Counted from the stretch's first letter, positions 1-64,000 are shown. The stretch: 64,000 nucleotides of DNA from Verrucomicrobiota bacterium (GCA_047947115.1 CP170459.1:384001-448000); one strand, 5' to 3'. The notes: generated by a model not told the origin, from the sequence alone. A program made the numbers and translations.

Positions 1-219
1 GACCTTCGAGATCGCAATGTCGGCATCGATCAGGTAACCCGGCTTTTCGATATAGGTGTTCCAACCGGGGTAAAAATCATGGATCACACCATTGAGTCTT
101 TTCTTTTTCGTGGCAGCTATCACGGGAGTATAACCGGCTTCGCGGAATCGATAAACAGCATACAGGATTTCAAAAGATTCCCCTGCGTCATCTGTGACAA
201 TCAATATTTTTTTGCTCAT
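1..219 (-). CDS. DJ-1/PfpI family protein (5' part; runs off the window start)
   Basis: Not in the ORF track. Manual minus-strand translation from ATG at 219 gives MSKKILIVTDDAGESFEILYAVYRFREAGYTPVIAATKKKRLNGVIHDFYPGWNTYIEKPGYLIDADIAISKV, a typical PfpI N-terminus. Confidence 0.8.
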   Translation of the reverse strand, partial: MSKKILIVTDDAGESFEILYAVYRFREAGYTPVIAATKKKRLNGVIHDFYPGWNTYIEKPGYLIDADIAISKV

Positions 220-284
220 AAAATGTTAGGACAATTTCGCCTTTTGTTCAAAAGCTGTCGAGTGGTAATTGGGTAATAAGTAAC

Positions 285-1109
285 TTATTGAGCGGAACCG
301 CCAAACCAACGTCGGTAAGTATCCATAGTCATGCGAGCCGCTGAATCTGAATCTGGAACAGGAAACACTTCAGCAGAAAGATATCCCTTGTAGGAAATAC
401 GACGGAGAGCGGCGGCAATATCGGAGTAGTCCATCATACCGGAACCAGCAGCCTGACGTTGATTATCCACCAAATGAACATGTCCCAACCAGTCCCCGTA
501 AGTGAGCAACCCCTCAGCAATCGAAGATTCCTCGATGTTCATATGAAACAGGTCAGCCAAAACCTTTACGTTGTTTGGCTTCAACCTTTCCAAGAAATCA
601 ACCGTTTCCCTGGCGGTGTTCAAAAGATTGCTCTCGTAGCGATTCAGAGGCTCATAAAGCACACAAGTCCCCAAAGCCTTGGCTCGATCCCCCAACAACA
701 ACAAAGCACCCCCCAACCATTCAAGAGCAAGCTCCCTACAAACCCCATCACCGTGACGCCCCTGCATGGATCCAATAATGACTGGGGCATTGAATCGGGC
801 GGCAGCATCCAATAATGCATAAATGAAATCCCTGGCTTTCGTGCGAACATCTGAGGAAGGATGAGTTAAATGCCAGCGATTACAAACCCATCCCCCCCCT
901 GAACCAACAGCGGCAATTTTCATACCCAACTCATAGGGAATATCCGGAAATACTTCCGGCTTTAAGGCTTTAGAGTCAGGTGGAAATATTTCGACTGCAG
1001 GAAAACCCAAATTCTTAGCACGTTTGGCGTGATCCAATGGATCATGCCAATAAACAAAAGGCCCACCCGCAGCTTCCTTTACCAATGAAATTGTAACACT
1101 TGGAATCAT
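285..1109 (-). CDS. Sugar phosphate isomerase/epimerase (xylose isomerase-like TIM barrel, AP_endonuc_2)
   Basis: Metal-binding motifs YEPLNRYE, DLFHMNIEE, HVHLVD and SAE. Confidence 0.85.
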   Translation of the reverse strand: MIPSVTISLVKEAAGGPFVYWHDPLDHAKRAKNLGFPAVEIFPPDSKALKPEVFPDIPYELGMKIAAVGSGGGWVCNRWHLTHPSSDVRTKARDFIYALLDAAARFNAPVIIGSMQGRHGDGVCRELALEWLGGALLLLGDRAKALGTCVLYEPLNRYESNLLNTARETVDFLERLKPNNVKVLADLFHMNIEESSIAEGLLTYGDWLGHVHLVDNQRQAAGSGMMDYSDIAAALRRISYKGYLSAEVFPVPDSDSAARMTMDTYRRWFGGSAQ

Positions 1110-1159
1110 GAGCAGAACCTTCTCACGATCTGCAAAATTTTGAAAGCAGCATATTTATC

Positions 1160-1180
1160 ATAAAGGGACAGACCTTTTAT
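1160..1180. repeat. Imperfect palindrome upstream of the RAYT gene (candidate REP/end hairpin)
   Basis: ATAAAGG-GACAGA-CCTTTTAT, 60 bp before the probable transposase ATG. Confidence 0.4.
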
Positions 1181-1239
1181 TGTTGCAGAGCGCACTTTGC
1201 TGGAATAATTTTCTTGAAAATCGATGCTCAGAAGCAGTC

Positions 1240-2250
1240 ATGAGAAAGCCCAGAAAGTTTTTGAAGTTCTCGGATCAGGCGCAATTCTTTCATGTTACCA
1301 GCAGAATTGTTAACGGAGATCAAGTCATTGGCCCTGAAGAAAAAGTCTTCTTCCTAAAAACCATGCGCAGACTTGAAGTGTTCACTGGCGTCAGAATAAT
1401 CACCTATTGCTTGATGGATAATCACTTTCACCTACTCATAACAGTTCCTGCTCCCATTTCTTTAAGTGATAAGGAAATCATCCAACGAATGGAACCCCTC
1501 TACGCAAAACCACAATTGGATTTGTTCAAAGAGGAACTTGAGAATGCCCGCAATCATGGTAAGCATGAACTAGCAGACCTGATGTGCCGAAAAGTGACTC
1601 GACGCATGTTTGACCTGTCCATGTTCATGAAAGATCTGAAGCAACGATTCACTCAATGGTTCAATCGCCGTCATTCCAGAAGAGGAACATTATGGGAAGA
1701 ACGATTTCGAAGCGTTTTGCTGGAAGGCTCCAAACATGTTTTAATGACAACAGGCGCTTACATTGATCTGAATCCCCTTCGAGCCGGTATATGTAATGAT
1801 CCAAAGGATTACCCATATTCAGGATATGGCGCAGCAATGAAGGGGCATCAAATTGAACTGGAACGTATTACAACCATAAACCCAGAAAAGAATCAAACCT
1901 TATCCGCATCTGCTTCTTTGGATTCTTATCGCAATTATCTTTACTCAATTAATCCCCGAAAATCTTTCCATGATGAGACTGCCGATCTTCTTGCTTCATT
2001 TGATAGAAGAAAAGCACTGAAGGAACTTGAGAAATCAGGGACCTTGGATTTTTGGCAGCTATTGAGATGTCGAGTCCGATACTTTTCTTCTGGAACCGTT
2101 TTGGGAAGCCGATCATTTGTGGACTCTTTCTTTATCGATAAACGCGAGTATTTTGGCCCTCACCGGACATCAGGCGCACGAGGTATGAAAGGGGGAGATT
2201 GGCTCGGCATCTATAGTCTTCGTGCTTTAGCAATGAGAAGGTTTAGATGA
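1240..2250 (+). CDS. REP-associated tyrosine transposase (RAYT) / IS200-like Y1 HUH transposase
   Basis: FHVTSR, YCLMDNHFHLL (HUH), GTLWEERFRS, YIDLNPLRAG (catalytic Tyr), PKDYPYSGY. Probable start is MRKPRK at 1240; the ORF track starts at 1180. Visibly more AT-rich than the downstream gene. Confidence 0.85.
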   Translation: MRKPRKFLKFSDQAQFFHVTSRIVNGDQVIGPEEKVFFLKTMRRLEVFTGVRIITYCLMDNHFHLLITVPAPISLSDKEIIQRMEPLYAKPQLDLFKEELENARNHGKHELADLMCRKVTRRMFDLSMFMKDLKQRFTQWFNRRHSRRGTLWEERFRSVLLEGSKHVLMTTGAYIDLNPLRAGICNDPKDYPYSGYGAAMKGHQIELERITTINPEKNQTLSASASLDSYRNYLYSINPRKSFHDETADLLASFDRRKALKELEKSGTLDFWQLLRCRVRYFSSGTVLGSRSFVDSFFIDKREYFGPHRTSGARGMKGGDWLGIYSLRALAMRRFR

Positions 2251-2257
2251 TGACAGA

Positions 2258-5200
2258 CTACTTTGCCAGGCGAAAGAACTCCTTCATCCTGTTTGGAGAG
2301 ATAGTATAGGAGGTTGAGGAATCCTGGCGCACCCCATTCCCTTCCCCGACTGGCAACCATTCACCCCCCAACTCTGAAGTCGATTCCAAACGGAAGTCTG
2401 TCCTACCCAGCTCCCAGGCCACGACGACATTTGCCCCCTCGGCAACTAATTCCAGATCAGGAGGCCCCAGTCGAGGTTCGATAAACTCGTTGAGAAAACT
2501 ATGTCGACGTTGAATATGATTCATTAAGTTAGATACGCTACCACTACGATTTCCTTCGGCAGCAATTGATTCAATGAATGGCTGAAGAGCCTCAGGCGAG
2601 TGCACGGTGTTGTTAAGCTGGTAAAACAATTCCAAAAACTCATCTTCGTAGGCGATCAAAAAGGAATCTTTGATCCGATTCCACCACCCGGAACGATTAC
2701 CCACATTTCCTATACGCATCTCTTCAGCGCCCCGGTACGGATTAGCATTCCATTCACCAAAACTCCCCCCCAATGTGTTATCCATATCCCAAGGAAACAT
2801 GCACCATTTACCATCTTCCGCTTTTCGATACAGGTAATGATTTTGAAACATGTCATCAAATGTGCCGACATAGTTGATGGTGCATATGTATCGCAGTGTC
2901 AGGTCTACATCAAAATGGTCTGCCAACCAATTTCTCAAAAACACGGCTCCTCTGTCTCTGGCTTGATGCAGACCTTCAATCATAGGTTCAACGATATCCG
3001 CTTTCCCGTCTCTCGGCTCATTAGTCCAATTTCTGGTTTTACGGTTGAAAGTATATTCGTAACGATCACTCTCACTAAAACCGTTGCGCGAACCTTGAAT
3101 CAATCTTGCATCGCCCCAGCTCCAAGGGCCTTCATCAGCGGTATATCCCTGTGACTTGAAGAGATCTCCGACATCATCAAACCAACGATCGACCATATCT
3201 CTTCCAGGTCGTTCGATCTGGAAAGCATCGGGGTTAAAACTACATCCATTGATTCGTAAATTTGCCCAGGAAGTCCTTGGCGCTGGCACCCCCGCCAGTT
3301 CAAACATCTTAAAAGAAACACGCTGAGGCCAACCGGACTGCTTTTGTAAAATCAAAGTGTCTATGTCATCCCAATTCCGATAGGACGGAAATCGAATACG
3401 CCAGCTTCGAACCTGTGCGGATCTGTCCAGATGAGACGGGCAGTCAAAGGAAATAGTCTGCCCTCCCCGTCGATTCCAACGACTTCCCTGATGCCGAACC
3501 GTCACATCGAACACCTGACCCTGTGACACAAAGGTCGCGGACACTTCATTGTTCCAGGTCGGGTTCGGTTGACTTCCCGAAACACGACCGGCAGCGGTCC
3601 AGTTGTGCAGTTGGCGCCAGTTCGAGGAGCTAATAAACAAGTGATATTGATTGGGTTGAATGGTGGCCTCTGCCGGATCGACGAAGTAGGCATGCCAGGC
3701 AAATGCATCACGTTCTGAATCTGGACTTAGGACTGTCAAGCCCTCGTCAGTTTGAAGTTTCACGCGATACCTTACCACTGAATTTGCTGATTGCGCTGGC
3801 AACGTAACGGTCCATTTTATCGGTGATTGAACTCCCTGCTGGTCCACATCTGGCTGCAAGGGCAATTGATTTAATGCTTCATTTTCACGTTCGAAATCAT
3901 CCACGAAATATTCAATCGTAACCGATTGTATATTGTCCAACCGATCAAATTCTGAAAGCGTTGCGACTATCTCCGGAGTCGTTGTGCTGAAAATCATTTG
4001 TGCATTCATCGAAATGGATTCAAAAGTGGACAAGGACTCACAATCCCATTGGGGGTTGGGTCCATTCGGTGCAGGAGAAGGTTGAGCCACCCAGTTCGCA
4101 GGGGACATGCCGGGTGAAACATCACATCGCCTTTGCAAAGAATAGCCCATGATCGGATTCCCAGCGTAACCGTCGGCCAAAGAGGGCCACGGGTAGTCAT
4201 CATCATAGCTAACCTGATCCACCAAGCGCCCATCGGCTCGAATCAATGAAATGTCCCCTCCTCCGTTTGGCAAACCCCCTCCGTAACCTTGAGGCAAAAG
4301 TGAATCACTAAACTCAAACATCCTTTCCAATCGCTCAGGTGACGAGGCTATGGTCAGATGTCGGCCGGGAGATAAAAGTGTTCCTTCCGGAAAAAGATAA
4401 AACACACTGCCGGCAATCACCCAATGATCCAACGACACCATTTCATTGCTGACATTCTGAATCTTGATGAACTCCAAATCCCGTTCATCCTCCGTGTCAG
4501 TCGCCGCGTGGTAAAGAAACTCCGCGATCACTACCTGACTTGGTGCATTAGCGGGACAGTCTTTGAGGAAATTTGCTGCCCCGGGTGAGGGTCTTCCAAT
4601 CGGTGAACCGAACCACTGAGTTGATTGGTTGAGTTCATCGCTCCAACATCCACGCTCAATGGAAGAACCCAAACCATCAGCCGTTACCGGCCAAGGTGAG
4701 GAATCGGAATACTCGATCCAATCCACCGCCACATCATAATTGTTCAACAACCCGATGGATTCACCACTATTTCGCAACCTTCCACGAAATGTGTCGGCAA
4801 TGATGTTGTCGGAAACGCCAAAGGATTCCATCACCGCGCTACGATTTCCCGCCACCAATGCCAGCGCATCCCCAGAAATCACCATATCTGATGGGAACAG
4901 GGCGTTCAAGCCTCTGAGTTTCCACCTGCCTAATGGCACTTCTGTTTGAGAGATGTTGAGGAGTTCTATGTATTCAGCCTCTTCATTCAATACGGGATGA
5001 TACATGATTTCATTGAGCACCACCGGACCAAAACGGTGACGTACATTGATTTGTCCCGGAGTGGAAACATGCTGATAGAACCATTGATCCCCGCCATCCG
5101 GATATCGCCCGATAGAAACGTCCTGGTCCATTGGGCCGAAGGCATAGGACGCAGCTACGAACGACCCATCCTGTGCTGTCAGAAAAACTTGTTCACCAAG

Positions 5201-6604
5201 CGAACTGATCCCAAAACCTGTCAATCCCACACTGATCTCCTGCACCAAAAAACCACCAGCAGTTATGATCGTGGGAGAAGGAATTTGATAGAGCATCAGA
5301 TTGTCCTGCTTATCCGATAGCCACATCCCACCAATATCAACCTCCGTGTCATTTGGATTGTACAGCTCGATAAAATCCGCCGTTTGTGTTCCATTCGCAA
5401 ACACTTCATTGATCACAATCGATCGTTGCTGATCTCCGGTTGTGGCTTCAGCCCGCAGAGTGGCGATCAACTCCGGTCCCATCACAAAATCTGAACTCAC
5501 CCCGATGCCCACATTGTGTCCTTGAATGGCTAGCCAATTGATGCCGGGTTTTAGCAGATCAAGACTGGAGGTTAGATCGATGGCCAACGGATCATAATCA
5601 CTACCGGCATTGGCTGACTGGTCAAAAGGAGGGGGATTACCACTGACCCCTGCGGCTCCGATGCGCACCCCGTTCAAGTAGGCCACGAAACTGTCATCGT
5701 AATTCATGACCAACCGCATGGTTTCAACACGTTGCAAGTCGGCGGCAGGAAGATCAAAGGGAATACGAGCATAAAGGGAAATGTAACTGTTCCGCATGTC
5801 GTTTAGAATGGTCGACAAATGATCACTCTCGGCCGGATCATTGCTGTAGCCGAACCCGCTTTGCCCATTGAGCCAGTTGTCATCCGTTTCAAAATCAGGA
5901 AGTGTCCAGGTTGTATTGCCTGAACTAGGCTCCTGATTCCCTTTGAAGTAGGAGCCCCGGGAACCTTTCCGAACCAAATGAATCATTAGATCGCCGGGAT
6001 CACTCGATGGTTCCGAAGTTCCGGGAGAACCACCGATCGAATGGCTCGCGCTCCAATTACCCGGGAGATCGTTATCAAGAGAATGATCCAAAATCACGAG
6101 TGAATGCCCAGCACCATCGGCTGATGCCGGCCATGCCCCGACGGATCCGTAGCGGAATCTCAGAACCGGATCCCCAAATCCATCCACCAAAACAATCTCT
6201 TCACCGGAGTTGCTGAGTTGTCCTTCGTAATTTCCGAAGACATTCTGGATGCTATAGTGGGCGGAAACAGCATCAGCATCCTTGGCCAACACAAGATATG
6301 ACCCGGGCTGCATCCGGGTTTCATTGGGAAAAACAAACTGAACCCCCTCTTCAAAGTACCATTGTCCCAAATCGACGGATTCGGATCCAGAATTGTAAAA
6401 CTCGATATACTCCAAAGACTCACCTTCGGCCCCATTGTCGCTCTCCGCAGGATGATACATCAGCTCACTGACCACAATCTGGCTTGTCACAATAGGTTGA
6501 ATTCCAAGAGAAAATATCAAAGCCACCACAAGGCGAGAAAGCCACCGCAAGGGATTCGATTTGTACCGACAGGTGGTGTGGGGCATGGATTGACTCGTGT
6601 TCAT
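2258..6604 (-). CDS. Secreted multi-lamin-tail-domain (LTD) protein with CotH-family kinase domain
   Basis: Signal peptide; four LTD-like units (SELMYHP...EYIEFYN, INEVFAN...FIELYN, LNEIMYHP...EYIELLN, IAEFLYH...EFIKIQN); CotH motifs DDMFQNHYLYR and FPWDMDNT; C-terminal W...FFRL tail. Confidence 0.85.
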   Translation of the reverse strand: MNTSQSMPHTTCRYKSNPLRWLSRLVVALIFSLGIQPIVTSQIVVSELMYHPAESDNGAEGESLEYIEFYNSGSESVDLGQWYFEEGVQFVFPNETRMQPGSYLVLAKDADAVSAHYSIQNVFGNYEGQLSNSGEEIVLVDGFGDPVLRFRYGSVGAWPASADGAGHSLVILDHSLDNDLPGNWSASHSIGGSPGTSEPSSDPGDLMIHLVRKGSRGSYFKGNQEPSSGNTTWTLPDFETDDNWLNGQSGFGYSNDPAESDHLSTILNDMRNSYISLYARIPFDLPAADLQRVETMRLVMNYDDSFVAYLNGVRIGAAGVSGNPPPFDQSANAGSDYDPLAIDLTSSLDLLKPGINWLAIQGHNVGIGVSSDFVMGPELIATLRAEATTGDQQRSIVINEVFANGTQTADFIELYNPNDTEVDIGGMWLSDKQDNLMLYQIPSPTIITAGGFLVQEISVGLTGFGISSLGEQVFLTAQDGSFVAASYAFGPMDQDVSIGRYPDGGDQWFYQHVSTPGQINVRHRFGPVVLNEIMYHPVLNEEAEYIELLNISQTEVPLGRWKLRGLNALFPSDMVISGDALALVAGNRSAVMESFGVSDNIIADTFRGRLRNSGESIGLLNNYDVAVDWIEYSDSSPWPVTADGLGSSIERGCWSDELNQSTQWFGSPIGRPSPGAANFLKDCPANAPSQVVIAEFLYHAATDTEDERDLEFIKIQNVSNEMVSLDHWVIAGSVFYLFPEGTLLSPGRHLTIASSPERLERMFEFSDSLLPQGYGGGLPNGGGDISLIRADGRLVDQVSYDDDYPWPSLADGYAGNPIMGYSLQRRCDVSPGMSPANWVAQPSPAPNGPNPQWDCESLSTFESISMNAQMIFSTTTPEIVATLSEFDRLDNIQSVTIEYFVDDFERENEALNQLPLQPDVDQQGVQSPIKWTVTLPAQSANSVVRYRVKLQTDEGLTVLSPDSERDAFAWHAYFVDPAEATIQPNQYHLFISSSNWRQLHNWTAAGRVSGSQPNPTWNNEVSATFVSQGQVFDVTVRHQGSRWNRRGGQTISFDCPSHLDRSAQVRSWRIRFPSYRNWDDIDTLILQKQSGWPQRVSFKMFELAGVPAPRTSWANLRINGCSFNPDAFQIERPGRDMVDRWFDDVGDLFKSQGYTADEGPWSWGDARLIQGSRNGFSESDRYEYTFNRKTRNWTNEPRDGKADIVEPMIEGLHQARDRGAVFLRNWLADHFDVDLTLRYICTINYVGTFDDMFQNHYLYRKAEDGKWCMFPWDMDNTLGGSFGEWNANPYRGAEEMRIGNVGNRSGWWNRIKDSFLIAYEDEFLELFYQLNNTVHSPEALQPFIESIAAEGNRSGSVSNLMNHIQRRHSFLNEFIEPRLGPPDLELVAEGANVVVAWELGRTDFRLESTSELGGEWLPVGEGNGVRQDSSTSYTISPNRMKEFFRLAK

Positions 6605-6879
6605 GGATTAAGAATAGCAGAATCAATGCCATTCAGAAAAGTTCAGGTTTCAGGAGATCGTGGCATGTGAGACAGACCAAGCGCTGAAGGCCATCAGAAG
6701 TCAACGCAAAGTGAATGGGATACAATATGTTGATATTGCTCAGGTGAAGCAACGGCATCGACAGCGATGAGTTGCTACCCGTTGGTGATGGGGATCCGCG
6801 TTATCCAACATGAGGCAAAAATCCCTTTTACGCTCGCGCACCCACGGCGGTGGAACCCTAGCTTGTGGCGCAGCCTGGT

Positions 6880-8049
6880 TTAGCGGAAAATAACGCAAAC
6901 TGGAGTCGGCACGTCAACTCTTACACCAGTTGACTGCAAGGCACCTGTGTTTTCGTCAATCTTGAACACCACGACCGAATCAGTTCCCTGGTTGGCGGCG
7001 ATCAGAAACTTGCCGGTGGGATCAATCCCAAAACCTCTGGGGGTCTCACCTTGAGTGGATTCCGTTTCAATCAAGGTAAGTTTTCCGTTTTCGTGATTCA
7101 CTGAAAAAGCAGCAATGCTGTGGTGGCCACGATTGCTTCCATAGAGATATTTTCCAGATGGATGCATGAAGATTTCGGCAGTGTAACTTACCCCTTCAAA
7201 ATCATGGGGCAGTGTGGAAATAGTCTGGATCTCTTCCAGCTTACCCAGCTCTGGGTCGTAGCTGAAAACCACAACGGTATTGCTGAGTTCATTGATAACG
7301 TATCCAAAAGACTGATTCGGATGAAATGCAAAATGTCGCGGTCCCGAACCGGCTTTCACCGAAACGGAAGCGGCTTTGTAGATATTGAATCGTCTGTTCT
7401 TTGCATCAAATGGATAAATAAAAACCTTGTCGACACCAAGATCGGCGGCAACAGCGAAACGATTGGCCGCATCGAGATTGATGCAATGAGCATGGGCAGC
7501 TTCCTGGCGCTGAGGATTCACGCTGGATCCCAGATGTTCGACGACATCGGCTGTGGTTCCCAAGCCACCATTCTCCTCGATAGGCAAAACCGACACCGTG
7601 CCGCTGGTGTAATTGGCGATGAGAGCACTACCTCCAGTCGAATCGATCTGGATATGACACGGTGCGGCTCCCCTGCTTGCCTGTTGATTGATCAACTCCA
7701 AAGCGCCATGCCGGTCGGCAATATGAAAAGCACTCACAGCTCCGGTCTTTTCTCCCTGGTAATCTCCAGTTTCATTGACTGCATACAGAAGGGGTCTGGA
7801 GGGATGCAAAGCCAGAAAGGAGGGATTGACGGACTCAGCCGCCAAACGCACATCGGAAGTCACCTTGCCGGTGTGCGTGTCAAAATCGAATACATAGATC
7901 CCCTTGCTTTTGGCATTGGTGTAGGTACCGATGTAAACTTGAACCGTTTCTGCATGCATCAAATTCATGGACAACAAGCATGCGGCGAAAGCAAACATGC
8001 GTCGACACTTTGTCCCAATTTCCGGTTTCCAAAAGCACAAGGATTTCAT
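6880..8049 (-). CDS. pgl: Lactonase family 7-bladed beta-propeller (6-phosphogluconolactonase-like), probably exported
   Basis: VYIGTYT, NPSFLA, ANYTSG, HAHC, GSGPRHFAFHP, YGSNRGH, TPRGF. Start uncertain (8049 chosen; ORF track 8085). Confidence 0.8.
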   Translation of the reverse strand: MKSLCFWKPEIGTKCRRMFAFAACLLSMNLMHAETVQVYIGTYTNAKSKGIYVFDFDTHTGKVTSDVRLAAESVNPSFLALHPSRPLLYAVNETGDYQGEKTGAVSAFHIADRHGALELINQQASRGAAPCHIQIDSTGGSALIANYTSGTVSVLPIEENGGLGTTADVVEHLGSSVNPQRQEAAHAHCINLDAANRFAVAADLGVDKVFIYPFDAKNRRFNIYKAASVSVKAGSGPRHFAFHPNQSFGYVINELSNTVVVFSYDPELGKLEEIQTISTLPHDFEGVSYTAEIFMHPSGKYLYGSNRGHHSIAAFSVNHENGKLTLIETESTQGETPRGFGIDPTGKFLIAANQGTDSVVVFKIDENTGALQSTGVRVDVPTPVCVIFR

Positions 8050-8088
8050 GGCACCCATCAATCCCCAAGCGCATGGAAAAATCAAGAA

Positions 8089-8409
8089 TCAAAAAATGGA
8101 TTCGCCAACGATGATGGTTGCATTTGTCCTGAGTTTGGGAATTTGACTTTCAGGAGTCTTTTTCAAATCTCTTAATTTGAATGTCTCCACTTTCTCTTTA
8201 CCTTCATCGGTGTATTTCAAAGTGACATCATCTGCCAACTTTTCATACCCTCCTGCGATGGCAATCGCATCCAGTAAGTCGATACCAATATCCCGAGGCA
8301 CTTCATAGAATCCTGGCTTATTCACTTGCCCCAATATCTTGAATCGTATGATTTCAGGCTGGGCGTTTTGAGCTTCCTTTGACTTTTTCGTCAATGCATC
8401 CACTCTCAT
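8089..8409 (-). CDS. Small stand-alone SLBB (beta-grasp) domain protein, possibly a fragment
   Basis: ILGQVNKPGFYE...LLDAIAIAGG and terminal IIVGESIF resemble the SLBB domains of Wza-type proteins. No signal peptide; in-frame TAG 10 codons upstream. Confidence 0.6.
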   Translation of the reverse strand: MRVDALTKKSKEAQNAQPEIIRFKILGQVNKPGFYEVPRDIGIDLLDAIAIAGGYEKLADDVTLKYTDEGKEKVETFKLRDLKKTPESQIPKLRTNATIIVGESIF

Positions 8410-8471
8410 AAGGACGCCTTGGAATGAAAGTAATTCCTACTGCACCCTTCAGATAGAATCCCGCGACTGCG

Positions 8472-9985
8472 CATGCGCGTCAGGATAAAGCCAGGAGGTT
8501 TTGTTCATAGTTTTGACGAGATCGTTTGTCATATTTGCATTGGTATCTCATTTGTATAGGGATAGCATCGCTGACTTGTACATTCCACGCTTCAAAACAC
8601 AGAGCCAAAAAGTAATCTCCCAGTAGAGCAGCCACTTTCAACATGCTCAAATGCGCCGCGTTGCAAGTCTGCCCCGGGGCAAGCCAGTCACGCTCTATCA
8701 AGTTTGTAAGAACGGTAATAAAAATGAGTCGTGCACAAACCACTATCCGGAGTTGCTCTGCAGAACCGTCAGGAACCTCGGTGATACGAAAATGGCTTTT
8801 CCATGCCTTAAAAATGGTTTCTATCCGCCAGCGCAAACCGTAGATCTTTGCCACTTCTTTTGCTGTGCATTCGTTCTGGGGAACATTGGTTGTGAATATC
8901 GCCCAACCAAGCAACTCCAACCTTTGGGCATTGGGCTTTCGCCTTTTATCACGATTGCTCTTGGCTTTGCGTCGCCGTTCTGCCGCGATCTCATCGGGAA
9001 GTTTGATGGCCACCAATCGCACGGGTAACTGCTTATCTGAGAGCAAAACATCAAAGTCCAAATTTCCTAATCGTTTCAGTTTTTTGAGTAAATCGATTTT
9101 TTCTCCTGTGGCTGGGTCCCTCACTTCGATATCCAATCGGATTCGACTCAAATAATAGGCTCCAGCGTTTGCTATCTGTTGGAATGATTCTATCACGAAA
9201 TAGCCCAAGTCACGGAGTATTAAGTCCCCCTTACGTATGACTTTCAAAATATCATAAGTTGCGGTTTGGTCGTTACGTCTAAATCCACTTATCCCGAAGT
9301 AGAGGAATTGTTGATTTTGTATATCCTGAATGGCTTGTATTTTCAGCGATGCAATTTTGGAACCACTTTGGTTAGCCGAACCGGGAAAAGCAGCCGCCAG
9401 TTTCGAATTTACTTTGATGGTCGTGCTATCATGAACAAGGATTCGTGGAAATCGATTGAACTTGTTTGGGACGTTGCGGCCATTGTCTTTGGATTTGGCG
9501 CTTAATACTAGCGCCAGGATGCATTGAATATAATTCACAGCGCCCTGGTTCATTCGTTCCCACAATGACTGTTTGGCAATAGTATTATTGCTCAAAATTC
9601 CCAACAAAGTCGCCCATCGACTCAAACTTGCGGTGCCTTGGCAAACCAATAGAATAGTCGCTTGTAGAAAAAATTCGGGCATTATTTTTCGCGGAGTTCG
9701 CAGGACAAAGCCGGTGGCGCGAGCAAGTGTCTGGAAATCGAAATCAGCGAACCAACCGGTTAATGTTTGGGCACATCGGTGCCATTCATGAGGCAGGGAA
9801 ACCCCTTGTGAATCTGGGAGTAAAGTCAAACATTTGGGTTGAGGTCTTGTTGTGTGTTGAAGATCTGAAGATGATATTGTCTGACAAGGATTTGTTGGAG
9901 AGTCATTCGGAAAAGTAGAAAGCAAACTGTACATAAAAGTACAGCTTTATCGTTAAAAATAATCATTTTTATCCTGACGCGCATG
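8472..9985 (-). mobile_element. IS4-family insertion sequence (IS231-like), complete
   Basis: Perfect 18-bp terminal IRs CATGCGCGTCAGGATAAA (8472-8489) and TTTATCCTGACGCGCATG (9968-9985); 10-bp direct repeat CGCGACTGCG at 8462-8471 and 9986-9995. Confidence 0.95.
8480..9934 (-). CDS. IS4-family DDE transposase
   Basis: HDSTTIK, RDLGYF and the YREK signature YGLRWRIETIFKAWKS; the stop codon lies inside the IR. Confidence 0.93.
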   Translation of the reverse strand: MYSLLSTFPNDSPTNPCQTISSSDLQHTTRPQPKCLTLLPDSQGVSLPHEWHRCAQTLTGWFADFDFQTLARATGFVLRTPRKIMPEFFLQATILLVCQGTASLSRWATLLGILSNNTIAKQSLWERMNQGAVNYIQCILALVLSAKSKDNGRNVPNKFNRFPRILVHDSTTIKVNSKLAAAFPGSANQSGSKIASLKIQAIQDIQNQQFLYFGISGFRRNDQTATYDILKVIRKGDLILRDLGYFVIESFQQIANAGAYYLSRIRLDIEVRDPATGEKIDLLKKLKRLGNLDFDVLLSDKQLPVRLVAIKLPDEIAAERRRKAKSNRDKRRKPNAQRLELLGWAIFTTNVPQNECTAKEVAKIYGLRWRIETIFKAWKSHFRITEVPDGSAEQLRIVVCARLIFITVLTNLIERDWLAPGQTCNAAHLSMLKVAALLGDYFLALCFEAWNVQVSDAIPIQMRYQCKYDKRSRQNYEQNLLALS

Positions 9986-10138
9986 CGCGACTGCGGGATC
10001 CCTGCCGCGTTACCTTGTGGTTTCCATTCCTCCATGTGCATTCGTTTGGGGAAGCCTTGGGTATCCGAAAGCCCACAATCCGCATTGCTGACGATTGCGG
10101 GCGGATCAAGTCGATCCGATCTACCGTACGCTGTTGAA

Positions 10139-13100
10139 TCAGCGTACCGTTCGGATCACATTCAATGGCCAGAGGCGTGCAGTATAATCTTCGGAAACCG
10201 TCCCCAGCCAACGTCCGTCCGGACTCATGACCGCATCCAGGACATCGTCCTCGTGGCCTTCCAAGGATTCCAGCAACTCACCTGTTCGAGCATCCCAGAC
10301 TTTGGGTGTTTTGTTCCAGCCGATGGTCACCAGCAAACGGCCATCCGGACTGAGCAAGGCTTTACGCAATCGCTTGGCCACGTCGTTCAACTGGATTAGC
10401 AACTTCCCGCTGTTCATGTCGAACAGACAAACCATCCCATTATCCTGTGTCCAACCAAGCACAAGTTCAAGATTTTCATAGAATGTTGCATCGATGAACG
10501 GAATACCTGGCGATGGATAGGTCACTACACGTTGAGCACTTTCAAGTTCCCAAAGGTTTGCGCCCCTCATATCCTTGATGAATAACTGACGGGCTCCGTT
10601 TACAAATTCCAGTTCTCCCGCGTCTTCGCTTCCAGGAAGCGTCTTCACCCATTGACCATTCACGCCATCCCACAATCGAACAGGTCCCTGGTCAGCAGTG
10701 GCCATCCATTTCCCATCCCCGCTGAACGCAACGTCGTTCAGTTCATGAATGATGCTTTTGATGCGGAATAATTCACGTCCGGAACCGCTTTCCCACACAG
10801 GCAGATCGAAGGGTTCACTCAGTTGTTCGCTGCTGCCACTCCAACCGCGCCCCATCACGCCTTTTGCCCAGATAGCCTTGCTGATTTCTCCATTGGGTAT
10901 CGCAACAAACCGGGCACCATCCTTACTCCATCGAATCGATTGCATCCCAGTGGGCAAATCATCAAAACGCTTTTCCAATTGACCGTCTTGAACGCGCCAC
11001 TTGCGTAAGGGACTGAAAGGTGCCAACAACACATCTGCACCGGTTGGCTTTCCCGACATGTCCACCGGCCGCATCAAGGCCTGACTGTCATCCGATGCCG
11101 TGAGAACGAACTGACCATCGAGACTGAATCGAACATCTTTGACATCACCCGATGCATGGCGGCGCATCTGGTCATCTTTTATTTGCTGGTAACCCTCCAA
11201 AACGAACAGCGTTTCCTGGGATTCCATATCCCACAAACGCGCTTTACCATCGGCTGATCCGGTCACTGCATGTTTGCCGTCTGGACTGATATCCATCGAG
11301 ACAACCTTACGCTCATGTCCGCGAAACACCTTGGACAAATGCATCATCGTTGCGGCATCCCAAAGCCGCGCAGTCCCATCTTCAGAAGCGGTTACTACCC
11401 TTAATCCGTCAGGGCTGAATCGAGCCTGATAGACTTTGTCTTGATGCCCCTTCAGCACGCTAATACCAACTCCTGTCGACGCATCCCAAACCCGAGCCGT
11501 ACCATCACCTGAAGCAGTGACTACCAAGCTGCCACTCTTATTGAATTCAGCCCATAGAACAGTGTCCTTATGAGCGGATAACAAAGCAGCCTGTCTTCCC
11601 GTCGCCACGTCCCAAATACGGGCGGTTTTATCCGCTCCATAGGAAATGACTTGAGTGCTGTCCGTGTTAAAACGTGCACCCACCAATTCCGTTTCGTGTC
11701 CTTTAAGCAGATGTTCGATTCGTTGTTTGGACACATTCCATAGCATCAGATTCGAAGGGTTTCCCCCGGACAGGATGATCCATTGTCCGTCGGCGCTGAA
11801 CTCGGCCACACTACGACTGGAGCGGTATCCGCCCATTAGAAATCCATCTCGCGCACAGTTATCGATGGATTCTACCAATTCACCACTTTCTACATCCCAC
11901 AAGGATCCGATGAACGCTTCATGAACACTGGATGTCGAACCTCCTCCGCCGCCGGGGTGGATGGTGATTTGATAATCATTCCCGGATGGTGTAGTGATGA
12001 CTTGTCTGCCGTCCGGTGAAAACCTTGCAGACAGCAAAGCCGCCTGATGATATTTCAATGTGCTGGTCTCTTTACCGGACAAAACATCCCATACTCTACC
12101 CTGGTGGTCCCATGAAGCAGTCACTATCTGTAGACCATCGGGTGAAAAATCGGCATCAACCACTTGATTGGCGTGATCCAATACGGAGATTTGTGCACCT
12201 GTGGTCTTGTCCCAAACCCGCACGGAACGATCTCCAAACCTGGGAATACGAGTTGTGACAAATAGCTCGTTATTCGGCGACAAATGGGGGTATTGAAAAT
12301 GTGGATCAAAAGACACCGTCAGGATTTGATGTTCATCAGGCGAAAACATCGCTTTCCCAACGACCCCTTCATGTCCCTCGAACACCCTCACGACATCCCC
12401 GGACTGAGCATTCCAAAGGCGAGCCGAGTGATCATGAGAAGCGCTTAAAATTTGTTCACCATTATTACTGAAGGAAACAGCAGCCACGGGACCATCGTGA
12501 GGCAGAATCAGATACGGTTCCATGACAGCTGCCCGCGCGGTGGCTTCGGCAACAATCAATTGCTCTGCCTTAGCCAATGCGGAGCGCGTCTGTTGCAACT
12601 GCCACCCAACAACCAAAAATGCAATGAAACCCACCAGCAACACCAAAGAAGACATCGACACCAGTAATGGATTACGATTCACCCATTTCTGAAAACGCTC
12701 TTTTGCTGTAGAAGGGCGGGCCAGGATGGGCTTGTTTGACATCCAACGTTCCAGTTCTTCCGCCAAGTCCTGGGCAGATCCATAGCGTTGAGCGGGATTT
12801 TTCTCGAGGCATTTGAGACAGATGGTTTCCAGGTCGGCAGGTGCATCCTGGCGAATGGTTATCAGCGAAGGCGGATTGGATTCAGCAACCGCCTTCATGG
12901 TCTCGAGAGGCGTGGAAGCTTGAAAAGGCGGGCGCCCTGCGATCATGCGAAACAAAATAGCACCCAAGGCATAAACATCCGTGAGGGGGCCCACGGTATC
13001 TTGCTTGCCCTGAGCTTGTTCAGGCGCCATGTATGCAGGACTTCCGAACACTGTCCCAGTCAATGTGAGGTCGGCATCCAGATCCATTCGCTTGGCCAAT

Positions 13101-13705
13101 CCGAAATCGGTAATACGAGGTTCGTCATGCTCATCCAGCAAAATGTTCTGCGGTTTGAGATCCCTATGAACCACACCCCGTTGATGGGCAAAATGAACGG
13201 CCCTGGCAATTTTAATCATATAGGACACAGCCTGCTTCATCGGAAGGGCACCTTGCTGCATGCGTGTTTCAAGATGATCGCCTTCCACAAACTCCATTGA
13301 ATAGAAATGGCGTCCGTCCGTTTCACCCACGTCAAAAACCGCAACGATGTTCGGATGTCGGAGGTGTGCGGCAGCTTCAGCTTCTGCCCGAAAGCGGGTG
13401 ACTTCATTTTCGGTTGCCAATCGACCAGAAAGAATCATTTTGAGTGCAACAACTCGATTCAAACTCATCTGACGAGCCCGATAAACCACCCCCATGCCCC
13501 CGCGTGCAATGACTTCCAATAAGTCGTAATCCCCTACAGCAGTATAACTCTCCGCTTCGATTGAAGCTGAGGGAATATTGGGTAAAGTTTTGCTTCCCTC
13601 TGCAAGCAAGCATTTGGGACACATCCCCATAGGGGCATCTTGGGGCAAGGGCGTTCCACACTGAGGGCAATGAGATTCAAATGTTGTCGATTCTGTTTTC
13701 ATCAC
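10139..13705 (-). CDS. Hanks-type Ser/Thr protein kinase with N-terminal Zn ribbon, TM helix and C-terminal WD40 repeats
   Basis: CPQC/CPKC; ARGGMGVVY, VALK, HRDLKPQN, DFGLAK, APE; hydrophobic helix LLVSMSSLVLLVGFIAFLVVGW; many GH...TASxDGTARxWD repeats. Confidence 0.93.
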   Translation of the reverse strand: MMKTESTTFESHCPQCGTPLPQDAPMGMCPKCLLAEGSKTLPNIPSASIEAESYTAVGDYDLLEVIARGGMGVVYRARQMSLNRVVALKMILSGRLATENEVTRFRAEAEAAAHLRHPNIVAVFDVGETDGRHFYSMEFVEGDHLETRMQQGALPMKQAVSYMIKIARAVHFAHQRGVVHRDLKPQNILLDEHDEPRITDFGLAKRMDLDADLTLTGTVFGSPAYMAPEQAQGKQDTVGPLTDVYALGAILFRMIAGRPPFQASTPLETMKAVAESNPPSLITIRQDAPADLETICLKCLEKNPAQRYGSAQDLAEELERWMSNKPILARPSTAKERFQKWVNRNPLLVSMSSLVLLVGFIAFLVVGWQLQQTRSALAKAEQLIVAEATARAAVMEPYLILPHDGPVAAVSFSNNGEQILSASHDHSARLWNAQSGDVVRVFEGHEGVVGKAMFSPDEHQILTVSFDPHFQYPHLSPNNELFVTTRIPRFGDRSVRVWDKTTGAQISVLDHANQVVDADFSPDGLQIVTASWDHQGRVWDVLSGKETSTLKYHQAALLSARFSPDGRQVITTPSGNDYQITIHPGGGGGSTSSVHEAFIGSLWDVESGELVESIDNCARDGFLMGGYRSSRSVAEFSADGQWIILSGGNPSNLMLWNVSKQRIEHLLKGHETELVGARFNTDSTQVISYGADKTARIWDVATGRQAALLSAHKDTVLWAEFNKSGSLVVTASGDGTARVWDASTGVGISVLKGHQDKVYQARFSPDGLRVVTASEDGTARLWDAATMMHLSKVFRGHERKVVSMDISPDGKHAVTGSADGKARLWDMESQETLFVLEGYQQIKDDQMRRHASGDVKDVRFSLDGQFVLTASDDSQALMRPVDMSGKPTGADVLLAPFSPLRKWRVQDGQLEKRFDDLPTGMQSIRWSKDGARFVAIPNGEISKAIWAKGVMGRGWSGSSEQLSEPFDLPVWESGSGRELFRIKSIIHELNDVAFSGDGKWMATADQGPVRLWDGVNGQWVKTLPGSEDAGELEFVNGARQLFIKDMRGANLWELESAQRVVTYPSPGIPFIDATFYENLELVLGWTQDNGMVCLFDMNSGKLLIQLNDVAKRLRKALLSPDGRLLVTIGWNKTPKVWDARTGELLESLEGHEDDVLDAVMSPDGRWLGTVSEDYTARLWPLNVIRTVR

Positions 13706-14205
13706 CCGTTACACAGACTTTTCCCGGTCAAGGTAACAGGAAAAGTTTCTTTTTAGAACAAATTCACCATTTCTCATTTACCTCCTACAGCTTGCATCAG
13801 GTGAGCCAATTCATCCGACACATCTCCCTCAGATTCCACCGTTGCCCTAATTCGCTGAATCAACGACGCACGATATCGCTGCTTCATACGCATGACCCCC
13901 ATTTTGACAGAGGCTTCGGTGATTCCCAATTCCAGCGCCCATTCGGCATACGATCCAGACCCATCACTACCCGACAAGATTCCTTTGAAGGCATTGAAAA
14001 ACTGGTCCTTACCTTCCTTATGATAAACAGCGGACAAGTCGTTTAATGTATCTTCAAGAAGGGTCAGCGCCCATCGACGATCATACAAATCCGACGGGGA
14101 ATTTTGATCGACAGGTTCCAGTGTGTAACGTTCCTCGGCCTGCACGGCGTCCAAGGATAGGATGGCTCGATCCCCGCCGCGCTTCTGCGCTTTTGATCGC
14201 GCATA

Positions 14206-15690
14206 ACAGCCCGTTTAATAAGTGCCAATTTCGAAAAACCGAATGATCCGAATCTCGTCCGGCTTCGATTTCATCAAGCTGCATAATAAAATGGTGGAAA
14301 TCAGTAAAAGGACGGCGGGAGCCATATTTATCGCCCCCTGAGTCATCCATTCGCCAAAAATTATGACAAAAGCAGCCGTCAAAGCGGTAGCGAGGCTCGC
14401 TTCCCAGTTTCTTGGCTTGGCGAGGCCAAAGATTTTCCGCATCAGCAATCCGAGGTTGAATGCTGCGCACTTCAGTGTGTGAATCTTGGTGACATTTTCC
14501 ATTCCCTGGAGCCAGGTTCGACGTCCAGCTCCTGTTTCGCACACATGAGCAAATGTTCGCTCCACAAGTTCGCTTCGTTTTCGACTCAGTCGCTTACCCT
14601 TGACACTCCGAACTCTTCGTCGATTACCACGGAATGCGTGTTCGTAGCTTTCCGGCTTGTCCACCCACTTACGCTTCTTTTGCTTCTTCTCTGGTATGTA
14701 TGTGCGGATACCCCACTGCGTGAGCCGTTCCAACAATGCGTTGCTGTGATATCCCTTGTCCATCACCGCCTCTTCAACGGTCCTTTCTGATTCGATTAAT
14801 TGTAGATTGGCTTCAGCCAAGATGAGGCTCTCAGGCCCCGTGGTTGTATCGCCTTGATCTGCATGTGTGACATGACAAGAAACAATTGCCTCGGTTTCCA
14901 AGTCCACCGAATGTTCAGCCTTATATGCAAGATGTGTGCGCCCATCTTTCATCTTGGTAATGCGGCTGTCCGGATCTGACTTGCTTTGCCATTCTTTGTT
15001 GGAAACTTTCTTCCCCTTGCGCCCTCGGTCGATGCGCTGAATGTCTTCATCACTCGGATTTTCAATGCCTTCTTCTTTGGCCAGTTCACGAAGGTATTCT
15101 TTCCAATCCTCACCCGTCCCTTTGCGCACGATGCTACGCATGGCTGCATTGGCTTCCAGGGTGGTGGCATCAACACCAAGAGTTTTTCCCTTCAAAAGCT
15201 TTTTCTCTTTGAGTTGTTCAAGGACAAAAAGGAAAACCTTGTGAAACACTTCATCGGACAAGCGTTGACGGATAATTGTCATCGATGCGTGAACAGGAGT
15301 TTTCTCTGTCAAACTGATGCCGAGAAATTCACGCAGGCAAAGGCTATCATGACATCTCCATGCGATACCACGTTGACTGTTGAGCCCTTCAAAGTATCCG
15401 ATGAAAATCATCCGGAAATAAATACCGGGCGCAATGCCTGGCCTACCAAAATTCTTGTAAAACGGGGCGCACAACTCTTCGACATAAGCATCAAATCCGC
15501 ACTCATCAAAAACCTGATTGAGTTTGGAATAAAACGGGTGAGCCGGCGTTTTGGGAATCTGATTGGAGGCAATGAACAGTTCTTGCTGTTTCGTTTTCCG
15601 TTTGCCAAGTGCCATGGCAAATACTTTACTTGATCATGTGATCAATCACGAATCTTTTCGTGAAGAATTGTGACTTTTTTAACGGGCTGT
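14206..15690 (-). mobile_element. IS1182/IS5-like insertion sequence, complete
   Basis: Imperfect terminal IRs ACAGCCCGTTtAAtAAGT / ACAGCCCGTTaAAaAAGT; TA duplication at 14204-14205 and 15691-15692 (also readable as TTA/TAA). Confidence 0.9.
14215..15615 (-). CDS. DDE transposase (DUF772-type N-terminus; IS1182/IS5-like)
   Basis: GRPGIAPGIYFRMIFIGYFEGLNSQR, GVDATTLEANA, MDKGY, RSELVERTFAH. Confidence 0.9.
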   Translation of the reverse strand: MALGKRKTKQQELFIASNQIPKTPAHPFYSKLNQVFDECGFDAYVEELCAPFYKNFGRPGIAPGIYFRMIFIGYFEGLNSQRGIAWRCHDSLCLREFLGISLTEKTPVHASMTIIRQRLSDEVFHKVFLFVLEQLKEKKLLKGKTLGVDATTLEANAAMRSIVRKGTGEDWKEYLRELAKEEGIENPSDEDIQRIDRGRKGKKVSNKEWQSKSDPDSRITKMKDGRTHLAYKAEHSVDLETEAIVSCHVTHADQGDTTTGPESLILAEANLQLIESERTVEEAVMDKGYHSNALLERLTQWGIRTYIPEKKQKKRKWVDKPESYEHAFRGNRRRVRSVKGKRLSRKRSELVERTFAHVCETGAGRRTWLQGMENVTKIHTLKCAAFNLGLLMRKIFGLAKPRNWEASLATALTAAFVIIFGEWMTQGAINMAPAVLLLISTILLCSLMKSKPDEIRIIRFFEIGTY

Positions 15691-16095
15691 TAAGCATCGG
15701 CTATATAATGCTGAAAGGAGGCCAGAAGAAATGAGCGAAATCGGCCACGCTCCCGGGATGCCTTGCCAAGTGATTTAAGACGCAACATTTGAGCAAAAAA
15801 ACCCTGCACCAAATCCTCGGACAAATGGGGCGAACATCCCCTTCGCCGAGCAAAGGCATACAAAGGATACCAATACGTTTCACACAAACGCTCCAAAGCA
15901 TCACGAACTGTTGCGGAAGAATCTTCATCCCCCGCCGCAAGCACAACGGTCCATTGAGTTGTAACGAAAGGTTCAAATCGCTCACGAGGGCCAAGCATGT
16001 CCCCAGCATAAGAAAAACGCTCTGACATTTCAAATGCAGAGCGTTCAGGAAATTTGTGATTAAATAATGAGTTTCAATGGTGCCGGTTGATTAGA

Positions 16096-17721
16096 CTATT
16101 TCTTACCTTTTCCGTTTCCGCCAGCATTGCCGCCGGAACCTCCACCGTTGTCATTTCCACCAGAACCACCGCCGGAGCCAGCTGTGCCACCGCCTCCGCC
16201 ACCGCTAGCGCCGGAATCTGCATCGATACGCACATCACGCGAACCACCACCGATGTTACCAGGTTGCGGATCATCAGGCGAACCAGTCTGATCCTGCCAG
16301 GCCCAATCTTGTTGTGTTATCAGACCCAGCTCACCAAGCGGTTCACCGTTGCGGTCAGGATCCGTGTTTTCATCCGTGGCGCGGGTTGGATCAGCGCCAT
16401 GACTTTCGGAAAGGTCATACAGGAATTCTTGCAGCGCTGGCATGATGGAACGGCTGACAGTGGCCATTCCGAACGGCGCAAACGGAACCAGATAGCTATT
16501 GAACTCTCCAGCCCAGTCGATGAGTCGATCACCACCCGTGTTGGCGATCATGATGTCACGACCTGCGCCACCGTAGGCTCTGTCTTCATAAGACGGATGG
16601 GTGTCAGGGATATCATTGAGGCCTCCGTTGGTCTCAAGATTATCATCGACATTCATCAGGTCGTCACCAAATCCACCATAGGTGGTGTCGCGGCCTGTTC
16701 CACCGACCAACCAGTCGTTGCCCAGATCACCAAAGATGATGTCATCACCGTCTGTGGCCACCGGATCATAATTGACACCGTCGGCATAAAGGTCCTGAGG
16801 TCCTTCAAGATGGTTGAAGTTCAGGATAAATTCATCACCCGTCTGGGAGAAGACAAGCACGCCATCAGCGTTTGGAGTCACATAGACCTTCGACTTCGGA
16901 TCGTTTTCATCATATGCTGCAAATTCGACTTCACGACCTGCCACCTCACCCCAGGCAAGATAGTCAACTGGATTGAAAGGTTTGGCAAAATACTGTGGCA
17001 ACGCTTCAGCGCCCGAGATGGCGTCATCACCGGAGCTACCGTGCAAGAAGTCCGAACCCCAACCACCAAATATAATATCGTTGGCGTACTGTGCATCGTA
17101 AAGCACGACATCATCTCCCATAGAGGCAACATCCGCTGGGCCTGCAACGTTGAATGGCGTCAGATTCACAGTCTTCTTCAAGGCGCCTTCCACATTAAGA
17201 ACAGCTTGCTGGAAACCGCCAGGGGTCGAAATTTCCAGGTTCAGTTCAGCTGCAGTAAATCCAGCAACGCCATAAAGAGACTCACCTTCGGTGGAATTCC
17301 TGCTGGTGTAGATCCGTCCGTCATCGCCCAGCACGCCATCCTGACCGGTGCCACCGCTGATCCAGTCATGTCCGTAACCACCGTATAGATCGTCATCCTG
17401 ACCATCACCGAATAGCACGTCATCGCCAACCATGCCGTAGATAACGTCATCACCGGCTTCACCATGGATCTCGTCTGCAGCACCAAGGTTGTTTACTGTG
17501 TTAGGCGCGTCATAGTCGGCGCCACCTGGTGTGTAATCCTGTGCGCCGGTTTCATCGTCACCGATCCATTCATTGCCACGAACCACAACGCGCAGGCCGC
17601 CACGATCCGTGCCGTCAAAATGCACTCCGATGTCGTAGTTGAAGGTCAGGTATTGAGTAGTGCCTTGTGCATCTACAATCTCAACCAAACGGTAGATATT
17701 TCCATTGTCACCGAGTATGTA
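16096..17721 (-). pseudogene. C-terminal remnant of a large RTX/hemolysin-type Ca-binding repeat protein
   Basis: Many GGxGxD-type nonapeptides (GEAGDDVIY, GMVGDDVLF, GGYGHDWIS, GGTGQDGVL, GGWGSDFLH, GGTGRDTTY, GGAGRDIMI). The reading frame runs into the IS end at about 17721; the ORF-track N-terminus is IS sequence. Confidence 0.85.
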
Positions 17722-19412
17722 GTGCCTGAGAGAAAACTCCTCAGTTTTTGAAAATTTCACTGACCGCTGGCGATTCTTGCGGGCGGAAGTCGGAGACACA
17801 CGCCTTGAAGTGCGTGTTTTCCTCCGGAACACATCAAACTATCGTTTTTTTGCCTTTTTTGATCTGAAGATGTACACACCACTTGTGTGATAGGTCTGCT
17901 TGTTAGTGAAAATCTATACCGAGCTTAAGCCGCGTTGGCTTTTTGCTCCGCAGCTTGCCGTTGTTTCTCTATCAAGGCTCACCCGATACGATGCAAATTG
18001 TAAGCCAGCACCCCAAACCCAACATATCGTTTGTACCCTGATAGCCCTTTGTCTGGGCATCGGTTCAGTCCGTGATGCTCCAGTTCATTGATGTTGCTTT
18101 CAATGGCTGCATGTCGTCGCTTGAGTCTTTTAAAGGAGCTGCTGGTTTCACGTTCCTCTTCGACTTTATTGCGTCTTCCTTTTTTGGGCATCACTACCTC
18201 CGGGATCTGCAGCTTCAAATCCTCTAGTTTACTCATGTCACTGAACCCTTTGTCCATGCTCAGCGAATGGATGTTTCCTTCTCCAAAACGATTTACCAGT
18301 CGCAATACCAACGGTTCGAGTTCCTGATTGTCCGTGGTCTTTTCCATGACTTTGTAATCCAATATCAGTCCGTGCTGATCAGTGCTTACTAGGACTTTGT
18401 GTCCCAGTTCAACGGAGGGACGCATCTTGCCCTTGGCGATCCATTCAGTATGGGGTTCGAAGAGCGAAAACACTTTTTCCTCGTGTGGAATAGTCTCTTC
18501 TTTCACGATTCGGCGTTCAACCAAATCAATATGCTTCTCAAGCATTAAGGCAAAATAGCGGATTTTTTCGAGGCAGAGAAAGTGCGTTGGATCCTGGCAG
18601 ACTTTATCCACTCGCCCAATATCTTCAGAGACTTTTGCTCCAAGTTCCTTTGCTTTGCGAAGGTAATTTTTCGCGGCTTTTTCCTGACGCTGATGTCGAT
18701 TCTTGCCACCGCGACTAGACTGCTGAAGCTGGCGCATCAAGCCCTTGATGGTTGTTTTCCAATTTTTGGCTTTACGCCATCCCTCAAGGCCAACCTCCCG
18801 GGCAAGCCAACTCAGTAAGTCGATGCTTTTGCGTGCCGCATCCCACAACAGATTAATATCGGTTGGAAAGTGCACATTGGTCTCAAGAACGTAGCTATCG
18901 GTTTTAACGAGGATTTTTTCGGCGACGTTTTTTTTAGTTCCTTGCGTCCGTGCAAAACCACGATTTCATTGATTTGCCCCAGAAGTTGCTCGTCCACATG
19001 ACAAACATTTTCACTGAGAGTTTTGTGGTGAAAATTTTCCCCACCGGAGGCCACAACGGGCAATCCCATAATCTGTCGCACCAATGAATGGTGATTGGCC
19101 ATATCCTCAAGCCGGTCATAGTCGCAATCCAAAGACATTCGACACACACCCAAAACCAGAATTTGCCACAAATCCATTCCGGGGCGACCGGTGTGCTTCT
19201 TGTTTCCGATTACCTTTTGTTCCAGCAATTCGAAAACCTGTTCGTTGATTTCAGGTGTTGAAAAGATCCACTGCAGAGTGATTTTTACGACGAATATCAG
19301 AGAGAAAATCTCATTTTTCAACAATTTGAATGACAACGTTCCGGGATTCGTTCTCAGAAAACTTCGGAATCCCTTTGCAGACTTGATCATTCTAGTTTTC
19401 AGTCAGGCACTA
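17720..19412 (-). mobile_element. Degenerate ISNCY-type (ISDol1-like) insertion sequence
   Basis: IRs TAGTGCCTGAgaGAAAACT (17720-17738) and AGTTTTCagTCAGGCACTA (19394-19412); boundary hexamers TATGTA and TACGTA are not identical. Confidence 0.85.
17925..19280 (-). pseudogene. ISNCY-type transposase, split and degenerate
   Basis: Frame 1 GRPGMDLWQILVLG...ELKK; -1 shift at an A8 run (18928-18935) into DSYVLETNVHFPTDINLLWD...MDKGF...IESNINELEHHGL. TGA at 17979 with the frame continuing ALIEKQRQAAEQKANAA to TAA at 17925. No recognisable native N-terminus before LQWIFSTPE. Confidence 0.75.
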
Positions 19413-19589
19413 CGTAACCGCCAAAAATCCGCAATATTCACAATTGTTCAATATGGGACATTTTTACTCTCACCCCTCAACATAAATGGCTTCCCTCTAA
19501 AGTTGACTTGGGGAACATTGAAGAAATTTTGGACTGAATCCAGCATGAAAACCCACCACCTAGGAAGAGGAAAAAGGGCCATCCAGAAG

Positions 19590-21539
19590 TCATGACTGAC
19601 CCGAAAAAGACAAGGATTCTTCCAGCCAACGGTCAGCTCGAAGCACGGCCAAACGCTGTTTGTAGGCTCGCCTTTCTGAAATCCACTGCGCAAAATTAAC
19701 CATCCATGGGCGTGGCAACAAGCTACTGAGAGCTGTCATCGGGTATGATTTTTCGCTTCCCTTGAGTGCTCTGACGATGATTTCATCCTCCATGGAAGCA
19801 AACATGCGAGCTGTTCCGGGATCGCCTTGACGTCCGCAGCGTCCGAATAATTGACGATCCACACGACCTGTTTCGTGAGGTTCGGTTGCGATCACATGCA
19901 GTCCTCCAAGAGCGGAAACATCCGGATCCAGCTTGATATCCGTCCCTCTACCAGCCATGTTTGTAGCCACCGTTATCCGGCCTTTTTCCCCCGCTCGAGC
20001 CACAATCATGGCTTCCTCAGAGAGTCGGGTCGCATTCAAAATCTGATATCTCAACCCTGCTTCATCAAGCATTTCACCAATCTTTTCACTGACATGCACG
20101 TTGCGTGTTCCGATCAAAATAGGGCGTCCCTGATGGTGGACAGCTTTGATTTCCTCCATGACCGCATGCCATTTGGAAGCCTCATCAGTCGTAATGACTC
20201 GTTGATGTTGCCTACGTATACAAGGTTTGTTCGAAGGCAGACACACCACCGGCAATTGGTAAATGCGCCACAATTCACGGGCTGATTCCCTGGCCGTACC
20301 TGTCATTCCGGACAATTTGGTGAAACATCGAAAAAATCTCTGAAAACTCATGCGGGCAACTGTTTCGCTGGGATCTGAGGGTTTGAGCCCCTCTTTCACC
20401 TCTATGGCCTGATGCAATCCCTGTCGCCAACTGCGTTGGGGCATTGGACGGCCGGTAAACTCGTCCACAATCACAACTTTACCATCCTGAACAATATATT
20501 GCTTCCCTTTCAGGAAAAACACCCGCCCCACCAGGGCTTGCCGCAGCAATTCTTCACGTCGAGCCTCGCTTTTCCAGATGCCGGGCCAATCATGAGAGAG
20601 CGATTCGATTTTCTGGCGACCGGCTTCGGTGAAATAAATCTCTTTGTAGGTGGACTGAACCGTGTAGTGGTCTCTCTCCGACAATTGACGCACAAGCGCG
20701 TCCGCGTGATAAATCGCTTTTTTCAGGGATTCGTTCGGTCTTGGACTGGATATGATGAGCGGAGTAACGGCCTCATCGATCAAGATACTATCAGCCTCAT
20801 CGACCACAGCCGTATGAATTCCCCTCAACACACCTCGCTGATTCCCCTGCATGCAGGATTGCGTCATTTGCTTCAGGATTCGACGTGATCGGGTGGCTGA
20901 GTCGCGATTTTTCATTTGATCCCGTAGTAAATCCGCCAAAAGTTCCCGACTGGTCGTGTAGGTCACATCGCAGCGATGAGCATCACGACGTTCCTCTTCG
21001 GAAGCCCCTCCCACTACCTTTCCAACCCGAATACGACAAAACTCGTAAAACGGCTCCAACCAGCTGGCATCACGCGCAACCAGGTAGTCATTCACGGTCA
21101 TCACATGAAAAGGCTTGCGGGTCCACCCGATCAGTACGGCAGCCAAACCGGCAGTCAATGTTTTGCCTTCACCGGTTGCCATTTCCACAAGATGTCCGCG
21201 GTTCAGCGCAAGTGCGCCGGCCAACTGTACGACAAAAGCCTTTAATCCAACCGTCCGAAACGCAGCCTCTCGAACGGCTGCAAGAGCCTCTAATTCAGCA
21301 TCATGCTTTGGTCTGCGGAGAAAAACAGAGCGAAATTCAAGTAAAGCCGCCCTCAGTTCATGGTCATTCATCACCTCAAACCTCGGAGCAAGCGCATCAA
21401 CCGCCTCGGCATCTTGGAGCAATTGTCGCCCAATGGCCGAACGGCGCTGATATGCACCCATCCACCCATGCATGACCGAATCCAACCCCCGATACATGGG
21501 GCGTGGCTTTGGAACCTGATAAAACTGATCGGATGCCAT
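19590..21539 (-). CDS. Secondary SecA-like DEAD ATPase lacking the C-terminal wing/scaffold and Zn-binding regions
   Basis: EMATGEGKT, TVNDYLV, DEADSILIDEAVTPLIIS, IVDEFTGR, GLHQAIEVKE, GMTGTA, ATNMAGRGTDI, RQLFGRCGRQGDPG; about 650 aa, ending soon after motif VI. Probable start MASDQ at 21539. Confidence 0.92.
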   Translation of the reverse strand: MASDQFYQVPKPRPMYRGLDSVMHGWMGAYQRRSAIGRQLLQDAEAVDALAPRFEVMNDHELRAALLEFRSVFLRRPKHDAELEALAAVREAAFRTVGLKAFVVQLAGALALNRGHLVEMATGEGKTLTAGLAAVLIGWTRKPFHVMTVNDYLVARDASWLEPFYEFCRIRVGKVVGGASEEERRDAHRCDVTYTTSRELLADLLRDQMKNRDSATRSRRILKQMTQSCMQGNQRGVLRGIHTAVVDEADSILIDEAVTPLIISSPRPNESLKKAIYHADALVRQLSERDHYTVQSTYKEIYFTEAGRQKIESLSHDWPGIWKSEARREELLRQALVGRVFFLKGKQYIVQDGKVVIVDEFTGRPMPQRSWRQGLHQAIEVKEGLKPSDPSETVARMSFQRFFRCFTKLSGMTGTARESARELWRIYQLPVVCLPSNKPCIRRQHQRVITTDEASKWHAVMEEIKAVHHQGRPILIGTRNVHVSEKIGEMLDEAGLRYQILNATRLSEEAMIVARAGEKGRITVATNMAGRGTDIKLDPDVSALGGLHVIATEPHETGRVDRQLFGRCGRQGDPGTARMFASMEDEIIVRALKGSEKSYPMTALSSLLPRPWMVNFAQWISERRAYKQRLAVLRADRWLEESLSFSGQS

Positions 21540-21574
21540 GGTTGAGTGACCGAAATTCAACCGCAAGAAAACGG

Positions 21575-23731
21575 TTACAATTGATACCTTCGCTGGAGTA
21601 ATTGTCTCAATCTCCTGATCCAACACGGCAGGAGAGGCTCGGCTTTTAAGTCAAATCGAATCTTCCCGGATCGACCGTGCAGAAGATGAGCATCACCGGA
21701 ACTTCCCAGTTTGGAGCGCACTTCAAAGAACGGCTCTGCGGTGGTGGCCCCCTGCTCGTCTTCCTGGGTTACCGGAATATCCCCTCCTCCACTCCAGCCA
21801 AGAGCACGTGAAGGCAATTGACGTTTTTCAACCGGAATGATGTCCATCGAGGTCACTTCAATTCCCGCCTCCGCCATACCAAAAAGTCGCACCTCTGAAG
21901 AACCGATTTCGTTGGCAAACAAACGATCCACATCATCCTGCAGCACCGGCGAAATAAACTCAAATCCACCGGGGTGAATCACTCGTCCAAGCGAACTCCC
22001 CCGCACCAGCCAACGCCCGATGACCTGCTCGACTTCCGGAGCCACCCAAATCCCGTCAATGGGTGATTTCATGATCAAATCTTCCTGCCGTTGCTTGAGG
22101 ACCAGTATACGTTCTTCGATGGATTGACGTTGGAAGAGGAGAGGTTTCACATCCACACCGTCAAAACTCATGGCCTGCAACAACTGCATTTTAACTTCGG
22201 ACAAGCGGGCCTCGGCCCGACGCATTTCGAGGCTCAGTTCCGGATTTGAAAGCCTCAGCAGAGGGGTTCCGGCCGTGACCTGAGCTCCGGGTTCTACCAG
22301 CACTTCCATTAAGGTGCCTTCGGTTTGGGAAACCAACTCGGCCCAGTTTTCTGCCGCTACCACACCCGATGCCCGAAAGTGATGAGGCAAAGGCACCAGC
22401 TGAAGGAAAATCAGCAGCACCCCGACAAAACCAAGCGTCACTCCGACGGCTCTGGAACGCACACGGTCCAGTTCGGGGCTGGTGAAGAGATAATAGATCC
22501 ACTTACCCAGCGGTGCAACGATCCAGGAAAACAAACAAATCACAGCCATCACGACACCGATCAACAAAAACCGATCCGCTACAAACAGGAGGATTCCGGT
22601 GAAAACAATGATACGATAAATATGACTCAATATCCCAAAAGTAACCAAAATCGTCTTTTCGGACTTCTTGTCGGTAGGGCTTTTCGAAGTTGCCACACCA
22701 TATGCATGGCGTTTGACCACGTGTTTCAGCTGTCCTGCCGAATGCTGATGCAAATTGGGATAATTCAGCAAATCACAGAGAATGTAATAACCATCAAAAC
22801 GAAGCAACGGATTCAAATTGAACAACAATGTGGAGACCGAGGCGATAAACATCATGTTGTAGGCCAGGTTGTGCACCAGTCCGGCCCCGGTGTTGGCCCA
22901 GACAAAAGTCGCCAAAGCGGCCACAAACACTTCAACAATCATCCCCGCCAATCCAACCAAAGCCCTTTTCCACCGACTGCTGAATCCCCAGCTGGAAGTC
23001 GCATCCACGTAAGGTATGGGGGTGAAAATCATGAGCATGACACCCATCACATGGACTTCACCTCCGAACTTTCGACAAAAGAAGGCATGACCAAATTCAT
23101 GGAGCGTCTTCAAAATGACCAGGCCAGCATAAAGCCAAACAAGGTTGCCGGGAGCCAACAGGGCCTGAGATTCGTCCTTGAGCGCCGGAAAATAATCCAG
23201 CACAACTTTCAACGCTCCCCCTACCGTCAACAGCCAGATCAAAAACCCAAAGGGACTGATCAAAGGTCCGACGATGGGAAGCATCCGCTTCAAGAAGCGA
23301 TCCGGATCCAGCAGCGGAAATCGAATAAACATCAGGTTGAGAAACTTGGATCGGATCTCACGCTGCCGGCGCTGTTGGAAACGACGGAACAATTCCGCGC
23401 TGTCCTCCGGATTCTCATAGTGCAGCAAACCCACCTGGTACAACTGTGCCAGCAAGCGAATGACCGCATCCTGACTTGGAGCTTCATCCGGATTGGTTTC
23501 CAGAGACTCTTCCCACACCTGCTCCACCGTCTTGTCGGGACGCAAGCGGGCGATGAATTCGTAGGCCTGGGGGCGCAGCCGGAAGTACTGGTTGCTCACC
23601 GGATTCTCCAGCACATACCACCGCTCGCCCCGGTGATACTGACGACGCACCCTCACGCTCGAACGCAGATAAATGCGTTGATTCGCGACGCGATGCCAGG
23701 ATTCGCTGAATGTCTGCTGATTATCCGCCAT
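21575..23731 (-). CDS. M50 (site-2) metallopeptidase-like membrane protein fused to an N-terminal PqqD-like domain and a C-terminal HlyD/biotinyl-lipoyl MFP domain
   Basis: HEFGH (HExxH), NLNPLLRFDGYY, multiple TM helices, EVLVEPGAQVTAGTPLLRL lipoyl half-motif, coiled coil, KSPIDG. Confidence 0.85.
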   Translation of the reverse strand: MADNQQTFSESWHRVANQRIYLRSSVRVRRQYHRGERWYVLENPVSNQYFRLRPQAYEFIARLRPDKTVEQVWEESLETNPDEAPSQDAVIRLLAQLYQVGLLHYENPEDSAELFRRFQQRRQREIRSKFLNLMFIRFPLLDPDRFLKRMLPIVGPLISPFGFLIWLLTVGGALKVVLDYFPALKDESQALLAPGNLVWLYAGLVILKTLHEFGHAFFCRKFGGEVHVMGVMLMIFTPIPYVDATSSWGFSSRWKRALVGLAGMIVEVFVAALATFVWANTGAGLVHNLAYNMMFIASVSTLLFNLNPLLRFDGYYILCDLLNYPNLHQHSAGQLKHVVKRHAYGVATSKSPTDKKSEKTILVTFGILSHIYRIIVFTGILLFVADRFLLIGVVMAVICLFSWIVAPLGKWIYYLFTSPELDRVRSRAVGVTLGFVGVLLIFLQLVPLPHHFRASGVVAAENWAELVSQTEGTLMEVLVEPGAQVTAGTPLLRLSNPELSLEMRRAEARLSEVKMQLLQAMSFDGVDVKPLLFQRQSIEERILVLKQRQEDLIMKSPIDGIWVAPEVEQVIGRWLVRGSSLGRVIHPGGFEFISPVLQDDVDRLFANEIGSSEVRLFGMAEAGIEVTSMDIIPVEKRQLPSRALGWSGGGDIPVTQEDEQGATTAEPFFEVRSKLGSSGDAHLLHGRSGKIRFDLKAEPLLPCWIRRLRQLLQRRYQL

Positions 23732-23734
23732 GAT

Positions 23735-25627
23735 TTACCACCAGAAAAACATTCTCAGGAAATCCACCGTGCGATGGGTGAATATGTAGAACAAGCTACG
23801 CTTTCCTGCATTGAGTTTTGCCACTCCGCTCATACCTGGACGGAACCAGGATTCCGGGTTTTCAAGAAAGGCCGTACGGATCAGAAAAACATTCTCGCTG
23901 GTTTTGGTGACCGCCGAAGGCTCCACCCGGTCGATTGAAATCGGAAATTTCTTCTTGGGCTGACTGACAAATGCAATCTCTCCATCGACCGCCCCCAGCA
24001 CATCATCGATATCGCGTTCATTGGCTTCGGCTTCCACATAGAGACGATCAATGCGGGCAATGCGAAAGAGCACTTCGCCTTCCCGAACCGGAGCCCCAAG
24101 CCGCTCCTTCAAATCACCTTCCACCATGATACCGTCTATCGGCGACTTCAAGGTGGCCTGACTGATTCGCCACTGAACCAGTTCCAGCCTGGCCTGGTTC
24201 TGCTCCACGAGAGCTTCCGAAATCCGCATATCCGCCAGTTGGCGGGCGGCTCGGGCTTTTTCAGCCTCACGCTTGAAACGGTTCAAGTCGGCGATGATGG
24301 AGGACTGCTCCAACTCCAGATCATCCGTATCCAGTTTCAGAAGGGCATCCCCCTGATTCACCGGGTCTCCGGCTTCTTTGAAAACTTCCTCGATATAACT
24401 GTCAAAGGGAACGGATTGATAAAAAACCTCGTCGCTCTTCAGGATGAAATTAGCTTCCACACGGTATGGCACCCGAATCAAAATCATCGCCAGGAGACCG
24501 AGAAGAATCAAAATACCGATCAATTTGGAAAGGGTATGCTCCGGCCCGAAAAACTTGGCTCCGAAATCCCGAATTCCATCCTTCATCCGTGCGCCAAACC
24601 AACGGTCCTTGTATTTCAGATCCTGCAAACGATAGCTCAACAGGTCGCAAGGCAATTGAATCTGTTGGACCTCGGTTTCTGCAAATGTGCCAGCCATGCG
24701 CTCCAAAGTGATCACCCCGACCACATCATCCCCTTTGTGCAAGGGAATGGAACAAATGTGTTTGAGATCCTCGGATTTCTGGTACTGAGCATGATCTCTG
24801 GTCAACGGTCCTCCATCCTGTTCGGAGGGAAACACAATGATCTCATTCTGGTCCAGCGCTTCTTCCATGGCGGCTTCCAACAATTGGATGGCTTCCATCT
24901 TTCGATCGAAACGCTCTGTATGACTCATTGCCTGCAAGCGAATACCATCACCCTCCACCCAACCAAGGCTCACCCGTTCACATTGGTGTTTGCCAGCCAT
25001 GGCGTTGCAGAATGCAATCGCAGAAGAGAGAAAAGCCTGTTCGGGAGAAACCTGCGCGACCAGATCCAAAACGCTCGCAATCTTTTGAACGTCGTCCCGG
25101 GCACGGGATGCAGACTGGCGAAGAAGCAGTTGGTTGGGCAATTCGGCCACCAACAACTGTCGCAGCAGCGTATCCCTTGCCTTGGATTCATTGCTACCCT
25201 CTAAAAGACTCACCACCACAAAAGTGTCCCGACTCGCTTTGAGCGGAAGGGAAATGGCCAGAGTAAACTCGGTTGCTCCTGGGGCGTCCGCATCTGCGGA
25301 GAGTGGGCGACACACAACGCCCTCTTTTGTGCAATAATCTGCGGCGCCAGGAACTTGACCGCGGAAAAGGGCCTTGTGCTGATTGTTGGCGTCCGAAGCT
25401 TCCCACTGCGAAAGGCGCTTCCAATTCCCATCACCAGTGGTGGATTTGACCGCCACCATCACCACAGAAGCATGGGAAATGCGACCGATTAAACCCGCAT
25501 AACGCTTCCAAAACTCCACCAGATTGCCCTGCCAGTTGGCGAGAGCTTCCAGTTCCTTGGGTATGCGCTCGAAGAAATCCCCTTCGGGCATGGGTGCCCC
25601 GGAATTGACTTGATCCTCGTCTGCCAC
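23735..25627 (-). CDS. GAF-domain / HlyD-family membrane fusion protein
   Basis: GAF-like segment (RVSLGW...ICSIPLHKGDDVVGVITLER), single TM (LIGILILLGLLAMILIRV), then VPFDSYIEEVFKEAGDPVNQGDALLKL, KSPIDG, FRPGMSGVAK. Confidence 0.82.
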   Translation of the reverse strand: MADEDQVNSGAPMPEGDFFERIPKELEALANWQGNLVEFWKRYAGLIGRISHASVVMVAVKSTTGDGNWKRLSQWEASDANNQHKALFRGQVPGAADYCTKEGVVCRPLSADADAPGATEFTLAISLPLKASRDTFVVVSLLEGSNESKARDTLLRQLLVAELPNQLLLRQSASRARDDVQKIASVLDLVAQVSPEQAFLSSAIAFCNAMAGKHQCERVSLGWVEGDGIRLQAMSHTERFDRKMEAIQLLEAAMEEALDQNEIIVFPSEQDGGPLTRDHAQYQKSEDLKHICSIPLHKGDDVVGVITLERMAGTFAETEVQQIQLPCDLLSYRLQDLKYKDRWFGARMKDGIRDFGAKFFGPEHTLSKLIGILILLGLLAMILIRVPYRVEANFILKSDEVFYQSVPFDSYIEEVFKEAGDPVNQGDALLKLDTDDLELEQSSIIADLNRFKREAEKARAARQLADMRISEALVEQNQARLELVQWRISQATLKSPIDGIMVEGDLKERLGAPVREGEVLFRIARIDRLYVEAEANERDIDDVLGAVDGEIAFVSQPKKKFPISIDRVEPSAVTKTSENVFLIRTAFLENPESWFRPGMSGVAKLNAGKRSLFYIFTHRTVDFLRMFFWW

Positions 25628-25639
25628 AGAAAACCTTCC

Positions 25640-26404
25640 TTAATTGATTTGAACCAAGGCCATCACACCCGGTCTGATTTGTCGTTCCGGATTGTCGATG
25701 ACGACTTTGATACGTAACAACCCACTGGCTGCATCCACTACGGGGGAGATAAAAGTGATCTCACCCGTGACCACTTTATCGAGGTCCTTAAAGGCTCCCT
25801 TGATGGGGAGTTTCTGTCCCTTCTGCAAGTGACCGGCAACATCAAACGGCAAATTGCACACGAACAGAATGCGACTCGTATCCACCAGGCGAATCAAAGG
25901 ATTCCCAACCTTGGTACCTTCCCCGACTTCGTGCTCGAGAAAATCCGCAATCACACCGGAAAACGGGGCAATGACCTGTCTGTCCTTCAGCCTCGCCTGA
26001 GCCAGCTCAAAATCCGCTTTGGCAATCAGGTAATTACCCTCCGCCGTTTCCAACCGTTCAGCACTGACTGAACTGGTTTTTTCAGTGAGCTGTTTGAGAC
26101 GGGCCCATTCCTTCTCGGAAAGATTCATCGCAACCTTTCGACGCTCGACATCCAGGCGCTCAATTTCAGTGGAAAGCTCTACAATCACCTGACCTTTATC
26201 AACTGCATCGCCTTCGTCGAAATAACGGCCGCCAATGACGCCATCATTCGGTGCACCCAAGGTGGAATCCAGAACCGGGTGGGTAATTCCCTCAAACCAT
26301 CCATCCGTTTGAGCCTGTGTGTAAATGCAACTTGCAACCATCAACCAAGCGCCCAAAAGGATGCATGGATGCATGGTTTGCGTAAATGTCCTGCAGTTTT
26401 TCAT
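25640..26404 (-). CDS. RND/HlyD-type periplasmic adaptor (membrane fusion protein)
   Basis: EGDAVDKGQVIVEL, IAPFSGVI, FISPVVDAASG, IRPGVMA; signal-like N-terminus. Start uncertain (26470/26404/26374). Confidence 0.85.
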   Translation of the reverse strand: MKNCRTFTQTMHPCILLGAWLMVASCIYTQAQTDGWFEGITHPVLDSTLGAPNDGVIGGRYFDEGDAVDKGQVIVELSTEIERLDVERRKVAMNLSEKEWARLKQLTEKTSSVSAERLETAEGNYLIAKADFELAQARLKDRQVIAPFSGVIADFLEHEVGEGTKVGNPLIRLVDTSRILFVCNLPFDVAGHLQKGQKLPIKGAFKDLDKVVTGEITFISPVVDAASGLLRIKVVIDNPERQIRPGVMALVQIN

Positions 26405-26470
26405 GTCAAAAATACTCGAATACAATTGGAGCAATCCCATTTCACCTTGGATAAAGCATGCACCCGGCAA

Positions 26471-28168
26471 TCAAGGTTCCTTCGTGGTGGCGCCCAGACG
26501 ATAATAACGGCTCAGGTTCATGCGGTATTTCTGGAACGTGGCGGCATCGATGCCGCTGGCCTCCACCAGAGATCGTGTCTGCTCCGCCAACAATTCCCGA
26601 CTCAATTCCACATTACGCTCCTTAAGGACCGTTCCGGACAAAATCTGCAGCTGAAGCACTGCGCGACGGAACAGCACCTTGGCCATCAGGGATTGGATTT
26701 TAGCTTCCAACAGATCTTCTTCCGTTTCCAACACCTGCTGATTATCCACCGTCCCCACTTCCAAGCGTTCAAGCTGGGTCTTCAACAAATTGTCGTAAAA
26801 GCCGACCACTTTGTCATGGTTGCCCACACTGGAATGGGTGCTTTTCAAATTGTGCAGGGCAGCCTTGATGCCGTTGGACAATTCGGTTTCCATGGATTTC
26901 AACCCCAACTCGGCCTGCTGGACTTCCAACTTAACCGCTTTCAACTCATTCTTGACCCGGCCCCCGCCATCGAGCGGGACACGTAATTCCACACCAACCG
27001 ACCAGGTAACAAAATCACTATTGCTCACGTCGTCGAAGGAATTACCCGCCGAGTCACCCAGACCGTTGTAACCATAATCACCCGTGAGATTTAAATCAGG
27101 TAGACGTTGATTTTTCGCATACTTGAGCCTTACTCGTTGTTTGATGATTTCCCTCTGTTGAGCAAGCAGATCGGGATTCCATTTGTCGGCCTCATACCGG
27201 GCGGCAACAAATGAATAATTTTCAATGCCACTCAACGTGGGACTGTCCACAGAAACCACTCTCTGGTCACTGTTCTCCTGATCATTGGCACTCAGGCTAA
27301 GCAATCGGTTCATGTTTTCGATCACCGCCTGCTCAGCGTCCAACAACTGCGCCTGCCGTTGAGCCAGAGCCGATTCCACCTCCAACACATCGAGAGGTGA
27401 TGCTGATCCGACATTTTGTTTGACCTTGGTGTCATCCAACAAATTTTGAGTGACGGACACACTTTCCGAGAGAAACTGAACCCGCTGCTGTGCGTAATAT
27501 AGATCCCAATAAAGCGTTTCCGCCTGGGTGATCACACGCATGAGTTCGCGGCGATACCCCTGAAAGGCAATGTGCGAATCCTGAGCGGCTATCCGTAAAG
27601 GTGTCATCTCAGCACCCCACGCATTTTTCAGCAAGGGTTGGACCAGAGAAAGCCCGGTGAAGGTCACGAATTCAGCGCCAGGAGGTCGTGTCGTGCCAAA
27701 TATGGAAGAAGATCCTTGCAGATTGTTCTTCAAACGACTGACCGAATACCCCAGCCGCACACGTCCGCCGCCAGGAATAAGAGATTCGATGCCACTGGAA
27801 TACAGGTGGCTTTGCTGATCAAATTCCGCCAAACCGGACAACTGCCGTTCTTGCTGAACCGTATTGGGACGGTCCAAATCCTGATATTGTCCATTGAGAA
27901 CCAGCTCGGGATTGTAAAGCGTGCGTTCGGCATCCAGTCGGCGAAGGCCCACTTCGGTCTGCAAAACAGAAATCTGGATCCGATCGTTCTGATCCAACAC
28001 ACGTTGCAGGTAATCCTCCAAAGTGAGTTCCACAACCGGCTCCGAAGATTCAGCGGCATGCAAGCCAAGGGCAACCCCCATACAAGTCACAGCCAAAAAC
28101 CTAGCTACTCCACATATTTTCCGACCACCGACACGCTGCACGGTCTCCTCTTCCATAAAGGCTTTCAT
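26471..28168 (-). CDS. TolC-family outer membrane efflux protein
   Basis: Signal peptide; LTLEDYLQRVLDQN; SLVQPLLKN; LPDLNLTGDYG; WSVGVELRVPL; two OEP-like helical repeats. Confidence 0.9.
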   Translation of the reverse strand: MKAFMEEETVQRVGGRKICGVARFLAVTCMGVALGLHAAESSEPVVELTLEDYLQRVLDQNDRIQISVLQTEVGLRRLDAERTLYNPELVLNGQYQDLDRPNTVQQERQLSGLAEFDQQSHLYSSGIESLIPGGGRVRLGYSVSRLKNNLQGSSSIFGTTRPPGAEFVTFTGLSLVQPLLKNAWGAEMTPLRIAAQDSHIAFQGYRRELMRVITQAETLYWDLYYAQQRVQFLSESVSVTQNLLDDTKVKQNVGSASPLDVLEVESALAQRQAQLLDAEQAVIENMNRLLSLSANDQENSDQRVVSVDSPTLSGIENYSFVAARYEADKWNPDLLAQQREIIKQRVRLKYAKNQRLPDLNLTGDYGYNGLGDSAGNSFDDVSNSDFVTWSVGVELRVPLDGGGRVKNELKAVKLEVQQAELGLKSMETELSNGIKAALHNLKSTHSSVGNHDKVVGFYDNLLKTQLERLEVGTVDNQQVLETEEDLLEAKIQSLMAKVLFRRAVLQLQILSGTVLKERNVELSRELLAEQTRSLVEASGIDAATFQKYRMNLSRYYRLGATTKEP

Positions 28169-28232
28169 AGATTGGTATTCAGTTAGTTAAGGGAATCAAT
28201 CGCGCTTCGGATGGCTCTCTCCCCCTGATTAA

Positions 28233-28250
28233 TTACTCCTGACGCGCATG
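28233..28250. repeat. Orphan copy of the IS4 terminal inverted repeat
   Basis: TCCTGACGCGCATG (28237-28250) is identical to the last 14 bp of the IS4 IR at 9972-9985. Confidence 0.55.
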
Positions 28251-28513
28251 AACTCATATTACGAATTGCCCTCCTCCTCAAAGGTTAATCACTGAAGTCA
28301 AGAGGCGGACTTTAGTGATTTGCTTTAAAAAAACAAGCCATGATTCAAAAATGACAAAAACGCGTATTTCCACAAAAGGATGAGTAGCATGTAAAAAATC
28401 GATAGAAACCATCGATCAAATCAAGTAAACGGACAAATTCCAACCCCGAGCAGGTGTATCATTGCATCATCGTTCCAACAATCTATAATCATGCCGCAAG
28501 AGAGTTGTATTGA

Positions 28514-30004
28514 ATGATGGATAAATTACTGGTCATTGATGATGAAACGGATGTGAGATATGCGTTCAGGCGCCTCTTCGATTCTCCCGGAATCGAACTA
28601 CGCCTTGCATCCAGTGGAGAAGAGGGATTGCGTGTTCTGAAAGAGTTTCATCCGAACCTGATCGTGATGGATATCCGGATGGAAGGCATGAGTGGTCTGC
28701 AAACACTCCAAGCCATCCGGCAATTCGACACCAAAACCCCGGTCATTCTCATGACTGCCTACGGCGCCACCCAAACAGCCATCGAAGCCATGAAACTGGG
28801 CGCGTATGATTATGTCCTGAAGCCATTTGATGTCCCCAAGCTCCAGAAGCTGATCTACGAAGCCCTCAAGGCCTCGCAGGACATGTCCAAACCCGTTTCC
28901 TTCGAAACCAAGGCGGAATCACTGGACGATGAACTGGGCATGATTGGACGCAGTGAACCGATGCAGCAGGTGTTCAAACTGATTGGACAACTGGCCAATT
29001 CGGACGCCACGGTTTTAATCACCGGCGAAAGCGGAACCGGCAAAGAACTCGTCGCCCGTGCCATTTATCAAAACAGCGCCCGCGCACCACGCTCCTACCT
29101 TGCGATAAATTGCGCGGCCATTCCTGAGAACCTTTTGGAAAGCGAACTGTTTGGCCACGAAAAAGGCAGTTTCACTGGAGCCAACCAAACCCGCATCGGC
29201 AAATTTGAACAATGCCATCAAGGCACCTTGTTTCTTGATGAAATTGGCGACATGTCCTTGCCGACCCAAACCAAAATGCTGCGCGTTCTCCAATCAGGAA
29301 CCTTCGAACGACTCGGCAGCAACAAGCCCGTGGAAGTGGACGTAAGGGTCATCGCTGCCACCAACCAACCACTGGAAGAAGCGGTGGCCGACAGAAAATT
29401 TCGAGAGGATCTTTTTTACCGGCTGAACGTCGTGCGAGTCCAACTTCCTCCCTTGCGGGAACGAAGCGAAGACATCCCATTGCTGGTGCAATACTTCCTC
29501 AGGAAATTTTCAAAACTGTTCGGGCAATCCGGAAAATCAATTAATGAAAATGCCCTGGAAGCCTTGAAACAATACCAATGGCCGGGTAACGTGCGCGAGC
29601 TCGAAAATGTGATCCAGCGTGCCTTCGTGGTGACCAAGGGAGAAACTATTCTGCTGAGTGATTTGCCCAAGGAAATCATTGGAGGAAAGAACACTCCCGC
29701 ATCGTCGAATTCCCATTCCAAGGCATCGGCAGACACCGCCTCCTCAACCTCAGATTCAAAAGCTTTATCCGAAGCTACCCGGACAGAGGGCATTGATCAA
29801 CTGACGGACGCCATGTTCCAGTGGGCACGATCCAATCCGGACCAAGCTCTCATACCGACAGTAGAACGAGAACTTGTCAAACAAGCCCTCAAAGAAACCC
29901 GGGGCAATCAGGTCAAAGCATCCACTCTCCTCGGAATCACCCGCGCCACCCTCCGCAAACGCATCGAGAAATTCAATATCCGCCAGGAGATCAATGTGGA
30001 TTAA
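28514..30004 (+). CDS. Sigma-54-dependent response regulator (NtrC/AtoC family; REC-AAA+-Fis HTH)
   Basis: LVIDDE, VMDIRM (phospho-Asp), GESGTGKE, ESELFGHEKGSFTGA, FLDEIG, WPGNVREL, GNQVKASTLLGITRATL. Confidence 0.93.
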   Translation: MMDKLLVIDDETDVRYAFRRLFDSPGIELRLASSGEEGLRVLKEFHPNLIVMDIRMEGMSGLQTLQAIRQFDTKTPVILMTAYGATQTAIEAMKLGAYDYVLKPFDVPKLQKLIYEALKASQDMSKPVSFETKAESLDDELGMIGRSEPMQQVFKLIGQLANSDATVLITGESGTGKELVARAIYQNSARAPRSYLAINCAAIPENLLESELFGHEKGSFTGANQTRIGKFEQCHQGTLFLDEIGDMSLPTQTKMLRVLQSGTFERLGSNKPVEVDVRVIAATNQPLEEAVADRKFREDLFYRLNVVRVQLPPLRERSEDIPLLVQYFLRKFSKLFGQSGKSINENALEALKQYQWPGNVRELENVIQRAFVVTKGETILLSDLPKEIIGGKNTPASSNSHSKASADTASSTSDSKALSEATRTEGIDQLTDAMFQWARSNPDQALIPTVERELVKQALKETRGNQVKASTLLGITRATLRKRIEKFNIRQEINVD

Positions 30005-30044
30005 ACTGAACCAGATTCCATTCAGCCTGAAGATTTCAACAAAC

Positions 30045-30081
30045 AAAAATCCCGTCACTTCGATGATCAAAGTGACGGGAT
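30045..30081 (-). terminator. Rho-independent terminator between convergent genes
   Basis: 12-bp stem ATCCCGTCACTT/AAGTGACGGGAT followed by a T-run on the minus strand. Confidence 0.75.
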
Positions 30082-30118
30082 AAGATCATTCAAATCGAAC
30101 ATCATCGTTCTCTGTACC

Positions 30119-33100
30119 CTAGCGAACGGAACGGAAGAATCGCTGAGGATCATCAGCGTTCACTTCAAAGGGAGAAACAGCGCCAGCCACTGTAGTGTAA
30201 GGACCGTCAACCTCACTCGCTGACTGGAGCGTTCCGCTAAATTCAATGCGAATGGTGCCGTCAGCACGTGAAAGACCGATACTGGCAGGCATGGCATCCG
30301 GATTCAACTTGGTCAAGGTCAAGGTAACCACATCGTTGTCGCCCGAACCATAATTCAGGTTGAATGTATGGCCTTGCTCATTCGTGAACGCATTCCCCTG
30401 TGCGAAGGTTCCGGTCAAGGCGGTGTAATCGATCAAAGTCCACATATCCCCTTCTCTGACCGCCCCTGTCAAGGTCACTTTCAGTGTCGCTTGTGGATCA
30501 ATTTCAAGACTCAAACCAGTGGTGTTGGCTCGCAACAAACCGCCCACCTGTTGTCCGTCGATCACATAAGCAAGAGTTCCATTGGCTCCAATAGTGGACA
30601 CGTTGATATCGTTGAAACTGTTGTTCACACCGGTTGGCAACATTTCCAATGTCCCATTGATCAACCGGAAAAATTTATAATTGAACAACTGTCCCGCGAC
30701 GGACACATGACCAGTCCCACCGGATTCATCACCGATCTGAACCACCATACCGCCGCCTTGCGATCGCAACGCCGCGCCTTCGGAAATGTTGATCGTGCCG
30801 TTTCCATCCGGCCCTACCCCAACAAAAAGACCGGCATTATTACCGCTATGAGCTCCGCTGAACGTTCCACCTTTGACATTCAGAACACCTGTGGTGTTGT
30901 CGCCGACAAAAATGCGGGATGGATTATCCGTGATGCTGCTACCAATATCACGAGTTATTTCGGCAACGCCATTCACGATGGCATTACTCCCATCGATCGG
31001 CACACCGTCACTCCAATTGCCTGCCGTGAACCAATCACCTTCGCCCCTGAATACCGAGCCCAATGTCGACAAAGGAGCACTGTCACGAATGGTCAGAGTG
31101 GCGCCACCAAATATGTCGATCTGCAGACTGTTCAAGCCAAGCCCTTGCGCTACATCCGTCCAGTTGGCGACGGTATAGCTGCCGGCAGGAACCGAAACCG
31201 CCGTCCCATCACTTTGCCTGAAATTCAAAGAATGGAACATTGAATCTTCGAACAACACCAAAGTGCTGTTGCCTTGAAGAACGAGCGCACCATCGGGAGC
31301 ATTAACGGTCCCGTTGATTTCAAGATTGGCATCAATCAATTCCAGATCCCCATTCCCCAGGGAACCATTGGAAGCTGCGAACGTTCTGCCCCCTACTAGC
31401 GTCCAGCCCCCGGAAAAGGAGCTGTTGCTACCACTGATGATCAGCGTTTCGTCAGCTTCCAAATCGGTCGGGGAGGCAGTGACCCGAAGGCGGCCCACAC
31501 CGCTTACGCCCGCGTCAAGGGTCAATGCATTAAAGGCGCCCCGAATATCGATCCCACTGTTCCGAAGAACGGTGACACCTCCTTCCAATGTGACAAATCC
31601 TTCATCATCGGTAAAATCAATCACCCCGCCAGAAAGGCGAAAATCATCAATGCGAACAGAATCGGTTGTTCCGTTTTGAATACGAAGCCGAGCTCCACTA
31701 CCGAGCAATTCAAGCGATCCTCCACCAAACACGTCATCAAACTCATCAGGCACGCCTAGAGATGAAGCAATGAAATCGGTGACCAGATAATCTTCCCCGG
31801 ATCGAGGCGCCTGACCATCGGCCCAGGCAGATGCTTCGTCCCATGAAGTGGTGCTGGTGTTCAAAATAATGACACCTTCGGCAACATCCACCAGAACCAG
31901 CAGTGAACGGGTGCTGGTTCCTTCCGCACCTTCCGCCACAAGTGTGTATCCGGCCGACTGGGTGAGTTGCACATCAAGAATGCCTTGCCCGTTTTGCGTG
32001 GAGGACAACACATCGCCGCCATCCGGCCCAAGCAGGGTCAGCTTTTGAACATCTCCCACACTCCAGGACAAGGTCACGGTTTCACCGGAAGCCGCACGCT
32101 CAGGACTGGCGGAAAAGTTTTCAATCAAGCCCGGATCCGGAATGGCGACGCGTTCAAACAGCACGCGAACTTCTTCATCGGTCAATGCACGATCATAAAC
32201 ATTCAACACTGCCAGTTCGCCATTGAACAAAGTCACGCCTTCGGGGACCTCGGAAGCAATACCCCCCAAAGCACCGGCCACACCAGCGCTGAAATTGGTC
32301 CAGTTAAAAAGCGAGGCTCGACCGTTTGGCAGACCGAGCGCACCATTGGCGCTGGCACTACCCGATCCCCCGGCTGAACCTCTTACGAACAAATCCAAAT
32401 CTCCTGAGCCCTGGTCCAGCGTGGCCACGATATGGATGAAATCGGACAACTCAATCCCGGAAAGAGGCACCTGGACATCATGCGTACGTTCTCCGTTCTG
32501 ACTATTCAAAAATCGAACAAACCCCTCAGTGATCAACAATGAAGATCCATCGTCACTACTACCCGTCTCGAAGATCACTTGCGGATTGGCATCCAGCTCG
32601 CCGGTACGAACCCAAGTTTCATAGGTAGTATTGCCTCCTGGAAAACTATTACCGTCCCCACCCGAAGCACCCCCGAACTGCGTCAACCGATAGGCCGAAG
32701 TCAATGTGGTCGTGAAACTTGAGATGGATTGAACAACGGTGGTCTTAAGATCAAAGCTTGCCCCGGTGATCACATCAAATATGGCACCGTTCACCTGACC
32801 GGGTGCCGCCGCATCAAAATTCATGATTTGTGAAGCGAGCACCGCATCAGCGGTCAAGACAAGTTCTCTTACGGTCACTCCATTTCCATTACTCGCTGTC
32901 AAAGTATAAACAGTGGTCTCGTTTGGATTGACAGTGACGGTTCCTGAAGCAACCACTGAACCGACATTGGGCTCGATCGAAATGGTATTGGCTCCCGCAA
33001 CCACCCATTCCAATGTCGAGGTGTCACCAGGAACAACGGTGGCAGGGGTGGCAGAGAATGCTTCGATGATCGGCGCTTCTCCCACAACCACAGTCAGGGA

Positions 33101-34234
33101 GGAGCGAATACTTGCTCCGTTGTTCTCAAGCACCAATTCATAGGTGGTAGTCGAAGTTGGCGACACATTGACGCTCCCCGCGCCATTGGATGTGGCTCCC
33201 GCAACGCTGCCAACACCCGGGGTGATGGTCAGATTGTGAAACGCACCCACCTCCCATCGTAGCGTCGTCGTTTCACCCGCGGCAATGCCGGAAGGAAGTG
33301 CAGTGAAGGCATTGATGGACGGGCGACTAGCAGTGGAAACGAGCGTCAATGTGACGTCATCATCTTCACCGGAGCCGTAATCAATGTCGAAGATGTAACC
33401 CTGCTGGTTGGTAAATTGAATACCCTGTTCAAATTCTCCGACCAAGGTGTGATAACTCATGAGGGTCCATGAATCGTTCACCTGGAATTCGCCTTCCAAT
33501 GTGATCTTCAGATTTGCTCCGGGAAAGATATCCACATTCAACCCCACAGCGTTCGCGCGTGCGAGCGTTCCAACTTTGTCGCCTTCGATAACGTAAGCCA
33601 GAGTACCATCAGGTTCGATGGTTGAAATATTGTCGAGCTGATTGAACCGGTTGTTGATGCCGGTTGGGAGCATCTCAAGCGTGCCGTTAACAATTCGAAA
33701 GAATTTATAATTCAACAATTCGCCTCCAACGGTAATACGCCCGACACCCCCGTCTTCATCCCCGACCTGAACCACCATGTTGGCGCCCTGTGATCGCAAA
33801 CCTGTTCCGGGAAGAATCTCCACTCTCCCAACACCCCCAGGCCCGGCTCCAACAAAAATTCCGGCTGAACCGCCATTGGCACCACTCAGCGTGCCGCCGG
33901 TAACGATCAATGTCCCCTCGGTTTCCTGGCCAACCGTAATACGTCCCGGATTGTCAGCATTATCAACACCTATGTTGCTGGAAATCTCGGCGACACCGTT
34001 GATCACAACTGTGGCGCCATCAACCGGCACATTTCCGCCATCCCATCGCTCAGGTGTTTTCCAGTCACCCTCCCCGGTGAATGTTTGTGCATGCAGTGTG
34101 CTTATCGCCCATGCGGCTAGGCAACACAACCAGACGGTCCGACATAAAATCCGTCGTAATGAAGTTTGAAAGGATTTGATTGTATTCATTTTGGTGAGTT
34201 TGTTCACGGGAAGACTAGAGGGGTCTTTCATCAT
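30119..34234 (-). CDS. Large secreted/surface protein with a duplicated ~245-aa domain, Ig-like repeats and a LamG-like domain
   Basis: Signal peptide ending LHA-Q (start 34234 or 34189); FTGEGDW... and FRGEGDW... copies; three F[TS]AxP...GET/GDTxTLxW Ig-like units; C-terminal GTLQSA...FFRSVR tail. Confidence 0.8.
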
Positions 34235-34270
34235 GTAAACCCTTTGAAAGGTCCAGAAGAGATCATTCGC

Positions 34271-34290
34271 GACAAGGATTAAACCTTGTC
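34271..34290. promoter_or_regulatory. Candidate operator in a divergent promoter region
   Basis: Perfect inverted repeat GACAAGG-attaaa-CCTTGTC. Confidence 0.4.
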
Positions 34291-34330
34291 AAAATCCTGC
34301 TTTTTATACTCAATACACACGGTCCGGATA

Positions 34331-34346
34331 TTGAATCACCTTTCAA
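34331..34346. promoter_or_regulatory. Candidate repressor site, possibly metal-responsive
   Basis: TTGAA-tcacct-TTCAA inverted repeat 22 bp before the ATG at 34369. Confidence 0.3.
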
Positions 34347-34368
34347 ATCATACACGAGGGAACTCGAA

Positions 34369-35121
34369 ATGCACTATCATAAAACCCATCGCAGCCACTC
34401 GGCTTTTACCCTGATCGAACTATTGGTCGTCATCGCCATCATCGCTATTCTGGCTGGCATGCTGTTGCCGGCATTGTCCAAGGCAAAAGAAAAGGCAAAA
34501 CAAATCAAATGCACTTCCAACATGCGCCAGATCGGCATCGGCACAATCATGTATGCGGACGATAACGATGGACACATGCCCCTGAGCAATATGTTTCACG
34601 ATGATCCCAATAAATTGTGGATCAGATCCGTTCTTCCTTACGTAGGAGGCAGTGAGGAGGTCAGAGCCTGCCCCAGTGACAAGAAATCACTGGAACGTAT
34701 AGAAAAAAATGGGACGAGTTACCCCATCAATGACTGGACGACCCAACCCGGTCCCATCGCAGGATTTCCCGCAGCACGTCCGCCCGACCACGCCCACATG
34801 CTCGACAAACTTCAATACCCGACCGAAACCATCATCGTATTTGAAATCGCCGAGGAGCAAGCGATGGACGTGTTGCATGACCACACCCATGGACGCGCCG
34901 GCTGGCCAACCTGGCGCGACGTCATCGATGATATTCAGCCGGACCGACACGGTGCCACAACCCGAAACAACACCAAAACGACAGGACGCGCGAATTACCT
35001 TTACGCTGATGGTCACGTGGATTCACACACCGGCCTGAGCATGTATCAACTCTTCGACAACGGCAAAGGCGTCAACTTCTCCACCCCTCCGGAACTGCGT
35101 CCTGAAAACCAACGTCCCTGA
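34369..35121 (+). CDS. Prepilin-type N-terminal cleavage/methylation protein with H-X9-DG-like C-terminal motif (DUF1559-like)
   Basis: [47 protein letters not shown]...NYLYADGHV; His cluster HDHTH. Confidence 0.9.
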
Positions 35122-35147
35122 ATGCAGCCAGGAGCATCCGATTTGAT

Positions 35148-37322
35148 ATGGATGGATTGGTAAAACGTGGGGTAACTCTTGCGGTCATGCGTGTATCGTT
35201 GATTTGCTGGATCGTCTTGATTCTCCAGCAACCCTTTCACATCCTGGCCGGACACGATCTCATGGTGCATCTGGCCATCTACAATGATGGTCCTTTTGAA
35301 ACCGAACAAGTCCCGGCCGTTTTTGGTGTCCCGCTGCCATCCTCCGATGATCCTGTTGAGCCAAAGGATTTGATCCTTGTTGGCGCCGACACCTGGCAGA
35401 TCAAACCACTCAGCCATTGGCCCAATGGTTCCATCCGCTGGATGCTAGTCGAAGCCATCGTCAACGTCCAACCCAACCAGGATCGGGCGGCCTTTCATCT
35501 GACCACCGGCCAAGCTCCGGAAGAGCAGCCATTGATCGGGGCGGAGATCCCGAATGGATTCGTCCTGGATACAGGAAAATGTCGGATTCGCATCAGTGGA
35601 AGAGAGGAAGATGACGTCGTTTGCCAAATCAACCCGCCAAAAGACGCTACAAGGTCCTTTAGGGTCATCCACCTGACACAAGACGAAAACGAATTGGGTG
35701 AATTGCAGAAAAGAACTCTTTTATTGGAAAACAACGGTCCTGTAACAGCAACAATAACTCTGGTTGAAACCTACGATTATGCCGGATCGAAACTCACATA
35801 CACAAGGCGTTGTCGGGCCTATAAAAATCAGGATGGGTTTACAATTGAGTCTACCCTGTTGCGTCAACCGTGGGGACAAAAAACCATTCCACTACCGTTT
35901 CCATCATTGAAAACGACAACAAGTGAAGAAGGTCTCCTTCAGATAAGGACACAAGGCGAACCTCAACCATCCACACAGGAAGCATCCCAGATGGCACCTG
36001 GCTCCATGAGAAGAATGTGGCATACCATCAACCTTCCCACTGCTGAGGAAACAACCTCTCCGACCTTGCGCCCTTATCTTGGCAGAGCCATTTCCATCAA
36101 CACTTACAACGATGCACACTGCACTGAAGCATATGTCACCTCAGGCACGGCAAATGCATCTCTGAATCTGCAGGAGATTTCGTTTTCCAGGTCCAAGGCT
36201 GCTCAATTCATTCGCGATATCATGGGCGGCAAACTACTTCCCACACCATCGAACTATCAATCACTCACCGAGTGGATGCAGAACTGGACTCCCGAAATCG
36301 AGACCGGACAACTCAATGGAACACCCGCTGCGGAAGATTCGATGGATTCAATGGAATATGATGATGCCTGGAGAATCCCAAGCCTATGGTATTTCATGAC
36401 TGGGGAATCCATTTTCAAGGACCTCCGCATGAATGACGCAAGACATCAAACAGAGGTGCAATTTGACCTAAGACAGTATCATCGATTATGGGATGCCTAC
36501 CTACTAACTGATTCGTTGGAACTTAGGGATTCCATTGCGGACAAGGTCTCAAATTGGATTAATAATGTCAGCGATTTGGAAGCTATCCGAAAGAACAGGC
36601 ACTTGTTCCGAATGGTTTCAAACCTGATTCATCAAGGGGGATTTGAACAACAAGAACACGACGTCTGGCTGGATCAGATAGAATCCCTTGTCCACCACGA
36701 CCGGAATCCTCATCGTGAACTGAATGACATTTTGTTTGCAGAAGGCTATCGACTCACAGGCGACAGAAAGTTTTTGAAAGAAGGTCAACAGTGGCTTGAG
36801 AAATCCTATGGAGAATCGACCATAAGCGATACTATCACTGGACTGGTCCAGGACATCCAACGACAACATGTCTGGCGTTGGATAGAACTTACCATGAAGG
36901 ACCACGGAGAAGATGGATGGGAACTCTCCTGGAAAGCCCCCAAGAACGCCGTCCGCTATCGCTTCAAGCAATCTGACAGCGAAATTACAAATCTCCCAGA
37001 CACAAATGGTTCTCCCCAAGCAATCCCCTTCCATGCTGCCGAAAATCTGGCATTGGATATCTCACCGGCAGCACCGGGAATCCTACAGACCGTCCTGGTA
37101 AAAAAAGACATAACAGCTGACAACACACATTTCGCAATGCGATACTTGGAACGCGGACCGGACCTCCCGGCTCTCAAAACATCGCCGACAAACGAGGGGC
37201 ACCATCCCGCCAGCTCAACACCCGTCCCGCTTACACCAAAAACGTATGCGGACTTCATGATGATCGGCCTGCTTGTTTTGGGCTTGGGCATCGCGTTCAT
37301 CGTCTGGAAGAAATTTATATGA
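35148..37322 (+). CDS. Hypothetical exported protein with C-terminal membrane anchor
   Basis: 724-aa ORF; hydrophobic N-terminus; FGVPLP...HWPNGSIRWMLV segment; Pro/Thr-rich linker then TM plus KK; ATGA overlap with the next gene. Confidence 0.7.
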   Translation: MDGLVKRGVTLAVMRVSLICWIVLILQQPFHILAGHDLMVHLAIYNDGPFETEQVPAVFGVPLPSSDDPVEPKDLILVGADTWQIKPLSHWPNGSIRWMLVEAIVNVQPNQDRAAFHLTTGQAPEEQPLIGAEIPNGFVLDTGKCRIRISGREEDDVVCQINPPKDATRSFRVIHLTQDENELGELQKRTLLLENNGPVTATITLVETYDYAGSKLTYTRRCRAYKNQDGFTIESTLLRQPWGQKTIPLPFPSLKTTTSEEGLLQIRTQGEPQPSTQEASQMAPGSMRRMWHTINLPTAEETTSPTLRPYLGRAISINTYNDAHCTEAYVTSGTANASLNLQEISFSRSKAAQFIRDIMGGKLLPTPSNYQSLTEWMQNWTPEIETGQLNGTPAAEDSMDSMEYDDAWRIPSLWYFMTGESIFKDLRMNDARHQTEVQFDLRQYHRLWDAYLLTDSLELRDSIADKVSNWINNVSDLEAIRKNRHLFRMVSNLIHQGGFEQQEHDVWLDQIESLVHHDRNPHRELNDILFAEGYRLTGDRKFLKEGQQWLEKSYGESTISDTITGLVQDIQRQHVWRWIELTMKDHGEDGWELSWKAPKNAVRYRFKQSDSEITNLPDTNGSPQAIPFHAAENLALDISPAAPGILQTVLVKKDITADNTHFAMRYLERGPDLPALKTSPTNEGHHPASSTPVPLTPKTYADFMMIGLLVLGLGIAFIVWKKFI

Positions 37323-37735
37323 AATGGATTCAAATCATGATCATTGCAATCACCGCAGCGATGGTTTCGGGGTGCGACAGCGGCCATGACGTCATCGAAA
37401 AACTGCCCACCACCGTTGCCACTGCCAGCGGGGATTTTACCATCGATTATACATTTACACCCTACCCCATTCCGAAGAACCAACACTTCTCCGTGCAAGT
37501 GGTTGTGACCCGCAAAGACGGTACCGACCTACCGGAGGACTTTACCATTCAGGTGGACGCCGACATGCCCGCCCATGGCCATGGAATCAATACCGCACCT
37601 GAAATCAAAAAACTACCTTCCGGAACGTATCAGGTGGATGGATTATTGTTTCACATGGGAGGACAATGGGAACTCTACATCGATGTCATGGAAGGAGGCA
37701 TCCCGGACAGGGCAACCATACCCATCCAAATGTAA
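37319..37735 (+). CDS. YtkA/FixH-like lipoprotein
   Basis: Lipobox VSG-C; DADMPAHGHG and LFHMGGQWELYI motifs. Confidence 0.75.
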   Translation: MKWIQIMIIAITAAMVSGCDSGHDVIEKLPTTVATASGDFTIDYTFTPYPIPKNQHFSVQVVVTRKDGTDLPEDFTIQVDADMPAHGHGINTAPEIKKLPSGTYQVDGLLFHMGGQWELYIDVMEGGIPDRATIPIQM

Positions 37736-37740
37736 AAGTC

Positions 37741-39048
37741 ATGAAAGCGGTTCCTTTCTATTTGAGCGCTCTCCTGCTTTGGACAGCTTCCTGCGGGAAA
37801 GTCCGCCACACCGAAACATCCCTGGGCGCAGAACCCATCGCCATTCGGAGCATCACGATTCCGGCCACCAATGTTGTGGAAATACTGAAACTGTCCCCGC
37901 TTCCCGAGCTACCGCCGAACCCAACCAATCAATACGCCGACAACAAAGATGCCGCATTACTCGGCCAACACCTCTTTTTTGATTCCCGGTTATCCGCCAA
38001 CGGAGAGGTCTCCTGCGCAACCTGTCATCAGGCCGAGACGGATTGGACGGACCAAAAGCCTGTTTCCGAAGGATTGGAAACCGTTTCCCGAAACGCTCCG
38101 ACTCTTTGGAACGTAGCCTACCAACGCTGGTACTTTTGGGATGGACGCAAGGATACATTATGGTCACAAGCGCTGGGTCCCATGGAACACCCCAAGGAAA
38201 TGGGGGGCAGCCGACTGCGATCTTTCCTGTTGATCCAATCGACAGAAGTTTACCGAAGCCTCTATGACAAAGCTTTTGGCCCCCTACCCCTGTTGACATC
38301 CACTCCAGATTCCAAAGACGCACGCCCGGTAGCGGAGGATCCCTACGATCCAATGCAGCAGGACTGGCAAACACTCAAAGAATCGGATCAGGAGGCGCTG
38401 AACCTGGTCTTCAGCCAGATTGGCAAATCCATGGAAGCCTACCAGCGACAGATCATTTCCACCGATGCCCCCTTTGATCGATTTGTTGATGCCTTACGTA
38501 ACGACAGGAAAGAAGCCGGGAAACATTTATCCGATGCCGCCATTCGGGGCATGGTCTTGTTCACTGGACGGGGACAATGTATCCTCTGCCATATCGATTC
38601 CAATTTTACGGACAACGAATTCCACAACATCGGGCTGGATCGGGGAAGTCGGCCACTGGACCAGGGGAGGTATCCAGCCATCCAACAAGTCAAAACCGAC
38701 CCTTTCAACGGACAAGGTGCCTATAGTGACGACACCACGCTTGAGGCTAATCAAGCGCTTCATTACGTCGCCCCCAAAGACAACAATCTAGGCGAATTCA
38801 AAACCCCGACATTGAGGAACATTGCAAAAACCGCACCGTACATGCACGACGGGCGATTCAAGACTTTAAGGGAAGTATTGGAATTCTACTCCACCTTACC
38901 CGACACACCAGCCATCGGACATCGTGAAGAATCCCTGCAAGCTTTGAACCTCACCGAACAAGAACTCAATGATCTGGAAGCCTTCCTCACCTCACTGACT
39001 GGAGCCCCATTGAACGAACGATTGTTAAAAGCACCAGAAAACCCATGA
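37741..39048 (+). CDS. Di-heme cytochrome c peroxidase (bCcP/MauG superfamily), probable lipoprotein
   Basis: LGQHLFFDSRLS, CATCH, RNAPTLWN...FWDGR, CILCH, FKTPTLRN...PYMHDG. Start MKAVP at 37741 with a TAS-C lipobox-like signal. Confidence 0.9.
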   Translation: MKAVPFYLSALLLWTASCGKVRHTETSLGAEPIAIRSITIPATNVVEILKLSPLPELPPNPTNQYADNKDAALLGQHLFFDSRLSANGEVSCATCHQAETDWTDQKPVSEGLETVSRNAPTLWNVAYQRWYFWDGRKDTLWSQALGPMEHPKEMGGSRLRSFLLIQSTEVYRSLYDKAFGPLPLLTSTPDSKDARPVAEDPYDPMQQDWQTLKESDQEALNLVFSQIGKSMEAYQRQIISTDAPFDRFVDALRNDRKEAGKHLSDAAIRGMVLFTGRGQCILCHIDSNFTDNEFHNIGLDRGSRPLDQGRYPAIQQVKTDPFNGQGAYSDDTTLEANQALHYVAPKDNNLGEFKTPTLRNIAKTAPYMHDGRFKTLREVLEFYSTLPDTPAIGHREESLQALNLTEQELNDLEAFLTSLTGAPLNERLLKAPENP

Positions 39049-39089
39049 AGCCATTCCGGACTGCGTGCGTGCAGTGCCGCTCTGAACGA

Positions 39090-40349
39090 TCATCTGCTTT
39101 TCCCAATACAAAACAGCATTTTGTCAGCACGAATGAGCAACTGATCCCCCATGATGGTCGGACTCGCGTTATAAACGCCCGCACTCCGCGGCAGTCGATT
39201 GCGTGCCAGGATTTCAAATCGAGGTTCTGCAGGAAGGATCACACATTCACCACTGCGCGAAAGATAGTAGATACGACCATCAGTAAGAATGGGCGAAGAA
39301 TAAATTTGGCCGGGTGATGGTTGAATACGCTCTTCATAAACGATTTCTCCCGTTGTAGCATTGATGCAGCAGGCAATAGCAAGGTTTTCGTGGATGAAAT
39401 AAAGGTACCCAGCATGGTATAGGGGAGTCGGCACATTGGTTCCCTTTTCCAAACGCCATAACAATTGCGATCCGGTCACATCTCCCCGACCACCTGCACG
39501 AACTGCCAAGCCACCCCCAGAACGCCCACCAATGGCATAAACCACATCGTCGTGGAACAACATCCCCGGACACATATACCAATTGATCTTGGTATCACAT
39601 TCCCAAAGGATTTTTCCATTTTCAGGATCCACTCCGAGCACCTTTCGAAACATCGCCAAAATGATTTCGGTGGAGCCATTCTTTAATGTGGCCACTACCG
39701 GTGTATTCCATGATTCCTTGATTTCCCCTGTTCTCCAAAGCTCTTTACCCGTCTTGCCATCCAATGCCACAAGTGATTCACTCTCAACACTTGCATTGAT
39801 GATCACTTTTCCATTGTACAGCACCGGAGAAGCGGCCGACCCCCATCCACTGAGATTGGAACCTACCTTGGTTCTCCACACTTCTTTACCATCATGAGTC
39901 AGAGCCATTACTCCGGTTTTGCCCAGGAAAACATAGACATGTTGATCATCAACAACAGGTGAATTGGTGGCGTAACCGTGATTTTCACGAATGTTATCCT
40001 GCTCTGGTAAATCCGCTGGAACGTTAACTCGCCAAAGTTCACGTCCATTCTCCCTATGCAAACACAAAATATGCCGATTTAGATGATTGGCACTATTCCT
40101 TCCCTGACGCGTAAAACAGGTCAGAAAAATACGCCCCCCCCAGACCACTGGACTGGAAGCCCCTTCGCCCGGAAGGTCTATCTTCCAATCAATGTTTTCA
40201 GATTCGCTAAAGTTGATTGGAATTTTAGCCTCTGAAGCAAAACCTGAGCCCTTAGGACCTCGAAATCGAGTCCAGTCGCCCTCGGATGCGTGTGATGGAT
40301 TCACTAAAGCTAGATTGATTAGTAGAATCAGAAGTATGCATTTCATCAT
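39090..40349 (-). CDS. PQQ-binding-like beta-propeller protein (PVC-expanded family)
   Basis: Signal peptide; DWTRFRGP, GASSPVV, GSAASPV, SWNTPV, YSSPI, YNASP. Confidence 0.85.
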   Translation of the reverse strand: MMKCILLILLINLALVNPSHASEGDWTRFRGPKGSGFASEAKIPINFSESENIDWKIDLPGEGASSPVVWGGRIFLTCFTRQGRNSANHLNRHILCLHRENGRELWRVNVPADLPEQDNIRENHGYATNSPVVDDQHVYVFLGKTGVMALTHDGKEVWRTKVGSNLSGWGSAASPVLYNGKVIINASVESESLVALDGKTGKELWRTGEIKESWNTPVVATLKNGSTEIILAMFRKVLGVDPENGKILWECDTKINWYMCPGMLFHDDVVYAIGGRSGGGLAVRAGGRGDVTGSQLLWRLEKGTNVPTPLYHAGYLYFIHENLAIACCINATTGEIVYEERIQPSPGQIYSSPILTDGRIYYLSRSGECVILPAEPRFEILARNRLPRSAGVYNASPTIMGDQLLIRADKMLFCIGKSR

Positions 40350-40419
40350 AGATTAAATGAAATTGAGATTTCGAGGATTGTGTCCAAATTTCGTCAATTT
40401 CCCAATTATAACAGGAAAC

Positions 40420-40451
40420 AAAAAAAGCCGCCCTCAGATTGAGGACGGCTT
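40420..40451 (-). terminator. Rho-independent terminator after the PEP-CTERM gene
   Basis: Minus strand AAGCCGTCCTCA-ATC-TGAGGGCGGCTTTTTTT. Confidence 0.85.
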
Positions 40452-40472
40452 GATGAGAACATTAAAGTTCGA

Positions 40473-40937
40473 TTACTTGCGACGACGGAACATCAGAGCA
40501 GCGCCACCGAGAACAGCCAGAGCGATCGTGGAAGGCTCGGGTACTGCAGGTGTGCCGGAAATGTCCAGTGCGACCCCGTTAGGCAATGCTGCTGCAGGGG
40601 AAGGAGGTGTTCCAGCCCCACCAAGAGTAACGCTGAATGCGTCAGAGTAGGACCAGTTGCCATCACCGGTGTGACCAGCAAGCTTCAGGGAAACATCACC
40701 AGTAAGACCAGCGAGAGTCTGAGTTCCAGCTGAGAAGAAACCTCCACCCAGTACCGTTCCTGTGTTACCAACAAGAGCATTGTCTGCAGTGGCAAATGAA
40801 ACAACAGTACCAGCAGGAGCTGGAGCACCGTCAACGGTAACAGGAGTCTTCAGAATGTTGGACAATGCGATTGTCCCCTGACCATATGCGCTGATGGAAA
40901 CCAAAGCGCAGAGTACGGATAGTACGAACTTTTTCAT
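40473..40937 (-). CDS. PEP-CTERM sorting domain protein
   Basis: Signal peptide AYG-Q; C-terminus VPEPSTIALAVLGGAALMFRRRK. Confidence 0.93.
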   Translation of the reverse strand: MKKFVLSVLCALVSISAYGQGTIALSNILKTPVTVDGAPAPAGTVVSFATADNALVGNTGTVLGGGFFSAGTQTLAGLTGDVSLKLAGHTGDGNWSYSDAFSVTLGGAGTPPSPAAALPNGVALDISGTPAVPEPSTIALAVLGGAALMFRRRK

Positions 40938-40979
40938 AGCTATGTTATTATCGATAGTATTTGTTTAGGTTTTAACTAA

Positions 40980-41618
40980 TTAGTTAATGGAGAAATTACG
41001 ATCCCAAGCAGCTGCTTCGCCTTTGTCAACGAACACTGCGTCAGCAACACCCAACATAGGGGTAGCGGGCTGCCAACCTTCCAAAACTCCAGGAATAACT
41101 ACGAACTGATTGGAATCCCAACCAGAACCGTTCCAAGAGTATACAGTGTCACCGTTTCCAGCAGGGAAACCGTGTTCAGCCAAGTCGCCGGCAACAGGAA
41201 CAGTAGAACCTTGGATGCTCAATCCAGCAGGTACTGTTTTGTTGCTTGCGTCACCCTGAAGCACTTCACCCACAAATGTGATGGTGGTTGCCTCAGCAGC
41301 GTCGATGAAAAATCCGTCACCAACAGGGAGGTTGATTTCTGGCTGCCATCCGGAGAGGACACCAGGGATCACAACGAACTGAGCGGAATCATATCCAGCA
41401 CCGTTCCATGCGTAAACAGTAGACCCATTAGGTGCAGAAGGAATCACTTCACCGATGGAGTTACCACCATTGCTGAGGGGATTAGCGATCAAGTTCAAGC
41501 CTTGTGCCAAATCCTTGTTAACGTAACCAACAGCGTTCACTGAGGTCACCTGCGCTGAAGCAGAAGCCAATCCTGCCACACCCAGCACAGCCGCGATAAG
41601 TAGTGTTTTTGTTCTCAT
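40980..41618 (-). CDS. Secreted verrucomicrobial surface protein (SVNAVGYVN-type) with internal duplication
   Basis: Signal MRTKTLLIAAVLGVAGLASASA-Q; two copies of NGxTVYxWNGxGxDSxQFVVIPGVLxGWQP. Confidence 0.75.
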   Translation of the reverse strand: MRTKTLLIAAVLGVAGLASASAQVTSVNAVGYVNKDLAQGLNLIANPLSNGGNSIGEVIPSAPNGSTVYAWNGAGYDSAQFVVIPGVLSGWQPEINLPVGDGFFIDAAEATTITFVGEVLQGDASNKTVPAGLSIQGSTVPVAGDLAEHGFPAGNGDTVYSWNGSGWDSNQFVVIPGVLEGWQPATPMLGVADAVFVDKGEAAAWDRNFSIN

Positions 41619-41977
41619 TGCTTTTATTGTCGTTACCGTGTGTGCCGATAACTTCCGAAATTTAGAGATTATTGTCAATGCTTTTTTTCCCTATTCACAG
41701 AAACCTCAAAAGATGCCTGCAATCACCGCATACAAACTACTCAACATCACGGGACCTGTCAAATTTCATGTTGCTTTGTATGTTCACCTTATGCCCCACC
41801 CACATCACGAAAAACATAACCAAATGCACATAAGCAAGATGGAAACCGCATAGCAAATCCAGCGCTGCCTGCACACTCCTTTTTCCCCAAACTTCCCAAT
41901 GGCTCGGTCTACGAAAAAAGCCGTTTTGATGAGGAATTCAGCTTGCCTGCCGATCCAACAAGTCATGATGATTCCTC

Positions 41978-43123
41978 GTGATGATTCGGCTTTATCAAAA
42001 ATTAATTCGCCCCATACTTTTCCAAATGCAACCTGAGCAAGCCCACGAACAGGCTATGCACGTTTTGAAGTTTGCCTCGAACAGTTCTATTTTGAAATCC
42101 CTTGTCTCCGATTTCTGCCAACCCCAAAAGTTATCCATTGAATTAGCCGGTATTCATTTCCCAAATCCTGTTGGATTAGCGGCCGGCATGGACAAAAACG
42201 CGGTTGCCCTGCCGATCTGGGAATCACTAGGTTTTGGGTTCTGTGAAATCGGCGGCATCACGCGCCACGCTCAACCTGGTAACCCCAAACCACGCATGTT
42301 CCGCGCGCCTCAAACCGAGGCTTTGATTAATCGTATGGGATTCAACAATGACGGGCTTGACTCCGTAGCCCGACGCCTGGCTGATTGGAAATCCGCAGAT
42401 GCCTGGCCCAAAGCACCTGTTGCCATCAACCTCGGCAAATCAAAAATCACACCCCTGGAAGAAGCTCCGCAAGAATACGGCATGCTGCTGCAACGTTTAT
42501 GGACCTACGGAGACCTATTCGTTGTCAATGTCAGCTCCCCCAATACCCCGGATCTCCGCAAGCTCCAGCAAGCCGATGCACTGAAAACCATCATCAAAGC
42601 ACTGGAGTCGGTCAGAACAGCCTGTGTAAACGAATTCCCCAACCAACACAGTCGACCGATTTTTCTCAAAGTGGACCCCGATATGCCAAGAGAGGCTTTA
42701 AACGAGATCCTGGATGCCTGCCTGGATTCATCATTGAATGGCATCGTCGCAACAAATACCACATTGAGCCGCCCTGCCCCTGAACAGACCGACACGGAGC
42801 GCCCCCTTGTTTATGACGAACAGGGCGGTTTGAGCGGTCGCCCGCTGAAGCAGCGCAGCACTGATCTGATTCGCCACATCTATGAGTATACCTCGGGCAA
42901 GCTACCCATTATAGGTGTGGGCGGCATTTTTAACGCCCAAGATGCCTGGGAAAAAATCTGCGCAGGAGCCAGTTTGCTGCAGGTTTACAGCGGGATGGTA
43001 TACCAAGGCCCCACCTTGGCACGTTCCATCGTCGAGGGCTTGTCAACTCAGGTAGAGCGACATTCCTTGAAGTCCATAGCGTCAGCAGTAGGCCAGGAAC
43101 TTCCTTTCAAGCGCGAAGATTAG
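41978..43123 (+). CDS. pyrD: Quinone-dependent dihydroorotate dehydrogenase (class 2)
   Basis: NPVGLAAGMDK, QPGNPKPRMFR, INRMGFNN, NVSSPNTP, TNTT, GGLSG, IIGVGGI. Confidence 0.95.
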   Translation: MMIRLYQKLIRPILFQMQPEQAHEQAMHVLKFASNSSILKSLVSDFCQPQKLSIELAGIHFPNPVGLAAGMDKNAVALPIWESLGFGFCEIGGITRHAQPGNPKPRMFRAPQTEALINRMGFNNDGLDSVARRLADWKSADAWPKAPVAINLGKSKITPLEEAPQEYGMLLQRLWTYGDLFVVNVSSPNTPDLRKLQQADALKTIIKALESVRTACVNEFPNQHSRPIFLKVDPDMPREALNEILDACLDSSLNGIVATNTTLSRPAPEQTDTERPLVYDEQGGLSGRPLKQRSTDLIRHIYEYTSGKLPIIGVGGIFNAQDAWEKICAGASLLQVYSGMVYQGPTLARSIVEGLSTQVERHSLKSIASAVGQELPFKRED

Positions 43124-43161
43124 GAAATCAAACAGCTCACGGGCGTCGCCACTCCAGCAAA

Positions 43162-44067
43162 TCAATCCAGCACCCGATAAGCCTTGAGGAACTCAGGCAC
43201 ATTGTCAGCCACCCGTTTCGAGATAACCTTCGCCCCTGGTGCAACCAAATGGAGCCGATCCGTGTGAGTAAATCCATCACTGGCCTCTTCACCCAGGTCC
43301 TGGTAAAGCTGTTTGGTCAGTCGGTTGACGTCGATGCTGGGGCACCCCAGAGATTGCGCCACTTCCAATACCGCATCACTGCGCTCATCCAGATATGGAA
43401 CTGGGGTTCCCCCGGAATCAAATTCTCTCAGGGTCAAAGGAGTCACCAGCACGGGCGTCCCACCAAAGCCACGCACCAATTCCACGAGTGTTGCCAAATT
43501 AGCTCGATACACCTCCATCGTGGTCCTTTTTTCAGGCTGTCCAGACAACTCATCGATCATCCCAAACTGAATAAAAACAAAATCAGCCGCAACAAATTTG
43601 AGATTTTGAACCTGCCAGCCTGATTCCAGATATGTTTTGGTGCTTTGACCAGGTTGAGCCAAATTGACAAGGATCACCTGATCATTGAAATGAGCCCCAA
43701 ACCCCTCTCCCCACCCCCCGACACGACCCGAATAGTAGGAAAAATCCATAATGGTGGAATCCCCTATGAGAGCCATACTGATTTCATCTTCCCGAAGTTG
43801 CCAGATATTCAGGCGATAAAAGGCGCTTTGAGCTTCATCTGACGGAATCGAAACGGTGTGCGATCCTACCGAGTGATCAAAACCTCCCACCCAATCCCAA
43901 AAATCCAGCGACCGTTCTATCTGATATCCCACGTCTTTTCGATCGGAGGATATTACCAATTCAACTCTACCGCCCACTGTGCGGACGGTTAAAACCTGAG
44001 CTAACACAAGTTCATATTCCAGAAAAAGTGCTAGAAAGATCAGGGATGTGACAGATTTGGGCAACAT
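43162..44067 (-). CDS. SGNH/GDSL esterase (rhamnogalacturonan acetylesterase-like)
   Basis: IGDST, GWG, NLAQPGQSTK, IQFG, PVLVTP, DRLH. Confidence 0.82.
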   Translation of the reverse strand: MLPKSVTSLIFLALFLEYELVLAQVLTVRTVGGRVELVISSDRKDVGYQIERSLDFWDWVGGFDHSVGSHTVSIPSDEAQSAFYRLNIWQLREDEISMALIGDSTIMDFSYYSGRVGGWGEGFGAHFNDQVILVNLAQPGQSTKTYLESGWQVQNLKFVAADFVFIQFGMIDELSGQPEKRTTMEVYRANLATLVELVRGFGGTPVLVTPLTLREFDSGGTPVPYLDERSDAVLEVAQSLGCPSIDVNRLTKQLYQDLGEEASDGFTHTDRLHLVAPGAKVISKRVADNVPEFLKAYRVLD

Positions 44068-44137
44068 GGTTTAAACTGAATCAACAACTTGATCTCCTTT
44101 CACTTACACCCACATGAGAGAACAACCAAGAAAAATA

Positions 44138-45388
44138 TCAACCGTCATGCTTCCATGCTTCACGCATATCCACACCTGAAGGGCTTTGGAAGACTCGAAG
44201 GTCAAATTCAGGAAGCACCGCCAAAAGGTGATCGAAAATATCCGACTGAATATCTTCGTAGGGAACCCACCGTTTTTCTTTGGAAAAGATGTAGATTTGA
44301 ATGGGCAATCCTTTAGGTGTCGGCTCCAACTGACGCACCAGCAGCGTCATTTCCTGATTTACCATGGGGTGCCGTTTCAAATAATCCGTGATGTAGGCAC
44401 GAAACGTTCCAACGTTAGTCATCCGACGACCATTGACCAGACAGGAATCGTCCACTTTGGATTGTTTGTTGTATTCAGCCAGCTCCTCCTTTTTACGATC
44501 AACATACTCCTGAATAAGTTGAATCCGACTGAGTCGCTTGAGCAGAGGTTCATCACAAAAACGAATCGTGTTCAGATCCAAAAACAAGGATCGTTTGATC
44601 CGTCGCCCATCGGATTCGGACATACCCCGCCAATTCTTGAACGCATCACTGATCAACGCATATGTTGGAATAGTGGTAATGGTTCGGTCCCAATTTTGAA
44701 CTTTGACGGTGGTAAGCGTGATTTCCAGCACGTCTCCATCGGCGCCATATTTGGGCATCTCAAGCCAATCCCCGATTGCCAACATCTTGTTGGTTGTCAA
44801 TTGAATACCCGCAGTTAAGCCCAGGATGGCATCTTTGAACACCAACATGAGCACAGCCGTCAGAGTGCCCAAACTGGCGAACAAGACACCGAGTTCCTTA
44901 TTCATCAGCCTGCCGACCACGAAAATGCCACCCACCAGAAAAACGACCAGTTTAATGACTTGCAGAAAGCTCTTGATCGGGACTTGTTTAGACCAGGCAA
45001 AACTGCGGTAGATATCGAGAAATGCCGCCAGAAGGGAATCCACCACCACCATCACGACGACTGCGATATAAATCTCAGTACCTGAGGAAATGACCTGTAG
45101 AGCATCCGCATAACCTTCCCATATCTCAGGGAGCAACACACTGAAAACTGCTATGGGAGCAAGATGTGACAACTTGTGGAAGACTTTGCGTTTGGCCAAT
45201 TTATCATCCCACTTGATCTTGGTGCGATCAATGAAGGCATGCACCCCGCGAACAATAAGATTCTTGGCGATGAAATTGACAATGATTGCCAGGCAGAGCA
45301 CACCAAAAGTCGCCACCCAAGATGCCGTGACAGGTGCCCAATCAGGTGACACACCCCCCTCAATCAGAAAATCAATTAACCTTTGCAT
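44138..45388 (-). CDS. Mechanosensitive channel, MscS family (YbdG-like)
   Basis: LMLVFKDAILG, IGDWLEMPKYGADGDV, VKVQNWDRTITTIP, NWRGMSESDGRRIKRS, TNVGTFRAY. Confidence 0.92.
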   Translation of the reverse strand: MQRLIDFLIEGGVSPDWAPVTASWVATFGVLCLAIIVNFIAKNLIVRGVHAFIDRTKIKWDDKLAKRKVFHKLSHLAPIAVFSVLLPEIWEGYADALQVISSGTEIYIAVVVMVVVDSLLAAFLDIYRSFAWSKQVPIKSFLQVIKLVVFLVGGIFVVGRLMNKELGVLFASLGTLTAVLMLVFKDAILGLTAGIQLTTNKMLAIGDWLEMPKYGADGDVLEITLTTVKVQNWDRTITTIPTYALISDAFKNWRGMSESDGRRIKRSLFLDLNTIRFCDEPLLKRLSRIQLIQEYVDRKKEELAEYNKQSKVDDSCLVNGRRMTNVGTFRAYITDYLKRHPMVNQEMTLLVRQLEPTPKGLPIQIYIFSKEKRWVPYEDIQSDIFDHLLAVLPEFDLRVFQSPSGVDMREAWKHDG

Positions 45389-45438
45389 GTCTTAATAGCT
45401 ATCTGAAATGACACCTGAAAAAAACACATTATGTGGCA

Positions 45439-46887
45439 TTATCTTAAAACCAAGGCGGCGCCCGCACGGTTCAAAGTAAGAAAGCGCCCCACTTTTCGCT
45501 GCACCAGCAGTTCCACTCGAACCGATGCGCCAGACTTCAATTCGTAAAGATACTTTGCCAATCCCACCATCGAATCCACCCTGAGGTCATTGATGCGCAG
45601 CACCACGAATCCATTGCGAATTCCCGCCTTGGCCCCGGGACCATCTTCGTCGACATCCGCCACCAGGGCGCCCTCAACCGAATCAAGATTCAGGTTCCTG
45701 GCCAATTGCGGACTCATCTCTTGAAGCAGCACCCCCGTTTTCTCACGGACGAGTTGCGCATTGAAAAAACTTTCCTCAGGAATCAACTGTAGGCTGATCT
45801 TTTTATTTTCCCTATCACGATCTATGGCGATGTTGACCGCATCCTTTCCCCTGTTCCGGGTCAGCATGTGGTGAAAATCGATGGCATGCGGCACCGGTTG
45901 ACCATCGACACTCAAAATGGCATCGTCCACCTTGAATCCCGCTTTATCGGCAGGACTGCCTTGTTGAACTTCCTTGATCTTCATGGGCCGTGCCCCGGCA
46001 TCCAACTTGGCCCCAAACCACAATCCATCCAGAATTTCAGGCGTCATGATCTCCGAAATGGCTTCATTGATGCGTTTGATCGGGATGGCAAACCCAATGC
46101 CCTGCCCCTCCTTGAACACGGCAACATTCAGACCGATCATTTCACCATCCAAATTCACGAGCGGTCCCCCGCTATTGCCAGGATTGATCGCGGCGTCCGT
46201 TTGCAGCCAGTCCTCAATCTCCAAAGGCTCGTTCTCCATGGGGGGACGACGGTTCTTGGAACTTAAAATGCCCCGACTCACGGAACTTCCCAGACCGAAC
46301 GGATTCCCCAACGCCAGCACCGTTTCGCCCAACATGAGATCATCCTCTCGAGCAAAAGACACAGCCTGAAATGTGGGCAATGCATCTTCTCCTTTGATCT
46401 TGAGGAGGGCGACATCGCTGGACCTCATCCCAGCAATAGGCTCCGCCTCGTAGCGTGATCCATCCTGCAGGATCACCTCCACCCGACTGGCCCGATTCAC
46501 CACATGGGCATTGGTCAACACATAACCCGAATCATGAATGATCACACCCGACCCCAGACTGTAGGTGGACTCGGCCGGACGACGCCGGTAATACGGTCCG
46601 AAAAAATCCCAAAGCAGGTCGTAATAAAAATCCTGCCGTTCCACAAGGATCTCCGTTCGAATGTTCACAACGCTCGGCATGGTTTTGTCAACCGCTCTGA
46701 CGGTCGCATCACGCCTCACTGACTCCGAAGCCCATGCCCAACCGCTCAAAGCACACCCCAGCACCACAAGCAGAAAAAAAGGAACCGTTTCCTGAAACGG
46801 CGTGCCCCGAACCTGCAAAAATCTTTTCCTGAAACCGGTCATTCTCCCAATTTGATCTCCATTTGACACTTTTTCAACCATCACCAT
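45439..46887 (-). CDS. HtrA/DegP-family serine protease with two PDZ domains
   Basis: LGSGVII, LTNAHVV, DVALLKI, QTDAAINPGNSGGPL, GIGFAIP. The true start is probably downstream of 46887. Confidence 0.92.
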   Translation of the reverse strand: MVMVEKVSNGDQIGRMTGFRKRFLQVRGTPFQETVPFFLLVVLGCALSGWAWASESVRRDATVRAVDKTMPSVVNIRTEILVERQDFYYDLLWDFFGPYYRRRPAESTYSLGSGVIIHDSGYVLTNAHVVNRASRVEVILQDGSRYEAEPIAGMRSSDVALLKIKGEDALPTFQAVSFAREDDLMLGETVLALGNPFGLGSSVSRGILSSKNRRPPMENEPLEIEDWLQTDAAINPGNSGGPLVNLDGEMIGLNVAVFKEGQGIGFAIPIKRINEAISEIMTPEILDGLWFGAKLDAGARPMKIKEVQQGSPADKAGFKVDDAILSVDGQPVPHAIDFHHMLTRNRGKDAVNIAIDRDRENKKISLQLIPEESFFNAQLVREKTGVLLQEMSPQLARNLNLDSVEGALVADVDEDGPGAKAGIRNGFVVLRINDLRVDSMVGLAKYLYELKSGASVRVELLVQRKVGRFLTLNRAGAALVLR

Positions 46888-47030
46888 TCCTCAATGAGTT
46901 ATGAATTTACGACATTTTATCTTAAATCCCGACCTTTTATCCTTTTATTTTCAAAATGTTTCAATTGCTGGTTTATTATTATTTCAATCTCACATTAATA
47001 TCGGATCCACACTGCATTGATTCGTACATC

Positions 47031-48509
47031 ATGATGTCCATTCCTACAGATTTCTACCATCAATGGCGCTCCTCCGCAATGGCGACACACCTACTCAAGG
47101 AGACTTCCGGTCCGGATTTCCCCGAAAGAGTGCTTCACCTGATATGGATGCACCAACGATTTGAAAGCACCCCGTGCACGACCACATGCGGTAAACCGAT
47201 TGAAATCCTTCATCCGGGCTTCTGGAATCATGGGGCCGGACCTGATTTCAGGTCAGCCGTGCTGCGCATCGACGATCAATTATACAAGCACGCCGACATC
47301 GAACTAGATCTCAAGCCATCCTTCTGGCGTTCTCATCGTCATGATCTGAATCCAAACTTCAACAAAGTACGTCTGCATGTCATTTGGGAAGGCGCCATAC
47401 CAGACAATCACCCGTTACCCGTGTTAAGGCTATCGGACTATACGAACGAATCCCAATGCAATCTCATTGAGTGGGCAGGCGATAGTGTGACCGAGTGCTG
47501 GCCTGAGCGCTTATGTGGGCAATGCCGTTCTCCATTGAATCAACTTTCTCCAGAATCCATTCAGGTGTTGGTCCGTCAAGCAGCTTTGCTGCGCCTGAAA
47601 TTGAAGGCAAAACGCATCGAGGAAGACGCCCGCGAAATAGGATATCGCGACGCACTTTGGTTACACTTGTTCAACGGTCTGGGCTACCGAAAAAAATAAT
47701 GGCCCATGAGGCGCCTTTATTATTTGACCGGCAAAATCATGGAGGATCTGGATATGAAAAAACCGGAAGAAACCCGGTTCCTGATGCAATCCAGATTATT
47801 TGGGATTGCCAATTTGATTCCCAAACAGTTCCCCCAACAGCCGCAGAAGGATCACGGTTATATTCGCAAATGCTGGGACGCCTGGTGGCGCGATCGTGAT
47901 ACCTTCGAACAAGATATTCTTCCCAAATGCATGTGGCACATGCAGAGCATTCGCCCGGCAAACCATCCGCTACGACGACTGGCAACGGTCGCGCACTGGA
48001 TGACCGATCCGAATTTCATTCAGAGGATCGAGGAGTGGTTCAACACCCCCATGCAGACACGCATTGCCCAGGAGAAAATGCATGCTCTACTGGGGGATTA
48101 TTCTGATGAATTCTGGTCATGGCATTGGTCCATGACTGGACCCAAGATGAAAACACCCTCCTTCCTGACCGGGGCGGAACGAACCAACGAACTGGTGATC
48201 AACGTGATTCTGCCTTGGCTCCTGGCCAGGTCCGGTTCGGATCCCACGGACGATCACAACGACTTGATCCAGCGCATCAAGCGGCTGTATTCCAACTGGC
48301 CCCGTGCTGCCGATAACGCGTTGCTCAAGATGGCTCGAACGAGGTTGTTAAATGGAAGAAAATGCGGGTGGATACAGTCAGCTGCGGACCAACAGGGTTT
48401 ATTGCAAATACTCGCGGATTTCTGCAGTCACACCAATGCAACGTGCGAACACTGCTTGTTCCCGGAAGTCGTACAGGCCGTGGAAGCGCATATAGCCATC
48501 CCTGAATAA
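47031..48509 (+). pseudogene. DUF2851 family protein with one in-frame stop
   Basis: ERVLHLIW, HPGFWNHGAGPDF, HRHDLNPNF...LHVIW, then GLGYRKK*WPM (TAA 47697-47699) in the same frame as RPANHPLRRLA, NVILP, QQGLLQI...C..C.C. Confidence 0.75.
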
Positions 48510-48541
48510 AATTTATACGGCGAACGTGCCAACTGACCCTG

Positions 48542-50479
48542 CTAGCGGATATCGGAATAATACGGATCACCGGTGATGGGATCGGTCAGTGGGGGTTTCC
48601 CAAGGCGTTTCTTAAGAATGATGAGGTTTTTCATGGCATCCAAATTGCCATAGTACCTCAAATCCCAGGACATTTGAAAATAATCATGAGCGGCCTCAAG
48701 ATCACCACGCTCCAGTTCATGGAATCCCATATGATTCACAATGATAATGTTCTTGGGATCCAGTGCAAATGCTCTGTCGAAATAGGGCGTCGCCTCATCT
48801 TCACGCCCCAAGGCATCCAGGCATCGACCAATCTCGGCGTAGGCATAGGGACAATCAGGCCAGGCCTGCAGGCTTTTTTCAAACCATTGAATGGCCACTT
48901 CCAATTGTTGTTCGTATCCGGAACCCGGAACGAAGCGATGACCGAGCTGGCTCAATAAATCACCGATGCGGTAAGAAGTCTCGAAGTTGCCGGGTTCAAC
49001 ACGCACCGATTCGGCGAGCGCTTCTATGTGATTGGAAGAGAAAGGTTCGGCTGCTTTGGCCTTTTGGAGCCATTTCGTTTCAAGGTAACGACCGGACATT
49101 GGGAACACCAGCAAACCAGTCATGCCCACCACCACCAATCCGGCTATGATTCGGTTCGGCCACCAGGATTTCCACCAATAACGCTCGGTAGAAAAACGCA
49201 GATGACTGACCAGAATACCCGCCAGAACCACCGCCAATATGCCATTGGCGGGTATGTACAGATTAAAATCGAACAAGGAATGCACACTGATTGCCAGTAG
49301 TGAAATGGAACTTCCCAACACAAATGCTGCCCGGTTGCTGTGTCGGTTTTTCCCGAAATCCCTCCCCTCCCTCATGACGTACTTCCGTGTTCTCCAGGCC
49401 CCAACCACCAGCAATACCAATCCCACCAAAAAAATGGCACCACCGATTAGTCCGTATTCGACCAACAAGTGAAGAAAATCATTGTGCACCCAACCTGGAC
49501 GTTCCTGAACTTCAGAAAGCCGGTAATCCTGAAACCTGTAATCGAACTGCCCGGGTCCCACACCCACCAAACGATGATCGCCCCACATCTTCCAGGATGC
49601 AGTCCAGATAAGAGAGCGCACACTGACCGGAGCCCCGGTATCGCGCTGCAAGGTTTGGTTAAGACGCTCCTTGAGACCTTCCGATTGATCAAAAATAAAA
49701 TAACCTCCGACCACGAAACAAAGTAAGGCCGCCCCTGCCTGGATGCGATACTTTCGGTGGCCCAGTAAAAGCACCAAAAAAGCCATAATGGAAACCCCGG
49801 TCGCCAACCAACCTCCACGGGACATGGTGACACCGATCCCGGCAAGGATCACCAGACAAGCATAGCCGAGAAACACTTTAAATGTGGCATTGAGTCTGCC
49901 GGCAAACAAATACGCCAGTCCAAGCGGCAAAACCATCTCCAGAAACCCTGCCAGATGATTTGGGCAAATGTAGGTTCCCGTACCACGATTCGCATACTGA
50001 GGTGGTTTGGTGATGTGCCATACCTGATTGGAATGTGTGACGTATTGGAAAAGAGCGTATGAGGCAACAAGCATGGCCACAAAGACCAGAAGAAGCGAAA
50101 GGATCTGGGTGGTCTCCTGCCCATGCAAAAAATTGACTGCCAGAAAAAAAAGCGTGCCATACAAAAGAATGCGCATGAGTTCATACTCACCTGCATATGG
50201 CACTTGAACGAAGCGATACCGCCAAAGGGCAAAACACATGAAAGCCAGCACCAACCAGCAAATGGGAGGCCAAAGAAGCCGATACCGCTTTCCACTGATT
50301 ATCAGCATCAGCCAGAGGGCGGACGCAACCACACATAGTGCGGTCAACAAAAGGAATCCAGAGGCATAAACCCCGCCAAAAAGAAGCGGCCCCAGGCAAA
50401 GCATCAACCCCAAAATGGCCACGATGCCCCATTCAAGCGGACTGGTGCTCTTTTTCTTGGGCATGCTTACTCTTTCCAA
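48542..50479 (-). CDS. O-antigen ligase family (Wzy_C) membrane protein with C-terminal TPR
   Basis: GTYICPNHLAG, TMSRGG, GVGPGQF, HNDFLHLLVEYGLIG, HSLFDFNL; TPR-like helices at the C-terminus. Confidence 0.88.
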   Translation of the reverse strand: MERVSMPKKKSTSPLEWGIVAILGLMLCLGPLLFGGVYASGFLLLTALCVVASALWLMLIISGKRYRLLWPPICWLVLAFMCFALWRYRFVQVPYAGEYELMRILLYGTLFFLAVNFLHGQETTQILSLLLVFVAMLVASYALFQYVTHSNQVWHITKPPQYANRGTGTYICPNHLAGFLEMVLPLGLAYLFAGRLNATFKVFLGYACLVILAGIGVTMSRGGWLATGVSIMAFLVLLLGHRKYRIQAGAALLCFVVGGYFIFDQSEGLKERLNQTLQRDTGAPVSVRSLIWTASWKMWGDHRLVGVGPGQFDYRFQDYRLSEVQERPGWVHNDFLHLLVEYGLIGGAIFLVGLVLLVVGAWRTRKYVMREGRDFGKNRHSNRAAFVLGSSISLLAISVHSLFDFNLYIPANGILAVVLAGILVSHLRFSTERYWWKSWWPNRIIAGLVVVGMTGLLVFPMSGRYLETKWLQKAKAAEPFSSNHIEALAESVRVEPGNFETSYRIGDLLSQLGHRFVPGSGYEQQLEVAIQWFEKSLQAWPDCPYAYAEIGRCLDALGREDEATPYFDRAFALDPKNIIIVNHMGFHELERGDLEAAHDYFQMSWDLRYYGNLDAMKNLIILKKRLGKPPLTDPITGDPYYSDIR

Positions 50480-51225
50480 GCGTGAACAACAATACGATCA
50501 AAACGAAGCCCACTCCAAAATTGATGTCCGCGATTCCACTTATAGTAAGCTGCTTTGGCAATACGCCAGGGCAACGATCTCACCCCGGACACTACCTTGA
50601 CCCTTTTGAAACCGACCGTCTTTAGCATCCCAACCACCGCTGCGGTGTTTGGACCACACCAGTTGGTCGGGTCCTGGCCCACCTCATCGGTAGGATAGAA
50701 AGCAATTGCCGGACGACGATGCCACAGCATGTCCACCGCAGTCTCCAAAATGACCATATCCTTGGTCACACTGGCCACTTTTTCCAATGACAGCAATGGG
50801 TGCCGCATGTGATAAAGTACACCCAGAAAAAAAACCACATCGTGGATGCCGACGTTCTCCGGTGAAATGTCGAGGATATCCACTTCCTTTTCGTCGACCT
50901 TGGAATTCAGCACCCGCTTGGCGAGATTGAATCCGCTTTTATCCGCCCAATCCACACCGCCTCGCCAGATGAAACTGTCGGTGGCCAGAACCTTGTCCGC
51001 ACCGCGACGCTCCGCCTCAAAAGCAAAAAAGCCGTCCCAGGAACCGATGTCCAAGACACTCCTGCCCTTGAAAGATTCCGGAAATTCCAGTCTCTTCAAT
51101 TTTTTGGGACTGTTGTCCTGTCCGGGGGTGACGATACCGTGCCCCAGATCAATGGTGTGATGCCACTTGAGTGCGTCTACTTCTTTGCGAACCTGTTCAA
51201 TGTCTGATTGGGAAAGTGAATTCAT
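50467..51225 (-). CDS. Class I SAM-dependent methyltransferase (CmoB-like/DUF1698)
   Basis: WHHTIDLG, VLDIGSWDGFF, FLGVLYHMRHP, DPTNW. Confidence 0.8.
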   Translation of the reverse strand: MNSLSQSDIEQVRKEVDALKWHHTIDLGHGIVTPGQDNSPKKLKRLEFPESFKGRSVLDIGSWDGFFAFEAERRGADKVLATDSFIWRGGVDWADKSGFNLAKRVLNSKVDEKEVDILDISPENVGIHDVVFFLGVLYHMRHPLLSLEKVASVTKDMVILETAVDMLWHRRPAIAFYPTDEVGQDPTNWCGPNTAAVVGMLKTVGFKRVKVVSGVRSLPWRIAKAAYYKWNRGHQFWSGLRFDRIVVHAWKE

Positions 51226-51260
51226 AGGGATTCAATTGGTTGAATCGTGTTTGAAGGATG

Positions 51261-52838
51261 TCACACGGGACTGAGTCTCGGGGCGTTGACGGGGGCCGAA
51301 TCCAATGATTTCTCATCTGCCTGCTCAGACGCTTCCTCAGCCTCCAGTCTTGCAAGTAAATTTCGTCGGCATGCCAACAGCAGCCCGGCCTGAAGTGAAA
51401 AGGTCTTCATGGCATATTCAGCGTCCCCATGGAAAATAAAGAACGCGATAATATTAGCCATCCAGGTACCGGCCACAATACAAGTCATGCGTGAAAAATT
51501 ATCATGAACACCATAAATCCTGAGATACTTAATCAACCGCCAAGCCACCAGGGATCCCGAAAACAGAAAAACGCCCATGAATATGGTGCCGAACAGGCCG
51601 GTATTGACCATCAAACCGATGAATCCATTGTAAAATCGCCCTTGGTTCACGTGAATGGTAACCTGGGTGGGATCCCACAAGTGGGAGAAGTCTCGACTAG
51701 GCATACCAAATCCACGCCCCATCCAAATGTACTCCGGCATGAGTTTCGTTCCGGCTTCTCGCAATAGTCGCCTGGTTTCAAGCGTACCTGAACTGTCCGA
51801 CCGGGCCATACTGTGGATCTTCACCCCAGGGATATAAGACAAAGCACGTTGTGCAGCGAGCGGCATGCTCTGGATGTTGGCAATGACAATCAACAATCCC
51901 AACAAAACCGCACTACCGACCATGGCAATATCGGTCATGCGATAGAATTTCTGAGTAAATGCGATAAAGAAAAAGGCCACCATGAGAATCAGCGAGAGGT
52001 AGCGATGGCCACTCAAAAGTCCCATGGCAAAAAACCCCAACGTCAAAGGAATCAAATAGACCCCTTTCCTCGAAAAGTAATCACGCAAATTATGGAAAAC
52101 CAGAATCAGGAAGATCAATCCCTGACTCACAATGTTCAAGGACTGATAACGACGAATACCGCCCCCCTGGGCCATACGCTCGAAACTGGCTGCGTCTCCG
52201 GGCAATTCGAAAAAATTCAAAATAAACCACAAACCACCGGCCTTACCTGAGGCAAACGCAAAGTCCGACACGAAATAGGTGACGGTCAACAAACACTGAA
52301 TCACGAATAGCCTGATCAAAACCTTCTCATTCAGCCTGAGCATGATGAACAACAAAGGGAAAATGGCGCAGCTGAACTGCTGGAAATAAAAGCGGCCACC
52401 CTGCTGGTCACTGCCAAAAATACGCATCCCGAAGCCCCGGTAAAACATGGTGATCATCAACACGGTACAATAACCGATAATCCCCACGAACAGCCATCGA
52501 TGCCTGCGAACCACCTCTCCCGCATCAGGGCAATACTTCCTGAGCGAAATGGTGATAACCAGCCCTGACCAGGCAAGCAGTGCAGCAAATTCCCACATGT
52601 AAGGCCGACCTGGGAAATAAGGCAGAATCAAGGCCGACGTATAGGTGGTCAATGAAAGCCATGCAGCCAGATTGGCATGGTAAGGAATCAGGAAGAGCCA
52701 GGCGATGGCGATCAAGGCAAATGCCAGGGTAAAGATGTTCGAAGCCAAATAGAAGCCGATCATCATGGCACAGACACCTATGATGCCGAACCAAAATATC
52801 TGCTGGAACTGAATTCTACTTTCGAAACTGCTTGCCAC
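51261..52838 (-). CDS. Wzy/O-antigen ligase-like polytopic membrane protein
   Basis: About 12 hydrophobic helices; LSGHR; WMGRGFG; YNGFIGLMVNTGLFG in place of the HN...G.G motif. Confidence 0.65.
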   Translation of the reverse strand: MASSFESRIQFQQIFWFGIIGVCAMMIGFYLASNIFTLAFALIAIAWLFLIPYHANLAAWLSLTTYTSALILPYFPGRPYMWEFAALLAWSGLVITISLRKYCPDAGEVVRRHRWLFVGIIGYCTVLMITMFYRGFGMRIFGSDQQGGRFYFQQFSCAIFPLLFIMLRLNEKVLIRLFVIQCLLTVTYFVSDFAFASGKAGGLWFILNFFELPGDAASFERMAQGGGIRRYQSLNIVSQGLIFLILVFHNLRDYFSRKGVYLIPLTLGFFAMGLLSGHRYLSLILMVAFFFIAFTQKFYRMTDIAMVGSAVLLGLLIVIANIQSMPLAAQRALSYIPGVKIHSMARSDSSGTLETRRLLREAGTKLMPEYIWMGRGFGMPSRDFSHLWDPTQVTIHVNQGRFYNGFIGLMVNTGLFGTIFMGVFLFSGSLVAWRLIKYLRIYGVHDNFSRMTCIVAGTWMANIIAFFIFHGDAEYAMKTFSLQAGLLLACRRNLLARLEAEEASEQADEKSLDSAPVNAPRLSPV

Positions 52839-52988
52839 CGCCCCTTACATAGAGACTCAAGCCCTTAATGCAATCTTTTTCTTGAAAACAGAGCTAAAAG
52901 CCAAGCAACCCAAATCCACAAACACACCGATAATCAACAACGATTTAGGATGGCCAAACAAGCCTGAAACGGTAGTATCCAGCACCAT

Positions 52989-54746
52989 ATGATGCAATCC
53001 ATTAACAATGTGCTGACCTTGCTTCCAGAGGGGGCAACCTGGGCCATCTCGCTCACTTTGATTTTTCTACTGGTGGGTTGGATCAGTTCCATTGCCATTG
53101 CCGCCAGACAGAAAGGGTTGTTACTGATTGCTTTTATCCCACTGACCAACCCCTTGGCAGTCGTGGCTTTACTTTTCAAGCAAACATCCACAGGACTCAT
53201 CCCCTTCAGTTGTTATGCGCTCGCTTTGGCCACCTGGCTTTATGGCGGCAATCATGCGCACAAGGTGGAATTTGAGCGGCTGGCCGCCTATGAAGGACAA
53301 CTTTCAGAAAATGGAGAACCCCTGAGGGCATCCGCCTACAAGCAGTCTCCCATCAACCCTGACAACAATGTTTGGGACCACCCCTACCTCAAAACCCTGG
53401 GCCTTGCCGGTCAAAGAAATCAGGAAGGCGATCAGGCACGCAAAGAAATGGAGGGGCTTTACAAAAGCTGGAGCCTCCCAAAACATGGCGTCAGCGTCAA
53501 ATATGAAACACCTGAGGAAGATCGCCAGCCGTTCATCGACCCGGTCAGGAATATACATGATCTATCGATCCAATACCTCCAATCCTCGGGTGAGCCGGAT
53601 ATCAAATGGCCGACCACGCCCCAATCATCCGCCCAGGTTCTGGAACCATTCTTCAGTGAGAGAAGGGATGATTTGAAAAGACTGCGTGAAGCCGTCACCC
53701 GGCCTGAGGATGTCTATCCTCATGCTTGGGAAAATGGTTTTGACATGCTCCTGCCCCAATTGGCCAAACTGAAAAGCTTCACCCAAATCAGCTCACTCAG
53801 TTCGATTTATCACAGTCTCCAGGGTCATCAGGAAGAGTCCTACCAAAACGCCCGACTCACGTTTCAACTGGCGATGACCGGAGATACCGATCTACTGATT
53901 TCCAGATTGGTGCAATTCGCCCAGCTCCAGATCGCACTGGAAACAATCATGGCAGCCCAACAAACTCATCTGTGGTCGGACGAACAATGGGTGGAAATCA
54001 GATCTTTTTTAAATGATTACAACGCTATCAAACACATGCCCAACAGTTTGAGACTGGAAAGAGCTGTCGGATATTCCTACATAGAACCCATGTTCAACCA
54101 ATCATGGAGCAAAGCCATGAAACGACTGGGCCAGTTGGGAGGTTCCGGCCAGATGGAAACTGAGACCGGAATGGCAATGAACCTGTTGGAATCGATGGCT
54201 TCCAAGTTTTCTCAAGCTTTTCTGGCAAAGCAATGGAGACTGTGCATGGAGGCTTATACATTCATGATTGCGGATATGGAACAAGCTGTGGCGGCTTCGA
54301 AAGAAACACCTTGGAAAGATATCCAATCCAACTGGGCCGACCAAAACATCCTGAACTATGGAATCCTTGCCAAAATGTTGATCCCAGCACTAAGCAACAT
54401 CCAGGAAAAAGCGATCCATATTCAAGTCAAACTCGAACTCGCAAAAGTGGCAATTGATCTTGAGCGTTTCTACCTAAAGCATGGAAGCTATCCGGATTCT
54501 CTCGACGACCTCAGCCCAACCTACCGACTTACCCCTCCCCTGGATCCCATGACTCAAAAAGCTCTCTCCTACAGAAGGAACGAGGGGGGCGGTTTTGAGA
54601 TGTTTTCGGTCGGCATGAACGGCACGGATGATGGCGGCAAGCACATCAAGAAACCCAAGCGCAACCAAACCAATCCGCCGGATGATTTGCTATGGCGGAT
54701 TGAGAAATCTTCACCTTTATTACCTGCATTTCAAGTGGATGCATAA
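52989..54746 (+). CDS. Membrane-anchored hypothetical protein with C-terminal pseudopilin-like (GspG-like) motif
   Basis: Three N-terminal TMs; C-terminal AIDLERFYLKHGSYPDSLDDL...DPMT...FSVGMNGTDDGG. Confidence 0.65.
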   Translation: MMQSINNVLTLLPEGATWAISLTLIFLLVGWISSIAIAARQKGLLLIAFIPLTNPLAVVALLFKQTSTGLIPFSCYALALATWLYGGNHAHKVEFERLAAYEGQLSENGEPLRASAYKQSPINPDNNVWDHPYLKTLGLAGQRNQEGDQARKEMEGLYKSWSLPKHGVSVKYETPEEDRQPFIDPVRNIHDLSIQYLQSSGEPDIKWPTTPQSSAQVLEPFFSERRDDLKRLREAVTRPEDVYPHAWENGFDMLLPQLAKLKSFTQISSLSSIYHSLQGHQEESYQNARLTFQLAMTGDTDLLISRLVQFAQLQIALETIMAAQQTHLWSDEQWVEIRSFLNDYNAIKHMPNSLRLERAVGYSYIEPMFNQSWSKAMKRLGQLGGSGQMETETGMAMNLLESMASKFSQAFLAKQWRLCMEAYTFMIADMEQAVAASKETPWKDIQSNWADQNILNYGILAKMLIPALSNIQEKAIHIQVKLELAKVAIDLERFYLKHGSYPDSLDDLSPTYRLTPPLDPMTQKALSYRRNEGGGFEMFSVGMNGTDDGGKHIKKPKRNQTNPPDDLLWRIEKSSPLLPAFQVDA

Positions 54747-54818
54747 AGTCACCCGTATTGTTACTGGCCTAAAAGGGCTTTTAACGTTACATTGTGAGGC
54801 TAATTTAGATACATTCAC

Positions 54819-55931
54819 ATGGCGTTTGTTTACAACGAGGAGCAATTAAGGGATGTTTCCACCCGCTTTCATTGATATGGCGAGATCATGCACGCTGAAG
54901 CGTGCAAGATCGGCCATATCAATGAAACCTACACGGCCACATATGGCCAGGGAGGCAATGAGGTTCGCTACATCCACCAGAAAATCAACGGAAAGGTGTT
55001 CAAAAACCCAATCCAGGTCATGGATAATGTCGACCGGGTCACCAAGCACATCCGACAAAAACTGACTGATCAATCGGAAACAGATGTGACGCGAAAAGTC
55101 TTGGTTATCGTGCCTTCACGCGATGGGAAATGTTATTATCAGGATGAGGAAGGCCATTACTGGCGGACGTTCGTCTATATCGAGAACATTCGGACCTATG
55201 AATCGGTCCTCTCCAGCAAGCAGGCCTTCGAAGCAGGCAAGGCATTCGGCAAATTCGTGTATTTGCTTTCAGACATGAAAGGGCCAAGGTTGCATGAAAC
55301 CATCCCCCAATTCCACGATGTGCGCATGCGCTTTGACGCATTCATCAATGCTCTGGAAAAAGACCATTTCAACCGCGCCAAGCTGGCCCAAAAGGAAATC
55401 AAATTCTACGAACAAAAAGAAACCATTGTCCGCAAACTTGAAAAAGCGATCAAAGCCGGAGACCTGCCCGAACGCATCACCCACAATGACACCAAATTCA
55501 ACAATGTGCTGCTGGACGTGGAAACGGATGAAGAACAATGCGTGGTCGATCTGGACACCGTCATGCCCGGTAACGTCCTTTACGATTTCGGAGACATGAT
55601 AAGAACGACCACCAGCCCGACGGTCGAAGATGAACTGGATCTGACCAAAGTGCGCATGCGCATGCCGTTTTTCAAGAACCTGGCAAAGGGATATCTGAGC
55701 GGCACACAGGGAATCCTGACCAAGAAGGAGAAAAAGATGATGGCATTCTCCGGAAAAATGATGACGTTCACCATAGGCTTGCGCTTTTTAACCGATTATC
55801 TATCAGGAGACACTTACTTCAGAGTGCACCGACCCCAACACAACCTCGACCGCTCACGCACACAGCTAAAATTAATCCAATCCATTGAGCGGCAAGAAGA
55901 AAAGATGCAACAATTTGTCGACAGCCTGTAA
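54819..55931 (+). CDS. Aminoglycoside phosphotransferase-fold sugar kinase (N-acetylhexosamine 1-kinase/MdsC-like); in-frame TGA near the 5' end
   Basis: GHINETY, QKIN, HETIPQFH, THNDTKFNN, DLDTVMPG, DFGD, RFLTDYL. ATG 54819 is in frame but TGA occurs at 54873; the intact ORF restarts at 54888. Confidence 0.8.
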
Positions 55932-56108
55932 CTTGAACCTTTCAGTCAAGGGTTCTGCCGATTGAATGTGCCTCAAGACGCACATAAATCATTGCTAGTC
56001 AAACGGGATCTTGTGTGTTAGAAGGATGCTCCAAGGTAAGTGTTTGAGGAAATATGTGTCCACTATTCCTCGGATCCGCGCCCATCAATCTGACATACAA
56101 GGTCAATT

Positions 56109-59100
56109 ATGGATCCTAAACAAGGAGTCGTTTTTTATAATGCAGCGCCAGCAACGCCGAGCGCTGCGCCAAATGATCATTCGGTCAAGTCTTTGCCAGG
56201 TCGATGTCTCGGACTGTTCATTCTGCTGCCCGTGTTGCTGGGCATCCCTTCGGTCTGCGCCCAAACCCTGAACAATCAGGACAGTGACAACGATGGGGTC
56301 TCCGATCTGGAAGAAACCACCATCTATCGCACACACCCTTTTAGCGCGGACTCTGATGAAGACGGAATCCCGGACCTGACTGAAATTGAAGATCCGGAAC
56401 TGGATCCGCTCAATCCAGCTGTCTTCATTCCCAAACGATTGTTCAGCATTCAATTTGAAACGAATGACGGCAGCAATCTCAACGGCATTGTCCCTTTCAA
56501 GGCTGATCACCTGGAATTGACGGATGGAGCGTTCCTGAACGGAAACCGGTTTTCAAACGCTTCAAATGGCCAGTTGCAGTTTCCATATCGACAAGCAGAT
56601 GGCACCCCGCTGGTGAACTTACGCCGCGGTTCCATTCGATTCTGGTATCGTCCCGACTGGTCCAGCAGGTCTATGGGTGGGGACGGTCCTGGTAATTTTG
56701 GTCGATTGCTGGAGTTGGGGGTCAACAGTTCGGATTTCAATCAGGGCTGGTGGTCCCTGTATTTTAATCCATTCTCGGACCGTATCCAATTAGCCAGTAA
56801 AAGCAGCGGATTTGCCAGCCCTCAACTCAATGTTGGCATCGCCCTGGAGGAGGGGCAATGGTACCAGTTCGTCCTGACCTACAACACGACGCAGATCCAG
56901 CTTTATCTCAACGGAACACAAATCGGGACCGGCGCAGGCATGCAGGATTTTCCCAGGGATGCAGACCGGGTGGCCAGCGGACTTTGGATCGGCTCCTCAT
57001 ATCTTGACGGATTTCAGATCAACGGCACTCTGGATGCGTTGGAAACGTTCAACTACGAACTCAATCCGGACAATATTCAAGCGGATTACGAAGCCACTCA
57101 AACCGACTCCGACGGAGATGGAATTAATGATTTTCAAGAAATCCTGATTTATGGGACCAAACACACGAAAGCGGATACCGATGATGACGGCATCAACGAT
57201 CTGAGCGAAATCGAAGCAGGAACGTCCCCCACAAATCCAACCGAATTCCCCGCATTACAACTCGCATCGTTTGACTTTGACAATGGCACACTCGAAGGCA
57301 ATCGGGGCCAGATGCCCACAACCCGTTTGAATATCGACTGGATCCGAAGCTGGAACAACGCCGCCGTAAGCATCGGTTCCCGTACCCATCGGTTCTGTCT
57401 TATGCATTTCAGGAAAAGAACCTTTCACACAACATCAACCTTCCTTTCGGTACCATCAGATTCTGGATTTCTCCCAATTGGAGATCCGGAGAGAAGCAGG
57501 ATTCAGTGGGCAGGTTGCTGGAAGTGGGACGATGGACGCCGGACGCGTCGCAAGGATGGTGGGCCCTGCAATTCAACGAAAACCGCGAGTTATTGCAATT
57601 CATCACGCAAGGAAATGGTCAATCCTATTTCAATATTTCACACGGAATCGAGTGGCGCCCCGACAGATGGTACCATATCGCCCTGACCTATGGCCTCTTC
57701 GAATCAAAGTTGTTCATCAATGGAGAGCTCGTCCAGCGCGGCAGCGGTGTTTCTGTCTATCCCTCAAAAGAAACAGCCATTCAAAGCGGCATCCACCTAG
57801 GCGGTTCTCAAAGTGGTTTGTTTAGCGCCAACGTTCGTTTGGATGATGTCGAAACCTTTAATTACACCCTTTCCGACCAGGAACACCTGAATTATTTCCT
57901 GTCAACCGGACCGGATCCGGACGGAGATGGGATCATATCCTTTGATGAAACACTGCTTTATCTGACCGATCCACAAAACCCTGATTCAGACTATGACGGT
58001 GTTCTTGATGGACAGGAAATCGATGAGGGAACAGACCCGAGCCTGGACTTTGACGTTTTGCCCCGGCAACTGGCATCCTTCGGTTTTGAAGGAGCTTCAC
58101 TGGAAGGAAACAGAAATCAACGGCCCCTCATCAAAGGATCGCACCGACAAATTCCAGGTTGGAAGGGATATGGGGTGGAGTTGACCAGCAAAGAAGTGCA
58201 ACAATTCTCCTATCGGGACGTGGAAAGGAATGGCTTGCCAAATATCAACGTTAAACGAGGAAGTGCCCGTTTTTGGATACGTCCCAATTGGGATTCCGGC
58301 GATGGCCCCAATGGAGACGCCCCCCTGCTGGAAATGGGAGCCCCTTCCGAGGATCAATTAAACGGTTGGTGGAGTTTACATCTAACCGACCACGGCAGAC
58401 GCATTCGCATCCAATTCCAGGGGCGGGGCCGCACGTTTGCGGGATTCAACCATCAGATCGATTGGAAAGAGGGCGAATGGCATCATGTCGTCGCCAGCTA
58501 TGATATCAGTGGAAGCGAGCTTTGGATCGATGGAGACAAAGTCGCCTCTGGGCTCGGTACAATTGAATTCCCCAATCTGGAAACCAGAGCCGAAACAGGG
58601 ATGATTGTCGGAGTCAGCCCGCGTCGTCCCCTTGCCATTGAAGGAACCATGGACGAACTGGTCACCTACAACTACAGACTCTCGCCTGCGGAAATTGAGG
58701 CGGATTATTCACCAGTGCCACCGGATTCAGACACAGACGGACTGAGTGATATTGACGAGTTGACCATCTATCTGACGAACCACCTGGACCCGGACACAGA
58801 CGCAGACGGCGTACCGGACGGACAGGAAATCCTTGAGGGCACCAATCCCCTGGACGATTCAGTCTTTGAACCTCGCCTGCTTAGTCGGTTCTCCTTTAAC
58901 GATCCTTCCCTAACAGGGGAACAAGGCCAAATACCGCTTACCGCGAATCAGGCCAACGTGGAAGAGTCATTCCCGATGGGTGGCACCGGTTTTCGATCCG
59001 ATGATGGGAGTTTGTTGGTTTACAATCTCAGAGAACCGAACGGAAAACTCAACATCGACCTGCGGCGGGGAGCTGTACGATTTTGGTTCAAACCAAATTG

Positions 59101-61303
59101 GAGTAGTGGGGAGAAAGGGCATCCATTTGGAGCAAGGCTGCTGGAAGTCGGTAAATTCCAGTCAAACGAAGGCTGGTGGGGACTGTTCCTGAATCAGGAT
59201 CGCACCGAAATCACGTTTGCATCTCAAGGTCCCGACACGAACCTGATGACCACTTATTTAAAAACCTCCAAACTGGATTTCCGCAAGGATCAATGGTATG
59301 AGATCGAACTAAACTACGGCCCTAAAACGGTCCATGCCTACGGAGTACGCTCTCCGCAGAATGCCCAGTTCTTTGCAAATTCCTTCCTTTACATAAACGG
59401 TGTTCAAAAAGGAAACGGCGGGGGTGTGGACCCGTCGGCTCTTCCCTTGCCCGAAGCCATGTCAAAAGGATTCGCCATTGGGAGCCAACTGAACGGTGAC
59501 TTGAACGCGGACGCGCTGTTTGAAGACCTGCACTGTTACAATTTCCCGCAAAACATCTGGAACGGCAACATTCTCAAGGACCGTTCCTGGACCGTGGAGC
59601 ATTCGACATCCCCACCTCAGATAGTGCTCAAGCGCCGGCTGCGGCTGTCACCTGAAGGACTGCTACCAGTCTTCGTTGAAAAAAGAAACTTCGGTGAAAG
59701 CGAATGGACCATTATAGAAGAGGACTTTCGCCGGGATTCCTGGACGGACCATGATGTAAGGCCCGGAGGCATCTATGAATACCGGTTGCGGGATGCAGGA
59801 CCATCCTTTTCGGACACACAACGTGTCACCCTTACCGTAGCGATGAATCTTCCGCCCATGCATTTTCGGGGCAATGTCATCCTCATTACGGAAACCGGCC
59901 TCCCCCAGGCTCTAGGCAGTGACTATGACACCTTCCGGTCTGACCTGATCGGTGATGGGTGGAATCTGATCGATCTGCCCGCCAACCGCCACGACGAAAC
60001 CGATTGGCCCAGAAATGCGGCCGAAATCAAACGTATCCGAACGCAAATAGATTCCATCGTGCAATCCTGGCCAGAAGGCTACCCCCACATCATTTATATT
60101 CTGGGTCATGCCCCCATTCCTCGTTCGGGGCAATCGGCTTTTGATGGACACGTGGGAATTCCGGGCACCTCTTCCGATCACCGTGGAGCATGGACGGCAG
60201 ACAGTTTTTATGGAAGTTTGGACGACAGTTTATGGAGCGACACCGAAACCAAGCACCACTTCTCAAACCGCAATCTTGAAAACCTTCCTGGTGATGAAAA
60301 GTGGGACAACGATTTCCTCCCAAGAACGCTTGAAATCCCCGTGGGACGTATCGATTTTTCCGGACTCTATTCCTTCGGGCTCGCTGATTTCCTGGAACTG
60401 AAGGACAGTCATCCCTGGACCTTGGAAGTAGCCCTCACGCAACAATACATTCGCAAAAACCACCGATACCGCCATGGGCAGACTTCGGCCAAAGAACGTG
60501 TGAGTTATTTCAACGGGCTAGGATTCATACCAACCAAAAACGGCGAACATCAAGCCGTCAACCTCGCTGCTTCGTTGTACGGATTGAAGGAAGGACATGC
60601 CATCGCATCCAGACCTCTTTACGAAAATACGCCGGTTACCTTTGGTTACCACGAGATGAATGGTTCCCCTGTCGGTATTCAGCTCGGCTGGGAAGTCAAC
60701 CGCTCGGTCAATTCCTACAGCCATTTCACGTGGGATCTGGTTCGCCGGGAAAACGAGCCACCGGTCCTCTTTTATCTGATGTATGGCTCGTGGTTCGGGG
60801 ACTGGAATCACACCAATGAAAACTGGTTAAGGGCTGTATTGGCGACACCCAATTATGGACTTGTTTCCCTCTATTACCCCAGATTCTGGAAGTTGCAGAA
60901 AATGGCCCTGGGCACACCCATTGCCGTGGGGATCCCTGAGATGGGCGACTCCAGCGACCTCTACCGAGTCGCTCCCCGCATGCTCAGCATACTGGGAGAC
61001 CCCACACTCAGATTGCATGTATTGGCTCCCCCCGGACCTGTAACGGGACGCTTGGAAAACAACATGATCAGCCTGGAATGGGAACCTTCCCCGGCTGAGG
61101 GGTGTCGATATCATGTCTATCGCAGGCATCCTGCCGCAGGTTGGGAATTAATGAATCCAACGCCAAGCGATGCCACGACTTATGTGGATACGAATCCTGA
61201 TTTTTCAGATCCGACCTACATGGTTCGCGCCATCCGCCTGCAGGAAAGCGGGAGCGGCAGCTACAACAATCTCAGCCAGGGAATCTATGTGAAGGTCAAA
61301 TGA
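56109..61303 (+). pseudogene. Large secreted protein, frameshifted: 4x (TSP3-like Ca-binding + LamG-like) modules plus a C25-peptidase-like domain and FN3
   Basis: Repeated DxDxDG pairs and G[SAT]xRFWxxPxW...LLE...GWW motifs run across ORFs 56109-57686 and 57506-61303. One missing base near 57379-57381 joins AVSIGS to PYPSVLSYAF. Confidence 0.8.
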
Positions 61304-61307
61304 AACC

Positions 61308-63620
61308 TCACAACCCAAGACCGGCCACTTCATTTCGATCATCCCGGCATTCCTTGATCAGTTTCTGATAGGTCTGACGTGCATGATCGTAAGCGCTCAA
61401 GGCATCCTGCATTTCTTCTTTGGCAATAAACCGCTCCTTGTTCTTCCAGCATTGCTCAACGCTGGCCAGGCACCATTCGGCACTTCGCCGACTGGCACGG
61501 ATCGGTTGGTCGCCCACTTTCACAAACACCGGGTTGGTGTGTGAACTGGGAAGGATGCGTACCGCCACCCAACTGCTGATCTGAATCGGGATCTTGAATT
61601 CAAGATCCTGGACTTTGCCATCCGCAACGACATCCTGGCGGGCGACGGGATATCCGTTCACAATCAACTCCACCGGAACCCTGCGTGTGTCTCCAATACG
61701 TGCGCGCTCGATATGCCAATAGGGTTTCTGTTGGTAAGGCCGATCTCTCAGCCCAGGATGAACCTCATCATCCAAACGGGCGGCGACCCGCACATTGACC
61801 GACACTTCCTTGCCTGTTTCCAGGGATAACTCGCTTCCCATCTCTCCCATACTACGGTTTTCCACTCGAAAATCCATGAGGTGACTGCGGCCATCGCTCA
61901 CATAGTTTTTGCCATCACGAATACCTTCGCACCACGCTTCGTAGTTCAACTGTGATCCAAGTTTGACATAACTGCGCCCCAAACCAACGCGTTCTCCATA
62001 GATGCATGGAAAGTCGGTTTCACCACTGATGCGAGTCCGGTAACCGACGTTCAACGTGTGATACCAGATATTCAGTTCCCATGCATAAGGCGTATCAACG
62101 GTTGAAATGAAATCAACCGCAGGCACCAAACGACCATCGGGACCAGGGACCTGATGCGTCACGTCCACGATGTATTCATTTGCCCCAATACCGTTGAACG
62201 GCGGGATCTGATAATTGGGCAACTGACCGGTCGGCAATTCCAATCCCCATCCCGAATGCGCCGGGCCAACCAATGCACCTTGCGCTTTCGCCCATCGCAG
62301 CGTGTTCAAGCATAAGGTCGGCCAGTGATGCTTGGAATCACCCCCGGGATAAATCTGCTCCTTCAAACGAAGCAGACACAGGTGACCGGATTGATGAGAA
62401 CCAAAACCCGAAACTTCGACATCATAACGCAACAGATAAGGGTAAGCGGAAACCTTGTCGTCTTTTCCGGTGAAGAACTGTTTTTGATAATCAAAACACG
62501 GTCCCCAGGTCAGATTGGCCCCTACCTTCAAATCCTCACCCAAAATGTGCCGTAACATGTCCGGGGCATGCACCCCCTGCGTCGGATCGGTGTAATGAGC
62601 ACAACCGGCGGCATGAATATGATGATCACCACTCCAATAACCAAACAGGGAAGGATCAATCCAACGTTTGACTGAAAAATGCAGATCCCGGGTATGCTCG
62701 TTGATTTCGATCTCTCTCGTAAAAGGAATCGATTCGGGACCACGGGCAAATTTCACGGTGTAAGTTCCCTCCGGCAGACTCAATGTCTCACCGTCCCCAC
62801 GATATACCTGCGGGTGAAAAGCGAAGTCAGGAGCCAATCGCTTGGCCTGGGAAGGATAGACACGTCCAAAGCGATCACGGATCTCAAACATCCCGGTGGT
62901 GGGTTTGCCTTCTTCATCTTTAACACTTAATACGATCTCCCTGGCAGGACGGCATTGAAACAGCACATCCACCTCATTGCGAAATCCGATATCCTGTGTC
63001 CCCTGCCCGACGTTGAATCCCATACGCGCTTCGCGTTTTCCTGCATCTCGGCTGTACATTTGAATGATGCGATACTCCAATTCCAATCCGGATAATGTCT
63101 TGGTTAAAGGTTGCGCGTCGTATGTTTGGATCTCCAACCATCGATCAGCAATGGTGTCTGCCGGAGCATTGTGCAACTGACCGGTATTGGGACTGGAGGC
63201 TTGAAGAGCGGCGGTCACTCCCGCCATGTTGTTGACCTTCACCAAGAACTGGGCCCACCCGTTCTGCACCAGACTGGGCTCGGCTTCACCACGAGCCACT
63301 TTGACGCGCATTTCGGGATTGATGTTGACCACATAGAGACAGCGTTGATCCAACACCTCCTGAAGTTGCCGGGAGCCCGCTTCCGGATCCGTGGCTTTCA
63401 TGGCGGCTTCGATCCGTTCCTTCTCGGCAGCACTGAACGGAAAACCGAGGTAATCCGTCGCCTCCATCAACCTGCGCACCTGAGCCCTGAGCGGCTGCCA
63501 CTCCACCCCGGTGACAAGAGGTGTTTCCGCGGCATGCAATGAAGCGGGTTCTAACCATAGAGCAAACAAAAGCATCAACGGAGGGATGCCACCAAAGAAA
63601 TGAGTGTATTTTTTGGACAT
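61308..63620 (-). CDS. CehA/McbA-family (PHP-like) metallohydrolase, exported
   Basis: Signal peptide LHA-A; WSGDHHIHAAGC, GHLCLL, PAHSG, ISGETDF, SSHTNPVFV. Confidence 0.75.
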   Translation of the reverse strand: MSKKYTHFFGGIPPLMLLFALWLEPASLHAAETPLVTGVEWQPLRAQVRRLMEATDYLGFPFSAAEKERIEAAMKATDPEAGSRQLQEVLDQRCLYVVNINPEMRVKVARGEAEPSLVQNGWAQFLVKVNNMAGVTAALQASSPNTGQLHNAPADTIADRWLEIQTYDAQPLTKTLSGLELEYRIIQMYSRDAGKREARMGFNVGQGTQDIGFRNEVDVLFQCRPAREIVLSVKDEEGKPTTGMFEIRDRFGRVYPSQAKRLAPDFAFHPQVYRGDGETLSLPEGTYTVKFARGPESIPFTREIEINEHTRDLHFSVKRWIDPSLFGYWSGDHHIHAAGCAHYTDPTQGVHAPDMLRHILGEDLKVGANLTWGPCFDYQKQFFTGKDDKVSAYPYLLRYDVEVSGFGSHQSGHLCLLRLKEQIYPGGDSKHHWPTLCLNTLRWAKAQGALVGPAHSGWGLELPTGQLPNYQIPPFNGIGANEYIVDVTHQVPGPDGRLVPAVDFISTVDTPYAWELNIWYHTLNVGYRTRISGETDFPCIYGERVGLGRSYVKLGSQLNYEAWCEGIRDGKNYVSDGRSHLMDFRVENRSMGEMGSELSLETGKEVSVNVRVAARLDDEVHPGLRDRPYQQKPYWHIERARIGDTRRVPVELIVNGYPVARQDVVADGKVQDLEFKIPIQISSWVAVRILPSSHTNPVFVKVGDQPIRASRRSAEWCLASVEQCWKNKERFIAKEEMQDALSAYDHARQTYQKLIKECRDDRNEVAGLGL

Positions 63621-63689
63621 AACAATTCAAACAGGGTTCAGGCGCGAGTCTATCACGGATCACAAACTTGTCATGAGTTTTTTACCGGA

Positions 63690-64000
63690 TCATAAACGGG
63701 CGGGATTGAAGGGGGTCGAAGGAGTCCTATTGCTTGCCTTGCGCTGCATCCTTTGACGGAGCTTGCTGATCCATTCCTGAAGCTTGGGCGAAGGATCCAG
63801 GGCCAGATTGTCAAACTCACCCGGATCCGTGTGGTAATCATACAATTCAGCACCATATTTCCCACTTTCACCCCACTCGGTATAACGCCACCTTTCGGTG
63901 CGAATACTCACCCCCATGACAGCCTCACTCAATCGGTCATCAGCAGGTCTCAACACCTGCGTCACGGCATCGCCGTCCCACTCGCGCAACGGATTCTCCA
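63690..64000 (-). CDS. Sulfatase, C-terminal part (gene starts beyond the window)
   Basis: [14 protein letters not shown]...[16 protein letters not shown]; frame open to the window edge. Confidence 0.8.

Follow-up and report, generated by a model that had tools for sequence, protein, structure and literature searches.

How might a TolC-family outer-membrane factor and three MFPs serve protein export when the genes packed against them encode a zinc protease and a SecA-like ATPase, and no ABC transporter? This question is raised by a locus in the 64,000-nucleotide stretch of verrucomicrobial DNA analysed here (the window), in which five tightly packed minus-strand ORFs, assigned by Pfam as TolC, MFP, GAF-MFP, PqqD-M50-MFP and SecA-like, occupy positions 19590–28168 (Table 1). 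A first-pass annotation had described five co-oriented, packed genes without an ABC ATPase or an RND permease in the window, and this description holds: the ABC signature is absent from a six-frame motif scan of the window, the sole Walker A motif within the operon is MATGEGKT, and Pfam finds neither an ABC protein nor an RND permease among 41 window ORFs, a set that leaves out other ORFs of >100 aa, mostly antisense overlaps. RiPP enzymes are likewise not found by Pfam in the window.

Table 1. Features of the locus, with positions counted from the first nucleotide of the window.
Feature	Position	Strand	Basis and remarks
TolC-family outer-membrane factor, 565 aa	26471..28168	-	PF02321 E 2.9e-49; N-terminal hydrophobic signal-like segment
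Short MFP	25640..26470	-	HlyD_3/HlyD_D23; likely ATG start 26404
GAF domain(s) + MFP, 630 aa	23735..25627	-	PF01590, PF16576
RRE (PqqD-like) + site-2 zinc protease + MFP, 718 aa	21575..23731	-	PqqD, Peptidase_M50, MFP
Truncated SecA paralogue, 649 aa	19590..21539	-	SecA_DEAD, PP_bind and P-loop, without SecA_SW (Pfam)
Decayed DDE insertion sequence, 1,693 bp	17720..19412	-	DDE_Tnp_1; terminal inverted repeats
RTX-repeat 3' stump, ~540 codons, Gly-rich tail; pseudogene	16096..17721	-	Matches a 9,012-aa ORF of G033

The five-gene order, whose conservation had been proposed as a check, recurs in 11 of the 12 other loci of the bacterial order that were read out; chance grouping is therefore excluded, and judged from sequence the operon is intact and conserved. 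The TolC-family protein is 87% identical to its counterpart, in the same position, in the same-genus genome G033; it scores below the TIGR01844 cut-off, and the cassette MFPs and TolC are altogether family-level matches that stay under the T1SS-specific TIGR01843/TIGR01844 cut-offs, while the short MFP lies above that of TIGR01730. The short MFP is likely periplasmic, with no long TM segment in hydropathy, and the GAF-MFP protein has one TM helix (residues 366–384, hydropathy). A divergent sigma-54 regulator (28514–30004) and the ECF/kinase genes below 16,050 were considered as parts of the system and ruled out, neither being syntenic in G033. DUF3467, common in other copies of the cassette, was not found in this genome.

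The gene set itself is not new. An in silico study by Kamneva, Poudel and Ward (2015; PMC4452313) has already put SecA forward as the ATPase and the M50 protein as the pore, and describes the same locus: SecA_DEAD without SecA_SW, Peptidase_M50-HlyD, GAF-HlyD, HlyD and sometimes OEP, with no ABC gene. The co-occurrence of secondary SecA_DEAD proteins with T1SS-related genes, which the first-pass annotation had mentioned, is thus in print, and the truncated SecA_DEAD additional to a canonical secA that the study describes is present here as well. Their account differs in that cargo, leader and RRE are not named in the parts of the text consulted and the M50 protein is the candidate pore.

The SecA-like ORF (19590–21626) encodes 678 aa from a GTG at 21626, or 649 aa from the likely ATG at 21539, the latter agreeing in length with its closest relatives in the database. 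It retains NBD1, PPXD, NBD2, the clamp and the long scaffold helix with which it ends, and lacks the wing domain, the two-helix finger and the C-tail; accordingly, its structure model aligns only to residues 14–613 of Bacillus subtilis SecA and 13–663 of Escherichia coli SecA. Nucleotide and clamp residues are all retained in a comparison of 116 homologues. The residues of the clamp that move substrate in SecA-SecY (R322, R327, I222/I223, D492, Q521, R525 and R528; PMC9926265) correspond to R364, R369, I262/I263, D534, Q563, R567 and R570, kept in 113–116 of 116, and two substrate-contact positions, equivalent to N178 and F182, differ. The paralogue falls under all SecA2 cut-offs. The genome also carries a canonical secA of 1,022 aa (C1:1.99 Mb). 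A contig search with the single SecA-like protein as query returned no more than a canonical secA.

The M50 fusion had been read as an inner-membrane channel, and here the evidence points elsewhere. Its PqqD (E 0.002) and M50 (E 6e-5) matches are both weak, under the Pfam cut-offs, and its best family match is NF041824, the daptide intramembrane metalloprotease MpaP (E 4.9e-54; 183.9 bits, under the 300-bit equivalog cut-off). Zinc-protease residues are in place (H211-E212-H215 and N305-P308-D313), the HExxH and NxxPxxxxDG ligands are kept in 147–148 of 148 diverse homologues, and conservation along the protein peaks at the protease residues. The structure model of its N-terminus has the beta3-alpha3 topology of the RRE fold (pLDDT 83.5); Foldseek and profile searches against solved structures with the whole fusion as query gave only MFP matches among the matches listed. 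Site-2 proteases are not known to serve as channels for proteins. Because the protease residues are kept and the best match is to RRE-fused leader peptidases, the channel reading is not supported; the protein has the look of a leader peptidase that is active and fused to an RRE, and is predicted to read and cut leaders with a single chain.

The leader in question is found on giant proteins. It comprises ~20 residues, M-x(5-9)-F-x-L-E-x-L-E-[PQA]-R-[VLI]-L-L-S-[AG]-D, lacks a hydrophobic core of the Sec type and is invariant in 42 of 42 N-termini read from 77 matches, which were selected by that motif. It resembles the daptide leader motif ELExMEAP, which adjoins RRE-site-2-protease fusions (bioRxiv 10.1101/2023.03.08.531785). 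In a modelled complex with the M50 fusion, the leader runs from the RRE into the protease active site. This complex scored 0.65, compared with 0.01 for the best of three controls, on a scale whose mark is reached by 116 of 157 solved pairs and 2 of 215 mismatched pairs; between runs at least 68% of contacts agree, with a partner pLDDT of at least 53. RRE-leader complexes have already been solved, and the model's pass may therefore partly reflect likeness. It is a model of binding, and cleavage of the leader is predicted.

Directly downstream of the operon, most of such a cargo gene is missing. The stump is 91% identical at the amino acid level to residues 8426–8924 of the 9,012-aa ORF that follows the secA-like gene in G033 (80% nucleotide identity), and corresponds to the last ~6% of a ~9,000-aa LEPR-XLL giant that is intact in that genome. 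The insertion sequence occupies the place of ~25.6 kb in this comparison, which indicates that it has replaced that part of the adjacent cargo gene and that the gene is dead. The RTX-repeat protein remnant of the first-pass annotation is thereby upheld. The first ~41 codons of the 578-aa "RTX ORF" come from the end of the insertion sequence, and it is therefore a pseudogene stump. A second copy of the element lies at C1:737–739 kb, from which the present one differs by a 128-bp deletion, two 1-bp deletions and substitutions. The deleted middle was sought elsewhere in the genome, where only the stump matches. An intact 7,794-aa LEPR-XLL gene is encoded at C1:2,098,619–2,121,961, 1.7 Mb from the operon, and its product is the likely remaining cargo here. 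The stump is not its displaced end, given repeat-level identity of only 22–35% and a conserved C-terminus of its own, and a comparison of the 7,794-aa protein with the G033 giant gave no significant match.

Machine and leader travel together. Among 151 genomes of the order, the cassette (M50-MFP at E<1e-100) is present in 40, the leader (LEPR-8K) in 38, both in 35 and neither in 108 (phi 0.86, kin not being independent). Five genomes have a cassette without a LEPR match, and the three with a leader and no cassette are 66–82% complete. A SecA-like N-terminus occurs in 39 of the 40 cassette genomes, where its gene always comes directly behind that of the M50 protein; the other 111 genomes have none. 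Eight out of eight proteobacterial plasmid loci read have a giant ORF directly before the cassette, seven with the leader (five from sequence, two by annotation; one not read). Together with the recurrent gene order, this upholds a conserved ABC-less TolC/three-MFP/M50/SecA-like module tied to giant cargo, and in the suggested survey for ABC-free neighbourhoods, all 30 cassette operons that were read (12 + 8 + 10) proved free of ABC genes.

The motor is less constant. SecA_DEAD is absent from three of the eight cassette plasmids (a search of the plasmids, not of their chromosomes); E. coli H6 has an IS-flanked cassette with a 4,459-aa cargo and a chromosome with housekeeping SecA only; and one further cassette genome (G270) has canonical SecA only. 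Because such sister cassettes exist, the SecA paralogue is not the invariant part. For the proposal that SecA replaces the ABC ATPase, which was already that of Kamneva 2015, speak the retained clamp and nucleotide residues, and against it the sister cassettes without a paralogue. Of four planctomycete loci that had seemed SecA-less, three belong to genomes that have the paralogue elsewhere; in one of these, G159, it lies beyond the giant gene, at that gene's far end.

Taken at slightly better than even confidence, our reading is that the operon encodes an export machine that has no ABC and is dedicated to giant LEPR-XLL proteins: an RRE-protease-adaptor would read and cut the leader, and the truncated SecA would feed the unfolded chain outward via an adaptor-TolC tunnel. 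The cargo, to judge from its sequence, starts with the ~20-residue leader, of which L-E-x-L would pair with strand 3/helix 3 of the RRE while R-V-L-L-S would enter the zinc site, as modelled. The site-2 protease would then remove the leader, as MpaP does for daptides; the SecA paralogue would grip the chain in its clamp and move it N-terminus first, docked on cassette membrane proteins and not on SecY. The three MFPs may bridge the periplasm to TolC, and Ca2+-driven folding of the acidic repeats outside may ratchet the chain. As to the pore in the inner membrane, we would guess that TM helices of the M50 and GAF fusions form it as an oligomer. That such cargo does reach the outside agrees with this reading: two LEPRxLL giants of Chlorobium chlorochromatii have been seen outside the producing cell, although the authors of that preprint propose C-terminus-first export (bioRxiv 10.64898/2026.03.19.712371).

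The strongest competitor, which we nevertheless hold to be unlikely, separates the two membranes: the chain would reach SecYEG by way of the leader, the RRE-protease and either the SecA paralogue or the housekeeping SecA, and would then cross the periplasm, with MFPs and TolC serving the outer step only. This would suit a cassette without a pore component, the SecA-less cassettes, the periplasmic stage reported in the Chlorobium preprint and the RFYR-type tail, presumably a sorting tail, on 3 of 20 giant C-termini as on many other large proteins of the genome. However, the paralogue lacks the SecY-inserting two-helix finger, the leader lacks a hydrophobic core, and the protein that reads the leader is itself part MFP, which ties the cytoplasmic step to the TolC tunnel. 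It is improbable, too, that the locus is a T1SS analogue as the first-pass annotation and Kamneva 2015 would have it, with SecA-like protein and M50 pore in place of the ABC and a C-terminal signal of the RTX type selecting cargo. The parts list is the same, both the stump here and the 7,794-aa giant carry RTX repeats, and one C-terminal family accounts for 11 of 23 giants. Yet these 23 C-termini fall into nine groups, 10 of 20 giants lack RTX-like repeats in the last ~400 aa, and the remnant-type C-terminus occurs in only 8 of 151 genomes, whereas the protease residues top the conservation of the M50 fusion; the common mark of cargo is the N-terminal LEPR-XLL, and not the RTX nonapeptides. 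T1SS C-terminal secretion signals are, however, poorly conserved in general.

More improbable still is an accessory maturation/adaptor set that borrows an ABC exporter encoded elsewhere. SecA-less versions do need an energy source, an ABC exporter gene lies divergent from tolC in 1 of 12 loci (G149), and this genome has a separate ABC-MFP-TolC operon (C1:4,156,930–4,161,574, 3.7 Mb away) whose ABC gives weak T1SS-type best matches (171 bits, cut-off 693). But 10 of the 151 genomes have that ABC, among them only 5 of the 38 LEPR-positive ones, no HlyB-type ABC exceeds the cut-off in any of the 151 (7 candidates scored per genome), nor PrtD or T1SS HlyD in this genome, and the operons read contain none. 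The least probable reading, to our mind, is signalling or quality control, with GAF sensing and regulated intramembrane proteolysis of the giant's N-terminus without bulk export. It would account for the GAF domain and for a site-2 protease typical of signalling, and the GAF gene is reported as the only one expressed in exponential growth of Methylobacterium extorquens AM1 (PMC4452313); it does not account for the joint retention, across many phyla, of three MFPs, TolC and a SecA that still has its clamp, nor for giants without another export signal.

Set beside known systems, the proposed export machine resembles the T1SS (HlyB-HlyD-TolC, or LapB-LapC-LapE for giant RTX adhesins) in its MFP and TolC and in a giant cargo that lacks a Sec signal and is rich in acidic, Ca2+-binding repeats, but has no ABC, three MFPs and a common signal that is N-terminal, not C-terminal. 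Peptidase-containing ABC exporters of the colicin V CvaAB-TolC type, with MFP and TolC, likewise read and cut an N-terminal leader by a transporter-linked peptidase; the cassette has a zinc site-2 protease plus RRE in place of C39, a SecA-type motor in place of the ABC, and cargo of 4,000–28,000 aa instead of small peptides. With MpaP it has in common the RRE fused to a site-2 protease and the similar leader motif, and it differs by its lower score, the added C-terminal MFP, the lack of RiPP enzymes and the giant substrate. SecA2 systems (SecA2-only, SecA2/SecY2) also use a second SecA for special, often very large substrates, whereas here finger, wing and SecY2 are lacking and the partners are MFPs and TolC. 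What is added to the gene set of 2015 is the LEPR-XLL leader link, the RRE-peptidase reading, the finger-less, clamp-retaining SecA and the IS-killed cargo; no paper joining LEPR leader, RRE and cassette was found among the main texts in open-licence PMC and bioRxiv.

More tentatively, and with rather less than even confidence, the cassette may represent a new Gram-negative secretion class, in which an N-terminal RiPP-like leader, an RRE-site-2-protease-MFP gate and a finger-less SecA on a non-SecY channel would carry proteins of 4,000–28,000 residues across both membranes in one step via a three-adaptor TolC tunnel, with LEPR-XLL (and an LESR variant ahead of DUF4347) as the signal peptide and the SecA-less versions pointing to the gate rather than the motor as the core. 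The leader/RRE prediction opens the 2015 hypothesis to direct test, by means of a 20-residue tag and of point mutants. The special value of the present locus is that its adjacent cargo gene was lost in nature while the machine stayed intact, and that a single tagged giant remains, at an unlinked site. The tag could also serve the secretion of very large proteins. If true, this would show by which route, and with which signal peptide, the largest proteins of bacteria leave the cell; it would also mean a SecA motor without SecY and the reuse of a RiPP-type leader system for protein secretion.

The five closely spaced genes that the first-pass annotation had described as tightly packed and co-oriented are all present and intact among the window ORFs, with Pfam support (see table). 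Equally borne out is the lack of an ABC transporter or RND permease, with no ABC signature in the six frames of the window and neither protein among the 41 window ORFs scanned. The genome holding the window (G000; single contig, C1) contains one copy of this cassette and a separate canonical secA. The gene order is conserved elsewhere: of 12 loci read in other genomes belonging to the order, 11 show it in full and the 12th has the last two genes only.

Coordinates and content of the features in the window and elsewhere on contig C1
Feature	Coordinates	Strand	Content or remark	Source
ECF sigma factor gene	window 13774-16028	-	split by IS1182-like element; ahead of a Ser/Thr kinase-WD40 gene	
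IS1182-like element	window 14215-15615		genome carries some 11 full-length, almost identical copies	
RTX-repeat remnant	window 16096-17721	-		
IS	window 17720-19412		between remnant and SecA-like gene	
Cassette, five genes	window 19590-28168	-		
Cassette gene 1		-	OEP	Pfam
Cassette gene 2		-	HlyD	Pfam
Cassette gene 3		-	GAF + HlyD	Pfam
Cassette gene 4		-	PqqD (weak) + M50 (weak)	Pfam
Cassette gene 5		-	SecA_DEAD + PP_bind + P-loop, without SecA_SW	Pfam
DUF2851 gene	window 46956-48509	+	spread over two successive ORFs (model positions 1-187 and 205-357), a frameshift or stop being probable	
Other RTX protein gene (L001, L002)	C1:2,098,619-2,121,961	+	7,794 codons	
ABC operon (L156)	C1:4,156,930-4,161,574		ABC exporter, HlyD-like MFP, TolC-like; 3.7 Mb from cassette	

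Across 151 genomes of the order, M50-MFP matches at E<=1e-20 were obtained in 46; the cassette was counted in the 40 genomes with E<1e-100, leaving out six genomes whose matches were weak (E between 1e-38 and 1e-46) and which were all LEPR-negative. LEPR-8K, the profile for the N-terminal LEPR-XLL leader motif of giant proteins, matched in 38/151 genomes. Cassette and leader coincide in 35 genomes, with five holding the cassette only, three the leader only (these being 66-82% complete) and 108 neither (phi 0.86; kin are not independent, and a P value overstates the association). The N-terminus specific to the SecA paralogue occurs in 39/151 genomes, each time directly after the M50 gene, and in the fortieth cassette genome the locus lies at a contig edge. 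Furthermore, M50-MFP is found in 28/121 genomes of the phylum of comparison genome G151 and on 63 plasmid records; a giant ORF lies directly upstream of the cassette in all eight plasmid loci read. A link between the cassette and LEPR-XLL cargo is highly probable. In other phyla, the cassette is frequently accompanied by genes for DUF3467 and SapC (L088, L089, L091, L092, L095, L177); DUF3467 was looked for in G000 and not found.

Among 77 LEPR matches, 42 N-termini, mostly of long frames, were read, giving the consensus F-x-L-E-x-L-E-[PQA]-R-[VLI]-L-L-S-[AG]-D, whose conservation is partly circular, the sequences having been picked by motif. The start codon lies 11-14 codons upstream of LEPR in 30/40 N-termini from other genomes, and a long hydrophobic core is absent from the 42 leaders. 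The motif is also present in 5/5 proteobacterial cargo N-termini read; the one from an enterobacterial locus has it as a LESR variant, with DUF4347 following. RTX nonapeptides, which the first-pass annotation took as the mark of the cargo, are not supported as a mark common to it: the C-termini of 23 giants (one cut by a contig end) fall into nine groups, and the last ~400 residues of 10/20 giants are devoid of RTX-like repeats. As read from sequence, the predicted signal common to the cargo is N-terminal. Some LEPR giants (L142, L153, L155) end in an RFYR-type tail, also carried by many large G000 proteins, which hints at a second sorting step or domain swapping. Another recurrent, unannotated C-terminal module follows RTX repeats and ends in L-x-L-x(4)-T-V-E-x-x-aromatic (L138, L139, L143, L145, L146, L149, L150 and the G000 giant).

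The remnant is 91% identical to residues 8426-8924 of a 9,012-codon ORF with the LEPR-XLL motif, which in G033, a genome of the same genus, begins ~300 bp past the SecA-like gene. G033 matches the window DNA on either side (19595-28034 and 16097-17721), and the ~25.6 kb between these flanks is replaced in the window by a 1,693-bp IS with terminal inverted repeats. The IS has decayed relative to a second copy (a 128-bp deletion, two 1-bp deletions and substitutions), which would fit an old event. The missing part of the giant gene was found nowhere else in G000, whose one other RTX protein is encoded by an intact, RTX-rich gene (11% Asp) that is also the genome's only LEPR-8K match; its C-terminus is common to intact giants of other genomes. 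This 7,794-codon giant is the likely cargo in trans of the cassette. By coordinates, and with many assemblies fragmented, a LEPR match lies within ~20 kb of the cassette in about 7/35 double-positive genomes; cargo unlinked to the cassette is the rule in this order. LEPR frames of 28,355 (G031:C30), 27,799 (G029:C30) and 20,890 codons (G150:C1:958,944) rank with the largest ORFs of bacteria, although those of G031 and G029 may run off their contigs.

Residues 22-403 of the RRE-M50-MFP fusion match NF041824 (daptide intramembrane metalloprotease; E 4.9e-54), under the cut-off. In the accessible text of the daptide preprint, RRE-site-2-protease fusions adjoin precursors with the motif ELExMEAP, and the leader is removed by MpaP (bioRxiv 10.1101/2023.03.08.531785). 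The structure model of the fusion (pLDDT 83.5) has an RRE of three strands and three helices, along with a membrane domain and an MFP; H211, E212, N305, P308 and D313 are kept in 148/148 diverse homologues and H215 in 147/148. When residues 1-345 were modelled with zinc and the first 36 residues of the giant encoded in G000 itself, the complex scored 0.65 versus 0.01 for the best control, passing a mark reached by 116/157 solved and 2/215 mismatched pairs, with runs agreeing in at least 68% of contacts and a partner pLDDT of at least 53. RRE-leader complexes have been solved, and these may have helped it pass. The model places leader residues 6-11 against residues 48-56 and 92-97 of the RRE, from where the interface continues to 211-215 and 311-313. 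Judged from sequence and model, the fusion reads like a leader peptidase; binding of the leader by the RRE is predicted with good confidence, and its cleavage by the fusion is somewhat favoured.

The first-pass proposal that a SecA motor replaces the ABC ATPase stands in part. The paralogue model aligns with B. subtilis SecA 14-613 and E. coli SecA 13-663 and ends there, missing the wing, two-helix finger and C-tail. In the available part of Dong et al. 2023 (PMC9926265), substrate movement is ascribed to the clamp, with the finger remaining stationary and possibly steering the substrate into SecY; equivalents of the clamp and nucleotide residues named there are kept in 113-116 of 116 homologues, and the paralogue differs at two helix-8 contacts. 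Such a motor, able to move a chain yet missing some of its contact with SecY, would fit a different channel. Wing-less SecA domains also occur inside other giant proteins (West-Roberts 2023, as far as accessible). Against the reading preferred here, 3/8 plasmids lack any SecA_DEAD on the plasmid sequences themselves, and in E. coli H6 an IS-flanked unit comprises cargo, TolC, two MFPs and M50-MFP, its chromosome encoding no SecA beyond the housekeeping one; this cassette gene is held by 24/5,426 E. coli genomes. In ten planctomycete-phylum loci, the paralogue is adjacent in six, elsewhere in the genome in three, and not found in G270. On balance, the paralogue is slightly favoured as the motor. 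Because sister cassettes occur without it, the invariant core is the RRE-M50-MFP gate, the adaptors and the leader. Cassettes with TolC, MFPs and RRE-M50-MFP and with neither ABC nor paralogue lie beside DUF4347/cadherin or LEPR giants (L186:2382-22133, L094, L092, L093), and in E. coli and Citrobacter such cassettes are mobile and IS-flanked.

As to an ABC transporter acting from elsewhere, no HlyB-type ABC exceeded its cut-off in the 151 genomes. G000 does possess an ABC exporter operon; its ABC is found in 10/151 genomes, five of them LEPR-positive. In one of the 12 loci (G149), a gene for an ABC exporter diverges from tolC; unrelated ABC ATPases lie at a distance of 2-7 kb in two loci. No inner-membrane pore component was recognised. 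The accessible text of a Chlorobium preprint (bioRxiv 10.64898/2026.03.19.712371) reports that two LEPRxLL giants reach the partner cell and notes a recently acquired secA; it proposes C-terminus-first export with a periplasmic stage, which counts against the reading preferred here.

The same gene set and the SecA-plus-M50 hypothesis already appear in the available part of Kamneva 2015 (PMC4452313), and the window locus is a member of that set. A LEPR-XLL giant is merely named in the accessible portion of a Vibrio paper, and the open-access literature yielded no paper that connects the leader with both the RRE and the cassette. The cassette is real, conserved and described in silico. Whereas a T1SS has an ABC transporter by definition, the window locus has none and, hence, is not a T1SS, although it is proposed to work like a leader-dependent one. 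A one-step route through TolC is evenly poised, and the best reading, to which we lean modestly, is that the cassette would be a leader-guided, ABC-less exporter of giant proteins.
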